NCBI GenBank assembly: GCA_963829055.1
Contig: CAWHHI010000020.1
Coordinates: forward strand, 736,001 to 800,000
DNA from: an uncultured Gemmatimonadaceae bacterium
GTDB taxonomy: Bacteria; Gemmatimonadota; Gemmatimonadetes; Gemmatimonadales; Gemmatimonadaceae
Direction of reading: 5' to 3'
DNA length: 64,000 nucleotides
This document shows positions 1-64,000 of this stretch, piece by piece. A program made the position numbers and the translations under genes. Under the pieces are notes generated by a model that was not told the DNA's origin, did not search any database, and saw nothing but the letters and a program-made list of their open reading frames with translations. Within the stretch, counting starts at the first letter, position 1, and each line of letters opens with the position of its first letter.

Positions 1-3000
1 TGTTCTCGAGCGGGTTCGCATCGAGCACGACGAGATCCGCGAGCTTGCCCGCCTCGATCGATCCGAGGTCCGTGCCGAGCCCGATCGCCTCGGCCCCGAA
101 GATCGTCGCGCAGCGCAGCGCGTCATGGTTCGACATGCCGCCGCTCTGCACCATCCACAGCTCCCAGTGGTAGCCGAGTCCCTGGAGCTGGCCGTGGCTG
201 CCGACGCCGATGCGCCCGCCGGCTTTCACGATCTCGTTCGCGATCTTCGCTTCCTCGACGAACGGATACTCCTCCTTCATGAACCAGCCGCCGGAGTTGC
301 CGCCACCGGGGAACGTGCTGCGCACGCGACGACGTGTTGCCGCAGCGAGCGTCTCGTACGGCGTGAAGCGGCGCAGCTTCGCGTCGCCGTAGACGTTCTC
401 GGTCGTGTAGAAGTAGTTCTCGCCCCACGGGCCGCCGTAGGAGACGATGAACGTCGGCGTGTATGTGATGCCGCTCTCGGCGAACAGCTTCACGACGTCC
501 TTGTACAGCGGGAAGATCGGCAGCGAGTGCTCCTGACCCGGATACCCATCCATGACCATCGTCAGGTCGTACCGAAAGTCGAGCGCGCCTTCGGTGGTCG
601 GCATGATCTGCTGCTCCTTCGCGGCCATGATGATCCACTGCCGCTGCTGCCGATTGCCGGCCATGTACATCTTGAGCGTCTTCGTGTCGTAGTACTGGCT
701 GTAGCGGCGCATGATGCGCCGCGCGTGCTCGAGGTCCTTGATGTCCTCGCCCTGGCCCGGGCACGTAGTTCGAGCCGAACAGCCCGGGGCCGGTCGAGTA
801 GATGCGCGGACCGACAGCCGAACCGGCCATCGACCGCATCCTCGTACGTCAGCACGTCGGTCGTGCCGGTCTGCGGATCGCGCGTTGTCGTCACGCCGTA
901 CGCGAGGTTCGCGAGATACGACCACGGCTGCTGGTGCACGCCCTGAGTCAGGCGCAGATGCGCATGCGTGTCCACGAAGCCGGGGACGATCGTCTTGCCC
1001 GTCGCGTCGATCTCGCGGGCGCCGTTCGGCACCTGCACCGTGCCCGCCGCTCCAACGGCGACGATGCGATTGTTGCGGACGACGATGTCCCCGCGCTCGA
1101 TGACCTCGTTGCCCTTCATCGTGACGACGCGCGCGTTGCGGAAGACGGACGACGCCCTCGGGAGTGTCGCGCCGCGACTTGAGGACGATGCGCGTCTCGG
1201 TCGGTTGATAGCCGCGCGGATTTCCGGCCGGGCCGGTGCCGCGCTGCGTCGTGTCCGGTCGCGCCGCCGCGGCGCCCGTCGTGTCACCTCGAGCGCGCCG
1301 AGCGGCGGCGACTGAGTCGTCGAACTGACGGGCGCGGTCGAGATCGTATACGAAGTGCGAGTTGCCGATCGACCAGTGGACGCGTTTGCCGTCAGCGCTC
1401 CAGCTCGGGAACTGCGCGCCGACGTCCGTCAGCTTCCTGGCCGGAAACTCGGCCGCCGTGGGATCGGCGAGCGAGATGGACGGTGCCTCGCCGGTGAACG
1501 GAACGGGCACGACGTAGAGGTCGTTCGAGATCTGCGCGAGTGCCTGATCGCCCGCGGGTGCCATCTCGACGACCGCCGCCGGCGCGCCAGCAGGACCACC
1601 GGGCGCGGGCTCCGGGAAGCGGGCGCCCGTCACGCGCAGGTGCGTGCGCGGGTCGCTGCCGTCCCAGCGTATCGACACCAGGCCTTCCCCCTGGCCGTAC
1701 ATGAAGATGCGCGTCGTGTCCTTCGTGAAGTGCGGACCGCTCCTGCCTAACGCGCTGGCGATGAACGTCGCCTTGCCGCCGGTGGCGGGAACCCAGATCA
1801 GCTCCGCGGCGCCGGAGAAGCCGCCGGACTCGCGAACGGTTTGGGCGGGACTGCGCAGCGCGACGACGCGCTTGCCGTCCGGCGACCACGTCGGCTGGAC
1901 GTAGAGCGCGTTGCCGGTGGTGAGCTGCACCGGCTTTCCGCCGGCGGCCGCAACCTTATAGAGGCTGCCGCCGTCGCGCGTCCACGTCACGAACGCGATC
2001 GACTGACCGTCGGGGGACCATGCGGGTTGTGCGTCGTTGCCGGTCAGGTCGGTGAGGCGACGCGGCGTGCCGGACGGGATAGTCCATCACGTACAGCTTG
2101 TCCATCGCGACGAAGGCGAGCCGCTTGCCGTCCGGCGACGGCACGGCGTCGCGGATCTGCCTAACGGTGAACTCCGGTGCGTCCTCGACCTTGTAGTTGA
2201 ACGCCAGCTTCGGACCAATGCCGATCTGCGTTCGCACGTGGAACGGAATGTTGACGCCGCGCAGGACGGGTCCGGTCGAGCGTCGCGCGCGGCGCCGCCG
2301 GCGGCCTGTGCCGTCGCGCACGTCGCGGGGACGCGCCAGATCTTGCCGCCGTACGAGACGATGATCGCCTTGGAGTCCGGCGTGAACGAGTAGCCCGGCA
2401 GTACATCGAGCGACGCGACAGATTCCTGCTCGTCGCGCTGCACGGGATACGCGAGCCAGCGCTCTTCGCTCGTCTCGAGATCGCGGATGCGAAGCCCGTC
2501 TGCGTCTCATAACGCGAGCCGTAGACGAGGTACTTCCCGTCCGGCGACAGCGCGGGGCGGAATGCCGAGCCGTAGAGATTCGCGCGCGTCTCGCGACGTC
2601 CAGTCTGCCGGTCGAACGTCATGATCTGATACTGCGGCAGGCCGGCGTTGTACTCCCATGCGGCGGAGCGCTGCGCGAACCAGATGTAGCGCTCGTCCTT
2701 GCCGAACGCGGCGCCGAGTGTGCTGACCGGGAACGCGCCGGCGAGCATGGGCTGCGGATCACGGATGAGCTGCGTGCCGGCGCCCGCGTCCTTGTGGACC
2801 ATCGATCAGCTTGGACGGTCCAATCGGGCTCTGCGCGCGCGCGACGACGATGTAGTTGCCGTCGGGCGTCCACTCGGGAGAGCGATAGCGATTGTTCTTG
2901 CCGCGCGTGATCTGCTTCGGTCTGCTTGGTCGCGACGTCGATGGTCCAGACGTTGTCGCCGCCGTCGCGATCGGACGTGAAGACGACGAGCTTGCCGTCG

Positions 3001-3311
3001 GGACTGAAGCGTGGCTGCGCGTCGAACTGCATGCCGCTCGTCAGTGCAGCGGCCTCTCCGCCCGTGCTGGGCATGGTGTAGAGGTCGCCGAGGAGATCGA
3101 AGACGATCGTCTTGCCGTCGGGGGAGACGTCGACGGAGAGCCAGGACCCTTCGTCGGTGTCGATGCTGATGTTTCGCGCGGGGTCGAGCGCGAGGTCGCG
3201 GCCGCGCGGCGGTTGGGCTGCCGGAGCGGCGGCGGTGCGGGCGGAGTCTTGCGCGGATGCCGGGGACGCCACAGCGAGCGCGAGTGACGCGAGAACGACG
3301 CGGGAGAGCAT
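1..3311 (-). CDS. Secreted TolB/PD40 beta-propeller plus amidohydrolase fusion (runs off left edge; several frameshifts)
   Basis: Signal peptide MLSRVVLASLALAVASPASA; repeated SPDGK motifs; PGFVDTHAH; GSHGQLQGLGYHWE; GSIEAGKLADLVVL; GAGG RBS before ATG 3311; pieces spread over several frames. Confidence 0.85.
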
Positions 3312-3427
3312 AACCACCTCGGAGGAAGCGCGTGTGGGCTCCCAAGATGGTCGTTGGTCGCGGGTGGTGGAAGAAGCAGGCGTGCGGAACCTATTGCTCC
3401 CATATTGGGAGCGGTGTACGCTTCGTC

Positions 3428-3730
3428 ATGCGGGTGATCGCCAAGCGTACGCTCAGAGAATTCTGGGAGCGACACCCCAGGAACGCGGCAGCGAAGACGC
3501 CGCTGCAGGATTGGTACGCCCAGGCGTCAGCGGCTGATTGGGCTACGCCGGCAGCTGTCAAAGCCCAATTTGGCGATGCTTCGATTCTTCGCGCGGGCCG
3601 GGTCGTCTTCAATGTTGCCGGCAACAAGTACCGCCTCGTTGTGAAGATCAACTACCCGTACCGGGTCGTCTACGTGCGTTTCGTCGGAACGCACGAGGAG
3701 TACGATCGGATAGACGCCAACACGGTCTAG
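3428..3730 (+). CDS. higB: HigB-family toxin (type II TA)
   Basis: MRVIAKRTLREFWERHP...RVVFNVAGNKYRLVVKINY...FVGTHEEYDRIDA is the typical HigB pattern. Confidence 0.9.
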   Translation: MRVIAKRTLREFWERHPRNAAAKTPLQDWYAQASAADWATPAAVKAQFGDASILRAGRVVFNVAGNKYRLVVKINYPYRVVYVRFVGTHEEYDRIDANTV

Positions 3731-3756
3731 TCGCGTCTGCGACGTACAGGAGCCCT

Positions 3757-4185
3757 ATGAAGATTGCGCCGATCAAATCAGAGTTGGACTACGATGCCGC
3801 GCTCGCGGAGATCGATCGACTCATGGATGCCGAGCCGAACACATTGCGCGGCGACCGCCTCGATGTGCTCGTCACGCTCGTCGAAGCGTACGAGGCGAAG
3901 CGATGGGTGATCGACCCCCCGGACCCGATCGACGCAATCAAGCTCCGCATGGAACAGCGCGGGCTCACTCGACGCGACCTGCAGCGCATCCTGGGCTCAC
4001 GCGGCCGTGTTTCGGAGATTCTGAACCGCCGGCGGGCGCTCAGCGTCGAGATGATGCGCCGGTTGCATCAGGAACTGGCGATTCCCGCGGAGAGCTTCCT
4101 TCGGGTTCCGTCGGCGCCGGTCGGCGCCAAGCGCGGGCGAATCGCGCGTGGCACGAAGGGCTCAGCGAAGCGCGTGCGGCGGTAG
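3757..4185 (+). CDS. higA: HigA-family HTH antitoxin
   Basis: MKIAPIKSELDYDAALAEIDRL...LVEAYE...PDPIDAIKLRMEQRGL...GRVSEILNRRRALS; AGGAG RBS; follows higB. Confidence 0.9.
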   Translation: MKIAPIKSELDYDAALAEIDRLMDAEPNTLRGDRLDVLVTLVEAYEAKRWVIDPPDPIDAIKLRMEQRGLTRRDLQRILGSRGRVSEILNRRRALSVEMMRRLHQELAIPAESFLRVPSAPVGAKRGRIARGTKGSAKRVRR

Positions 4186-4204
4186 AAGCGACGGAGGCGA
4201 GCAC

Positions 4205-5581
4205 CTAACGGCTCTCCGCCACTCGCCGACCGGGCACTCGGCTCGCCACGAACGACCGGATCTCCCGCACCATCAGGTCGTTCAACTTCTCGACCTGATA
4301 CCCCGTGATGTCCGGCTCCTCGTGCGAGTCGCCCACGCCGGAATCATCGGTGAGGAAGACGTACTTCCCACCCGTCATCACCGCCATCGCGCGGAACAGA
4401 AACTCCGTCGGCTTGTCCACGCCGCTCGCGGCGACGGGGAAGATCGCGACGCCCTTCGCGGCGGCATCCTCGATGGCTTCGTGATACGTGTAGTCGGCGC
4501 CGGCGTAGCGCTGCGGCGGCGCGTCCGCGAGCAGGAACAGCATCTGAGGAATCGCGTCACGCGACCAGCTCTGTCGCATCATCGCCTCGAGGCCGGCATT
4601 CATGTCTTCGGGATAGTCGCCACCACCGCCCGCCGCCGTGCCCGCGATGAACGACACCGCGTCGTCCACGCTGCGCGTGAATGGCAGGGACTTCGTGATG
4701 AAGTCATCACCGCGGTCGCGGTAGAACACGACGGACAATCGAATGTCGAGATCGGGCTCGGTCCCGCGCACTCGGCGCACGATGTCCTTGATCTCGCTCT
4801 GCAGGAACGTCATCTCGTCGCCCATCGAGCCGGTGGCGTCGACGAGAAATCCAATGTCGACCGCCCGGCGCGGCGAACGGGCGCGCGACTCACGCGCTGG
4901 TCGAATGTTGGTCTGGCCAACATTCAGGTCCCACGGGTTCCAGGAGTTCTGACGCGCACGCTCGAGGAAGCGCGTGTACTGCGGCCAGTGCTGCGCGTCA
5001 TCCCAGACCGCCGCCGTCAGCACGCCCGGAGCCGGATCCTGACGCACGCCGCTGGCCCGACCGGCGTGACCACCGTCGCGACGCGTCTTGCTCATCAGCG
5101 CGGCAGTCGGCGCGCTCGGCGCATAAGAGTCGGACGCGGCTGCCGCGTCACGACGCGCCACGACGTCCGTCGCCCGCTTTCGCGAGACGTCTGGGGCGCC
5201 CCTATCGGTCGTGGTCGCGGTACCGGTGACGACCACACTCTCGAGGTGCAGCGTCGCCGGCTCGAGCACGAAGTCCACGGTGATGGCCTCTCCGCGAATC
5301 GCGATCCGGCGCTCCGTCCGCTGGAACCCAATGCTCCGAGCGACGACGGTCACCGAGTCCGGCTTGTCAGGCACGCCTCGCGGGATCTCGAACCGATAGC
5401 GGCCGTTGTCGTTGGTCTGAGCACTGAGCTTCGTGCCCACGACCTGGATCACGGCGCCTTGAAGCGGGCGCCCGCGCTCGACGCGCACGGTACCGGTGAT
5501 GACGGTCTGAGACAGCGCTGGAGCTGTAGTGAAACCGAGCAGCGCGAGTGCGCCGAAGCGACGCACGAGATTCGCGGACAT
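4205..5581 (-). CDS. Secreted protein with carboxypeptidase-regulatory-like domain and C-terminal VWA domain
   Basis: Signal peptide; ITGTV...TNDNGRYRF...ARSIGF; MIDAS motif DATGSM; GGGDYPED. Confidence 0.8.
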   Translation of the reverse strand: MSANLVRRFGALALLGFTTAPALSQTVITGTVRVERGRPLQGAVIQVVGTKLSAQTNDNGRYRFEIPRGVPDKPDSVTVVARSIGFQRTERRIAIRGEAITVDFVLEPATLHLESVVVTGTATTTDRGAPDVSRKRATDVVARRDAAAASDSYAPSAPTAALMSKTRRDGGHAGRASGVRQDPAPGVLTAAVWDDAQHWPQYTRFLERARQNSWNPWDLNVGQTNIRPARESRARSPRRAVDIGFLVDATGSMGDEMTFLQSEIKDIVRRVRGTEPDLDIRLSVVFYRDRGDDFITKSLPFTRSVDDAVSFIAGTAAGGGGDYPEDMNAGLEAMMRQSWSRDAIPQMLFLLADAPPQRYAGADYTYHEAIEDAAAKGVAIFPVAASGVDKPTEFLFRAMAVMTGGKYVFLTDDSGVGDSHEEPDITGYQVEKLNDLMVREIRSFVASRVPGRRVAESR

Positions 5582-5934
5582 TGGGGCTCCCCTGGAGTAG
5601 TCACAAGGGAGACGTCACCCGAGCTGCTGCTTGCACAGCCGGCGCTACATCCAGATCAAAGGTACGTCGGGCAATACCCGGGATTATCCGAAATCGCGCA
5701 CGAGGCCTGGCCAGTCACTCAGCACGCCAGCATTGAGTACGAGGTGTCAGGCATCAGTCTCCGAGCCCAGTCGGCAGTCCGCCGCGACCCGAGCTTGATC
5801 CCACGCGCGACGGAGCCGGCGGATACGGGACCTGATGCCTGACACCTGCTGCTGAGCAGTCGCTGACGCACTTGGTACTGGCCATGCCGCCGCCGGACGC
5901 CTTGAACGTTCTCGGCACGAGCCGCTGCCGAGCT

Positions 5935-6466
5935 TCACGCGCGCGCGGGCCGCCGTCTCGTCACCAGGTTCAGGATCCCTCCGACGACTCGCAACCGCGA
6001 GCACTCCCCACGTGATCGCTGGCGTCCATGTGGCCGTGATGCCGAGCAATGCGTCGAGTGAGTAGGGGCCGAACCCTGTGAGCGCCAGCCCGAACGCGCC
6101 CGTCGCGTACAGCAGCGGCAGCTCGATCCCGTTCGAGGTCGCGAACAGGCCATGCTCCCAGTGCACGCTGATCGCCGCGACGAGCATCACGGAGATCATG
6201 ACCGCCGGTCCGACCGGCCCGAGGAAACCCAGCGCGATGAGAAGCCCGCTCCCGAGCTCGCCGATCGATGCTATCGACGCGAATGCCCGACCGGGGCGAA
6301 AGCCGAGCTGCACGAAGAACTCGCCGGTCGTGTGAAGCCCGTAGCCGCCGAACCAGCCGAAGAGCTTCTGAGTACCGTGTGCCGCCATGAGTAAGCCAAG
6401 CACCAACCGCGCGATCAGCAGTCCAATGCCGGCCATCCGAGGGTCGGCCGCAAACGATGTATCCAT
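5935..6466 (-). CDS. DoxX-family membrane protein (frameshift near 3' end)
   Basis: RLVLGLLMAAHGTQKLFGWFGGYG...GIELPLLY...GFGPYSLDALL. Confidence 0.85.
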
Positions 6467-6524
6467 AAGAACACTTCCTCCTCCGACTGTTTGCACGCGG
6501 GCTTTGGTACCTTTTGCGGCCCAG

Positions 6525-6539
6525 GTTACGTTCCGTAAC
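6525..6539. promoter_or_regulatory. Inverted repeat GTTAC-N5-GTAAC, candidate HxlR-family operator
   Basis: gttacgttccgtaac lies between the divergent doxX-like and hxlR-like genes. Confidence 0.45.
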
Positions 6540-6613
6540 TACCGCAAGCTATGATCGCCAGTCGGCCGCGAAAAGAACGCACCGGAACGTGCCTCAGTGA
6601 CGTCGGAGTAACC

Positions 6614-7036
6614 ATGACGCCGGAAACCGAACGCACCGCCACCAACTGCCGCGCGCGCGAGATGCTCGTCCGCGTCGCCGACAAGTGGTCGATGTACGTC
6701 ATCCACGTTCTCGCGCACGAGGGCCCGCTCCGGTTCAGCGACCTGCGCCGTCGCGTGGATGGCGTGAGCCAGCGCATGCTCACCGTCACGCTGCGCGGAC
6801 TGGAGCGCGACGGCCTGGTCAGCCGCACCATGTATCCGGAGATGCCGCCCCGCGTCGAGTACGCGCTCACGCCGTTAGGCGCGACGCTCCGCGAGATCGT
6901 GCGCGCGCTGATCGACTGGTCCGGCGCACACCTGGCGGAGGTCGACGCGGCGCGGGCCCGCTACGACTCGCAGGAGAAGCAGTGGGCGACGACCGACGAG
7001 CGGGCGATGCGCGGAGTGCCGTCAGGCCGTGCCTGA
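6614..7036 (+). CDS. HxlR-family winged-helix regulator
   Basis: C-RAREMLVRVADKWS...LRFSDLRR...VSQRMLTVTLRGLERDGLV...PPRVEYALTPLG; GGAG RBS. Confidence 0.9.
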   Translation: MTPETERTATNCRAREMLVRVADKWSMYVIHVLAHEGPLRFSDLRRRVDGVSQRMLTVTLRGLERDGLVSRTMYPEMPPRVEYALTPLGATLREIVRALIDWSGAHLAEVDAARARYDSQEKQWATTDERAMRGVPSGRA

Positions 7037-7049
7037 TGGGCGACGACGC

Positions 7050-9466
7050 CTAACGGGCGGCATCACCAGCCCGAACGCGACGACCAACAGCGACAGCGAT
7101 GGTCACGAGGCGTCCGCGCGCGTACGCACGGCCCGCGTACTGGACGACGAGCTCCCGCGCCCCAGCGGGAACCGGCACCGTGATCAGCGTCCCGTCGCCG
7201 CGCAGCACAGGCGCCGGGCGCCCGTCCACCATAGCGAGCCACTCGGAGTCCCAGTTCTCGCTCACGAGTACGTAGCCGGCCGATGGCGTGCCACTGCCTA
7301 ACCGCATTCGCATCGCACCGGGCTTCCAGTCCGCGAACGTGACCGCGAGATCAGACGCGGGCGGGAGCGGATTCGGGATGGCGCCCGGCGCCATCCCGGC
7401 CACCGTATCGAGTAAGACCAACCGATTCACGTCGAACCGCTGATCGAGTACAGTCGCCGGCGTCTGCGCCGGGGACGTCGGCGCCGCGGCCGCGGTGATG
7501 AACCGCGCGTACGGGATGGGTTGCACCCGCTCGAAGAGCGCCGCCGGCGCGCCCGACGAGGCCGACACGTTCGACAGCGTCTTCCGAAATCCGGGAAGCG
7601 AGTCCGGCACGGCGGCGTTCTGCACGATGAGATAGTTGACCGCGAACAGGTTCAGGATCTGCGGGTCACCCGCGCGCGCAAACGTTAGGCTCGAGCCCTG
7701 CCGCTCGTTCAGCACGTCGAATGCGTGCGGCTCGTTGCCGTGATGACCGTAGAGTTGCGAGATGTCATCAGCCATGAGCGCTGCGCCCGGATACACCGAG
7801 GGCACACCATTGTAGTCCACGTCCCACACGCGAAACGGCCGCGCGACGCTACGCAGTCGTGCCTTGATCGCGTCGCCGCCAAACAGCTCGTCCTGCACGT
7901 TGCTGTAGTTCCAGAACGCACGCGCGTTGAGCCAGAGGTCGGTGCCGACGATCGCGATGAGTGCCATGCCCCACACGCCAGCGCCGATCTTCCCGCGCTG
8001 TCGCGCCAGCGCGAGCCCGCCAACCACCGCGAGCGCGAGCCCCGCGAACAGCGCGCTCCACTGAATGGTCCGAGCGGCCGCCGCCCCCATCGCGCCCCGC
8101 TGCGGCAACCCCATCGCCTCGACCCCTCGACCTAACGATTCGGCGATTGCGCCAAGGACCCCAGTCAGCCCGAAAATGGCGACGAGCAGCCCGGCGACGA
8201 GCGCCGCGGGCACGAACCGCCGTGACGCGCCGGCGGCCACGCGGTCCACACCGAACGCCGCGAACACCGCCGTGACGAACGCGACGATGAACAGCGCCAT
8301 GCCCGGCGCGCGCATCGACTTCGAGAACGGCACGAGCTCCCACCAGAGCCGGAAGAACGGCGTAGCGGAGCCGAGCGCGATGAGCATGAACAGGAGGCCG
8401 ATCCCGCCGAGCCAGAGGATCATCCGCCGTCGCTCCCTGTCGGCCACGCCCGACAGCAGCGAGCGCGACCACGAGCAGGCCGAGATACTCGGAGTGCAGC
8501 TTCAACCCGTTAGGCCCCCAGTAGCTCTCGTTGAACGACTCGCCGGTGAAGCGCGGGATCACGAGCTCCGGCACGTGCGCCCAGGGAAACGCGTACGCCG
8601 CGGACCACTGGAAGTCGTGCAGCACCGACGCGTCGCGCGGCGAGTACGGGATGTAGGCGTAGAACGGCATGTACTGGATGGCGCTCACGCCAACGCCCAG
8701 GACCACCGCTGCCGGCGGCCAGCGCGAGCGCGACGACGCGGTCGCGCGGCGTCCGCGTCGACCCTTCACCGAACACGAGGAAGAGCGTGAATATCCCTGC
8801 CGCGAGCAGCGCGTACTGCGCCATCTGCGGGTGCGGGCTGAGCATGATGAGCCCGACCGCGAGCGCGACCAGCGCGTATCCCTCGACCCGCCTGTCCCGG
8901 ATGCCGAGCGTGAGGCCGAGGAGCGCGAGGGGGAGCATCGTCGTGACGAACAGCTTCCCGTCGTGCCCGGGACTCACGTACGACCCGATGACGCCGGCGA
9001 GCTGGTACGCGAGTCCGCCGACGACTGCGCCTGTCCACGATACGCGCCAACGGCGCAGGAACCAGTACGTGAACAGCCCGGCCAACACGTAGTGCACGAC
9101 GAACCCGAGGTTCATCGCGATGTGCGTCGGCATAACGAGACGCAGCCACGCGGTTGGGTAGAGCACGTCGCCGTTCATGCCGCCGACGAATGGCATGCCG
9201 CCGAAGATCTCGGGATTCCACAGGGGGACGTGGCCGAGCTTCTTCCACCATTCAGCGGCCCACGCGCGGTATGCGTAGCCTGACGAGTACTGGTCGTTGA
9301 ACGGCGACGCGAGGAACGCGCCGGAGAGCATCGGGATCGACAGGATCGCGATCCAGAGCGCGAAGCAGCCCGTGGCGGCGAGCGCGGGATGCCGGGGCTC
9401 GAATGCGGTGCTCGTGGTGCTCGCCGGCGCCTTCTTCGGCGATGCGTGCTTGTTTCGTCGCGGCAT
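7050..9466 (-). CDS. YfhO-like polytopic membrane protein (GT-C-like); frameshifted
   Basis: PLWNPEIFGGMPF, many TM segments, C-terminal YVLVSENWDSEWLAMVDG; three frames join near 8700 and 8450. Confidence 0.75.
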
Positions 9467-9571
9467 CTCTACTCGCAGTTGGCTTTCGACCACTGAGTTC
9501 CGTCCGTAACATACCCGCGCGCCCTCCGCGCTCGGCTCCTGCCCTCTCGGCCTCTTCATACAACTCCGCTC

Positions 9572-12500
9572 ATGCATCGCGTCGTCACTACCGTCTTCGC
9601 ATTCGTCGCTTTCGCCGCGCCTTCGCTCTCGCTGCACGCGCAGACACCCGCGCCGCCAGCGCGTCAGGTCGCCGCGCGCGACCCGATGCAGGAGGGCCTG
9701 CCACTGCGCCCAGGCCGCACGCTCACGTTCACGACGAACGTGGGACAGTGGATGTCGGTGGACGTGTCGCCGGACGGCCAGACGCTGGTGTTCGACTTGT
9801 TAGGCGATCTGTACACAATGCCGATGGCGGGTGGGACGGCGACGCCGCTCACGCGCGGCATGGCGTTCGACGGGCAGCCAAGGTGGTCGCCGGACGGCAA
9901 ACGAATAGTGTTCGTGAGCGACCGCGACGGCGGCTGGAACCTGTGGACCATCTCCGCCGACAAGCGCGACACCGCGCAGGTGACGCGCGGGAAGACGAAC
10001 AACTACTTCTCGCCCGAGTGGACACCGGACGGGAAGTACATCGTCGCGACGCGCGGCACGAAGCTGTGGATGTATCACGCCGACGGCGGCAGCGGACAGC
10101 AGCTCATCCGTCCGCAGCCTGGGCAAGCTGGCGGCGCGCCTGGCGGTCCGGGCGGACCACCGGGCGGCGCCGACAACACTCGGCAGATGGGCGCCGCGTT
10201 CGGCAACGACGGCCGTTGGCTCTGGTACGCGCAGCGCGCCGGCAATTCCGGCTACAACACCGCGATGGGCGACTGGCAGCTCTACGTCTACGATCGCGAG
10301 ACGGGGCGTGCGGTGTCGCGCACGAATCGCTGGGGATCGGCGTTTCGTCCGGCGCTGTCGCCTGACGGAAAGTGGCTCGTGTACGGCACGCGTCACGTGG
10401 ACTCCACGCGCGTCCGCGTGCGCAACCTCGAGACGGGGGACGAGCGCTGGCTCGTGATGAACGCGCAGCGTGACGACATCGAGTCGTCGTCCGCGCTCGA
10501 CACGTACCCGGGCATGTCGTTCACGCCTGACTCGAAGTTCATCGTGACGACGTGGAATGGTCGTCTCTGGAAGACGCCCATCGATGGCAGCGCGCCGCAG
10601 GAGATCCCGTTCCAGGCGAACGTCGTGCAGGCGTTAGGTCCCGAGGTGAAGTTCGAGTACCCGATCGCGGACTCCGCGACGTTCATCGCGAAGCAGATCC
10701 GTGATGCGGTGCCGAGCCCTGACGGGAAGCGGCTCGCGTTCATCGCGATGGATCGCCTGTACGTGATGGACCTGCCGGCGATGCCCGTGGCTGCCGCGGA
10801 CGGCAACAGTGCCGGAGCGCCACGCGGTGCGTCTCCGCAGGCGCCGAGTCCCCAGTCCCCAGTCTCCAGTCCCCGCCGCCTGACCGACATGGACATCGGC
10901 GAGTTCGAGCCGACATGGTCCCCCGACGGGCAGTGGCTCGCGTACACGACGTGGTCCGACACGGGTGGCGGTCACATGTACAAGGCGCGCGTCGACGGCC
11001 GCACGAAGCCACAGCGCCTAACGAAGGCCGCTGCCTACTACGCCGAGCCGGTGTGGGCGCCCGATGGAAAGCGCATCGTGGCGATGCGGGCCGCGAACCG
11101 CGCGTTCAACGAGACGCTCGCGCGCGGGCTCGAGGATGCGGACGACATCGTTGCCATACCGGCCGCCGGTGGTGAAGCAACGCTCATCGCGCCGGCCGGT
11201 GGTCTCGCGAATCCGCATTTCACGAACGACTCGTCGCGCATCTTCCTGTATGGTGGCGGACGGCTGGCGTCGATGCGCTGGGACGGCACCGACGTGAAGT
11301 CGCATCTGCGCGTGGTGGGAGCCCCGGCTCCGGGCGGCGGTGGTGGCCCGGGCGGTGGTCCCGGCGGCGGTGGCCCACCGGCGAGCCTCGTCATCATGGC
11401 TCCGCAGGGCGACCAGGCGATCGCGCTCGTGAGCAGTGACATATATGTCGTGACCGTGCCCGTGTTAGGCGGCACGGAGCCCACGATCACCGTTGGCGGC
11501 GCGCCTGACGCGACGACGTTCCCGGCGCGCAAGCTCACTGACATCGGTGGGCAGTTCCCGGCGTGGTCGCATGACGCGAAGCGCGTGCACTGGTCGATGG
11601 GCAACGCGCACGCGGTCTACGATCTCGAGAGGGCGAAGGCGTTTGATGATTCAGTGAGGAGCAGCGGAAGGCGGACGGAGGAAGGCGGAAGGCGGGACAG
11701 CGACGGCCAACGACTCCACATCACGAGGCGCCAGTGGCGCTACGCCCTCCGCCGTCCGCCCTCCGCCTTCCTACAAGCCCGCCGAATTCCGGGTTCGAGT
11801 GGTCGGCCAGCGCGACATTCCCAAGGGTGTCGCGGTGCTGAGAGGCGCACGCGTCGTGACGATGAAGGGGAACGAAGTCATCGAGAACGCGGACGTCGTC
11901 ATCCGCGACAACCGCATCGCCGCCATCGGCGCGCGCGGTCAGGTGACGGTACCGAACGACGCTCGCATCATCGACGTGGCAGGCAAGACCATCGTGCCGG
12001 GCTTCGTGGACACGCACGCGCATCTCCGGCCGTCGTACGAGCTGCATCGCGGGCAGATCTGGTCGTACGCGGCGAACCTCGCGTACGGCGTGACGACATC
12101 GCGCGATCCACAGACGTTCACGACCGATGTGTTCTCGTACGAGGATCAGTCGATCGCCGGCAACATTCTCTCGCCGCGCATCTACTCCACCGGCCCCGGC
12201 ATCTTTGGCGCCGGCAATCCGAACGGCCAGAACATCCGCAACCTCGAAGATGCGCGCACGGTCGTGAAGCGTTATGCGGACTACTACGACACGAAGACCG
12301 TCAAGCAGTACGGCACGGGCAATCGCGAGGTGCGGCAGTGGTTGATCCAGGCGGCGCGCGAGCACAAGCTCATGCCGACGCTCGAGGGCGGACTCGACTA
12401 CAAGAAGAACATCACGGAGATCGTGGACGGGTACTCGGGGCTCGAGCACACGCTGCCCACGTTCCCGACGCAGCCGGATGCGCTGCGCCTGATGGCGTTC

Positions 12501-13088
12501 TCGGGGATCACGTACACGCCGACGACGCTCGTGGCCTACGGTGGCCCGTGGGGCGAGAACTACTACTACGAGACCGAGGATGTGTACGGCGACCAGAAGC
12601 TGCGCCACTTCACGCCGTGGGCCGAGCTCGAGGCGAAGGTGCTCAGGCGCGGCGGCGCTGGTCAGGCGGGCTGGTTCCATCCGTCGCAGCACGTGTTCAG
12701 GAAGATCGGCGAGCAGGTGCGCGACGCGGTGGCGTTAGGCGCGAAGGTGGGCGTCGGCTCGCACGGTCAGCTGCAGGGATTGGGCTACCACTGGGAGCTC
12801 TGGTCGATCGCCTCCGGCGGACTCTCCGCGCACGACGCACTTCGCTCGGCCACGATCGTCGGCGCGGAAGGGCTGGGCCTCGCGCGCGATCTTGGGTCCA
12901 TCGAGCCGGGCAAGCTCGCGGACCTGCTGGTCCTGGACGCGAATCCGCTGGAGAACATCCGGAACTCGAACACGATCCGGTATGTCATGAAGAACGGGCG
13001 GATGTACGAGGGCGCGACGCTGGACGAGGTCTACCCGCGCGCGCGTAAGGCGGGCTCGTTCTACTGGGGTACTGAGCGGACACAGTAG
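9572..13088 (+). CDS. Secreted TolB/PD40 beta-propeller plus amidohydrolase fusion (paralog of 1-3311); frameshift near 11700-11800
   Basis: Signal peptide; SPDG repeats; PGFVDTHAH; GSHGQLQGLGYHWE; GSIEPGKLADLLVL. Confidence 0.9.
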
Positions 13089-13167
13089 CGTGCTGCGCGC
13101 TGCGTGCGTTGCACCGTGGCGCGCGGGGCTGGTCTGGATCATTGCGGCGCTAGGCGCGGGCACTCGG

Positions 13168-13610
13168 CTCCGGCGGCTACGCGCTTACACGCCTCGAGCC
13201 AAGGGGTACCGAACTCCGTGTCTTGAGGGTGGCTCGGCCCCCTTGTCTCGGGGCTACGCGCGAACGCCGCCTATGCCGAGCGCCCGCGCCCCCCGGTCAT
13301 GGCACGCTCCGGGGCCGGCCGCTCGTCACCGCGCACGCATCGCGCACGCGCCGCTCCGCGGCGCGCCCAGCACGCAGCAAGTGCGCGCTCCCCCCTCGTG
13401 GGCGCGTGGCACCTCGTTAGGAGACACGCACTTGCTGGGTGCTGCTCGCTGCTTACCCTGAGGTTCGGGATGCGTACCAGGAGGCGGGGGTGTCGCGTCG
13501 TAGGCGTCGTTGGCGCGTAGCCCCGAGACGAGCGGGGCCGAGCCACTCAGTCCTTACACGGAGCCCGGTACCCGTTGGCTCGAGGCGTGTAAGCGCCTAC
13601 GGCGCCGGAG
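13168..13610. repeat. Long imperfect inverted repeat (arms about 13168-13273 and 13501-13610) with internal hairpin
   Basis: gcgcttacacgcctcgagccaa...gtctcggggctacgcg pairs with cgcgtagccccgagac...ttggctcgaggcgtgtaagcgc; lies between convergent genes. Confidence 0.85.
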
Positions 13611-13675
13611 ACGCGACGCCCCGCCGACAAGACAGCGATCCCGACCGTCAACCCAGCAGCGAGCAGCAGCCAGCC

Positions 13676-14620
13676 CTACACGCGAACCGCCAGCGGCGGC
13701 AACGCGTCTTCGATCTCCCGCTCGGTGCGGCTCGAGCCACGGCGGCAGCACGAGGTGCTCGCCGAGCGTCGCGAGGTCCTCGTCGACCGTGAATCCAGGA
13801 CCGTCCGTCGCGATCTCGAACAGGACACCGCCCGGCTCGAGGAAGTACACCGACTTGAACCAGAACCGGTCGATCACCTCCGTCGGCCGGCGCTTCGCGG
13901 CCGAGATTCGTTCGCGCACCGCGAGCTCCGCCGCGTCGTCAGGCACGCGCCACGCGACGTGATGGATCCCGCCCGTCCCCCACGAGCCGCGCTGCTCGTT
14001 AGGCAGCGCGCGGATGTCCAGGTGGCGCCCCGACCCGCCGCCGTTGATCGCGTAGCGATGCCAGCCGTTCTCCTCACCCACCTCGCGAAACCCAGCGTCT
14101 CGACGAGGAAGCTCGCCGTCTGCGCGACGTCGCGTTCCCAGAGGCGCACCGCGTGCAGCCCACGAATCTGCTGCTCGGCCGGCACCGGGCTCTGCGACCA
14201 GGCCGCGAACTCGCGCTCGTCCGCCGTCTCCACCAGCGCGAGCTCGAGCCCGTGCGGATCCGCGAGGCGCAGCGCGTGCTCGCCGTGACGCACTTCGCGC
14301 GCACCCGTATTCGCGACGCCGCCGAGCGACAGACGGTCCTCCCAGTACTCGAGCGAGCCCTTCGGGATGGCGAGCGACACCTCGACGGCCAGCCCGACGC
14401 CTTTCTGCACCGGTGGCAGCTTCGGCCACGGAAAAAACGTGAGATCGGCACCGGGGTGCGCCTCGCCGTCCGCGTAGAAGAGGTGGTAGGTGTCCGGGAC
14501 GTCCTGATTGACCGACTTCTTCACGAGCCGCATGCCGAGCGTGCCGGTGTAGAAGTCGACGTTCTCCTGCGGATCGCCGGCGATGCAGGTGACGTGGTGA
14601 ATCCCCGTGACGGTGCTCAT
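13676..14620 (-). CDS. Ring-cleaving dioxygenase / VOC-family protein (MhqO-like); frameshifted
   Basis: GIHHVTCIAGDPQENVDFY...KKSVNQD...YHLFYAD; GGIHHVAWR; DRFWFKSVYFLEPGGVLFEIATDGPGF. Confidence 0.9.
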
Positions 14621-14713
14621 GCCCGTTCCTCGGCCTCGGACGTTGCTGGTGGTGCTCGTGGTCCTGTCCGCCCCTCGACGTATTCTAGCTCCGAAGTCCT
14701 GCCTCGATCAGCC

Positions 14714-15696
14714 ATGACTCTCAATCTCACGTCGCGACTTCGTCACCCGATCCGGCTCCTGTGCCGCTCACCTCGCTCTCGCCGCCGCGGTCGCGCCAGA
14801 CGCGCTGCGCGCCGCGTGGGCGCACGCGTCGCTCGGATCGGTCGTCGCACGCGAGCCGTTCGGCTCGCTCGAACAGGTTGCCGACGGCATCTGGGCGCTG
14901 ATCTCGACCCCGTTAGGCGGCGATCGCACGACGCTCTCGAACGGCGGCATCATTGCCGGCCGGTCGGGCGTCATCGCCATCGAGGGATTCAATCAGCCCG
15001 CCGGCGCCGCGTGGCTCGCGCGCGAAAGCGCGCGAGCTCACGGGACGCTGGCCGACGCACGTCGTCGTCACGCACTATCACGCCGATCACGCGAACGGCG
15101 TCGCCGGCTATCTCGCGCCCGACAATCACGAGCGGCAAATCGCCGCCGGCGGTACGCACGACCGAGCGCACGCGCGACCTCGTGCTGCAGAAGAATCAGC
15201 CGGCCGACGACGCGCGCACTGCGGCGCTGCAGCAGGCGGTCGTCGCTCCCGTCCACCGGAGCGCTCACGATCGACCTCGGCAACCGCCGCGTGCGCATCG
15301 TCCCGCGGAGTGGCCACACGGACAGCGACGTGTCGCTCGAGATCGAGGATCCGAGCGTGGTGTTCTGCGGCGATCTCGTGTGGAACGCGATGTTCCCGAA
15401 CTACGTCGACGCCATTCCATCGACGACTGGCGTCGTCCGTCAAGGCGCTGCGCCGCGATCGCAAGACGATCTACGTTCCAGGCCATGGCGCGCTCGCGCG
15501 CGAGGCGGAGTTCGATCGTTATGCGTCGATGCTCGCCGAGGTCGAACAGGCGGCGCGCAAGGCACGACAGCAGGGCACGTCCGCCGCCGACGCGGGAGCC
15601 GCCTTCTCGCTTCCGCCGTCGCTCGGCGAATGGATGCTGTTCAACAAGGTGTTCTTCGAGCGCGCGTTCGCGGCCTGGTACAAAGAGCTCCCGTAG
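14714..15696 (+). CDS. MBL-fold metallo-hydrolase, probable Tat substrate; frameshifted
   Basis: THYHADHANG, GHTDSD, FCGDL and VPGHG motifs across frames; RR-DF-like N-terminus. Confidence 0.8.
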
Positions 15697-15702
15697 GACT
15701 TC

Positions 15703-15861
15703 GTCATTCCGAGCGGAGGGTGTCATTCCGAGCGGAGCGCGAAGCGCGCAGTCGAGGAATCGCGATCATGCTGATAGCGTAGAGGGCCCTCTAGCGCGAA
15801 CCGCGCGATTCCTCGACTGCGCCGTGCGCTCCGCCGTCGCGCCGTCCGCCCTCGGACTGAC
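15703..15861. repeat. REP/REPIN-like palindromic repeat, GTCATTCCGAGCG family
   Basis: gtcattccgagcg twice, then gcagtcgaggaatcgcg...cgcgattcctcgactgc; between convergent genes. Confidence 0.85.
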
Positions 15862-15875
15862 CGACCCTTCGGCCT

Positions 15876-17213
15876 CTACGGCGTCAACCGAGTCGGCCCG
15901 CGATGCAGGAACGTCGCCTCCCGGATGCTCGGCAACCCCAGCATCAGCATAACGAGTCGCGCGAGGCCGAGGCCGAAGCCGCCGTGTGGCGGACAGCCAT
16001 AGCGGAAGAAGTCGAGATAGTACGACACCGACTCGCGCAAGCCCGCCTCCTCCGCCTGACGCGACAGCACCGTCGTGCCGGTGCTCGCGCTGCGCGCCCG
16101 TCGTGATCTCCACGCCCTTCCACATGCAGGTCGAAGCTCTTCGTCACGCGACGCGTCGTGCTCGTGCGCGCATGTGGTAGAACGGCCGAAGCGATGACGG
16201 ATACTCGGTGAGGAAGAGGAATTCGCTGCCGTGCGTGTCGAGCGCCCACGCGCGAGCACCCGCTCGCCGGCCGGGTCGATGTCGCCCGACTTCGTCGCCT
16301 CGCGCGATCTCGTGACCCAGCTCGCGCAGCAGGGCGTGCGCGTCACGCATCGTCAGGCGCGGGAAGCTCGACCGGCGGCACGATCGACACTCGACGCCAA
16401 ACGTCTCGCTCGATCGCGTCGCCGTGCTCGCGCGCACCGTCGAGAGGATGTAGCTGCAGCCACTCTTCCTCCATTCGCATCACGTCCTCGTGCGACTCCA
16501 CCCACGCCATCTCGACGTCCACACTCGTGAACTCCGCGGCGTGACGCGGCGTGAGCGACGGTTCGGCCCGGAAGACCGGGCCCGATCTCGAACACGCGCT
16601 CGAATCCCGCCGCGATCGCCATCTGCTTGTAGAACTGCGGCGACTGCGCGAGGTACGCGGTCGCCGAGCTCGAAGTACGGCGTCGAGAACGTGTCGGCTC
16701 CCGACTCGCTCGCGCTGTGCATGAGCTTCGGCGAGTGCAGCTCGAGGAACTCGTGCGTCGCCCAGTACTCGCGCATCGCGCGCTCGATCGTCGTCTGCAC
16801 CTCGAACACGAGCAGGTTCTCCGGCCGCCGCAGGGCGAGGAACCGCCAGTCGAGCTGCAGGTCGGACGCCGAATGTTCATCGATCGGCAGTCCGGGCTCC
16901 GCCGGCTGACGACTTCCAGCGAGCGCGCGAGCAGCTCGACACCGCCGGTCTTCACCGCCGCGTTGGCCACGACCGTCGCCGCTCACTCGAACGGCCGACC
17001 CGATCGTTAGGCCGAGCGCAGTCGTCTCGAGGTCGCTCGCGGCGGTGCCCGGCTGGCGATCGCTCGATCGTCACCTGCACGCGCCCGCTCCGGTCCTGCA
17101 CGATCAGGAAGATCATCCGCTTGAGCACGCGGATGGTGACGACGAATCCGGCGATGGTCGCTTCGAGCTGGTCCTGGCCCGGCTGAGAGGCGTGCAATGG
17201 GCGAGCGGTGCAT
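15876..17213 (-). CDS. aspS: Archaeal-type (probably non-discriminating) aspartyl-tRNA synthetase; heavily frameshifted
   Basis: OB-fold start ([22 protein letters not shown]), [54 protein letters not shown]-terminal RLTP; about 445 aa, too short to carry a GAD domain. Confidence 0.85.
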
Positions 17214-17234
17214 GAGGACTGGGAGAGGCGGCAC

Positions 17235-17269
17235 AAAAGAAAAACGGCCCGTGGATATCCACGGGCCGT
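17235..17269 (-). terminator. Intrinsic terminator in the aspS leader (attenuator candidate)
   Basis: Perfect 26-bp palindrome acggcccgtggatatccacgggccgt followed on the minus strand by TTTTCTTTT, about 20 nt upstream of the aspS ATG. Confidence 0.8.
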
Positions 17270-17514
17270 GAGGGTTCGGTCGTCGCTGCGTCGAAGCGTG
17301 TGTCTACGCTCGCGTGCGCCTCCGCCCCCACCCCGTGCGCGGGGTGGCGTCGGAATCGTACGTTGTTCAGGAAGGCGGGCGCGAGTCTCGAGCGACATGA
17401 TGGCAAGGTGAGGGGTCGTCTCAGCGCGCGTCAAGACGGCGAACGTCGCTCGCGCAACCGGCTCGTCACGGAGACCTCTCGCGCGCCGCGATCTCGGGGT
17501 GTAGGTCTGTGGGC

Positions 17515-18448
17515 ATGCATCGATGCGCGCTGCTCGCCCTGCGACTGCCGGCTCGGGCGTGATCGGCTGTGACTCGACGAGACCGTTGCCTCCCGCGGTG
17601 TTCGTCGAACCCGCGACGCTGACGCTCGAGGATGGGCAGACGGCGACGCTCACCGCGACAGCTGCGTAACCCGAAGGCGCGAACCGTCACCTGGTCCTCG
17701 TCGAATCGGGCGGTCGCGACGGTCGATCCCGCGGGTAACGTCACCGGGGTCACGAACGGGACGGCGAGCATCGTCGTGCGGATGACCGACGACACGACGA
17801 TCAGCACGACCGTGCCGGTCACGGTGAGCGGACCGGCCGTGGCCACGGTGACCGTGACGCCCGGCGGCGCCGATCGTGTACGTTGGCTTCGCACGACAGC
17901 TGCCTTGTCCAACTCCGCGTCGGCCGATGGGCGTCTGCTTCGCGGCCGGACGGTGACGTGGACGACGCCCGACGCCGAGCATCGCCGACGTGTCCGGCGC
18001 GGGGTCGTCGCGTGGGCGCGCCCCGGGCGGGCCGCATCCCGTCGTCGCGTCGAGCGAAGGGCGGACCGGCGACGTACACAGGTCCGCGTCGCGCACGCGG
18101 CCGAGGTGTGCCCGTTCGTCGCGACGCTGGCGCTCGGCCAGCGCGCCGACGGTACGCTCGCGTTAGGCGACTGCGAGTACTCGCTCGACGACTCGTACGT
18201 CGACGTCTACGAGATCACGCTGCCGGCGGCCGGAACGATCCAGATCGACATGACGAGCACGTGACCTCGATTCCTACCTCGGCTTGTTCGAGGCCGGCGG
18301 CGTCTTGCTCGCGGAAGATGACAACTCCGGCGGTGGTCGGAACGCACGGATCGTGCGCCAGCTCCCCGCCGGCCAGTATCGCGTCTGGGCCAACACGATT
18401 TCCGGGTCGGCGACCGGCGCCTATTCGCTGATCGTCCCGCAGCGCTGA
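17515..18448 (+). CDS. Lipoprotein with bacterial Ig-like (Big_2) repeats and a PPC-like C-terminal domain; frameshifted
   Basis: VTWSSSNRAVATVDPAGNVTGV; GTLALGDC...YVDVYEITLPAAGTIQIDMTS; EDDNSGGG. Confidence 0.7.
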
Positions 18449-18469
18449 GCGGCACGCGGCGGTCGCCGC

Positions 18470-19178
18470 TTACTGCTTCGGCACGAGCGAGAACGTGTAC
18501 TCGAGCTTGATGCGTGTCCGCGACGCTCAGCACCACCGGCACGCGCGGCTGCGTCAGGCCGAAGTCGGAGAACACGAACGACGTCGCGGCCGTGCCGCTC
18601 ACGCGGCCGCCGTCGAACTTCGCGTCCACCTGCCACGTCGTCGGCTTGGTCACGCCGTGCACGGTGAGATCGCCAACGAGCTGGAACGTCTTGCTGCCTG
18701 ACGTCGGCACCGGCAGCGTTAGGCCACGCAGCGCGGTCGGCGCGAGCTCGACCGTCGGAAACTGACTCGTCTCGAGCACTGCGGCCGCGCACGTACCCGT
18801 CGCGGCGATCCTTGTCGCTCTTGAGCGTGCGCGACGTTGACGACGAACTTCGACGACGCCGGAACGAGCTTGCCCTTCGCGTCGAACGCGATGCCGCCGG
18901 TGACGTCGAGGTCGCGCCGACGGCGTCGTTAGGCAGGTCGAAGCCGGCCAGCTGCTCGCGTATGCGGTAGCGTACTTCGTTGCCGTCGGGCGCGACGACG
19001 AGCTGCAGCCCGTCGGTGGCCGGGAGCGCAACGTCGCCGGTCGCGGTCTGCGCGACAGGAGCGCGTACCCGACGCGTTCGTCGTCACGCGCGGACGCCTC
19101 TGCCCGCTGGCAGCTCGCCGCAACGATCGCCGCCAGCACCGGCACGCCGACCGCGGCGACTGTCTTCTTCATTCGCAT
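18470..19178 (-). CDS. YceI-family lipoprotein; frameshifted
   Basis: Lipobox-like VAASC; VRYRIREQLAGFDLPNDAVG; LVGDLTVHGVTKPTTWQV; FSDFGLTQPRVPVVLSV. Confidence 0.8.
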
Positions 19179-19337
19179 TCGATTCTCCAAAAAGGCCCAC
19201 AGGCCCGTTGAGTGTTCGCGTCTGTCGCGTCTGGTACCGCGTTCGTCGCGTGGTTGAACGACCGGCGGCGAAGGAGCACGAGCTCCCGCGCCGCCGGCGC
19301 ACCCAAACTACCATGGCGCCGAGTGGAACTGTGTCGG

Positions 19338-19875
19338 TTACCGACCAGTGCCGCTCTTGTCGCCCTCGGCTGGTCACCGTGACCACGATGGCCGCCCTGC
19401 GCCGCCGCTCCTTCAAGGCCGCGATGTTCGCGTCGAGCTGCTTCTGCTGATCGGCGTTCAGGATGGTCCGCAGCGAGGCGATCTGCTGCTCGCGCTGCTG
19501 CGTCCATCTGCGTGCGGACCTGCTCCATCTTCGCGCGCGCGGTCACGGTGTCGCCACGCTGCGCGTGCTTCACGCGCTTCCTTCATGACCGCGCCGAACT
19601 GCTCGCGCGTCTTCTTCATCTCCGGCTCCTGCTCCTTGCGAAGCGCCTCGAGCCGAGTCTTCTGGGCGTCCGTCAGGGTGATGCCCTTGAGCAGCATGCC
19701 GCCCGGGCCCGCCTCGGCCGCGATGCCACGCTCGCCCTGCTCACCGTCCCGTCCGCCATGATCGGGCTGCGTCGCTGTCGGACGAGCGTCCGGGCGTGGA
19801 CTGCGCGGCAGCCGCACCGGCGGCGCCAACGACAAGGGCCAAACCGAGGCCCATTCTGGTCAGGGTCTTACGCAT
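19338..19875 (-). CDS. Spy/CpxP (LTXXQ)-family periplasmic protein; frameshifted
   Basis: Signal MRKTLTRMGLGLALVVGAAGAAAA; LKGITLTDAQKTRL; ILNADQQKQL. Confidence 0.8.
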
Positions 19876-20246
19876 GTGCTTCTCCCGTACTGCGAGATTG
19901 TCCGCCCGTGCTGGCACCGTGCTCATCGTGAGCCCGGCCTGACGGGACCGAAGCCGAGGCGGCGAGATCACCAGCCTCGGGTACTTCGGAGGATGGTACC
20001 GGAGGTGGTCCGGAGCGCGGTCCGGGAATTGGCACGAACGGCACACGGGCGATGCGAATTGCACGGGCCGAAGGCTCGAGGCCTGAGGAAGGAGGCCTGA
20101 GGAAGGAGGAACGGTGTCATCCCGAGGATCGGTCAGCGAGAGGATCTGCTGTGCAGTTCCGTGGCAGGTCGACCACGATCCGCGAGTTCGCTGACGCTCG
20201 GATCAGCGACCAGCAACCAGCAACCAGCTCCCAACCCAAATCGCTG

Positions 20247-21420
20247 ATGTCCGACCCTGCGTTCATCACGACGACGCTGACCGAGCTCGTCCGGACGAAG
20301 TCCATCAACCCCGCCTTCGCGGACGGCGAGCCGAGTGACGAGCGGGAGATCGCGACCCGACTCGGCGCGATGATGCGCGCGTTAGGCATGGAGACCACCG
20401 AATACGAGCCCGCGCCCGGACGCGTCAGCGTCGTCGGCCGGCTGCGCGGCACCGGCGGCGGGCGCTCGCTCATGCTGTACGGCCACATCGACACCGTCGG
20501 CGTCGCCGCGATGCCCGAGCCGTTCTCGGCCACCGTGCGCGACGGCAAGCTCTACGGACGCGGGAGCTACGACATGAAGGGCGGCGTCACCGCGTGTCTC
20601 GGCGACCGTCAAGGCGCTGCGCGATGCCGGTACGACGCTGCGCGGTGACGTGCTCATTGCCTGCGTGGCGGACGAGGAGGTCGCGAGCATCGGCATGGCG
20701 GAGGTGCTCGCGCCACGTCCGCGCCGACGCGGCCGTCGTGACCGAGGCGACCGAGCTTCGGGTCTGCCTCGCGCATCGCGGCTTCAGCTGGGTCGAGGTC
20801 GAAACGTTAGGCATCGCCGCCCACGGCAGCCGTTTCGACTGGGGATCGACGCCAACATGCGCATGGGGCGATTCCTCGCGCGGCTCGACACGCTCGAGCA
20901 GGAGCTGCGCGCCCGCCCGCCTCACGCGCTCGTCGGACCGCCGTCGCTCCACGCGGCGGTGCTGCAGGGCGGGACCGGGCACGAGCACGTACGCCGACCA
21001 CTGCCGTCTCGAGATCGAACGGCGCACGGTTCCCGGGCGAGACCGAGGAGCAGGTGCTGTCCGAGATCCGCGCGATCACCGACGCACTCGCGTCGGATGA
21101 CGCGACGTTCCGCGCGAACGTGCGCGCCATGCTGACGCGCGGTTCGTTCGAGGTCGCCGCGAACGCCCCGATCGTGAACGCCATCCTTGGCGCCGCCACC
21201 AACGGTGCTCGGCGCGCAGCCGGAGGTGATCGGCGAGCCGTACTGGATGGACGCGGCACTGCTGTCGGCGGTGGGAATCGACACGGTCGTCATCGGACCG
21301 ACGGGCGCTGGCGCGCATGCGCTCGAGGAATGGGTCGATCTCGAGTCATCGAGCAGGTGACGGACATCCTCCCGCGGCGGCAATGGAGTTCTGCGCCGCC
21401 GTTGGCATCGCGAGCGCGGG
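20247..21420 (+). CDS. M20 ArgE/DapE-family deacylase; frameshifted, 3' end uncertain
   Basis: SLMLYGHIDTV, GRGSYDMKGG, VADEEVASIG, AHRGF, GIAAHGS, GAGAHALEEWV. Confidence 0.85.
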
Positions 21421-21626
21421 CTGCTGGATTTCCATCGCGGCTACCCGACTGCAACCGACGCTCAGTGCGCGTCTCGAGACCGCAACAGCAACGGTATTTC
21501 TTCTGCGTCTCGACGTTCAGAGCGCTCTGCGCCGCCGTTCGAGTCGCCAGCCACTGCGAGGTCCGTCCTCAGGTGCAACGTCGCCGGCCGGGGTGAAGGC
21601 CAGCGGCGCTGCACTCGCGTTACCCA

Positions 21627-22537
21627 CTACTTGTTGCCGAACGGCTTCGGCGGAACGCTCTTCAGGTACAGCCATACCGCATGAATCTCGGCGTCGGTCA
21701 TCCCGCGGAAGACCTTCCACGGCATGAACTCGTCGAGCCCGGCTGCCGTCGGGCCGCTTGCCCTCGCGCAGCGCTCGCGTGAGATCCGCCTCCGTCCAGC
21801 TGCCGATACCAGCCGGCGTTAGGTTCGACGCCGGCGGCAGGCCCGGTGGACCCGCCACGCGACCGCCGGACAAGCCCGTAGCCGTGACATCCATGACACC
21901 CGCTGATGTCCGCGATGTACTTCCCGTACGCCGCCGTCGTGTCGCGAGGCACCGACGCGGGCGCGTCGTACGCGTCGGCGTCTTGCCCGCGACCAGAATG
22001 TTCATCTTCCCCGTCGCCAGCAGCGCACGACCAACCGGCCCGAAGCCCGACCGCGGCACCTCCCGATCCACCGGCGGTAGCCTGCTTCAGGAACGCGAGC
22101 ACCGCGCCGATGTCCTCCTGACTCAGGTGCGTGAACACCTCGCTCGGCATCACGATGAGCGAACGTGCCGTCACGCTGCACGCCTCGCCGGATGGCGCGC
22201 ACGTAGTCCATGTCGCCGTAGTCCGTGCTCAACCCACCCTGACCGTGCGTCAGATTCGGGCCGGCGACCGTACCGATCGCCGGGCTGCTGGAGTACACGG
22301 CGCCGCCGAGATCGGACGCCGTGGCAGAACGTGCAGTCGATGACGTTGCGCACGAGGTGCTCACCGCGCGCGATGGACGCGCTGTCCGTCGGCACGTGGA
22401 CCGAGTCGACGGTGGTGTCGTACGTCTTCCGGAGCTTGCGCTCGCTCGCGGCGTAGACGACGCCGGCGCCGATGAGCACGAGCACGAGCGACGGCGGCCA
22501 GCAGTCGCCCGATCCACTTGAGAATGACGCGCGTCAT
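21627..22537 (-). CDS. Membrane-anchored diheme cytochrome c; frameshifted
   Basis: Two CxxCH motifs (CTFCH, CHGCH); AGPNLT and ASNLTP; N-terminal TM. Confidence 0.85.
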
Positions 22538-24148
22538 GCGCACCTCCGGTCCATACCCGCGGTGAACGACGACGCGACTCGCGGCGAGATTCCGCATCGA
22601 GCCCCAGCACGCGCGCAGACGACCTGCTCGAGCGTCGCGCGTCGCGTCGGCGGCAGCACCGGTCGAGCGCCACGCAATGTGCCCGTCAGGGCGCACGAGC
22701 ACCGCACCGTCGGCATCGATGCCGTAGGCGCGCAGCCAATCGTCCGACACGTCCGTCATCTCCGACCCGCCGACGACGACCACGCCTAACGGGACATCGA
22801 GCGCGCGACTCACTGTGCGGGCGGCGTCGCGCCATGCACCGCCGTTCACACCGGTGAGCAACATCAGGCAGTCACCGAACAGATCGAGCGTCGACAGCCT
22901 CGCTGCCGCGGACGTCGAGCCAGACGTGCGGCGCGCGCGCACCAACGCACGCCGGCGACAACGGCTCGATCACCGCTGGCCGATCGCCGGCCTCGGCGAC
23001 AATGGCCGACGACGAGTACACGACGCCCAGGTCTGCGGCGATAGGGCGACACGCCCTGCAGCTGTCCGCGCGACCGCAGCAGGTTCCGCTCGCCGGACGG
23101 ACGCCGCTCCGGTTCGTAGCTGTCGAGCAGCGCGGGACTCGCGACGCCGTTCAGGACCGCGGCCAGCTTCCACGCCAGGTTGTGCGCGGCGTGGATCGCC
23201 GTGTTCATGCCCGTGCCGCCGGTCGGCGCGGTGCGGTGGGCCGCGTCTCCCACGAGGAACACGTTGCCGTCGCGGAAGCGGTCGGCGACCTCGGCACCGA
23301 TGCCGATGAGCTGACAGTCCAGCACCTCGACGTCGAGATCCGGAGTGTCCGCCGCACGCCTAACGAGGCCGACGATGTCATCCGCGCTCGATCGATGCGA
23401 GTGGCCGCTCCTCGCCCCGCCACGGCGTCGCGAGCATCCACCGGTTCTCGTTGCTCGTCGGCAGCGCGACGCTCGGCGCCGGACCACCCAGGCCCTGCAG
23501 CATGTAGAGTCCGCACCGCTCTGCACCCACGATCGCGTCCAGGTCGGCCCGGAACAGCACGCTCAGGTACTCACCGATGCGCGCTACACCCTGCGTCGCG
23601 ATCCCGAGGCGCCGACGAATCGGGCTGTGGCACCGTCGGCGGCCATGACGTACTGCGCGTGCACGACCGGTGCGCTCGCCGGTCGCGCGATCGACGATCG
23701 TCGCACGCACGCCGCCTCGCGTCTGCGTCCAGATCGCAGACCTCGGTGTTGAAGCGCACCTCGGCCGAGTCGATAGCTGCGCGCGTGGTCGAGCAGGATC
23801 GGCTCGAGGAGATCCTGCGCCAGACACCGCCGGCATCTGTCGGACTGAACGCGGCCGCTTCGTCGCGATTTGGGAAACCGAGTGGCCGTCGCTCGACCTC
23901 GGGCGCGGCGAGGTTGTCGCGCACGGAGCTCACGAACTCGACCGACATCGCCGCCTCGCGTACCCGAGGCTCGATTCCCCACGCGCGGAACAGCTCCATG
24001 GTACGCGTGCTGATGCCGGTGGCCTTCGGGTGGATCGACGTCGACGGTGACGCTCGACGAGTAGCGAGCGCACGCCGAACCGCGAGAGGAGAATCGAGCT
24101 GCACAGGCCCGCCGGGCCGGCGCCGACGATAAGGATAGGAATCTGCAT
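22534..24148 (-). CDS. FAD-dependent monooxygenase; frameshifted
   Basis: ILIVGAGPAG; YVMAADG; FLVGDAAH...PTGGTGMNTAIH; LVRPDGHIAWR; ATGA overlap with the cytochrome c gene. Confidence 0.9.
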
Positions 24149-24247
24149 GGGAGTAACCCTCAGTCATGTCGATGGTTGGTCTCCGCTGCCGCACTTGCCC
24201 TCTGGCGCAGGAGTCTATAATTTCATGCTACAACCTGTCCGATCAAT

Positions 24248-24874
24248 TTGAAAAAGTCAATCCCCAAGCGTTCGTACAACCAGAAGGCGCGCGCGGAGAG
24301 CGCGGCCGAGACGCGGCGTCGGATCATCGACGTGACGCGGGAACAGCTGACGCGCGCTCCGCTCGAGAACGTCGGCCTGCCCGAGATCGCCGCGGCGGCC
24401 GGACGTCGCGCGGTCGACGGTCTACACGATCTTCGGGTCGCGGGAGGGGCTCATGGTCGCCGTGGCCGAGGATCTGCTCGATCGCGGCGGGTTCGCGCGA
24501 ATCGGGAGGCGCTGCGCGGTCCGGACGTGGTGCGGGCGTTCGAGATCAGCATCGACGTCGCGATGGAGCTGTACTCGCAGGAGCACGCGGTCAGTCAGGC
24601 GCTGCTCTCGCTGTCCGCGGTCGATCGCGACGCGTCGAGCGCGGCGGCGCGGCTCAACTTCGGCCGGCGCGAGGGCATGCAGAAGCTCGCGCAGCGGATG
24701 CACGATCAGGGGGTGCTTCGCGACGACGTCACGGTGGACGAGGCGGCGGACGTTCTGTGGATCGTCACGAGCTTCGAGACGTTCGAGCAGCTCTATCGCG
24801 GGCGGAGCCTGACACCACAGCAGGTTGGGGAGAGGCTGATGGCTATCACGAGGAGAACGCTCTACCGCACCTAA
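24248..24874 (+). CDS. TetR-family regulator; frameshifted
   Basis: RSYNQKARAESAAETRRRII...EIAAAA..ARSTVYTIFGSREGL; divergent from the monooxygenase. Confidence 0.85.
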   Translation: MKKSIPKRSYNQKARAESAAETRRRIIDVTREQLTRAPLENVGLPEIAAAAGRRAVDGLHDLRVAGGAHGRRGRGSARSRRVRANREALRGPDVVRAFEISIDVAMELYSQEHAVSQALLSLSAVDRDASSAAARLNFGRREGMQKLAQRMHDQGVLRDDVTVDEAADVLWIVTSFETFEQLYRGRSLTPQQVGERLMAITRRTLYRT

Positions 24875-24884
24875 CGCCGACGCA

Positions 24885-25030
24885 GCTGCACGCTGGGAAC
24901 GACTGCCGACGGCTGCATGCTGCGGCACGCTGCACGCTGCGCCATCGGCCTAGCCATCGCTGCAGCGCTCACCCAGCCACCAGCACGACCACCCAGCAAC
25001 CAGCCGCAGTTCCCCAGTCCCCAGTCCCCC
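24885..25030 (+). repeat. Dispersed 150-200 bp repeat, copy A (ends in CCCCAGT heptamers)
   Basis: ctgccgacggctgcatgctgcggc...acccagccaccagcacgaccacccagc...ccccagtccccagt shared with 25891-26085 and 30808-30981. Confidence 0.85.
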
Positions 25031-25115
25031 CGCCCAATCGCGCCTTATCCCCATCGAGTTGTCCGCGTAGCGCACGGGTGCGTCCGTTCAGGGGTTAGTC
25101 ACCTGCAACGACGCC

Positions 25116-25890
25116 ATGCACGACTCCACGGAACCGATCACGCCGCCGCGAAGCGCTGCGGCGCACCACATTCGGCACCATCGCCATCGCGACCGGTGGT
25201 TGTCTGCCTTCGACCGGTCCGGCGGGCGGGGGCGACGGGCGCCTAACGACTCGTGTCGTCGCGCCGACGACCACGACCGCTCCCGGATTGTATCCGTTGG
25301 ACCTCGGGCGGTCTCGCGACGGATTTCTCTACGTGCCGACGAGCTACAAGCCGGACACAGCGGCGCCACTCGCGCTGTTGCTGCATGGCGCGGGGCAGGA
25401 GGCGTCGGAGCTGCTCACGCCCATGCGGCCACTCGCGGATGCGGCCGGACTGGTGCTCGTCGCGGTCGACTCGCGCGACCGGACGTGGGACGCGATCCTC
25501 GGCTCCTTCTCCGCCGACGTGCAGTTCATCGACCGGGCGCTCGCGCTCGCGTTCTCGCGAGTGCGGGTCGACGCGACGCGCGTCCGCATCGTCGGCTTCT
25601 CCGACGGCGCGAGCTACTCACTCACGCTCGGCATCATCAACGGCGACTTCTTCTCGCGTATCGTCGCGTTCTCGCCGGGGTTCATCGTCAACGGCCCGGT
25701 GACCGGCAAACCCAAGATCTTCATCGCGCACGGCACACGCGACACCGTCCTGCCGATCGATCAGACGAGTCGCACGCTCGTGCCGCGGCTCAAGGCGGCG
25801 GGCTATGACGTGGAATACCACGAGTTCGACGGCGGCCACGGGGTGAGGCCGGACCTCTTGGCGCAGGCGACGACGTGGGTAGCGACTTAG
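25116..25890 (+). CDS. Phospholipase/carboxylesterase-type alpha/beta hydrolase; 5' part frameshifted
   Basis: LLLHGAG, GFSDGASY, IAHGTRD, EFDGGH catalytic motifs. Confidence 0.85.
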
Positions 25891-26085
25891 GGACTGGGGA
25901 CTGGGGACTGGGGACTGGGGACTGGACTGCGGCTGGTGGCTGGGTGGTCGTGCTGGTGGCTGGGTGACGCTCGAGCTGCCGCTGGCGTGCAGCGAGCAGC
26001 GCGTGGGTGACCGGGCGCTAATAGCAGCAGCGCGCAGCGTGCGGCCGCAGCATGCAGCCGTCGGCAGATGTGCCCAGCGTGCAGC
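25891..26085 (-). repeat. Dispersed repeat, copy B (inverted), with (ACTGGGG)4
   Basis: Reverse complement of copies A and C. Confidence 0.85.
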
Positions 26086-26090
26086 GAGAT

Positions 26091-26723
26091 TCAGACTGCT
26101 GAGCGGAGGGCGTCAATGTCGGCCGCCATGATCCGCTCGAGGTTGCGTGAGATCTTCTCGGCGTCCCAATCCCACCACGCGATCTCGAGCAGTGCCGCGA
26201 TCGTCTCGTCCGAGAATCGACGACGCAGCACCTTCGCCGGATTGCCGCCCGCGATCGCGTACGGCGGCAGATCACTCACGACCACCGATCGCGAGGCGAC
26301 GATCGCGCCGTCGCCGATCTGGACGCCCGGCATGATGAGCGCGTCGTAGCCGATCCACACGTCGTTGCCGACGACCGTGTCACCTTTGCGCGGGAATGCG
26401 TCCAACGGCGGCATCACGCGCTCCCACCCGTTGCCGAAAATCTGAAACGGGTAGGTCGAGAACCCCGACATCAGGTGGTTCGCACCGTTCATGATGAACT
26501 TCACGTCCTTGGCCAGCGCGCAGAACTTGCCGATGATCAGCTTGTCGCCGATGAACGGGAAGTGATACAGCACGTTCTGCTCGAACCGGTCGACGCCATC
26601 GGGGTCATCGTAGTACGTGTAGTCGCCGACGATGATGTTCGGGCGCGTGACGACATTGCGCAGGAATCCCACCTGAGGGAATCCTTCCATGGGATGGCGT
26701 GTGCGGGGATCAGGACCGGTCAC
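26091..26723 (-). CDS. Vat/CatB-family hexapeptide O-acetyltransferase (streptogramin A type)
   Basis: GPDP..HPM, NIIVGDYTYYDDP, LYHFPFIGDKLIIGKFCA, MNGANH, STYPF, GNDVWIG, WWDW. Confidence 0.9.
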   Translation of the reverse strand: MTGPDPRTRHPMEGFPQVGFLRNVVTRPNIIVGDYTYYDDPDGVDRFEQNVLYHFPFIGDKLIIGKFCALAKDVKFIMNGANHLMSGFSTYPFQIFGNGWERVMPPLDAFPRKGDTVVGNDVWIGYDALIMPGVQIGDGAIVASRSVVVSDLPPYAIAGGNPAKVLRRRFSDETIAALLEIAWWDWDAEKISRNLERIMAADIDALRSAV

Positions 26724-26798
26724 GAGACCCTCTTCGAGGCGTTCGAGGCAGTAGGACGTGTATCGGACGACTTGCGTCAGGACATTCTCGGAGGAGCC

Positions 26799-27316
26799 AT
26801 GCGTTTCGACAACCAGCGTTCGCGTGTTCATGATCCTCGCCGCCACGCTATTCGCGCTGGGTCGGATGCCGCCCAGGCGCGCCCGGATCGGGTGCAGTGG
26901 ATTCCGTGACCGCGGCGGCTCGCGGCGACAGCTCCACGACATCGTCCGCGTCGGCACCAGCCGCGCGCTCGGACTCGGTCGTCCTGCGAACCGACAAATC
27001 GCAGTACCGCGCCGGCGACAGGATCACGCTGACGTTCGTGAACAGGAGCGCGGCGAGCTACTCGTTCAACCCGTGCACGCGGACGATCGAGCGAGAGGAG
27101 AACGGTGCATGGACCGCGCTGCCGGATCCGGGTCGCATGTGCACGATGCAGGCGTTCATCCTCGACGCGCACGGCACGGGCACGGGAACGACAGAGCTGC
27201 CGACCCCGCTCACCGCCGGGCGATATCGCGTGGTCGTGCGCATGACCATGGAATCGCCCGGTGGCGCATCGGGATCGCCGATCAACGCCGTGAGCGACCC
27301 AATCACGGTGTCCTGA
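26799..27316 (+). CDS. Small lipoprotein with Ig-like domain; frameshifted
   Basis: GGAGG RBS; LRTDKSQYRAGDRITLTFVN...C...CTMQA...GRYRVV. Confidence 0.6.
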
Positions 27317-27369
27317 GCTGCTCGATTCACCCGCGAACCTGGGCCTCGAGCGGTCATGCCCAAGCGGCT

Positions 27370-27518
27370 GTCATTCCGAGCGGAGCGCCGGAGGCGCGCA
27401 GTCGAGGAATCGCGCGCGTGGTAGAGGGGCCCTCTATCGGGACGATCGCGATTCCTCGACTGCGCCTCGGCCTCCGCTCGGAATGACAATCCTCGACTCT
27501 CGTCCGCTCGGAATGAAC
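27370..27518. repeat. REP/REPIN-like palindromic repeat, GTCATTCCGAGCG family
   Basis: gtcattccgagcggag...gcagtcgaggaatcgcg...cgcgattcctcgactgc...ctccgctcggaatgac. Confidence 0.9.
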
Positions 27519-27625
27519 GACAACCGACGTCGTCGGGCCATTCGACCTCATCTACTGACGTCGAAGACGCGCCGCGCTGCCACGGCGCGAAACTTCTCGT
27601 TGACTTTGTCCGTTCCCACCCTTAG

Positions 27626-27661
27626 GTAGAACTCCTACACGTCGATATGTAGAACTTCTAC
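27626..27661. promoter_or_regulatory. Tandem GTAG-N5-CTAC boxes, candidate PadR operator
   Basis: gtagaactcctac (27626-27638) and gtagaacttctac (27649-27661) directly upstream of padR. Confidence 0.6.
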
Positions 27662-27700
27662 CTGTCAACGCGACGACCGTCCATTCGTGCGCTCGGAGGG

Positions 27701-28048
27701 GTGGTGGGAAAGACATCCGGTCCGTCCAGGAGCGAGCTGCTCAAGGGCACGCTCGACATGCTCATCCTGCAGACGCTCACCGTGCAGCCGCTGCACGGCT
27801 ACGCGATCGCGCAGCAGATCGAGCTGCTCTCGGACGCGGTGCTCTCCGTCGAGCAGGGATCGCTCTACCCGGCGCTCGAGCGGCTGCAGAAGCGCGGCTG
27901 GGTCACGTCCAAATGGGGCGAGTCGCCCACCGGACGCCGCGCCCGCTACTACACGCTCACCGCCGCCGGGCGCCGTCAGCTCGGCGACGAGATCTCGGAT
28001 TTCGACCGCGTGCTGGTCGCGATCAACCGCGTCATGCGACGCGCGTGA
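27701..28048 (+). CDS. PadR-family regulator (Acidobacterial type)
   Basis: LLKGTLDMLIL...LHGYAIAQ...VEQGSLYPALERL...W..SPTGRRARYY. Confidence 0.92.
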   Translation: MVGKTSGPSRSELLKGTLDMLILQTLTVQPLHGYAIAQQIELLSDAVLSVEQGSLYPALERLQKRGWVTSKWGESPTGRRARYYTLTAAGRRQLGDEISDFDRVLVAINRVMRRA

Positions 28049-28057
28049 GGTGACAGC

Positions 28058-30786
28058 ATGTGGTTGATCGACGTCATCCGCTATCGACTTCGCGTGCTGT
28101 TCAGGCCTAACGCGCACGCCCATGAGCTCGACGAGGAGATCCGCTTTCACCTCTCGCTCGAGGCAATGCAGCGCGAGCACGCCGCGCGCGGCAATCTCAC
28201 CGCCACCGACGCGCGCTGGGCGGCGCGCCGGCGCTTCGGCAACGTCACCACCACCAAGGAAGAGGCACGCCAGATGGCTGGTCTCGGATTCTTCGACACG
28301 ACGGAGCAGGACGTGCGGTTCGCGCTCCGGTCCTTCCGCCGATCGCCAGGGTTCACGGCGGTCGCGGTGCTCACGCTCGCCGTCGGCATCGGCGCGAACA
28401 CGGCGATCTTCAGCGCCGTGAACGCGATGCTCCTGCGGCCATTGCCGTTCCGGGAGCCCGAGCGGCTCATGGACGTGAGTCTCACCGTACCGGCGCGCGG
28501 CGATGTCCCCGGCGCGCGACGACATGCCCGTGGTCGTACCCGAAGTTCGCCGTGTTCCGGAAGGCGCAGACGGTCTTCGAGGACGTGACGCTCTGGATGC
28601 GCGTTCCAGGCGACGGTGCGCGTTGGAGCGGACGCCGAGCGCAGCAACTACGAGTTCATCGACTCGCGCTACCTCCCGACCCTCGGCGTTCAGGCCGGCG
28701 ATCGGACGGAACTTCAGCGCCGAGGAGGACGCGACGTCCAGGCGGACCACGGGTGGCGATCCTCAGCGACGCGCTCTGGCAACGGCGGTTCAACGCCGAT
28801 TCCGCCGTGCTCGGTCGTTCGATCGTGGTCGATGGCAACCCGTTCACGATCGTCGGCGTGTCTGCCGCCGGGATTCCGTGGAGTGTCGGGCAGGGCCGAA
28901 CTGCTCGCTCGCGTTCATGTCGCAGGATCAGCCGGACAGCTCACCGAGCCGTGGTCGCACGGCTACTCCGTGATCGCGCGGCTCAAGCCGGCGTGACGAC
29001 CGGAACGTTCGCGAAGGTCGCGTCCGCCAGCTCGGCGGAGTGGTCGCCGACGCGTACCCGCATCCGGAATCAAGAAGGAGCGCTGGGGCGCCATCGGCCG
29101 CGAGCTCGACGGCACGCGCGTCGATCCGGTCGTGCGGCGCTCGCTGCTCGTCTTGTTAGGCGCGGTCGGGCTCGTGCTGCTCATTGCGTGCGCGAACGTC
29201 GCGAATCTCTTTCTCGTCCGCGCGGCCGGGCGACGCCGTGAGATCGCGGTTCGCCTCGCCGTGGGCGCCGGACGGCGCCGTCTCGTCCGACAGCTGCTCA
29301 CGGAAAGCGTCGTGCTGTCCACGCTCGGCGGGCTCGCGAGCGTCGTCGTCGCGTGGTGGGGCGTGAAGCTGCTCGCCGCGCTCGAACCCGACGACGACGC
29401 TCCGCGTGGAGCGACTCGGCGGCATCGGCGCGATCTCGTTCGAGTCGATCCGGCTCGATCCCGCCGCGTTCGCGTTCGCGGCCGGCGCTCACGATCGTGA
29501 CGGGGCTCGTCTTCGGGCTCGTGCCGGCACTGCAGGCGACACACCCGTCGCTCACCGGCGCGCTTGGAAGACAGCGACGTCTCGCGCGTATCCGGCGTGC
29601 GCGGCCTAACGAGTCGCAATCTGCTCGCGATCGTCGAGATCGCGCTGGCGGTGGTCCTGCTCGCCGGCTCGGGACTCATGATGCGGAGTCTCGGCGAAGC
29701 TGCTCGGCGTGAACCCGGGATTCGACGCCGAGCGGCGTGCTCACGATGCGCTTCAACCTGATCGACGTGGCACCGGATTCGCTCCCGGCGTTCTACGATC
29801 AGCTCGTCGAGCGACTCGGCAGTCGATTCCCGGCGTGACGAACGTCGGCCTCCTCGACTGCCCGCCGCTCAACGGTGGCTGCAGCGGACCGATGACTCGC
29901 GCATCGCGATCGTCCGGCGCCGGTCGCCGGCACGGAGCCGGCCGTCGGCGTCCACTGGGTGACACCGCGGCTGGTTCGCGACAATGCGCGTTCCGCTGCA
30001 GATCGCGGCCGTGTGTTCGCCAACAGCGATCGGCGCGGCACGCAGAAGGTCGTGCTCATGAGCGAGACCGCGGCGCGGACGGTACTGGCCCGGTCAGGAC
30101 CCGATCGGCCGGCCGGTGAGCGTCGGCCAGGGCGGATTCTGGAAGGACACGGCGTATCGTGGTGGGCGTCGTGGGCGACGTTCGGTTCGGGACGCTCGAC
30201 TCGCTGCCCAGAGCCCGATGTCTATCTGTCGTACTATCAGTCGCCGCGCGGCCGGATGATGATGTTCGTGCGAACGGCGGGCGATCCCGCGGTCGCTCGT
30301 GCAGGCGGCGCGTCGCGAGATCGCGGCGCTGGCGCCAGGCGTGCCGCTCTACGATGTCCGGCCGATGCGCGAGCGCGTGGCGGACGCGATGGCGTACGCG
30401 CGGTTCAGCGCGCTCCTGCTGGCGACGTTCGCGGCGGTCGCGCTCGCGCTGGCGGCGTTAGGCACGTACGGCGTGATCTCGTTCGGCGTGTCGCAGCGGA
30501 CGAAGGAGATCGGGGTTCGCGTGGCGCTCGGCGCGACGCGCGGGGACGTGCTGCGCCTGGTCGTCGGTCAGGGCGTCGGGCTGGCGTGGTCGGCGGCGCG
30601 TTGGGTCTCGCGGGCGCACTCGCGACGACGCGGGTGCTCGCGTCGCTGCTGTACGGCGTGGCGCCGTCGGACTCCGCTGACGCTGGCGTCGATCGTGGCG
30701 CTGCTGGTGGGAGCGGTGATCGTGGCGAGCTGCTTCCGGCGCGTCGAGCGGCGAGCGTGCATCCGGCAGACGCACTACGGGGGTGA
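28058..30786 (+). CDS. ADOP-type duplicated MacB/FtsX ABC permease; many frameshifts
   Basis: [66 protein letters not shown]. Confidence 0.9.
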
Positions 30787-30807
30787 CAGGCGGGGCTGCG
30801 AACTGCG

Positions 30808-30981
30808 ACATCTGCCGACGGCTGCATGCTGCGGCCGCACGCTGCGCGCTGCTGCTATTAGCGCCCGGCACGTCACGCGCTGCTCGCTGCTCGCAGCCGC
30901 ACCCAGCGTCACCCAGCCACCAGCGCGACCACCCAGCACCCAGCTGTAGTTCCAAGTCCCCAGTCCCGAGTCCCCGGTCCC
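30808..30981 (+). repeat. Dispersed repeat, copy C
   Basis: Near-identical to the reverse complement of 25891-26070. Confidence 0.85.
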
Positions 30982-31193
30982 TGCCCCTCCGCATTACGAA
31001 ACTCTAATCACAAGCAGCACAGGCACTTACAAAATACTTGCCTCTCGGCGTGAAAAGGCTCAGCTTGTCTCCCAGCGATTGGCCGACGCTGCTAATGCGT
31101 CCGCCACAACGCCGCTGCCGATGAGACTCACGTTGTCGAGCACCACGACGACGCGCCCACCGCCGTTCGACGCCAACACCAGTCCCGCCCGCT

Positions 31194-32612
31194 TTGAACG
31201 CCGCGTCAGGCTCACGAGGTGGACGGACCATCGAACGCATCTGCCGCCAGCGAGAGTTGGCGGGAATCGCTTGTGCGGCTGTGGCGATATTCGCATCGAC
31301 CGTCGCGTGCGGAGACGCGTCGGCGACCGGCGGGTCCGGAGCCGACACACCAGTCCTTCGACTCGTCCGCGGTGACGCGCAGATCTCGGCGGCGGGGACC
31401 GAGCTCGAGTCGCCGATCGTCGTTCGCGCGACGAATGCGCGCGGCAAGCCGCTCGCCGGCATCCCGCTCGACTGGAGCACAGTGGGCAGTGGGCGCGTGG
31501 AGCCGGACCGTCTCGTCACCGATGACTCCGGGCTCGTGCGCGCCACCTGGACGCTCAGCGAGCAACTCGGGCGGAACAGCGCGACCGCCACGCTCGATGG
31601 CCAGGTGGTGACGTTCCGCGCCACGGCCGTCGAGCCGTTGTCGTTAGGCTCGGTGCGTCACCTGCGCCTCGCGACGTTCGACGGCTCGGGACAGCTCGTG
31701 CACCCGGACGTCGCGCGTGTACCGCGGGGTTGGGCACCGGCCCGACGCTTCCTTGCCGTCACGCCGTACCCGGGCGGCGACATCACGCGCGAGCTGCCGT
31801 CGGTGTACGCGTCCGGCGATCCGAGCGAGTGGGTGGCGCCGGACGGCGTGACGAATCCGCTCGTCAGGCCGTGGAAGGGCTATCTCTCGGATCCGGATCT
31901 CGTGTTCGAGCCACAGCGGAAGGAGCTGTGGATGTACTACCGTCACGTGTCGCAGCGGAACACGATCTTCCTCATCGTGTCGGCAGACGGCAGCCACTGG
32001 AGCAAGCCGGTGCGGCTGCTCAGCGCGCCGAATCACGAGCTGGTGTCACCGGCCGTCGTTCGCGTGGACCAGGGGAACTGGCACATGTGGTCAGTGAATG
32101 CGGGCGGGGCTGGATGCTCGAGCACCACCACGGCCGTCGATCATCGGACGTCCACCGATGGTCTGCACTGGTCCGCGCCGAAACCCGTGGGCCTCACCGG
32201 TCCAGACGAAGAGTTCACGCCCTGGCATCTCGACGTGCTGTGGGTGCCCGAGCTCAGCGAGTTCTGGGCGTTGTACAACGAGAAGCCGGCTGGCTCGTGC
32301 GCGACTCCCGCGCTTCGGCTGGCCACGAGCCCGGATGGCATCACGTGGACGACGCGACGAACGCCCGTGCTGCGCGCGGGGGTGAATCCCGAGTTCAAGG
32401 ACATCGTGTACCGCTCGACGTTCGAGTACGACGCGCGGACCGACATGGTGACGCTGTGGTACTCGGGAGCGCGGAGGAGTGGCGATGACTGGACGTGGAG
32501 CGCCGCCGTTGAACGCCGGTCGCGCCGCGCGCTGTTCGAACTGGTCGACACGCCGGAGCCGTTGCGTCGGAGCGCCGCAATGCGCGCCGCCGTGTTGCTG
32601 AACGCGCCGTAG
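31194..32612 (+). CDS. Putative lipoprotein: Ig-like domain plus glycoside-hydrolase-like beta-propeller; start uncertain
   Basis: Lipobox-like STVAC; TDDSGLVRATWTL; VHPDV, YLSDPDL, SADGSHWS, STDGLHWS, SPDGITWT repeats. Confidence 0.65.
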   Translation: MNAASGSRGGRTIERICRQRELAGIACAAVAIFASTVACGDASATGGSGADTPVLRLVRGDAQISAAGTELESPIVVRATNARGKPLAGIPLDWSTVGSGRVEPDRLVTDDSGLVRATWTLSEQLGRNSATATLDGQVVTFRATAVEPLSLGSVRHLRLATFDGSGQLVHPDVARVPRGWAPARRFLAVTPYPGGDITRELPSVYASGDPSEWVAPDGVTNPLVRPWKGYLSDPDLVFEPQRKELWMYYRHVSQRNTIFLIVSADGSHWSKPVRLLSAPNHELVSPAVVRVDQGNWHMWSVNAGGAGCSSTTTAVDHRTSTDGLHWSAPKPVGLTGPDEEFTPWHLDVLWVPELSEFWALYNEKPAGSCATPALRLATSPDGITWTTRRTPVLRAGVNPEFKDIVYRSTFEYDARTDMVTLWYSGARRSGDDWTWSAAVERRSRRALFELVDTPEPLRRSAAMRAAVLLNAP

Positions 32613-32837
32613 CTCCGATTCCCTCGATCCAGTCCATTCACCGGCGCGACGTGCCGGGCTGCTGGAGATCGAAGTGGCGTCCGCACCACGGACGTGTCTC
32701 GCGATTGCACGTCTCTGTCCTGATCCGGGCAAATTCATCGAGGTTCGCCGTCGCATGTTGCGCGCGGAGCGATGTCGTCGCACCGTTAGCGACCAAACCC
32801 TGCAGTTGGCTCCCGGCGCCTACGGAGACCACCACTG

Positions 32838-33236
32838 ATGTCCACTGCGCAGGTGTTCGTTCGGATTGTCGCGATCGCGTTGCTCGTGAGCGCGGTCGAC
32901 GCGATCTCGGGGCGTGTACTTCAGGCGTCGCCTGACCCGAGTCTCGTGCTCTCACTCGGTGCTACGGCGTGGGCCTCCTATCGCCTCGCTGAAGCGGGAC
33001 AGGCGCGATTGTCGTTCCTCGCCGGCGTGACAATGTGGACGGTCTACATGACGGGGTTCGTGGTGTGGGCGTGGCTCCTCGTCGGCTGGAACGGGTCCGT
33101 GCCCTGGCACCCGCGCAGCACCACATGGATGGTTGCTGTCGCAGCCGTGGCGCCGGTCGTGGCCATCGTGGCGCAACTGGCCGGAACGGCCCGCGCGAAA
33201 GTCGCCAAGTCACCCGACCGCGCCCAGCGCGTGTAA
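32838..33236 (+). CDS. Hypothetical membrane protein (about 4 TM)
   Basis: GGAG RBS; hydrophobic 132-aa ORF. Confidence 0.55.
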   Translation: MSTAQVFVRIVAIALLVSAVDAISGRVLQASPDPSLVLSLGATAWASYRLAEAGQARLSFLAGVTMWTVYMTGFVVWAWLLVGWNGSVPWHPRSTTWMVAVAAVAPVVAIVAQLAGTARAKVAKSPDRAQRV

Positions 33237-33263
33237 CGCGCGGTCCGTCAGGAGCGCGCAACA

Positions 33264-33920
33264 TCACCGGAGCAGCGCGACGCAACACGCGGTGAGCGTC
33301 GCGGCCGCGAAGCACGTCAGAACGATCAGCGCAGACTCAGCGCCGCGCGCCTGAGACGCCGCGCGAACACCGAGCCACGTCAGCACGGCGGCATAGCCCG
33401 AGCGGACGTCGGCCTCGACCGCGAGCACGTGGAGCACCGAGGCCGGGCCACCCGTGACGAGAAAGCCGAGGTTCGTGAACGGCGGGTTGCGGAGATCCAC
33501 CGCTGCCGACTCGGGCAGGAGCGCTCCAGCGACGCCCGCAATCGCAACCGTGGCGAGCGTGTACGCGAACGTCACGTGCATCGTTATGCACCAGGCGCTC
33601 GTCCATGTGAGCCGAGCGGTCCAGAGCATCGACGTGACCCACAGCAACGTGGTGGCAACCGCGACGAGCGGCATGAGGGTGAACACCTGGAACAGCACGC
33701 CCGCCAACACCTTCGCGGCGTTCGTCTCCGGCTGATAGAACACGAACAAACTCCCGAACCGGAGCGCGACGAGCGCAGCGAACGCCACGGCCCACACAGG
33801 ATGCGCGTCGGTGCCCTGGAAGGCGGCAGCGGGATCGATCACCACGTTCGCGAGTCGGTCCCACGCGCCCACGCGCCGGGCGACGTCAGGCGACGGTGAC
33901 ACGGTAGATACGTGAGTCAT
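33264..33920 (-). CDS. YIP1-family membrane protein, last gene of the lanthipeptide cluster
   Basis: DRLANVVIDPAAAF...W.. start; about 5 TM; FTNLGFL; co-oriented with lan genes. Confidence 0.65.
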   Translation of the reverse strand: MTHVSTVSPSPDVARRVGAWDRLANVVIDPAAAFQGTDAHPVWAVAFAALVALRFGSLFVFYQPETNAAKVLAGVLFQVFTLMPLVAVATTLLWVTSMLWTARLTWTSAWCITMHVTFAYTLATVAIAGVAGALLPESAAVDLRNPPFTNLGFLVTGGPASVLHVLAVEADVRSGYAAVLTWLGVRAASQARGAESALIVLTCFAAATLTACCVALLR

Positions 33921-34044
33921 TGCGTGCCGTTCTGGTGGAAGTGGCAACTCATCGTTAGGCGTGACCGAGTCGGACGCCTCTACGAGCCCTACACGAGCGA
34001 CTACACGACAGCCGGATTCCGTGATGCAGCCGCTCGCGCAGTCA

Positions 34045-34341
34045 CTAGCAGCAGCCGATGGACGATGCGGCACAGGTGCCGTGCCACAGCGTCGTGTCGC
34101 ACGCGCCGCAACTGACCTGGTTCGATAGCGTCACCAGAATCGCGCCGGCGCACGGCAAGCTCGTCGTGCAGATCCCGGTCTGCGTGAGGATCGCCACTGC
34201 TCCGCCGGCGGTCTCACCCAGATCCTCGTCGTCCAACTCGATCGTCCCGACTGGAGACGGCGCGAGTCCCTCTGCTTCGTCGCCAAGCAACGCGCGGTAC
34301 TCGATGTCCTTCCATGCTCGTGTCGTGCGAGAGTCGCCCAT
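34045..34341 (-). CDS. lanA: Class II lanthipeptide precursor LanA2 (mersacidin/lichenicidin-type leader)
   Basis: Leader RAWKD..Y...PSPVGTIELDDEDL..AGG; 51-aa core with 7 Cys and 13 Ser/Thr; GGAG RBS. Confidence 0.92.
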   Translation of the reverse strand: MGDSRTTRAWKDIEYRALLGDEAEGLAPSPVGTIELDDEDLGETAGGAVAILTQTGICTTSLPCAGAILVTLSNQVSCGACDTTLWHGTCAASSIGCC

Positions 34342-34495
34342 GGTGTACTCCGAGAATGGTCGATGGTTCACAAATGCGCTTCGTGGGAATGCTCTGTCGT
34401 TTCGCTGCTCCACTGCCGGAACGCGAAGTACAACTGGCCAAGGTCACGCACCTCCGGCGTTAGGGTGGCAAACGGCGACTGACAGTCGTCACCGG

Positions 34496-36767
34496 TCAGA
34501 TGGAAGCCCGCCACCCCCGGTGCCCGTGCTGCTCCATCCAACGACCGCGAGCGAGAGCCGCGCCGGCGCCGGGCCGCCGATCGCTCGCGAGTGAGCCCTG
34601 CTCCGCCGCAAGCGCGGCGTACGCGCCGCCGAGTGCCGTCAACTGCTCGTGCGTACCGCGCTCGACGACGCGTCCGCGCTGGAGGAGAAGGATCTGATCC
34701 GCCGACCGAACGGCCGTCAGGCGGTGCGCGATGACGACGCGGGTGCAGCGCAACTGCTCGAGGTTCGCGATGAGGCGCTGTTCTGCCGCTACATCCAGGT
34801 GACTGCTCGCCTCGTCGAGCATGAGGATGTCCGGGCGCGACACGAGCGCACGCGCGATCGCGAGACGCTGCCGCTGCCCACCGGAGAGGTTGCCACCGCT
34901 CTCGGCGAGCCGAGTCTCGTAGCGCATCGGCATGCGCTCGACGTCGTCGTCGAATCCGGAGAGTCGCGCCGCCTCGATGACCTGCTCGAGCGGTGCGTCC
35001 GGCGCGTTGAGCGCAATGTTGGAGCGGACCGTGCCTCCGAAGAGGGCGACGTCCTGCAGGACGATACCGCACCGTCTCCGCACGACGTGCGGGTCGAGCT
35101 CCGATAGCGGGATGCCGTCGTAGCGCACTTCTCCGGCGGATGCCTCGTAGAGCCCGAGAAGCAGCATGAGCATCGTGCTCTTTCCAGAGCCGGTCGGTCC
35201 GACGATCGCCGAGCTTTTCGCCGGGCGCGACGGAGAAGGACACATCGTCGATGATCGCCGGGCCGTCGGGCGCAAAGCGGAACGTGAGCCCGCGGACATC
35301 GATCGATCCTTCGAGGTGCGGCGAGATGACGTGCACCGAAGGCGCGGCGACACGCGATTCCGGCTCGGCGTGCAGAACGTCGATGAGGCGCTCGATGTAG
35401 GCGTCGAGAAGTTGCAGCTGCTGCGAGCTCTGGACGAGCGCCATGAACGGGGTGAGGAACGACGCCGCGAGGGCGCTGAGCGCCAGCATCGTTCCAAGGG
35501 GAAGTTTGCCCGCGAGCACCAGCGACGCGCCGTACCACAGCAGCGCGAGCGGCGACGCCGATCGCAGCACACCTAACGCGATGTCCACTTTCGCGGTGAA
35601 ATACCCGCGCTCCATGAACACCGCGAGCTGGCGTCGAAACAGCTCGATCCACCGGTCGTACGCGCGGGCCTCTGCCCCCGCCGCCTTGAGATGCGCGATG
35701 CCCTTCATGAGCTCGACGAGACAGCTCTGCTCGTCCGACTTCGCCGCGAGCATCCGCTGTCCGAGGTCGCGGAGCCGAGGCAGCGACGCGAGCACGAGGG
35801 CGGCCTGCACCACGGACAGGCCGACGACGAGAAGAGCGAACGTCGGCGCGATGACGAGGAGCACCACCAGGTAGAGCAGCGCGAACGGCCCGTCGAGCAT
35901 CACCGACAGCAGCTGCGTGGTGAGGATGTCGCGGATCATCGTGTTGCTCGACAGCCGCATGAGCAGGTCGCCGCTGCTGCGCCCCTGGTAGAATCGGTAC
36001 GGCAGCCGCAGCAGGTGGTCGAAGAAGCCTTCCGTGAGCCGCGCGTCGAGGCGCGTCTGCAAGCGCAGCATCACGGCGCTCCTGACGAACGACGTTGCTG
36101 CTCGCGCCACAACCACGATCCCCATGCCTAACGCAATGACCGACAGCGAGAGCGACGAGCCCGGCGGTGCGACGTCGTCGACGATGAGCTTCGTGAACAG
36201 CGGCATGGCGAGGCCGAGCGCCTGGAGCAGCACCGACCCGGCAATGATCTGCGCCAGTGCGCCCTGCGCACTCAAGTCGTGGAACATTGCCGCGAGATAG
36301 TCGAGCCACAGCGGCACTCGGCGCCTGGGGCGTGAGACGAGACCCGGGCCGGCTCCGCACACGAGCGTCACGCCACTGTAGCCAGCCAGGAAGTCTTCGG
36401 CGGTCAGGATCTGCCGGCCGAGCGCGGGATCAATGATCGTCACGCGCTTGCTGCTCCACCGCTCCACGACGACGAAGTGCCGCGCTTTCCAGTGCGCGAT
36501 GGCCGGGAGGGCTACCGTCGCGAAGTCCGCCGGTGCGACGGCGACGGGTTGCGCGATGAGACCGAAGCGCTCCGCCACTGTAGAGAGGGCGCGGAGTCGG
36601 ACCCCATCGCGACCGCCGCCGCATAACGCGCGACACTCGGACGCGACGTCATGCACGCCGTGCGCGGCGAGCACCATCGCCAGACATGCTGCTCCGCAGT
36701 CGTCCGCGCCGAGCTGCTGGATGAAGGGCACGCGTCGCCGCGTGCGGGTCGCGATTCGCTGCGTCAT
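34496..36767 (-). CDS. lanT: LanT: C39 peptidase-containing ABC transporter; frameshift near 35215
   Basis: QQLGADDCGAACLAM, AHWKARHFVV, IIDP; GPTGSGKST, LSGGQRQR, LMLDEA; ATGA overlap with lanM. Confidence 0.92.
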
Positions 36768-39700
36768 GGCTCGACTCGCGCCAGTGGGTTTCCGCGAGGT
36801 GCCTCCAACGAGAGCAACGACGGCACCTGTTGCGTGGCCCCGATGCGGAGAAGGCCGTAGCCGATGCCCGCGAGACCCATCATGAGTCCGGGCGTCTCGA
36901 CGCCGCCTGGGATGCCGCACCGCCAATCACCTCGAGCGATGCGTTCGACCAGGCGAGACGACTCGAACGCCAGCCGGCTTTCCCACGGGCCGCGGGTCCC
37001 TAGCTCGCGCGCGCGAAGGAACAGCTCGAGGTTGCCCAGATCGCCGTGACACAGTGAATCGTTGGAACCGAAGCCGGCGCTGACGGTGGAGGAGAGCGCG
37101 GTCTCGAGCTCTGTGCGGGACGCGCACGCGAGATCGGATGTGGCGTCATGTTGCAGCGTGATGAGTCGGGCCAGACCGACGCCGGGCGCGCCGTGACACC
37201 ACGACCACATCATGGCCGGCGGTCCTGGCGGCGCAGCGCGATCGAGGATCCGGTAGTCGGGCCAGTTCTGCCGATCGGAGTCGAACGTGTCGCGCTCGTA
37301 GCGCAACGCGGCGTGAGCAACCGCAGCGCACCGAGGATCGTCCAGAATGGCGCCGGCCGTAAACAGCGCGGCGGCAATGCCTGACGCGCCGTGCGAGAAG
37401 CCCGTGAGCGGTTGCGTGTGCGTCCAGCGATGACTTCCAGGCGAGACCACTCTCGATTGGGTGGGTGGAGTCGAGCAGGCGCTGAACCGACACGCGCATG
37501 ACATCGTGCACTGCCGCACCTGGCCGCGCGCGGTGCAGCGCCGCGAGCGCGAAGATGAGCCCAGCGACTCCGGTGATGATGTCCAGCTCACGATCGACGG
37601 CCGCCTCCTCACGCACGCGAGCCGCTACGGCGTCGGCGAAATCGAGGAGGGCATGATCTTGCCACAGCACGCCCACGTGGGAGAGCGTGTAGATCGCCCC
37701 GCCCAGTGAGCCGAACGCCCCGATCGCGCCTGGCGTCAACGCGCCGCTGCTCTGTTCCGGATCGAGAAGGAGACGGGCACGAGTCGTTACCTGCTCGAGG
37801 ACGTCGCGCGAGAGTTGCTCGTGCTCACGATTGCCGGTGATGTCAGCCAGGTACGCGAGGAAGAGCGCGACGCCGAGCGTGCCGCCATACAGATCCGATC
37901 CGATGGGCTGGATCACCCAGTCCCGCTCCTGCGCGAGCGTGAGCCCGAGCCAGCTCAAACGCGAGCTCTGTCGGAGCGCCAGCGCGCTAATGCGCCGTGC
38001 GATGCGCTCAGCCGCGCCGATGCACGCGTCACGGGATGGCGGCGCCGACGTTGCGTTAGGCACGGCGCGTGGGGCCGGTGCGGAGCCGGACACCGCCACG
38101 TGGCGACCGGGCGCCAAGCCCACGAGCGAGGCGCGGACGACCCATTGTTGCCGGACCAGGTCGTCTTCCGAAAGTGACGTGACGCGCGCAAGAGCTGCGT
38201 CGAGTCCCGACTGCTCGAAGAAGTCCGCGATGCACGCGCCGTGCGTCGTCAGCAGATCTCGGCTGTCAGGACGGCTCGTGAACAGCGGGACGTCACCGGC
38301 CACGAGGTCCGCGTGCTCGTAGGCGACGACGGACTCCAGCTCCGGTCGCGACGGCACGGCCACCCACAGCCGATCCAGCAGCCGATCGCGGTCGAGCGCG
38401 TCCCTGAGGACGTCCGGGTGGTAGCTCTCGAGCAGGATCAGCGCGTACTGGCGCGTGGGGCGCAGCACGACGCGAATGGGCGCCGCGGCAAAGCGGCGTA
38501 TGGGACCGCCGTCGGCCAGCAGCTCGTCGCGATGGCGCAGGAGCAGCCGGTACGTGGACGTGAAGCCAGCCAGGATGCGATCCACGTGATGCGTCGGATC
38601 GATGATCTCGTTGCCTAACGCTGGGCGGTTGTTGGACGCGGGGAGATCAACGAAGTCGCGCACGAGCCGCATCTCGTCAGTGCCCGCGCCCACCACCACG
38701 GGGAACCGGTTCGGCGTCCGCTGTACGCCACCACCGCCCACCGCGCTCATGTCGAGGCCAGACGACTCGCGATTGCCGAACGCTCGGAAGGGCAGCACGC
38801 CGGCGCGCAGCACCGAATGCTGCAGCGCGCTCCAGCCGATCCATTCCGGGTCATCGATCGGGGGCGCGTGTGACCGTTCGCGGATGACACAGCGCCTCGA
38901 GGTCGATCAACATCGGATGCTCGCCGGACGCGATGACGTTTTCGTAGTGGAAGTCCGTCGCCTCCAGCGCGTGCAGCAGCGCGAGGTACGACCCGAAGCG
39001 TTCGTAGAAGCGCGTCACCTCATCGGGCGTGGTGCACGGCTCCTGCGCCGCGAACTCGGCCCAGCCATGCGTCTCGGAGCTCACTGTGCGCACTGCGTGC
39101 AGCGGTGGCGATTGCCCGCGCTCGTTCGCCCAGGCCACGAGCTCCGAAAAACACAGGTCCACCGCCAGCGAGCGTGGCTTGTAGACGATGCGCTTCCCCG
39201 ACGAGAACGCGGCGATCAGGACGGACCGGCCGTGACGGTGTGTGTCACCGGCGCCCGCGGTGAGCTCGGTCAGTTGTCCGAGATGCTCGCCACCGGCAAG
39301 GTCCGCCGACAACCGCCCCGCGTCACGCGCGAGGTGTTGGAGAAACTCGGCCGCGAACTCCTCCCAGTAGCCGGACGCCGTCACGATCAGCCGCGCGAGC
39401 ACCGGGTACTCCTCGAGAATGCGCTGACGCAGATCGGTGGTGCGCAGCAGCCGCGCGAAGTCGGCGTAGCGTGCTTCGGGCGTGTCGCCGGCGAGCCTCC
39501 CTTGAACGCGCGCAACGTTCAGCTCGAGGATCCCGACTTTCACGGATTTGTTCACGAGCTGAGCCCAGAGCGCCGGCTCGAACAGGCGGGTCGCGTGTTC
39601 GGGATCGAACGGCGCGTCAGGGTGCGCTTCTCGAATCCGTCGCGCTCGCTCGAACAGCGCGGTCAGCCCGGCGATGACGAACGGTCCAACGAACGCGCGC

Positions 39701-40104
39701 GCGAGCTCGGCCCCGGCCGTATCCTCGACGCCAGAATCGCCAGTAGCCGACGCGGCGTTGCCGTGGGCTTGAGCGCGGCCAATCGCCGCGACCCAGCTCG
39801 GCGGCGCGTCGACGATCGCGCTCGGACCGTCGCTCGACTCCGCGAGCAGCGACGTGAACTCCGCTTCGGTGAGTGCGTCGAGACGTAGTCGCCGTTCGAG
39901 GATCTCGGGGCGATCGAACGGCCGTTGCTGGCGCCATCGATCGAGTCGGCTCGATTGCCGAGCGTCGGTTGCAGCCTCCGTGGAGAGTGCGGTCGATCCT
40001 CTGGCGTCGCAGATCTCGTCAGGTTCGTGTCGCTGCCTGGCGCGAGCGCGTTCGGTGAGCGTGAACGCCGGAGACCACCAACGCGTGGGAGTAGTGCGGA
40101 GCAT
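36764..40104 (-). CDS. lanM: LanM class II lanthipeptide synthetase; frameshifts near 38880 and 37430
   Basis: GDTH, YKPRSL, TDFHYEN, IDLE in the dehydratase; DLYGGTLG, GFSHGASG, WCHGAPG, LCHGDLG, GLMMGLAGIGY in the cyclase. Confidence 0.95.
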
Positions 40105-40180
40105 GTCGGTTGGCTGTGTGGGTTGAATCGAGGCGCGTCGGTCCGACGCGCCTCGCTCGCTGCTCATCCGTCAACCGCGA

Positions 40181-40471
40181 TCAGCACAGAGATGCGCCGG
40201 TGAGAACGATCGTGATGCAGAAGCAGGTGCAGTACGGGAACCCGGCGGTGACGTCGCAGTACCCGGACTGGGTAATGCCCTTGCAACAGCCGAGCGTCTC
40301 GAGGTACTGCGTGCCGTCGACGTTGACGGGGGAGCCGCCCGCGGCGAGCCCGAGCTCGTCGTCGGTGACCTCGATGACGCCAACGGGATTGGGCGGAAGC
40401 GTGGCTGCGTCGCCGAGGGCGGCGCTGTAGTCCGCATCCTTCCACGCGCGGACGATCTGATCAGGTGTCAT
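40181..40471 (-). CDS. lanA: Class II lanthipeptide precursor LanA1
   Basis: Leader IVRAWKDADY...LPPNPVGVIEVTDDEL..AAGG; 50-aa core with 7 Cys and 10 Ser/Thr; AGGAG RBS. Confidence 0.92.
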   Translation of the reverse strand: MTPDQIVRAWKDADYSAALGDAATLPPNPVGVIEVTDDELGLAAGGSPVNVDGTQYLETLGCCKGITQSGYCDVTAGFPYCTCFCITIVLTGASLC

Positions 40472-40576
40472 CGGTCTCCTCTTTCCTCAGAGTGGGCGGA
40501 GTGAAGCCAAGCACGGTGGCTCGGCGGAAAGGCCGAAGACGCGGGGGCACGCCGCGGCTTCGTACCGGCGTGGCCG

Positions 40577-41071
40577 TCAGGAGCGCGGCAGTGCGTAACT
40601 CGCGAGCGAACGCGACCCAAGCGCGGCAGTAGCGGCGTAGTTGGAGCCGGCGGCGAGTGACAGACAGTGACCCTCGTGGCACCGCGATAGGTGAGCGACG
40701 ACTTTCGGACCGCCCGTGTCGACGCTCGTGATCACGAGCTTCAGCGGGTCACTTCCGCCCGTATCGATGGCGGCAACCTGGCCGGGTTTCACGTACGCCC
40801 GCGCCGAGGATGGCAGCATGAGCAACGGCGTTAGGCCGTCCGCCGCTGACGGTGATGCGACGACGACGCCGCGTTCGGTCCGCGGCACGCGGGTATGTCC
40901 GAGCGCCAACGCCGCGACGACGGTGGACAGCACGAGGGCCCACAGCAGCACGATGTAGGGCGAGCGCAGCAGGAGCGGCAGCGGCAGGTCGCCCTGCGTG
41001 ACTCGCTGTTGCTGGATGAGCAGTGCGCGGGTGTTTCGCTGCTCGTGCGAAGGGCGGAGCGTTGTTGTCAT
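40577..41071 (-). CDS. Short single-TM protein resembling a truncated HlyD/membrane-fusion accessory
   Basis: TM helix then VPRTERGVV and LP....YVKPGQVA segments; first gene of the lan operon. Confidence 0.5.
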   Translation of the reverse strand: MTTTLRPSHEQRNTRALLIQQQRVTQGDLPLPLLLRSPYIVLLWALVLSTVVAALALGHTRVPRTERGVVVASPSAADGLTPLLMLPSSARAYVKPGQVAAIDTGGSDPLKLVITSVDTGGPKVVAHLSRCHEGHCLSLAAGSNYAATAALGSRSLASYALPRS

Positions 41072-41203
41072 GCCCGACAGCAAGGCATCTCCCGGGCCTT
41101 GCGACGCGAGCCGCTAACTCACTGCGGCCGCGTGATTTCCGAAATCGTGCGTTCGTTCGTTAGGCGTCACGTAACGCGTGGCCGGCTGCGGGGCGGCTGT
41201 CAC

Positions 41204-41237
41204 TTCACACCGGTATTCACACGGGCGTTCACACCGG
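41204..41237. promoter_or_regulatory. Three direct repeats TTCACAC(C/G)GG at 12-bp period
   Basis: 41204-41213, 41216-41225 and 41228-41237, between the activator gene and the lan operon. Confidence 0.55.
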
Positions 41238-42135
41238 GAGTACCGCTCCGGCGGCGCGCACGTACTCGTGAATCGTCTTGCGTGACACGCCGAGTCGCGC
41301 GGCCGCTACCGTCTTGTTCCCGCCGGCGTCGGCGACGGCCTGCAGAACGAGCGGTGACGTCAGCGATCCGCGTCGCGTGCCGCTGGCTGTTCGCAATCGC
41401 ACGAGGTGGCCCGTGCAGTGTGAGAGCGAAATGACGTGTGCGCCGGCGGCGTCGATGAGCAGTCGCTCGACGGCGGCGACGAGCTCGCGGACGTTGCCCG
41501 GCCACGCGTCGTTTTCCAGTGCGCGGAGGAGCGCGTCATCGAACGTCGGCGGCCTGTCAGCGTAGCCGCAGCGCGGTGCGCGGACGCGCGATGACGTGGC
41601 GTACGAGACCCGCGATGTCCGACACACGTTCGCGGAGTGGCGGGATGCGGACGGCGAACGCGCTGATGCGATCTCTCAGGTCCGCGAGAAATCGATCCTG
41701 CTCGACGAGTGTGTCGAGGCCTTCGTTCGCCGCGAAGATGAAGCGGACGTCACCACGGACCGGGCGGTCGCTGCCGACGGGATAGAAGTCGCCGTCTTCT
41801 TCGACGATGCGGAGCAGCTTGCCTTGCACGAGCTTGGAGGCCTTGCCGATTTCGTCGAGGAACAGGGTGCCACCGGACGCGGAGACGATCGCGCCGGCGC
41901 GTGCCGAGTCGGCGCCGGTGAACGCGCCTTTCGCGTGGCCGAACAGGTCGGAGCTGACGAGCGCGTCGTCGGCCGCGGCGAGCGAGAGCGTGCGGAACGG
42001 ACGGTTCCGTCGCGGCGAGAGGTCGTGGACGTGTCGAGCGAGTACGGTCTTGCCGCACCCGCGCTCACCCTCGAGCAGGATGCACGTGTGATCGTGGGCC
42101 GCATAGCGGCGCAGCTGCGCGAGCGCGTCGCGCAT
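41229..42135 (-). CDS. Sigma54-dependent activator (AAA+ and Fis HTH) lacking an N-terminal sensor; frameshift near 41570
   Basis: GERGCGKT, GAFTGA, LFLDEIG, WPGNVREL, GGNKTVAAARLGVSRKTI. Confidence 0.9.
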
Positions 42136-42350
42136 GGGCGCGGCGTCGCTCTCGAAGACGTGAGGCGGACGTGCGGTGGCGATAGGCGAGCCCTGTATGA
42201 TCGACCGATCAATCTCGCCTGCGACGACGCGCCGCGTGTGTCACAACTCGGACAGAGTCGGCCGAAATCGAGACACTCGCAGACGAAAGACGGCAGGACG
42301 TCAGCAAATCGGAGCGCTCTTCGACGAGACGAAGAGACGGCTGTGACAGC

Positions 42351-43997
42351 CTACTGCGCGATCTTCCGCACCGTCGGGTACTCGATGCCCAGCTGCTCGA
42401 GATACGTCTTGTACTTCTTCGGATCGTAGTAGTACTTCCGCATCTCCGGCCGGTACTGCGCCATGATGTCCGTATTGAGCCAGATCGGCGGCTTGTCCGT
42501 CGGCGCAAAGAACGGTTTGTACTTCACCTCTTTCGTCTGCACGTTCTCGAAGTAGTCTTTCGCGTCGACCACGATCTGCGGCGTGAGCAGGATGTCGAGC
42601 ACCGTCATCGCCTGCACCTTCGCGCCCGCCACCACGCCCTTGTGCGCGATCGGCGTCGCCATCGAGATCGCGTTCGCCCAGTTGTGCCCGGGCATGCCCG
42701 GAATGTTCGACGGATAGTTCAGCGTGATCGTCGGCACGTTCCAGCTCACGTCGCCGATGTCGTCCGAGCCGCCGCCCATGCGCGTCGCCTCGTTCACCGG
42801 ACCACCCAGACGCCCGGGACGCGAGCTCAGGCCGCTATCGGGAACGCCTAACTCGCGCTGAATCCCCTTCGCGAGCGTCTGGTCCTTCTCGTCCCACGTC
42901 GGCATCCCGACCTTCTGGATGTTCTGATACATCGCCTCGGCGATCGGGCGCGAGAAGTGTCCGCTCCAGCCCGAGCCGACCATCATGATCGTGTCGATCT
43001 GGACGTCGGCCATCATCGCGGCGCCCTGCGCCATCTTCTTCGCCGACTCGAACATCGCCATCGTGCGCGGATAGTCACGCTCGCGGAAATAGAACCAGAT
43101 GCTCGCCGTGCTCGGCACCACGTTAGGCTGGTCGCCGCCGTCGGGAATCACGTAGTGCGACCGCTGCGGCAGCTCCATGTGCTCGCGGTGGAACTCCCAC
43201 GCCTGCGCCATGAGCATGACCGCGTCGAGCGCGCTCTTGCCGCGCCACGGCGCACCGGCCGCGTGCGCGCTCGAGCCCTTGAACTTGAAGATGGCCGAGA
43301 TGAGCGCGTTGGAGCCGGACTGCCCCCAGGACACGCCTAACGTGTTGCCGACGTGCGTGAACAGCGTGACGTCGACGTCCTTGAACACGCCGGCCCGCAC
43401 GAGGAACGCCTTGCCGGCCATCTGCTCCTCGGCAACGCCCGGCCAGAGCACGAGCGTGCCGGGGATCTTGTCGCGCTCCATGATCTTCTTCACGACGATG
43501 GCGGCGGCGACGTTGAGTGGCATGCCGGAGTTGTGCCCTTCGCCATGGCCCGGCGATCCCTGGATGAACGTGTCCTTGTAGCCGACGCCGGGCTTGTTGC
43601 CGGCCTGCGGGATGCCGTCGATGTCCGAGCCTAACGAGATGACGGGCTTGCCCGACCCCCACTTCGCGACGAACGCGGTCGGTATGCCGGCGACGCCGCG
43701 CTCGACCTTGAAGCCGTTCTGCTCGAGGATCCCGGTCAGGTACTTGGACGTCTCGACTTCCTGCATGCCGAGCTCGCCGAAGGAGAAGACCTGATCGACC
43801 ATCTCCTGGATCATCTTCGCTTTCGCGTCGATCTCCTTGGCGGCTTCAGCCTTGAGGGCGTCGAGCTGCGGGGTGCTCGGATACTTGTACTTGATGGAGT
43901 CGGCGGCGTTACCCGGCGCACCGCGCTGAGCCGTGGCGGGAGCGGACGCGAGGATGACGAGGGCCGAGGCGGCCAGGGCGACTGAGAATCGGGTCAT
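42351..43997 (-). CDS. Secreted M20 amidohydrolase (AbgB-like)
   Basis: Signal peptide; ELGMQEVETS, GIPTAFVA, GHGEGHN, GVAEE, AHAAGAPWRG, GGSDDIGDVSW. Confidence 0.9.
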   Translation of the reverse strand: MTRFSVALAASALVILASAPATAQRGAPGNAADSIKYKYPSTPQLDALKAEAAKEIDAKAKMIQEMVDQVFSFGELGMQEVETSKYLTGILEQNGFKVERGVAGIPTAFVAKWGSGKPVISLGSDIDGIPQAGNKPGVGYKDTFIQGSPGHGEGHNSGMPLNVAAAIVVKKIMERDKIPGTLVLWPGVAEEQMAGKAFLVRAGVFKDVDVTLFTHVGNTLGVSWGQSGSNALISAIFKFKGSSAHAAGAPWRGKSALDAVMLMAQAWEFHREHMELPQRSHYVIPDGGDQPNVVPSTASIWFYFRERDYPRTMAMFESAKKMAQGAAMMADVQIDTIMMVGSGWSGHFSRPIAEAMYQNIQKVGMPTWDEKDQTLAKGIQRELGVPDSGLSSRPGRLGGPVNEATRMGGGSDDIGDVSWNVPTITLNYPSNIPGMPGHNWANAISMATPIAHKGVVAGAKVQAMTVLDILLTPQIVVDAKDYFENVQTKEVKYKPFFAPTDKPPIWLNTDIMAQYRPEMRKYYYDPKKYKTYLEQLGIEYPTVRKIAQ

Positions 43998-44398
43998 GTG
44001 TAGGCCGAGAGGGTTTGGTGGACTTTCGAGAGGCTAACGTCGAATCACGGGCGACGCCACTGGTCGCGCCGATGAGCACACACCGGTGACGTGCGCGTTC
44101 GCGTTACGCGTGGTGCAATCCACCACGTCGGGTCGACCACTCGCGCCAGGACGGCCATCGATTCCGGAGGGGAGAGCGGGCTCGTCGAGGCGCGCGCGTC
44201 CTGAATTCGACCCGCCTGTTCGAGTCGCCGTTCGTGCGATTCGGAACACCGCCACGCTGTTGGTGACGCGACGACATCCGCACGAGGCGCCGCCTCGGTA
44301 TTCCTGATCGAGACACGCCACCGACACGGCGTGCGCGCAGGTGGCGACGCGCCTCGCCTCATGCGATCACAGTTGGCGCAGCAACGAGGAGTTGAAAC

Positions 44399-44985
44399 AT
44401 GAAATCGAACACGCGAGCCCATGTCGACGCCAGCGCCGTCGCGGGCACATCACTGAATGACGAACGCCGAGATGTTGGCAGGCTGCGCGAAGGCAGCATT
44501 GCAGGCGCACTGGCCGCGGGCGGCGTCGCGCTCTGGTATCTGTTCCGTGACCTGATGGCCGGACACGCCCTGTTCACGCGGCGGCTCGCGATCGGCCAGC
44601 TGCTCGGTATTCACGCATGAGCGATGGGACGGCGACGGCCATTGTCGGATACACGTTGGTTCACTTCGCCGGATTCATCGCGCTCGGCGTTGTCGCCGCG
44701 GTCGTGGTTCGCATGGCGGCGCGTCAGGCGACGGTGCTCGCGGGTGCGTTCCTCGCGTTCGTGATCGCCGAAGCGGCGTTCTGGGTCGTCATCGGGCTGC
44801 TGAACCAGGGGACGCTCGCCGGCATGCTCGGGTGGTCGCAGCTCGCGGCCGGAAACATCCTCGGTTGTGCCATCGTTGGCATCACGTTGTGGCGTGCGCA
44901 CCCGGAGCTGCCTGATGAGGTGCGAGTCGCCATGAGCGGCACCGGATCGTGGAATGCCGCCAGAGCAACGCACCAGCCGCGGTGA
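44399..44985 (+). CDS. Hypothetical membrane protein; frameshift near 44600
   Basis: GAGGAG RBS; LREGSIAGALAAGGVALWYL, continuing as IVGYTLVHFAGF and further TM segments. Confidence 0.6.
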
Positions 44986-45190
44986 TCGCAGGATTTTGTT
45001 ACGTTAGGCAGGCGCGCCGTCGCCAGGGCGTATTATCGGCGATTAATGGCTTTGAGACGGCGCGTCGCGATCCGCACGGTTAGCTGATGGCGCGATGGCA
45101 CCGCTTGCGCGCCATCTCGGCCCGCAGGCCAAGCGCTGACCGGAGCCGCGCGCGAGCAGCCTAACGCGCGGCTCTGCGGGCAGGGCGCCG

Positions 45191-45391
45191 TTACGCCGCG
45201 ACCGCCGTTGCGGGTACGGAGGCGAGAGCCGCGACGAGCGCTTCCACCTGAGCTGCGCTGAATAGTCCGTTCGGACCGTGCGGCGCGTGGTCCGTGAACG
45301 GCGACTCGTAGAGAATCGCCGTCGGCTTCGCCTTCGAGGCGGCTTCGTGCACGTCGGGCCATTCACGTTGGAGGAAGCCGAAATGCGTCAT
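45191..45391 (-). pseudogene. Type I restriction HsdR remnant: N- and C-termini fused in 66 aa
   Basis: MTHFGFLQREWPDVHEAASKA resembles HsdR N-termini; LYESPFTDHAPHGPNGLFSAAQVEALV resembles the EcoEI_R_C-type tail (recognised from memory). Confidence 0.65.
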
Positions 45392-45515
45392 CGTTGTCCG
45401 AATTCTGACCGTCGCACCCTAAGCCACCACGCCAGTTTGCGAAAGCTGGCTTCGATCTCGGTTGAAGCGCGACGCGCCAGTGTGATCACAGGCACCGACA
45501 GTCTCACTGGCCCGC

Positions 45516-45525
45516 TGTATATACA
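45516..45525. promoter_or_regulatory. Palindrome TGTATATACA, candidate BrnA operator
   Basis: Perfect 10-bp AT-rich palindrome 15 nt upstream of brnT. Confidence 0.5.
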
Positions 45526-45539
45526 CCACGTATATTCAC

Positions 45540-45815
45540 ATGTACTTCGAGTGGGACGTCGAGAAAGCGGAGGAGAACTTCGTCAAACATGGCATCGATT
45601 TCGAGGACGCCATCCGGATTTTCGACGGGCCGACAGTCGAGGGCGAGGATGGCCGGCGAGACTACGGGGAAACCCGGATGTGGGCGATTGGCGCGTTAGG
45701 TCCTCGTCTCGTCACGGTGATCTACACCATGCGCGGCGACGTCTGCCGCATCATCTCCGCTCGAATGGCTTCGAGGCATGAGCAAAAAACGTATCGTAAG
45801 AGTCAAAGCGGGTGA
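45540..45815 (+). CDS. brnT: BrnT-family toxin
   Basis: FEWDVEKAEENFVKHGIDFEDA...DYGETR...RIISAR. Confidence 0.92.
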   Translation: MYFEWDVEKAEENFVKHGIDFEDAIRIFDGPTVEGEDGRRDYGETRMWAIGALGPRLVTVIYTMRGDVCRIISARMASRHEQKTYRKSQSG

Positions 45816-46107
45816 GCAACGCCGCGGGCGCACGGACTTCGCGCGGCTCGACCGGATGACGGATGAAGAGGCCGAGGCAGCGGCGTTATCGGATCCGGAC
45901 AATCCGCCGCTGACGGACGAATGGCTCAAGAACGCAAAGTGGGTGGAGCGCCCACCGAAGGAGGCGATCTCCATTCGCATCGACGCGGACGTGCTGGCGT
46001 GGTTCCGCGCGCAGGGGAGCGGCTATCAATCGGCGATGAACGCGGTGCTGCGGTCGTACGTCGAGCATGCCCGCGTCGCCCGTGGCCGCCGGCCATCCGG
46101 TGGATAG
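45778..46107 (+). CDS. brnA: BrnA-family antitoxin
   Basis: DPDNPPLT; KEAISIRIDADVLAWFRAQGSGYQSAMNAVLRSY. Confidence 0.92.
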   Translation: MSKKRIVRVKAGEQRRGRTDFARLDRMTDEEAEAAALSDPDNPPLTDEWLKNAKWVERPPKEAISIRIDADVLAWFRAQGSGYQSAMNAVLRSYVEHARVARGRRPSGG

Positions 46108-46495
46108 CGGCATTTCACAGCTCGGTGTCATCGCTCGTCATAGACCGGGGCATCGACATCGTACGCGCGTCGCCGACTCGGCAAGATGCCCCACCAGACG
46201 CATGCCACGATCCGCTGACGTCACCCGACCGCTGGACAGTCGAGCGACCACACACGCTCGTTGTCGCGTGCTCCGATGGGCGATTGCACGCGTGACAGCG
46301 ACAGGACAGCGGCGAGCTGATGGAACGGAGAGACGAGTGGGCGGGCCAGGCCATGGTGATGTCATATCGCTGCGACGTGCACGCCGGAGGCGAGATCACG
46401 TTCCGCGCGTTCGGCGACACCTTACCCGCGCTCACTCGATCGTGACGTACTGCTCCGAATCAACGACTCTGACCCCTTTGAAACCCCGCCACGGG

Positions 46496-47266
46496 TCATC
46501 GCACGCGCCACACGATCGACGCGACGGCATAATGAAGCCAGGCGAAGCTGTAGACCTCCGGGACGTCGGCGCCGCCTTCCAGCGTGCGATATCCAATCTG
46601 GATGCGCCACGGCCCGCCATTGTCGTAACCGAGCTTCAGCGCTGCATCCACCGCTCGACCCGGGCCGCCAGCCAGGCCGTCGACGTCGAGACCAAGGCGC
46701 CAGCGTTCAGCCACGCTCCAGTCACCCGCGACGTGCAACAGCGGAACGAAGCCGAGATCGTCCTTTCGGCTGGCAGTGGACCCCTGCTCGAGCGCGATCT
46801 GCGCGTCGCGGATCTTCCCGGTGAACCCGACCCACGCCGCGGATCGTGAGCCGGCGTGGAAGCGGTAACGGTACGAGAGCCGGTACGAGTTGAACGTGTA
46901 CTTCGCCTCGACCGGCTGTCCGGGAGCGTACGTCGCCCCGGCGAATCGGACGATCTCATCGAGCTGACCGGTCTCGGTGATCGAGAAAGGGGCGGCGAGC
47001 AGTCGAAGTCCGTGGCGCTCGGCGACGTTCCACGTCGCGTAAAGGCGGGCAGCGGGCCACGGTCCGTTGCCCGTCACGTCGACCAGAGAGAACCGCGTCG
47101 CCGAGCCGTCGTTAGGTATCTCGACGTCGTTACGCGTTTGCCAGACGGCGCCACCTTCGAGCTCGATGGCCAGCTTCGGCGACCGAGCAGCCGGCTGGGC
47201 AACGAGCTCGGCGGGTGTGAGGAGCGCGAACGCACAGACTTGGGCGAGCCAGCCGATTCTGGCCAT
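46496..47266 (-). CDS. Putative outer-membrane beta-barrel protein
   Basis: Signal peptide; amphipathic strands; GYRTLEGGAD..EVYSFAW C-terminus. Confidence 0.7.
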   Translation of the reverse strand: MARIGWLAQVCAFALLTPAELVAQPAARSPKLAIELEGGAVWQTRNDVEIPNDGSATRFSLVDVTGNGPWPAARLYATWNVAERHGLRLLAAPFSITETGQLDEIVRFAGATYAPGQPVEAKYTFNSYRLSYRYRFHAGSRSAAWVGFTGKIRDAQIALEQGSTASRKDDLGFVPLLHVAGDWSVAERWRLGLDVDGLAGGPGRAVDAALKLGYDNGGPWRIQIGYRTLEGGADVPEVYSFAWLHYAVASIVWRVR

Positions 47267-47325
47267 GGTGTTCTGCGGGTCATCTGGCTGGCAGACTGGT
47301 GTCGACGTTGTGCCGTCCATCGAGC

Positions 47326-47898
47326 CTACTTGATCGTGACGTACTGCTCCAGCCGCGCGACCTCGGTCTTGTCCACGTACTTGCCGATCTCGCGGCGGAA
47401 CCGCTCGATGTCCTTGTACGGGCGATACTCCTTGAACTCGTGCAGCATGCGGCGCCCGACACCGGGGATGAGCAGAATCTCCTCGTCGGTCGCGGTGTTC
47501 AGATCGATGGGCTTCCACACCTTCCCGTAGATCGCCTTTCGCGCTGTCGAGTCCGGAGCGTGGGTGAGGAGCACCTTGTTCACGTCACGCATGTCGCCGT
47601 ACGGCCGGCCGGCGATGATCGCGTCGACCACGTGGCCCGGCATGCCGGGAACGGCGGCGAGCTGCTCGCGCGTCGCGGTGTTCGGATCGAGCAGCCCACC
47701 CTGCGCGGCGGCCTCACCGCCGGAAGCGACCGCCGTCGTGTCGGACCTGGCCGCACCGACGGTGGGTGTGGCGGCCGAGTCGGCAACGACGACGCTGTCG
47801 GTCGCGCGATCGGTGGAGCCGCCGCAGCCGGCACCGGCGAGGAACATCAGGGGGAGCGCGATGGCGCGCGCGGCGGCGGGAATACGGGCAGCGATCAT
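47326..47898 (-). CDS. Lipoprotein with two helix-hairpin-helix (ComEA-like) domains
   Basis: Lipobox AGAGC; LDPNTATREQLAAVPGM and IDLNTATDEEILLIPGVG; GGAGG RBS. Confidence 0.8.
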   Translation of the reverse strand: MIAARIPAAARAIALPLMFLAGAGCGGSTDRATDSVVVADSAATPTVGAARSDTTAVASGGEAAAQGGLLDPNTATREQLAAVPGMPGHVVDAIIAGRPYGDMRDVNKVLLTHAPDSTARKAIYGKVWKPIDLNTATDEEILLIPGVGRRMLHEFKEYRPYKDIERFRREIGKYVDKTEVARLEQYVTIK

Positions 47899-48356
47899 GA
47901 TTCCTCCGACAATGAGGTGATGGGCGCGCGGAACGCGGGGTGACGGAACGCGTACGCGAGCCCGAGGAGGCCGAGCTGGGACAGCGCACCCGGGGCGAGC
48001 GCTGGCGTCGCGCCGCGGATGGCCTCCCAGAAGAGATGGAGCCCGTGCAGCGACCCGTCGCGCTCGAGCTCGAACTCCACGTTGCCCCGGTAGTGCAGGT
48101 AGACGCCGATGACACCTGTCACGACGCAGAGCGCCATGACCCCCTGGAAGAAGCGGACCGTGCCGGGTCCGCGCCGGACGTAGACGGCTCCCGTCGCGCC
48201 GAGGACCACGACGAGGAGCGCGAGCGGGATCCACTGCGTGACCGAGTCGAAGTGCTCGAGCAGTCCAAGCTCGACGAGGAGCCCGGCCGCGCCAAGGAAG
48301 ACCAGGGCGAGCAGCATTTGTCGCAGCGGACCGTCGTGAGCCGCGTTCACTCCCAT
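47895..48356 (-). CDS. Hypothetical membrane protein (about 4 TM)
   Basis: ELGLLEHF...QWIP...HYRGNVEFE...GATPALAPG; ATGA overlap with the HhH gene. Confidence 0.7.
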   Translation of the reverse strand: MGVNAAHDGPLRQMLLALVFLGAAGLLVELGLLEHFDSVTQWIPLALLVVVLGATGAVYVRRGPGTVRFFQGVMALCVVTGVIGVYLHYRGNVEFELERDGSLHGLHLFWEAIRGATPALAPGALSQLGLLGLAYAFRHPAFRAPITSLSEES

Positions 48357-48588
48357 GGTCGCAGTATATCGCCTCATCCTAGGTCCAATGGTACCGGGCC
48401 AACCGCCGATGAGATGTTGAATAGCTGTCGGAGGTGTCGGGCGTTCCCCGACGCATCACCCGTAGGTTCCGCGACTGACGACGCCGCCAGGATCATCGAC
48501 CGTGCCGTCACGGATCTGACGGGTTGGCGCGCGCGCCGAGTCTTCTCTCGTCGCGCCCTGTCGCTGGCCCGTACCGCCAGGAGAGGAG

Positions 48589-50859
48589 ATGACTCTGCCC
48601 GAGCCGACGTCCACGCGCCCCGAGCACGCGCGCTACGAGCCGCCCGTTCTCCAGCCGAAGCCTGCCGGGCCCGGCCCCCTGCTCGACTCGTTCAGCTACG
48701 ACGACGACATCGTCCGCAAGTTCCTCACGGCGACGTTCGTCTGGGGACTCGTCGGCATGCTCGTCGGACTGGTGGTCGCGCTGCAGCTCGCGAACCCGGT
48801 GTTCAACGTTGGCCCGTGGTTCACGTTCGGCCGCCTCCGCCCGCTGCACACGAACGCCGTGATCTTCGCGTTCGCCGGCAACGCGTTCTTCACCGGCGCG
48901 TACTACTCCACGCAGCGCCTGCTCAGGGCCCGGATGTTCTCCGACGGCCTGAGCCGGTTTCATTTCTGGGGCTGGCAGGCGATCATCGTCGCGGCCGCGA
49001 TCACGCTCCCGTTAGGCTTCACGCAGGCCAAGGAGTACGCGGAGCTCGAGTGGCCGATCGACATCGCGATCGCCGTCGTGTGGGTCGCGTTCGCGGTCAA
49101 CTTCTTCGGCACGATCGCCCGACGGCGCGAGCGACATCTCTACGTCGCGATCTGGTTCTACATCGCCAGCATCATCACGGTCGCGATCCTCCACATCTTC
49201 AACAACCTCTCCATCCCCGCGGGCGGGTTCAAGAGCTACTCGATCTACGCCGGCGTGCAGGACGCGTTCATGCAGTGGTGGTACGGGCATAACGCGGTGG
49301 CGTTCTTCCTCACGACGCCATTCCTCGGGCTCATGTACTACTTCCTGCCCAAGGCGGCGGAGCGTCCGGTCTTCAGCTACAAGCTGTCGATCCTGCATTT
49401 CTGGACGATCGTCTTCATGTACATCTGGGCGGGGCCGCACCACCTGCACTACACGGCCCTGCCGGAATGGGCATCCACGTTAGGCATGCTGTTCTCCGTC
49501 ATGCTGTGGATGCCGTCCTGGGGCGGGATGGTGAACGGCCTCCTCACGCTGCGCGGCGCCTGGCACAAGGTGATCGAGGAGCCGGTGCTCAAGTTCTTCG
49601 TCGTCGCCATCACGGCCTATGGCATGGCGACGTTCGAGGGGCCCATGCTGTCGATCAAGAGCGTCAACGGGCTCGCGCATTACACCGACTGGATCATCGC
49701 CCACGTGCACACGGGCGCGTTAGGCTGGAACGGGTTCCTCACGTTCGGCATGATCTACTGGCTCTTGCCGCGACTGTTCCAGACGCAGCTCTACAGCAAG
49801 AAGCTCGCGGAGATGCACTTCTGGGTCGCCACGTTCGGCATCCTGCTGTACGTCGTCGCGATCTACTCCGCGGGCGTCACGCAGGGACTCATGTGGCGCG
49901 CGTTCGACGAGACCGGCCGGCTCGCCTACCCCGATTTCGTCGAGACGGTCATGAAGCTCATGCCGATGTACTGGATGCGCGCCGTGGGCGGGTCGCTCTA
50001 CCTCGTCGGCATGGTGCTGTTCGGCTACAACATCCTGATGACGTGGCGTCGCCGGCCGGCGACGTACGACGTGCCGGTCATCCAGGCACCGCGCCTGGCA
50101 CCGGAGTACGTCCCGACGCCGGGACACGGCGCGCCAGTACCGGCGAGCAGCAGCGGCTGGGCGCGATTCGTCGCCATGGATTGGCACCGCGCCTGGGAGC
50201 GGCTGCCGGTGACCTTCAGCGTCCTGACCGCGGTCGCGGTGGTCGTCGCCTCGCTGTTCGAGATTCTGCCCACGTTTCTCATCCGATCGAACGTGCCGAC
50301 CATCGCGTCGGTGAAGCCGTACACGCCACTCGAGCTCGCGGGGCGCGACGTCTACATCGCCGAGGGCTGCTTCAACTGCCACTCGCAGATGATCCGGCCG
50401 TTCCGACACGAGACCGAGCGCTACGGCGAGTACTCGAAGCCCGGCGAGTTCGTGTACGACCATCCGTTCCTCTGGGGCTCACGCCGCATCGGGCCTGACC
50501 TCGCGCGCGAGGGCGGCAAGTACCCGAACCTCTGGCATGTGCGCCACATGGAGGAGCCGCGCGCCATCACCCAGAAGTCGATCATGCCGGCCTATCCGAA
50601 CCTGCTGAGCACACCACTCGACTTCGCCGGGATCCAGCGCCGCGTAGACGTGATGGCAATGCTCGGCGTGCCGTACGGCGACGCCGTGAACCGCGCGCCA
50701 CAGATGGCGCGTGCCCAAGCCGACTCGATCGCCCGGGCCATCGAAGGCGAGGGCGGGCCGAAGGGACTCCAGGACAAGCAGATCGTCGCGCTCGTCGCGT
50801 ACCTCCAGCGACTCGGACGCGACATCAAGGCGCCGCAGGTGGCGAGGAGCACGCCATGA
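48589..50859 (+). CDS. ccoNO: cbb3-type cytochrome c oxidase, fused subunits I/II
   Basis: RLRPLHTNAVIFAF, QWWYGHNAV, WAGPHHLHY, AHVH; CFNCHSQMIRP and WGSRRIGPDL. Confidence 0.97.
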   Translation: MTLPEPTSTRPEHARYEPPVLQPKPAGPGPLLDSFSYDDDIVRKFLTATFVWGLVGMLVGLVVALQLANPVFNVGPWFTFGRLRPLHTNAVIFAFAGNAFFTGAYYSTQRLLRARMFSDGLSRFHFWGWQAIIVAAAITLPLGFTQAKEYAELEWPIDIAIAVVWVAFAVNFFGTIARRRERHLYVAIWFYIASIITVAILHIFNNLSIPAGGFKSYSIYAGVQDAFMQWWYGHNAVAFFLTTPFLGLMYYFLPKAAERPVFSYKLSILHFWTIVFMYIWAGPHHLHYTALPEWASTLGMLFSVMLWMPSWGGMVNGLLTLRGAWHKVIEEPVLKFFVVAITAYGMATFEGPMLSIKSVNGLAHYTDWIIAHVHTGALGWNGFLTFGMIYWLLPRLFQTQLYSKKLAEMHFWVATFGILLYVVAIYSAGVTQGLMWRAFDETGRLAYPDFVETVMKLMPMYWMRAVGGSLYLVGMVLFGYNILMTWRRRPATYDVPVIQAPRLAPEYVPTPGHGAPVPASSSGWARFVAMDWHRAWERLPVTFSVLTAVAVVVASLFEILPTFLIRSNVPTIASVKPYTPLELAGRDVYIAEGCFNCHSQMIRPFRHETERYGEYSKPGEFVYDHPFLWGSRRIGPDLAREGGKYPNLWHVRHMEEPRAITQKSIMPAYPNLLSTPLDFAGIQRRVDVMAMLGVPYGDAVNRAPQMARAQADSIARAIEGEGGPKGLQDKQIVALVAYLQRLGRDIKAPQVARSTP

Positions 50860-51029
50860 AGAGCCTCACCAATGTCGTGAGCGGCGCAGGACTCTCCGGC
50901 TACGCCGAGATCGCGCTCGTGATCTTTCTCATCGCGTTCATTGGCGTCGTGATCTCGCTCTTCGCGCCGAGCAAACGGGTCACGTACGAGCGCATGCGCC
51001 ACCTACCGATGGATGACACCGATGCCTAA
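50856..51029 (+). CDS. ccoQ: cbb3 oxidase small subunit (57 aa)
   Basis: MKSLTNVVSGAGLSGYAEIALVIFLIAFIGVVISLF...MRHLPMDD; ATGA overlap; too short for the ORF track. Confidence 0.85.
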   Translation: MKSLTNVVSGAGLSGYAEIALVIFLIAFIGVVISLFAPSKRVTYERMRHLPMDDTDA

Positions 51030-51597
51030 CAAGGACCAGCAGGACCACCTGCTCGAGCACAGCTACGACGGCATCGAGGAGTTCGACAACCCCATGCCGC
51101 GGTGGTGGGTGTACATCTTCTGGGCGACCATCGTGTTCTCGGTGCTGTACTTCCTGAACGTCCCGGGCGTCGGCATCGGCAAGGGTCGGATCTCCGACTA
51201 CGACCGCGCCATGGCCGCCGCCGCGGCGGTCGACGCCAAACGCCGTGCCGCCGAGCCGGCCGGATCATCCCCGGAGCAGCTCGCGGCCATGACGAAGGAC
51301 GCGTCGGTCCTGGCGTTAGGCAAACAGACCTTCAGCCAGAACTGCGCGGCCTGCCACCGCGGCGACGCCGGCGGACAGATCGGCCCGAACCTCACCGACG
51401 ACTACTGGCTCCACGGCGACGGCCTCGCGCAGATCCACAAGAGCGTGGCTGACGGCGTGCTCGAGAAGGGGATGCCGCCGTGGGGCAAGGTGCTCAAGCC
51501 GGCGCAGCTCGACGCCGTGGTCGCATACGTGTTCACGCTTCACGGAACGAATCCACCCAACCCGAAAGCTCCCCAGGGCGAGATGGTACCGCGGTGA
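51022..51597 (+). CDS. ccoP: cbb3 oxidase subunit III (monoheme)
   Basis: HSYDGIEEFDNPMPRWW; single CAACH; GPNLTDDYW; GMPPW. Confidence 0.93.
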   Translation: MPNKDQQDHLLEHSYDGIEEFDNPMPRWWVYIFWATIVFSVLYFLNVPGVGIGKGRISDYDRAMAAAAAVDAKRRAAEPAGSSPEQLAAMTKDASVLALGKQTFSQNCAACHRGDAGGQIGPNLTDDYWLHGDGLAQIHKSVADGVLEKGMPPWGKVLKPAQLDAVVAYVFTLHGTNPPNPKAPQGEMVPR

Positions 51598-52976
51598 GTG
51601 CTCCTGTTGCCATCGGTCGAGTCCTTCCGACACTGAACGAGGACGGATCGCGACGCTGGATCCGTCCCAAGCCCTCGCACGGTGCCTACGCGAAGGCACG
51701 ACGCGTGGTGGCGTACAGCCTCATGCTCGTGTTCTTCCTCATCCCGCACCTTCGCATGCGGGGCAAGCCGCTCATCCTGCTCGATCTGCCTCGCCGACAC
51801 TTCACACTCTTCGGCACCACGTTCCTTCCGACGGACACGCTGCTGCTGATGCTCCTGCTCGCGAGCGTCATCATCGGGATCTTCCTGCTCACGGCGCTGT
51901 TCGGACGAGTGTGGTGCGGGTGGACGTGCCCGCAGACGGTCTACATGGAGTTTCTCTTCCGACCGATCGAGCGATGGGTCGAAGGCGGCCGGAGCGGATC
52001 GTTAGGCCTCGACAAGGCGAACCGGCACTTTCACCCACGGCGTCTCCTCAAGTACGTGATCTACGCCGTGCTCTCGGTGTTCCTGGCGCACACCTTTCTC
52101 GCGTATTTCGTCGGAACGGAGGCGCTCTCGGAGTGGATGCGGCGCTCGCCGGCCGAGCATCCCACGTCGTTCCTCATCATGGCGGGGACGGCGCTCGCGA
52201 TATTCGGGGACTTCGCCTACTTCCGCGAGCAGACCTGCCTCGTCGCCTGCCCGTACGGGCGGATGCAGTCGGTGCTGCTCGACCGGCAGTCGCTGATCGT
52301 CGCGTATGACCCGACACGCGGCGAGCCGCGAATGAAGGGCAAGGTCCGGCCGGCCGGCGCGGGCGACTGCATCGACTGCGGCGCCTGCGTGCAGACGTGT
52401 CCCACCGGCATCGACATCCGCGACGGCCTGCAGATGGAGTGCATTCACTGCACCCAGTGCGCGGATGCGTGCGACGACATCATGGAGCGTGTCGGCAAGC
52501 CGAAGGGACTGATTCGCTACTCGTCCCGCGAGTTGCTGGAGGGACACAAGCGGCATCTCATCAGGCCTCGCACCGTGCTCTACCCACTCGCATTCGCCGG
52601 GTTTCTCGGCGCGTTCACGTATGCGCTCGCGACGCGCGACGCGGCGGATGTCACCGTGTTAGGCGGTCAGGGCGAGCCATTCACGCAGCAGGCGGACGGC
52701 CGCATCGCCAACCAGGTGCGCGTGAAGATCACGAACCGCACGGATGCCGATCACGACTACCGAATCGAGGTCGTCGGGGCGAGCGAGGGGTCAGTGGTCG
52801 TGCCGCAGAATCCGTTGCACGTGGCGACGGGGCAGTCGGCGGTAACGCCACTGTTCGTCCTGCTCCCGCGATCGGCGTTCGAGCGCGGCGAGCATCGCGT
52901 CACCGTGCGAGTGAGCGACGGGGCGGGCTTCTCGACGGACACTCCGTATCGTCTCGTCGGCCCCGAATCGCGATGA
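51594..52976 (+). CDS. ccoG: cbb3 accessory 4Fe-4S protein
   Basis: GRVWCGWTCPQT, CPYGRMQ, CIDCGACVQTCPTGIDIR, CIHCTQCADAC. Confidence 0.95.
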   Translation: MSAPVAIGRVLPTLNEDGSRRWIRPKPSHGAYAKARRVVAYSLMLVFFLIPHLRMRGKPLILLDLPRRHFTLFGTTFLPTDTLLLMLLLASVIIGIFLLTALFGRVWCGWTCPQTVYMEFLFRPIERWVEGGRSGSLGLDKANRHFHPRRLLKYVIYAVLSVFLAHTFLAYFVGTEALSEWMRRSPAEHPTSFLIMAGTALAIFGDFAYFREQTCLVACPYGRMQSVLLDRQSLIVAYDPTRGEPRMKGKVRPAGAGDCIDCGACVQTCPTGIDIRDGLQMECIHCTQCADACDDIMERVGKPKGLIRYSSRELLEGHKRHLIRPRTVLYPLAFAGFLGAFTYALATRDAADVTVLGGQGEPFTQQADGRIANQVRVKITNRTDADHDYRIEVVGASEGSVVVPQNPLHVATGQSAVTPLFVLLPRSAFERGEHRVTVRVSDGAGFSTDTPYRLVGPESR

Positions 52977-53468
52977 AGCGCGGTATGTGGTGGCCGATCG
53001 GGCTCGCCGGCGTGCTCGCCGCCACCGTGGCCGCGAACATTCTGGGTCGCGGTGATCGCGAACGACGATCCGTCGTTCGCGATCGAGCCCGATTACTACA
53101 GGAAGGCGGTGGCGTGGGATACGACGCTCGCGCAGGCGCGGCACAACGCGTTGCTGGGCTGGCGCCTGACGCCGGCGATGAGCGCGATCGCGTCTGACGG
53201 TAGCTCGCTGCTGTCGGCGCGACTCACGGACTCTACTGGTTCGGCAATCTCTGGTGCGGTGATACGCGTGAGCGCGTTGGCCGTCGCGCGGGCGTCGGAC
53301 GTGCACGACATGACGCTCACGCCGTCGGCTGGCACCGGGAACTACGCGGTGCGCTTCGATGCGCGTCGTGCGGGAGAATGGGAGTTGCGCTTCGACGCGA
53401 CGCTCGGAGCCGAGCATTTCACGCAGGTGAGCCGCGTCGAGGCGTTCGCGACGGGGGCGGGCCAGTGA
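52973..53468 (+). CDS. ccoH: FixH-family protein; frameshift near 53041
   Basis: MKRGMWWPIGL...DPSFAIEPDYYRKAVAWD...GEWELRF. Confidence 0.85.
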
Positions 53469-53475
53469 AACTCCT

Positions 53476-53578
53476 GTCATCCCGAGCGCAGCGAGGGACC
53501 TGCTGTGAAGTCATCGTGGCCAGGCTAGCCACAATGACGTTCGAGCAGGTCCCTCGTCGCTGCGCTCCTCGGGATGAC
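53476..53578. repeat. REP-like palindromic repeat, GTCATCCCGAGC family, inside the cco operon
   Basis: gtcatcccgagcgcagcgagggacctgct...agcaggtccctcg...ctcgggatgac; relatives at 20116-20150 and 63278-63360. Confidence 0.85.
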
Positions 53579-53583
53579 TTGCG

Positions 53584-54300
53584 ATGACGCTCCTCCTCGC
53601 CGTCCTCGGCGCGAGCCTGCTCGGCAGTGTGCACTGCGCCGCGATGTGCGGCGGATTCGTGTGCCTGTACTCCGGGCTACGCAGAGAGGCGAGTCCGCGG
53701 CGCGAGGTGGCGCCGCACGTCGCCTACAACGCGGGACGCCTCGTGTCGTACCTGCTGCTTGGCGTGATTGCCGGCTCGGTGGGCGGCAGCATCGACCAGG
53801 TCGGTGCGCTCGCCAGCGTCGGGCGGCTGGCCGCGATCGTCTCCGGCAGCCTGATGGCCGTGTGGGGCGCGACGACGCTGCTCGCCGCGTTAGGCGTGCG
53901 CGTGCCGCAGCCTGGCGTGCCGCGCGCCCTCCAGACCACGCTCGGCGCCGCACTCCTGCGGATGCGCCGCCAATCGCCGACGGTTCGCGGCGCCGCGACG
54001 GGACTGCTCACCACCCTGTTGCCGTGCGGCTGGCTCTACGTGTTCGTCGCCACGGCGGCCGGCACCGGGCGCGTGCCTGACGCGGTGCTCGTGATGCTGT
54101 TCTTCTGGCTCGGCACGCTGCCGATGATGGCGGCCGTGGGCGCTGGCGCGCAGCGGATGTTCGGCGCCTTCCAGCGACGCCTGCCGCTCGTGAGTGCCGG
54201 CGCGGCCGTCGTGCTTGGCCTGCTGTCGATGGCGGGCAAGATCGCCGTCCGACCAGCCGAGCACGCACACGTGCAGCGCGTCGTGCAGGCTGATCGATGA
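53584..54300 (+). CDS. DsbD_2/TauE-like cbb3 maturation membrane protein
   Basis: LLGSVHCAAMCGG, YNAGRLVSY, LLPCGWLY, FWLGTLP. Confidence 0.9.
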   Translation: MTLLLAVLGASLLGSVHCAAMCGGFVCLYSGLRREASPRREVAPHVAYNAGRLVSYLLLGVIAGSVGGSIDQVGALASVGRLAAIVSGSLMAVWGATTLLAALGVRVPQPGVPRALQTTLGAALLRMRRQSPTVRGAATGLLTTLLPCGWLYVFVATAAGTGRVPDAVLVMLFFWLGTLPMMAAVGAGAQRMFGAFQRRLPLVSAGAAVVLGLLSMAGKIAVRPAEHAHVQRVVQADR

Positions 54301-56735
54301 CCGCCGTCGCTACGCGCGTTGCCGGCGTTGTCCGTGTTGCGACCGACACGAGCTGCGCCCACTGCATGCTTCCCGTTCCCTCGGGCCTGATCGAGGCGGG
54401 AGAAGAACGTCAGTTCTGCTGCACAGGGTGCCGCACCGCCTTCGCGATGATCGCCGAGCACGGACTCGGCGCGTATTACGACATCGTGGAGCGGCGCGAT
54501 GGACCCGTCGCGACGAGCGACCGCAGCTTCGAGGAGTTCGATCACGCCGCGTTCCGTGATCTCTACGTTCGGGCGACGCCGGACGGGCTCTCTCAGGTCG
54601 ATCTCTACCTGGAAGGCGTGCACTGCGGCGCGTGCGTGTGGCTCGTCGAGCGAGTACCACTCGTCGTGCCGGGCGTGGCGCGCGCGGAGCTCAACATTCG
54701 CCGTTCGCTCGCGCGCGTCGTGTGGCACGACGCGACAGTGCCACTCTCGCGCGTTGCGCGCGCACTCGATTCGTTAGGCTACCATCCGCACCCGTTCCGC
54801 GGCCTCGAGGTCGAGGCCATGCGGCGTCGCGAGGATCGCGCGATGCTGGCGCGCATCGGGGTCGCCGGCGCGGTGGCGGCGAACGTGATGCTCGCATCAT
54901 TCGCGCTGTACAGCGGGCAGTTCGGCGGAATGGAAGGGCCGTACGAGCGGTTCTTCCGCTGGGTGTGTCTGCTGCTCACGACGCCGGCGCTGTTCGGGCC
55001 TGGACGTGTGTTCTTCTCCGGCGCGTGGGCGTCGCTGCGCACCCGGACGTTGAACATGGATCTCCCGATCGCGATCGCCCTGGCAATCGGGTGGGCGCGC
55101 GGAACCGCGAATACGATCACTGGTGTCGGTCCGATCTACTTCGACGGACTGGCGACGCTGACGTTCGCGTTGCTCGCCGGACGCTTCCTGCAGCAGCGCG
55201 GGCAGCGCGCGGCGGCCGATTCGGCGGAGCTGTTGTACTCGCTGTCGCCGTCGAGCGCGCGCGTGGTGGACGGGGATGCCACGCGTGACGTCCCGGCGCA
55301 GGCACTGCTACCGGGAATGGTGCTCGACGTCCGGGCGGGTGAGAGCTTCGCCGCCGACGGCACGGTGGCGTCGGGTCATTCCGCGGTCGACCTGGCGCTG
55401 CTCACGGGCGAGTCACGCCCGGTGTCCGTGAGCGTCGGCGACCCAGTGTATGCGGGCACCACGAACGTGGCGTCCGCGTTGCGCGTGACCGTGGACGCTG
55501 CCGGCGAAGAGAGCAGGCTGGCGCGCATCGTCCAGCAGGTCGAGGAGAGTGCGCGGCGACGCGCTCCGGTCGTGCAGCTCGCGAATCGGCTCGCGGGATG
55601 GTTCGTCGGTGTCGTGCTCGCCCTGGCCGCGGCAACCGCGGTGTTCTGGTATCCGCGCGACCCGACCGCGGCACTCGAGAACGCGATCGCGCTGCTGATC
55701 GTCACGTGTCCGTGCGCGCTGGCGTTGGCGACGCCGCTCGCGGTGAGCATGGCCATCGGGCGCGCGGCGCGGAATGGCATCCTCATCAAGGGCGGCGACG
55801 CGATCGAGCGACTCGCGGAGCCCGGCGTGCTGCTGCTCGACAAGACCGGGACGATCACCGAGGCGCGGGTGGCGCTCGAGGCGTGGGTCGGGCCCGAATG
55901 GGTGAAGCCGCTCGTGCTCGCGCTCGAGCAGGAGTCATCGCACCCCATCGCCGACGGCTTCCGCCGTGCGTTCGCGGGCGTGGACGCGATGCCGGCGAGC
56001 CTAACGACGCACGTCGTTGGTGGCGGCATCGAAGGGATGGTCGACGGCCGGCATGTCGTCGTCGGGTCGCCGGCGTTCGTCGAGGCGCGCGCGACGCGGA
56101 CGATCGCTGCGCCGCCATGCGCGCCGACATTGACGCCGGTGCTCGTCGCGGTCGACGGCATCATCGTGGCGTCGGCGAGCTTCGGCGACCCGATCCGGAG
56201 TGACGCGCGAGCGTCGATCGACGCACTCGTCGCGCGCGGCTGGCGTGTCGGCATACTGTCCGGCGATCACCCGCAGGTGGTCGCGACGGTCGGCAGTGCG
56301 CTCGGGCTTCCACCGGCGTCGTGCGTGGGCGGCGCCGCGCCGGAAGAGAAGCTCCGCGTCGTGGAAGAGATGCGCCGCCAGGGTACGGTGGTGATGGTCG
56401 GCGACGGCGTGAACGACGCGGCGGCGATCGCGGCGGCGTCCGTGGGCGTCGGCGTACACGGCGGCGCGGAAGCGTGTCTGGCGACGGCGGACGTCTACCT
56501 CGCCCGACCCGGTCTCACACCACTCGTCAGGCTCACCGAGGGCGCGGCGCGGACCATCGCCATCATCCGGCGCAACATCGCCTTCTCGATCGGCTACAAC
56601 ATCATCGGGGCGACGCTCGCGGTCACCGGCACGATCACGCCGCTCGTCGCGGCGGTACTGATGCCATTGAGCTCGTTGACCGTCGTGCTCGCGTCCTGGT
56701 CGAGCACGTCCTTTACGCGGGAGCGTGAATCGTGA
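54297..56735 (+). CDS. ccoI: P1B-type Cu-transporting ATPase
   Basis: CAHC, FCCTGC, CGAC, TGES, CPCALALATP, DKTGTIT, SSHP, GDGVNDA. Confidence 0.95.
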   Translation: MTAVATRVAGVVRVATDTSCAHCMLPVPSGLIEAGEERQFCCTGCRTAFAMIAEHGLGAYYDIVERRDGPVATSDRSFEEFDHAAFRDLYVRATPDGLSQVDLYLEGVHCGACVWLVERVPLVVPGVARAELNIRRSLARVVWHDATVPLSRVARALDSLGYHPHPFRGLEVEAMRRREDRAMLARIGVAGAVAANVMLASFALYSGQFGGMEGPYERFFRWVCLLLTTPALFGPGRVFFSGAWASLRTRTLNMDLPIAIALAIGWARGTANTITGVGPIYFDGLATLTFALLAGRFLQQRGQRAAADSAELLYSLSPSSARVVDGDATRDVPAQALLPGMVLDVRAGESFAADGTVASGHSAVDLALLTGESRPVSVSVGDPVYAGTTNVASALRVTVDAAGEESRLARIVQQVEESARRRAPVVQLANRLAGWFVGVVLALAAATAVFWYPRDPTAALENAIALLIVTCPCALALATPLAVSMAIGRAARNGILIKGGDAIERLAEPGVLLLDKTGTITEARVALEAWVGPEWVKPLVLALEQESSHPIADGFRRAFAGVDAMPASLTTHVVGGGIEGMVDGRHVVVGSPAFVEARATRTIAAPPCAPTLTPVLVAVDGIIVASASFGDPIRSDARASIDALVARGWRVGILSGDHPQVVATVGSALGLPPASCVGGAAPEEKLRVVEEMRRQGTVVMVGDGVNDAAAIAAASVGVGVHGGAEACLATADVYLARPGLTPLVRLTEGAARTIAIIRRNIAFSIGYNIIGATLAVTGTITPLVAAVLMPLSSLTVVLASWSSTSFTRERES

Positions 56736-56926
56736 GCGTGATATTCGTCGTCGTGCCGCTCGCTGCGCTCATCGGATTGGTGGCGGTCATCGCGTTCGTC
56801 TACAGCGCGCGCCGCGGGCAGTTCGATGATCTCGATACGCCCGCGGTGCGCATGCTGTACGACGACACACCGGTCGCAGCTACTTCTGCGGCGGACCCTT
56901 CGGCGGCTTCGCAGTCGCCGCCTTGA
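56732..56926 (+). CDS. ccoS: cbb3 maturation protein
   Basis: TM then GQFDDLDTPAVRML. Confidence 0.92.
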   Translation: MSVIFVVVPLAALIGLVAVIAFVYSARRGQFDDLDTPAVRMLYDDTPVAATSAADPSAASQSPP

Positions 56927-57311
56927 AGCGCGCGCGGATGTTCAACAGCTCGGCGCTCACGTCCGCGTCCGCGTTCTTCTTGGTGACGTCTTCGAGCAGC
57001 TTGAGCACGGTGCCGTCGTCCTCTACCAGCGTTGGCTCGCCGCTCAGCCGAGTGCCGAAGCCGAAGTGCTCGCCGGGTACCATCACCATCTCATTCTTCA
57101 GCACGACGTCGCTCTTGTCGTCGGCCACGCGAACGACGACGAACTTCTTGCCGTGCTTCTCCATGTAGCTGATGCGGAGGCCATCGGCGCTGGCGGGCCA
57201 TGGCTGGTACGGGTGGGACTGGCCGTCCGTGCCGTCGAATGACGTGGTGGAAGTCGTGAGCTTCGGGAAATTCCGCTCGAAACCGCCGACGTACATGAGT
57301 GCGTGTCGCAT
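56880..57311 (-). CDS. Hypothetical protein (143 aa)
   Basis: Normal composition and codon usage; no family recognised. Confidence 0.65.
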   Translation of the reverse strand: MRHALMYVGGFERNFPKLTTSTTSFDGTDGQSHPYQPWPASADGLRISYMEKHGKKFVVVRVADDKSDVVLKNEMVMVPGEHFGFGTRLSGEPTLVEDDGTVLKLLEDVTKKNADADVSAELLNIRARFKAATAKPPKGPPQK

Positions 57312-57739
57312 GGATTTGATCGGGAAGGTGTCCGGATTCCGGCGGCTGCCGGGCCAAACGTCGGCTACAATCTACGACCACTTACCCCACGAAGGGCAGA
57401 CGCGCTGAGCAGATGGCCGGTGGCGACCGCTACTGTCCGGCGGGCCGGGCGGTGTTCAACGCGGTCTTCGCCGCCACAGGCCAACGGTTCCAGCGAATGC
57501 CGATCAGGCCGGCCGACCTCGGGGCTGCACAACGCGGACTTTCGCGTTAGGGTCCCGCACTCCGTACCGGACGAAGTCGATCAGCAGGAGATTCCCCGAG
57601 TCGGACGGAGAGGCTGCTCGTGAGCGCGCTTGCATCATGGCTAGCTCCAGCCGATTTGCGCCGCTCCCGTCACCTCGGTGGCTACTTGGCCCGACGAACC
57701 GAGTCCCTTGCAGAGCCTGGGTGATCTGACTAATCACTT

Positions 57740-57761
57740 TATTGAGTAATTTTACTCAATA
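57740..57761. promoter_or_regulatory. AT-rich inverted repeat TATTGAGTAA-TT-TTACTCAATA
   Basis: Perfect 10-bp arms, 11 nt upstream of ATG 57773. Confidence 0.7.
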
Positions 57762-57772
57762 CGGTGAGTACC

Positions 57773-57965
57773 ATGGCCCACCTACTTCCCCAAGCAGCGG
57801 AGCTCGCCAAGAGGCTCCGCGAGCCACGACCGTTCCTCCAGGTCATCGCCGGCCCGCGGTAGGTCGGCAAGACGACGGTCGTCCGGCAGACACTCGACCC
57901 CTGGGGAAAGAGCGCGGTTCACGCCTCGGGACGCTCAAGGGACCCGAGTGGATCGGCTCATCGAG
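57773..57965 (+). pseudogene. AAA_14-type ATP-binding protein, N-terminal remnant
   Basis: LREPRPFLQVIAGPR*VGKTTVV: Walker A GPRQVGKTT with TAG at 57860; truncated shortly after. Confidence 0.75.
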
Positions 57966-58621
57966 ACCATCGCGGCGTGACTCCTCCTGCTCCGCGCTCA
58001 TGGGCTCATGCAGGCCATCGCTCGTGTGAACCGCGTATTCAACGACACACCTGGCGGGCAGGTTGTCGACTATCTCGGTCTCGCCGATCAACTCCGGCAA
58101 GCGTTCGCCCAGACTGTACTCGAGCAGGCCGAAGTATTCACGGGCCTGTGGGCGGCGGTGAGCGGTGGCTGAGCGAGCAGCGCGATCGTAGGCGATCCAT
58201 TCCTGAGGTCGTCCAAATTCAGCCTGAGAAGCGCTTCGGGAGCGAAGGACTCTGGCACGTCGAGTGCACCTCGCGTCACACTCGCGGAGTACGCGCCGAT
58301 GCTGGCTTCCACAACCGCCGCACCCAAGTCACACGTCTCATGCAGTCCCGACACCACCGCACGGCACAGGACGAGCCTTCGTCTGACGTCGACGCGCGCA
58401 TCATCGCGCCCACCGACTCCGCGCACCGCACTCCGCCGTCCGCAACCGCAAGCGGCGGCGATGACCAGAAGGGTGTTCGCTGGATCGATTGCACCGATCA
58501 CGCGGACGGCAACAAGAACGATGGCGACCCGCCGAACGGCCGCGGCCGCCATCGAGGCTCGCATCGTTAGGCGCACCATCAATCGCCTCGCTCGAGGCAG
58601 CTCATAGCTCACGCCGCAAGT

Positions 58622-59656
58622 ATGCCGACCAACGGGAAACAGCGAAACGGAACGCATCGCAGCAACGGAAACAACGGAAAGAACGGCAGTAACGGGAAGC
58701 ACAGCATCAACGGGAAGGAACGCCGGATCCGCGAGCTCAAGGCGCGTCCGATCCGCCCAGGCGATCCCCAGCTGCCGACGAAAGGCCGCCTGCTCATCAT
58801 CGGCGGCCATGAAGACAAGGTCGGCAACATGGTCATCCTGCGCGCGCTCGCGCGGCTGGTCGGGAGCGGCAAGCTCGTCGTCGCGACGCTGGCGAGTGAG
58901 CAGCCCGCTGAGCAGTGGGAACGCTACGAGTCGGTGTTGCGGAGCCTTGGCATTCGGCACCTCAATCACCTGCGCGTCGAATCACGCGCTGATGCCGAGA
59001 CGCCGCGCGCGATGGGCATCCTCGAGGGGGCGACCGGCGTCTTCTTCACGGGCGGTGATCAACTCCGCCTGACGAGTCTGATCGGCGACACACCGGTCTT
59101 CTCACGCTGCTACGAGATATTCGCGCACGGCGGTGTCATCGCCGGTACGTCGGCCGGCGCGGCCGTGATGAGCGAGACGATGATCGTCGGCGGCAACGGA
59201 GAGTCATCGCCGCGCATCGATGACGGACTGCATCTCGCGCCAGGGTTCGGCTTCGCGAAGGACATGGTCATCGACCAGCACTTCTCCGAACGCGGCCGCG
59301 TTGGACGACTCCTCAGCGTGATCGCGCAGAATCCACGCATCCTCGGCATCGGGATCGACGAGAACACCGCCATCGAGGTGGAGCCGTTCCGCCGCTTCCG
59401 GGTGGTAGGCGAGGGAAGCGCCTACGTGATCGACGGCAGCAACATCTCGGACACGAGTGTGGCCGCCGACATGCGAGGGCGGCCGGTGTCTGTCTTCGGC
59501 GTGCAGATGCACGTGCTCACCCAGGGAGACGAGTACGACATCGTCCGTCGCACGCCCGCACGACGACCCGCGGAGGAAGTCGACGAGGAGCTCGGCATCG
59601 ATACGTCGGAGGACGCCGAGCGATCGGCTGATCGCGCCACAGCGGCGGCGAAGTGA
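58622..59656 (+). CDS. cphB: Cyanophycinase (peptidase S51)
   Basis: LIIGGHEDK, FFTGGDQLR, GTSAGA, IDQHF, GIDENTA; N-terminal NGK repeats. Confidence 0.92.
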   Translation: MPTNGKQRNGTHRSNGNNGKNGSNGKHSINGKERRIRELKARPIRPGDPQLPTKGRLLIIGGHEDKVGNMVILRALARLVGSGKLVVATLASEQPAEQWERYESVLRSLGIRHLNHLRVESRADAETPRAMGILEGATGVFFTGGDQLRLTSLIGDTPVFSRCYEIFAHGGVIAGTSAGAAVMSETMIVGGNGESSPRIDDGLHLAPGFGFAKDMVIDQHFSERGRVGRLLSVIAQNPRILGIGIDENTAIEVEPFRRFRVVGEGSAYVIDGSNISDTSVAADMRGRPVSVFGVQMHVLTQGDEYDIVRRTPARRPAEEVDEELGIDTSEDAERSADRATAAAK

Positions 59657-59690
59657 GGATCGATCCGACCAACAACCTCGAGGGCGCCGC

Positions 59691-60362
59691 ATGCTGCTCC
59701 TGATCGAGAACGGTGAGCTGTACGACCCGGTGCCGCGTGGTGAGCAGCCGGTCCTCATCGCGAATGACAGGATCGAGAAGATCGGCCCAGTGGATCGACG
59801 CGCGCTCGACACGCTGGACGTCGAATACGAAGTGATCGACGCCTCGGACTGCTTCGTGACCCCCGGTCTCATCGATCCGCACGAGCACCTCCTCGGCGGC
59901 AGTGGCGAGGGGAGTCTCGCGCTGCAAAGTCCGGAACCGTTCCTGCGCGAGATCGTGCGGGCTGGTGTCACGACCGTCGTCGGGACGTTAGGCGTGGACA
60001 CGACGATGAAGACGCTGCCTGGTCTCCTCGCGCGCGTGAAAGCGCTCGAGGAAGAAGGGCTGTCGACGTTCATGTGGACGGGTGGGTACAACGTCCCGCC
60101 GACCACGGTCCTCGACTCCGTGCGGGAGGACATGCTCTTCATCGACGCGGTGGGGGGCTGCCTGGAGGTCGGGAAGGACGCCGACGTCCTGATCGTCGAG
60201 CGCGGCACGCTCGACATCCGTCACGTTATTGCGAAGGGGCGACGCATGGTGTCGGACGGCGAGCCGATCGTCCGCGAGAAGTTCCTCGAGAAGAGCAGCC
60301 GCGGGATCGATCTCGTGGGCGACAAGTTTCCGGGCACGGTTCCGACGGCCGTGGGTGCGTAG
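59691..60362 (+). pseudogene. iadA: Isoaspartyl dipeptidase with large in-frame internal deletion (223 aa)
   Basis: PGLIDPHEHLLGGSGEG, GVTTVVGTLGVD, TGGY; FIDAVG jumps directly to GCLEVGKDADVL. Confidence 0.75.
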
Positions 60363-60364
60363 TC

Positions 60365-60528
60365 GTCATTCCGAGCGGCGGTGTCATTCCGAGCGAGGCG
60401 AAGCAGCGTAGTCGAGGAATCGCGTTGTCCTGCAGGGCAGAGGGCTCACTCTAGCCAGGTTACCGCTCACGGATTCCTCGACTTCAGCTGTGCGGCTCCG
60501 CTCGGAATGACAACTCGCTCGGGATGAC
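60365..60528. repeat. REP/REPIN-like palindromic repeat, GTCATTCCGAGCG family
   Basis: gtcattccgagcg twice, agtcgaggaatc...gattcctcgact, cgctcggaatgac; between convergent genes. Confidence 0.85.
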
Positions 60529-63002
60529 TCAGTCCGAGCGGAGCGCGACCATGGGATGCACGCGCATGGCCCTCGCAGCTGGAACGATCGCCGCTGCCAG
60601 CACGGCCACGCCGAGCACCACCGCGCACACCACGTACGTCGCCGGGTCGCGCCGCCGTCACGCCGTAGAGCAGGCTGCCTAACGCCCGTCCGGCGATCAG
60701 CGCGCCCACCGCGCCGATCAGTCCACCAACCGCCGCCAGGCTCATCGCCTGGCCCAGAATCATGGCCATCACGCCGCCCTGCTCCGCACCTAACGCCATG
60801 CGGATGCCGAGCTCGCGTCGGCGCTGCGCCACGGCGAGCGACAGCACGCCGTAGATCCCGATCGCGGCCAGCAGCAACGCCGTCACCGCAAACGCGCCGA
60901 GCACCTGCGTGGCGAATCGGTCCCGCGCCGTCGCGTCATGCATGCGCTGCCGCAACGTCGCGACCTCCGACACGGTATGGTTCCGGTCGACGGCCTTGAT
61001 CTCGTTCCGCACCACCGTCGCCGAGCGACGCCGGGTCGCCCGCGGTGCGCACGAACAACATCGCGCGACTGCGCGTCTGCTGCGCGACCGGGAAGAAGAT
61101 CGCCGGCTTCGGCTCCGCGGCGATGTCCTCGTACCGCGCGTCCCCGACGACGCCAACGACATTGAGCGTACGATCATCACGAGGGACCGGCGTCGTCAGC
61201 GGATCGTCGCTGCCCCAGATGGTCCGCGCCGCCGTGGAGTTGATGATCATCACCGGCTGCCCGTCGTGGGCGTCGGCGGCCGACAAGTCTCGACCGCGCA
61301 CGATCGGGATGCCGAGCGTGGCGAAGTAGCCCGGGGACACGACGTGAAACGAGACGTGCGCGTCCTCGGAATGGCCCGCCACGCGCAGCGACGTCCCCTC
61401 GCAGTGATCGCCCACCGGCGCGCAGCTTCCGACGGCGACACTCGTCACGCCCGGGATCGCCGACACACGCTGGATCACCTCGTCCCACAGCGGACCCACC
61501 GGCTGGTTCGCGACGCGCGCCGAAGCCAGCCCTACTCGCACGGTGAGCACGCCGTCCGGCCGGTAGCCGACCTGCGCCTCGAACAGTCGGCCAAGGCTCC
61601 GCACCATCAGCCCCGACATTACCAGCAACACGACGGCCAACGCGATCTCGGCCATCACGAGCACGCCTCTGCTCGTTAGGTGCCGGAGGCCGGAGAACGT
61701 CGGCGTCGCGACGGCGCCCTGACGCATCGCGTCGGCCACTGGCAGGCGAGAGGCCGCGAGCGCGGGCAGCAGGCCGGCCACGAGCCCAGTGAACGCGGCA
61801 ACGCCCGCCGCAACAAGAAGAGCGCGACCATCCAGCGCAATGCCGCCGAGCGAGATGGCCGTGAGCGTGCCGCGGACGGAGGAGAGATTCGCGGCCGCGA
61901 GCGGCGCCATCGCGGACAGCGCACGCACGGCAAGCGCGGCGAGTGCGATTCCGGCGATCACCCCGGCGAGCGAGAGAATGGCACTTTCCGTCAACAGCTG
62001 CCTGACGAGTCGGCCGCGGCCGGCGCCGATCGCGAGGCGGACGGCGAGCTCGCGCCGACGCGCGGCCGCGCGCGCGAGCAGCAGGTTCGCGACGTTCACG
62101 CAGGCGATGAGCAGCAGCATCGACACCGCGACCGCGAGTACGACCACCGAGCGACCGAGCATGGGATCGACGCGCAGTTCCTGCAGCGTGTACGCCGCCG
62201 CGCGCCACGGCACGGTCGTCCCCTCATCAGGGTACGTCGCGTTCACGACTCGGCCGACGTTCACCATGTCGGACTTCGCGGCGGCGACCGTCACGCCGGG
62301 CGTTAGGCGTGCGACGACCTCGAACTGATGCGTGGTCGGGCTCTGCAGCGTCTGAAGAGACGCAGTAGCGGTGTAGAGCGGCCAGAGGCGCGCGTTCCCG
62401 CTCATACCAGCGAACCCGGGCGGGGCGATCCCGACGATCGCGTAGCGCTGGCCGTTCACGTCGAGCATGGCGCCGAGCGCGGATTCCGCGGCGCCGAATC
62501 GCTCGCGCCAGTATGCGTCGCTGATGACGATGGACCGGTCGCCGCCGGTCGGGCGATCTTCGCTGTCGAGGAAGAAGCGACCGCGTTGCGGCGTGATCCC
62601 GAGAATCGAGAAGTAGTGCGCCGTCACGGATTCGCCGAGCACGCGTTCGGCGCCGTCGTCACCGCCGACGGTATAGGCGTTGGCCATGTGAATGGCGGCG
62701 TCGCTGAACGTGCGACGCGCGGTGAGGAAGGTCTGGTACTTGGGGTACGACCACGACATGTCGATCTCGCCGGAGCCGTACTGCACGGGCATGCGCAGGA
62801 ACACCGCCATGAGCCGATCGGGCTCGCGGAACGGCAGCGGTCTGAGGAGGGTGGCGTTGACGACGCTGAAGATCGCGGTCGTGGCGCCGATCCCGATGGC
62901 GAGGATCAGAATGGCGATCGCGGCGAACCCGGGGTTCGAGCGCAGCATGCGCCGGGTGTAGCGGACGTCGTGACGCAGGTCCTCGAGCAACGCTGTTCGC
63001 AT
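60529..63002 (-). CDS. ADOP-type duplicated ABC permease; frameshift near 61020
   Basis: [47 protein letters not shown]. Confidence 0.92.
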
Positions 63003-63277
63003 GGAGCTCTCGCTGTCGATTGGCTCCATTTCGACAGCGCGGCCGCATTACGGGTTTGAGCCACTCCGCGCCGGCATCGAAGCGAAGGGACGAACGGATG
63101 CCGCGGATCGAACGATTGGCAGGATCACAGAATCGTGCTCGAACGGCGGCGATCCAGCACGCAGTTCAATCCTTGTCAATCCTGCCAGATGCGTCTGCTG
63201 TTGTTTGTGCCTGGTATCCCGCAGGAGCGCGGGAACCCGCCGCAAGCGGCTCGTATCCGGAGCGACCTGTCTGTGCT

Positions 63278-63360
63278 GTCATCGTAGCGAGCCCGGCTAC
63301 AATGACTTCACAGGAGATCCGCTCGCCGCCGCTCGGGATGACACACGCGCTCGGGATGAC
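63278..63360. repeat. REP-like repeat related to 53476-53578
   Basis: Shares the gtcatcgt..c..gctac-aatgac inner hairpin; ctcgggatgac twice. Confidence 0.7.
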
Positions 63361-63365
63361 ACCGC

Positions 63366-64000
63366 TCAGCCGTCCGTCCCACGCAGCGCCACCATGGGAT
63401 CGACACGCACCGCTCGGCGCGCCGGCACATACGCCGCTACGAGCGACACCAGCGCAATGCACACCACCACCACGCCATACACCAGCGGGTCCCGCGGGCT
63501 GGTCGTGTACAGCAGCCCGCTGATGAACCGCGTCGCGACCATCGCGGCCGGCACACCCATCGCGACTCCGAGCACGATCAGGCGCCCCGCGTCAGCGAGC
63601 GTGTTTGCCGCGATCCGCGCGCGCGACGCACCGAGCGCGCTGCGGATCCCGATCTCCCGCGTGCGCCGGCTGACGTCGAACGACAGCACGCCGTACACCC
63701 CGATCACCGCCAGCAGCAACCCCATCACCGCGAACGCGAGAATCTGCATCGCATTCGTGCGGATGCCGCCGAGCTGCTGCCTAACGTTGTCGCTCACGAG
63801 TGTGGTGAAGACCGGCCGGTCCGGGACCAGACGCGCGAGCAGCACGCCCATTGGTCGGAGCAGCGGTGCGGGACGCGCCGACGCCGCTGCGAAGAACGTC
63901 GGGAACGCCGACGGCGCCTGATCGTACGGACGGTAGAGCTCAGGTCCGTCGTCGTCGAGCAGCAGGTTCGGACGCGCCGCCTTGCTGTTGGCCACGACAC
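63366..64000 (-). CDS. ADOP/FtsX-like ABC permease, C-terminal part (runs off right edge)
   Basis: GVYGVLSFDVSRRTREIGIRSALGA...YVPARRAVRVDPMVALR. Confidence 0.9.
   Translation of the reverse strand, partial: VVANSKAARPNLLLDDDGPELYRPYDQAPSAFPTFFAAASARPAPLLRPMGVLLARLVPDRPVFTTLVSDNVRQQLGGIRTNAMQILAFAVMGLLLAVIGVYGVLSFDVSRRTREIGIRSALGASRARIAANTLADAGRLIVLGVAMGVPAAMVATRFISGLLYTTSPRDPLVYGVVVVCIALVSLVAAYVPARRAVRVDPMVALRGTDG

Follow-up and report, generated by a model that had tools for sequence, protein, structure and literature searches.

A class II lanthipeptide gene cluster of Gemmatimonadaceae with a single LanM and two precursors bearing roseocin-type alpha and beta motifs

Roseocin (Rosα/Rosβ, RosM) from Streptomyces roseosporus is the reference member of a two-component lanthipeptide family that has been divided into types 1-3 (PMC10027976; 10.1101/464644; 10.1101/2025.10.27.684949). 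PMC10027976 names WP_010071701.1 as RosM. According to the roseocin literature, Rosα and Rosβ have almost no activity against Gram-positive bacteria unless combined, the ring pattern of Rosβ has been determined by NMR, and the family is delimited within Actinobacteria. The mode of action is possibly lipid II-independent and has been described as unresolved. Roseocin and bicereucin are cited beside cytolysin as two-component systems served by one LanM (10.1101/2025.10.27.684949). The original prediction for the locus described here, which named cytolysin-type systems as the single-LanM exception, was thus correct for cytolysin but has to be widened to include the other two.

In the 64,000-nucleotide stretch of DNA that we analysed (the window), seven genes lie at 33264..42135, all on the minus strand, in the order σ54-type activator, small membrane ORF, lanA1, lanM, C39-lanT, lanA2 and Yip1-like gene. 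Their placement agrees with the original prediction apart from mended starts, which now lie at about 40104 for lanM, at 41071 for the small ORF and at 33920 for the Yip1-like gene. A LanM, two TIGR03898 precursors and a C39 exporter identify it as a class II lanthipeptide cluster, as had been proposed, and we take its gene set to be intact. The host genome (86% complete) encodes a single lanM and two TIGR03898 precursors; no NHLP-type adaptor in it scored above cut-off. A family scan of 14 ORFs found no LanFEG/LanEFG immunity genes among the minus-strand genes at 33264-42135. The system also differs from the prochlorosin type, in that its LanM is of the CHG and not the CCG type, its precursors number two and their cores are conserved. 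The syntenic loci come from Gemmatimonadota assemblies, consistent with the poorly sampled Gram-negative lineage first suggested, and the window's flanking peptidase is 90-92% identical to theirs. Near-identical copies of the cluster were recovered from 16 studies, in 20 runs of which 19 sample soil or rhizosphere and one samples freshwater sediment. No RNA run was listed among them, which carries no information on expression. The host is most likely a soil bacterium of the Gram-negative Gemmatimonadota.

The modification and export genes are well defined. The three pieces of lanM in the window (36764..40104, minus strand) tile TIGR03897, and the intact allele, a CHG-type class II synthetase of 1112 aa, scores 899.9 bits on this model. 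Its dehydratase and Zn-cyclase motifs (YKPR, DFHYEN, IDLE, R..T, SHG, WCHG and LCHG) are present, and the protein aligns to CylM and to LicM2, the closest solved LanM. In a quick-method tree of 28 rows, unrooted, without RosM and with duplicates and near-copies left out, the 13 LanMs from clusters with this gene order all fall on the same side of a branch with 99% support. The start of lanT overlaps the lanM stop, as seen from the ATG and TGA positions. This gene (34496..36767, minus strand) encodes a C39 peptidase-ABC exporter (PF03412, PF00664 and PF00005) of 756 aa when intact, with Cys/His/Asp and ATPase motifs present in the independent contigs L020 and L021.

The alpha-type precursor gene lanA1 (40181..40471, minus strand), which scores 48.2 bits on TIGR03898 against a cut-off of 23.5 and has 56 database relatives, encodes a 46-aa leader ending in GG and a 50-aa core (40333-40184). 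Core residues 8-17 (TQYLETLGCC) match the published Rosα motif S/TxxxxTxGCC, which fell at that end in just 0.07% of 200,000 shuffled cores. The strict form, with Thr at position 6, is found in 21 of 54 homologues, and in all 54 if Ser is allowed. Column conservation was assessed with 65 alpha and 54 beta non-redundant homologues, sets that were partly picked by motif-containing patterns. The predicted count of seven Cys in the A1 core is right, but it is a trait of the strain, with six as the norm and the extra Cys37 in only 7/65 homologues. Gly19 takes the place of the Rosα disulfide Cys13 in 65/65 homologues. Glu12 and Asp27 are each present in 65/65 homologues of the window's clade. The second and third genera have Leu at the Glu12 position, and this residue is therefore not general; we rejected it as a family-wide lipid II-type residue. 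The A1 core carries one basic and three acidic residues and has an unmodified mass of 5214.35 Da. Compared by eye, its TQYLETLGCCKGIT resembles TEYLWTLGCCGGFT of the Catellatospora alpha. A nested N-terminal ring pair, joining T8 and T13 with C16 and C17, is predicted, and the ring-forming positions of alpha are almost invariant in the 65 homologues.

The beta-type precursor gene lanA2 (34045..34341, minus strand; 31.8 bits on TIGR03898 against the cut-off of 23.5) encodes a 47-aa leader ending in GG and a 51-aa core (34200-34048) with 7 Cys. The predicted core lengths of 50 and 51 aa after the GG site and the 7 Cys of each core in the window strain were both borne out, as was the absence from both cores of the CTxTxEC lipid II motif, read from sequence and alignment. 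A1 and A2 are 36% identical as whole precursors and 22% in their cores. Core residues 41-51 of A2 (GTCAASSIGCC) match the Rosβ motif GS/TxxxxS/TxGCC, found at that end in 0.0065% of 200,000 shuffled cores and present in 19 of 20 homologues. The A2 core has no basic and one acidic residue and an unmodified mass of 4985.32 Da. A search with the full protein gave 20 relatives. A core-only beta profile, run with a search that needs shared 5-residue words, matched 116 proteins up to E 10. Most of these lack names, and none could be recognised by length or name as an actinobacterial roseocin precursor. Kinship with roseocin therefore rests on the motifs and on by-eye comparison with printed sequences, in which TSLPCAG and DTTLWHGTC of A2 stand against TSLPCAG and DTALWGSC of an Actinomyces beta.

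With the register set by eye from the published Rosβ numbering, five of the six Rosβ rings (A, B, D, E and F) appear to map onto conserved A2 residues. By this analogy, the rings would be T13-C17 (A), S30-C34 (B), T37 or T36-C43 (D), T42-C50 (E) and S47-C51 (F), and two extra rings are predicted at T6 or T8-C11 and at S26-C31. T13/C17, T42/C50 and C43 with T/S37 are each conserved in 54/54 homologues, and the remaining ring residues are nearly so (S30 53/54, C34 54/54, S47 54/54, C51 53/54). The Dhx-Dhx-x-x-Cys form of ring A does not hold throughout: of 94 further beta matches, 24 fail the N-terminal pattern, and many of these have Gly as the second residue.

Following lanA2 is a gene for a 218-aa Yip1/YknW-like membrane protein (33264..33920, minus strand), with weak Yip1 and YknW matches below cut-off. 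Its initial designation as YIP1 captured this similarity, yet at 21.5 bits the Yip1 match stays under the curated cut-off of 28.6. In each of the three genera that carry the cluster, beta is followed by a gene for a membrane protein; the second-genus copies have no Yip1 match. PMC11580447 also reports Yip1 genes with leaderless and circular bacteriocin clusters. We consider the Yip1-like protein the likeliest candidate for a self-protection or export helper. On the opposite strand, a convergent gene (32838..33236, plus strand) for a 132-aa membrane protein is a possible accessory gene that lies beside most genus-1 clusters. It accompanies the cassette within the window's genus and is found in genome G001; searches with the window's query did not find it in G003, G004, G112 or G528, and it has no family match.

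At the other end of the cluster is a σ54-type enhancer-binding protein (41229..42135, minus strand; 301 aa intact; PF00158 and HTH_8), with an AAA+ domain bearing GAFTGA, an HTH and no N-terminal sensor domain. The loci alignment revealed a conserved non-coding element (41149..41171, minus strand), a candidate binding site for this activator, whose central part is kept in 14/14 aligned loci, two of them without the cluster. A candidate σ54 promoter, GG-N10-GC (41084..41099, minus strand), occurs at the same aligned position in 14/14 loci, which are kin. The loose pattern is expected by chance 0.28 times per 330 nt, so that only its fixed position counts. A σ70 promoter scan found none, and a terminator scan gave signals at background level. 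The small ORF (40577..41071, minus strand; 164 aa, one hydrophobic helix) starts with an ATG that follows the GC element by 13-14 nt in 12/12 cluster loci. Its homologues in relatives range over 69-186 aa, and none was seen in the second and third genera carrying the cluster. This ORF had been called MFP-like, a label that we have dropped: no Pfam or NCBIfam match points to an MFP, a profile search against PDB gave one match at E 1.6 and none convincing, and BLAST against a true NHLP secretion protein gave no match. The activator and promoter elements are also kept, before other genes, in the same-genus, cluster-less genomes G003 and G004, and no activator was seen beside the cluster in the other two genera. 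The activator is therefore not lanthipeptide-specific, and the case for it as a cluster-specific gene is weakened.

Among 401 sampled genomes of the host's family, the beta gene was found in nine, spread over three genera that share the order alpha–lanM–lanT–beta–membrane gene (Yip1-like in the window's genus). All 14 distinct clade loci that are long enough for both precursor genes carry a single copy each of alpha, lanM and beta, together with lanT and Yip1. The same set recurs in four genomes of two further genera, where the last gene encodes a membrane protein. Both cores are under purifying selection, with dN/dS about 0.25 (beta 0.26 from 178/496 pairs and alpha 0.24 from 12/45 pairs, the pairs not being independent). 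As a control, 401 Acidobacteriota genomes gave 15 leader-type matches and 9 parsed precursors, 0/9 with either motif. More distantly, the beta motif recurs in 33 of the best 150 clusters of relatives, and 15 of 30 measurable beta-motif cores were at least 45 aa by a rough automatic cut. A plasmid search returned three cyanobacterial records at low identity, mostly over the leader, and an ESM Atlas search only unnamed or TIGR03898-type clusters. The cores had been predicted to be unusually long. They are longer than those of roseocin, but an alpha core from Micromonospora reaches 47 aa with 9 Cys by our count, and with the long distant beta-motif cores this means that core length here is not unique. 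The peptides had also been proposed as a new polycyclic lanthipeptide, a claim that needs revision: both cores bear the published motifs of roseocin, which provides the precedent, and the scaffold is therefore not new in kind. Neither core equals any characterised compound in the two-component lanthipeptide literature compared.

A two-component product is probable, as was first suggested. We think it fairly likely, judging from the sequences, that the single LanM turns the two motif-bearing precursors into ring-stapled peptides that act as a joint antibacterial pair. The adjacent activator would probably drive a single transcript from the candidate σ54 promoter. Ser/Thr residues would be dehydrated by LanM, which would then join Cys thiols to them, so that each peptide is predicted to carry 6-7 thioether rings. 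Both leaders would be removed at GG by the C39 domain as LanT exports the peptides through the inner membrane, and the hydrophobic pair would attack the membranes of Gram-positive soil competitors.

The window itself has four frameshifts: two in lanM (spurious bases near 38869 and 37419), one in lanT (near 35211) and one in the activator (41585). The lanM and lanT shifts had been put down to errors, correctly, but that list was incomplete in omitting the activator. If genuine, the shifts in lanM, lanT and the activator would mark a decaying pseudogene cluster, and the evidence that we used against this comes from independent contigs and from runs other than the window's own sample. The extra bases are missing from independent contigs at all four sites: in 5/8 runs at the lanT site, 5/8 and 6/8 at the first and second lanM sites and 4/4 at the activator site. 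Three of the eight runs at the lanT site (X3, X4 and X16) have depth but lack the deletion. Contigs L020 and L021, 97.8% identical to the window, have intact lanM and lanT, and L021 an intact activator. The neighbouring 5.1 kb has 64 gap positions relative to L020, so that this assembly is error-rich. We take all four frameshifts to be assembly errors, and given the intact alleles and the runs without extra bases we rejected a pseudogene cluster as exceedingly improbable.

Two other explanations accept an intact cluster. Both lanthipeptides may be made but not form a synergistic antibiotic, each working alone or being used by the producer in signalling, at its surface or in its periplasm. The lack of LanFEG genes and of a full adaptor protein for crossing the outer membrane would fit this, as would the hydrophobic, near-neutral to acidic cores and the remark in the roseocin-family paper on weak activity outside Actinobacteria. 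Strict pairing of one alpha with one beta across three genera argues the other way, as do the same motif pair in the roseocin system, where synergy has been shown, and the Yip1 genes of the bacteriocin clusters in PMC11580447; we regard this explanation as unlikely, at somewhat under one chance in four. Alternatively, the likeness to roseocin might be convergent, or a mere reuse of the GCC ring module by an unrelated family with its own ring topology. The core profile yielded no recognisable actinobacterial peptides, A1 differs from Rosα outside the motif, and many distant relatives also carry the beta motif. Against convergence, both motifs co-occur, each at the correct end, the by-eye likenesses of A2 to the Actinomyces beta and of A1 to the Catellatospora alpha go beyond the motifs, and the leader family and CHG-type LanM are shared. 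We consider convergence improbable, well below the preceding alternative, and favour the roseocin-like joint pair.

A fuller version of this preferred reading is put forward tentatively, as a possibility short of even. The Gemmatimonadaceae clusters may form a distinct roseocin-type branch in which one enzyme installs about 13 rings on two 50-residue peptides, with no disulfide, conserved acidic residues in alpha, a Yip1-like protein replacing LanFEG and a non-lipid II target, as the tip of a large unrecognised family outside Actinobacteria. If true, the pair would count as one of the first cases of antibacterial peptides defined in Gemmatimonadota, a phylum that abounds in soil and whose chemistry is little explored, and the roseocin family would extend beyond Actinobacteria. 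The chemistry itself (LanM thioethers) is standard. About 65 alpha and more than 100 beta natural variants offer a ready structure-activity series, and a cultured species with a beta-type precursor is on record, so that a native producer may be testable.

Among known systems, haloduracin, lichenicidin and lacticin 3147 share the class II type, the TIGR03898 leader family and the alpha/beta logic, but have two LanMs and the CTxTxEC motif, both absent here. Cytolysin and bicereucin, like this cluster, have one LanM, two peptides and no mersacidin-type lipid II motif, and A2 is predicted to share a Dhx-Dhx-x-x-Cys ring with the large cytolysin subunit. The two cytolysin peptides are alike, whereas the cores here are 22% identical, and no GCC motifs are described for either system in the literature compared. 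From the same phylum, a class II precursor of Gemmatimonas aurantiaca T-27 has the beta-type end WHGSCWASTIGCC, with a core shorter than that of A2, no TSxxC ring and the leader cut placed at another site (PMC7268733 supplement). That study (Walker et al. 2020) has at least one table row for T-27, and 'Gemmatimonad' is absent from its main text. Type 3 of the roseocin family (Micromonosporaceae, bioinformatic only; PMC10027976) resembles this cluster in its long Cys-rich alpha core starting TExLxTLGCCxGFT and its beta ending GTC...GCC; it differs in having two LanMs and in the C-terminal half of its alpha, which is unlike A1.

Roseocin itself shares with this locus the single LanM of CHG type, two dissimilar precursors (37% identical, here 36%) with NHLP/TIGR03898 leaders, and the lack of a lipid II motif. 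Its cores have 35 and 33 aa, compared with 50-51 aa here. Relative to Rosβ, A2 is extended by 12 residues at its N-terminus and has a longer linker, with one additional conserved Cys in each of these two regions, and it lacks ring C. Relative to Rosα, A1 lacks the disulfide Cys (Cys13-Cys33), as do the type 1 and 3 alphas, and the alpha here has conserved acidic residues where Rosα has none. The precursors here flank lanM-lanT, a σ54-type activator is present, a Yip1-like gene stands in place of RosEFG, and the host is a Gram-negative Gemmatimonadaceae and not an actinobacterium as the family definition has it. If the two are kin, the two GCC ring modules and rings A and B would have been kept across phyla, but not the disulfide, ring C or LanFEG.

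The class II lanthipeptide cluster occupies 42135..33264 on the minus strand and comprises, in that order, a σ54-type activator gene, a 164-aa ORF, lanA1, lanM, a C39-type lanT, lanA2 and a Yip1-like gene, which is the full gene set of the original prediction. Both precursors pass the cut-off of the TIGR03898 leader family, and their cores agree with the anticipated 50–51 aa and seven cysteines apiece (A1: 50 aa, 7 Cys, 10 Ser/Thr; A2: 51 aa, 7 Cys, 13 Ser/Thr). In the source genome, which spans 7.78 Mb on 20 contigs and is 86% complete, these two precursors are the only TIGR03898 matches and there is one lanM, while the cluster GC of 67.9% is near the genome value of 66.6%. Four single-base insertions account for the coding frameshifts in the cluster. 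Among independent public runs, only part of which cover some sites, the extra base near 35211 (lanT) is absent from contigs of five of eight, that near 37419 (lanM) from six of eight, that at 38869 (lanM) from five of eight, and that at 41585 (activator) from four of four. L020 and L021, metagenome contigs that match the window at 97.8% identity, encode an intact LanM (1112 aa) and LanT (756 aa) with every catalytic motif kept, and the activator (301 aa) is intact in L021. The adjoining 5.1 kb has 64 gap positions in the window versus L020, and the assembly is therefore locally error-rich; the many frameshifts relative to L020 in what we take to be a PadR-like gene and a large ABC permease (27701–30780, plus strand) are probably assembly errors. 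Dozens of copies of this permease family occur in each genome. The independent runs, the intact L020 and L021 genes and the local error rate make decay of the cluster extremely improbable and bear out the earlier suspicion that the lanM and lanT frameshifts are sequencing errors. The cluster is real, intact and well conserved.

A1 core residues 8–17 (TQYLETLGCC) carry the published motif of Rosα, and A2 core residues 41–51 (GTCAASSIGCC) that of Rosβ, the two roseocin peptides of Streptomyces. When each core was shuffled 200,000 times, the alpha motif fell at the right end in 0.07% of cases and the beta motif in 0.0065%. Neither motif is present in the nine precursors parsed from 15 leader matches in 401 Acidobacteriota genomes, so the motifs are not generic to TIGR03898-type leaders. 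By eye, the likeness extends further, with TSLPCAG common to A2 and an Actinomyces beta peptide, and a stretch in a Catellatospora alpha peptide, TEYLWTLGCCGGFT, paralleling A1. A core-only profile returned no recognisable actinobacterial precursor among 116 matches, which would favor convergence, but with both motifs present, each at its proper end, and with the additional likeness we consider a convergent origin quite unlikely. A quick, unrooted tree of 28 LanMs other than the roseocin synthetase RosM sets the 13 enzymes from clusters ordered alpha-lanM-lanT-beta-Yip1 apart from the rest by a branch with 99% support. Because the profile gave no recognisable actinobacterial match and RosM is unplaced, we call the cluster roseocin-type rather than a member of the published types 1–3. 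We consider it probable that A1 and A2 form a roseocin-type synergistic antibacterial pair, and rather doubtful that they are made for a different function. Purifying selection on the cores (dN/dS of 0.26 for beta and 0.24 for alpha, from pairs that are not independent) is the expectation for a fixed target rather than for prochlorosin-like diversification.

NMR of Rosβ assigned its rings to 1–5, 11–15, 16–22, 18–25, 24–32 and 29–33, and by comparison the following pattern is predicted for A2. At the C-terminus, T42–C50, S47–C51 and C43 of A2 align with Rosβ in exact register, and the donor for C43 may be T36, which is in register (26 of 54 homologues have Ser or Thr there), or T37 (54 of 54). 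S30–C34 would resemble ring B and T13–C17 ring A, whereas ring C, which the roseocin-family paper describes as not conserved in every case, is missing, with His or Ser where Rosβ has Cys. Relative to Rosβ, C11 and C31 are invariant extra cysteines, and their donors are likely the conserved T6, T8 and S26. A beta variant at metagenome locus L057 (L057:798, plus strand) has a 44-aa core with all seven cysteines but without the S26-containing stretch, which may have been lost in nature or in assembly. The six conserved cysteines of the alpha peptides face seven conserved Ser/Thr, so no disulfide is required. Unlike Rosα, all 65 homologues have Gly at the Cys13 position; the seventh Cys of A1 is found in seven of the 65.

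The nearest syntenic loci among named genomes are from Gemmatimonadota, with a flanking M20 peptidase 90–92% identical to that of the window, and two of the genomes are labeled Gemmatimonadaceae in the tree tool. The beta gene is present in five of seven genomes of the genus, in 9 of the 401 genomes that were sampled across the family (3 of 77 genera), and in 4 of 401 from a phylum-wide sample, each from Gemmatimonadaceae. All 14 distinct clade loci extending far enough upstream (several being near-copies of one another; two duplicate contigs excluded) pair alpha with beta in the order alpha-lanM-lanT-beta-Yip1. Two further genera (four genomes) keep this order in different surroundings, and the second genus has shorter beta cores (43 aa in the three that were read). 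In G004, a same-genus genome lacking the cluster, a single contig bears the ABC permease, the activator and the peptidase with other genes occupying the slot, and the cassette was therefore gained or lost at this site. Isolated matches to just the cyclase part of LanM lie away from any lanM in three genomes (G001:C391:1569-2756, G004:C67:19363-20556 and G112:C1:3733970-3735193).

After the activator, a conserved 23-nt element (41149–41171, minus strand) and a GG-N10-GC site in line with the σ54 consensus (41084–41099, minus strand) keep a fixed place in the alignment of all 14 loci, two of which lack the cluster. Since the loose pattern arises by chance 0.28 times per 330 nt, only its position carries weight. 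The cluster may be under σ54 control. The ATG of the small ORF (40577–41071, minus strand) lies 13–14 nt past the GC element in 12 of 12 cluster loci, with no Shine-Dalgarno ahead of it in the window, and would be a leaderless start. The sensor-less activator and both elements precede a slot of variable content in this genus (also at loci L108 and L109), filled by the lanthipeptide cassette in some genomes and by unannotated proteins in G004 and another cluster-less genome of the genus, G003. The small ORF encodes 164–186 aa in four loci and 69–77 aa in eight, in each case with a single hydrophobic helix; a family search gave no match, and its proposed identity as a mini membrane-fusion protein is not supported, as none of the tests linked it to that family. 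Past the cluster end in many loci of the genus are convergent plus-strand genes for a 132-aa membrane protein (32838–33236) and a 472-aa Big_1/BNR-like protein (31194–32612); the former was not found elsewhere when four genomes were searched outside those clusters. Two small adjacent ORFs of 91 and 109 aa (45540–46107, plus strand) may form a BrnT/BrnA-type toxin–antitoxin pair, which they resemble. The Yip1-like gene matches Yip1 below the cut-off; PMC11580447 mentions that Yip1 genes accompany other bacteriocins too, where they might confer immunity or aid transport.

Roseocin-type motifs are common in distant environmental precursors: the beta motif occurs in 33 and the alpha motif in 8 of the best 150 distant clusters (P0077–P0226), and either in 12 of 41 weaker metagenome loci (L059, L062, L065, L066, L070, L071, L074, L078, L081, L090, L095 and L099; L081 was assigned by reading its sequence), both sets being query-enriched. 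L071 and L078 have several alphas or betas, and L059 two LanM matches. In literature reached mostly outside subscription journals, we found no paper describing a roseocin-type family in Gemmatimonadota, on which the supplements of PMC10027976 and PMC11251773 may bear; a Gemmatimonas aurantiaca beta-type precursor is one row in the supplement of PMC7268733, and PMC11251773 places Gemmatimonadetes within a mixed class II subfamily. For the roseocin family, dehydration and cyclization by LanM, leader removal at GG by a C39 domain, and the synergistic action of Rosα and Rosβ on Gram-positive bacteria are established; by analogy, LanT would export both peptides, and A1 and A2 may act synergistically on Gram-positive membranes. 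The original prediction of a new, perhaps two-component lanthipeptide holds for the Gram-negative host and the probable pair, but the design is already known from roseocin, which likewise combines a single LanM with two dissimilar precursors lacking a lipid II motif (10.1101/2025.10.27.684949) and whose family already includes long cores (47 aa, 9 Cys). The cluster is, by these comparisons, a roseocin-type variant in a Gram-negative phylum, with predicted antibacterial activity.
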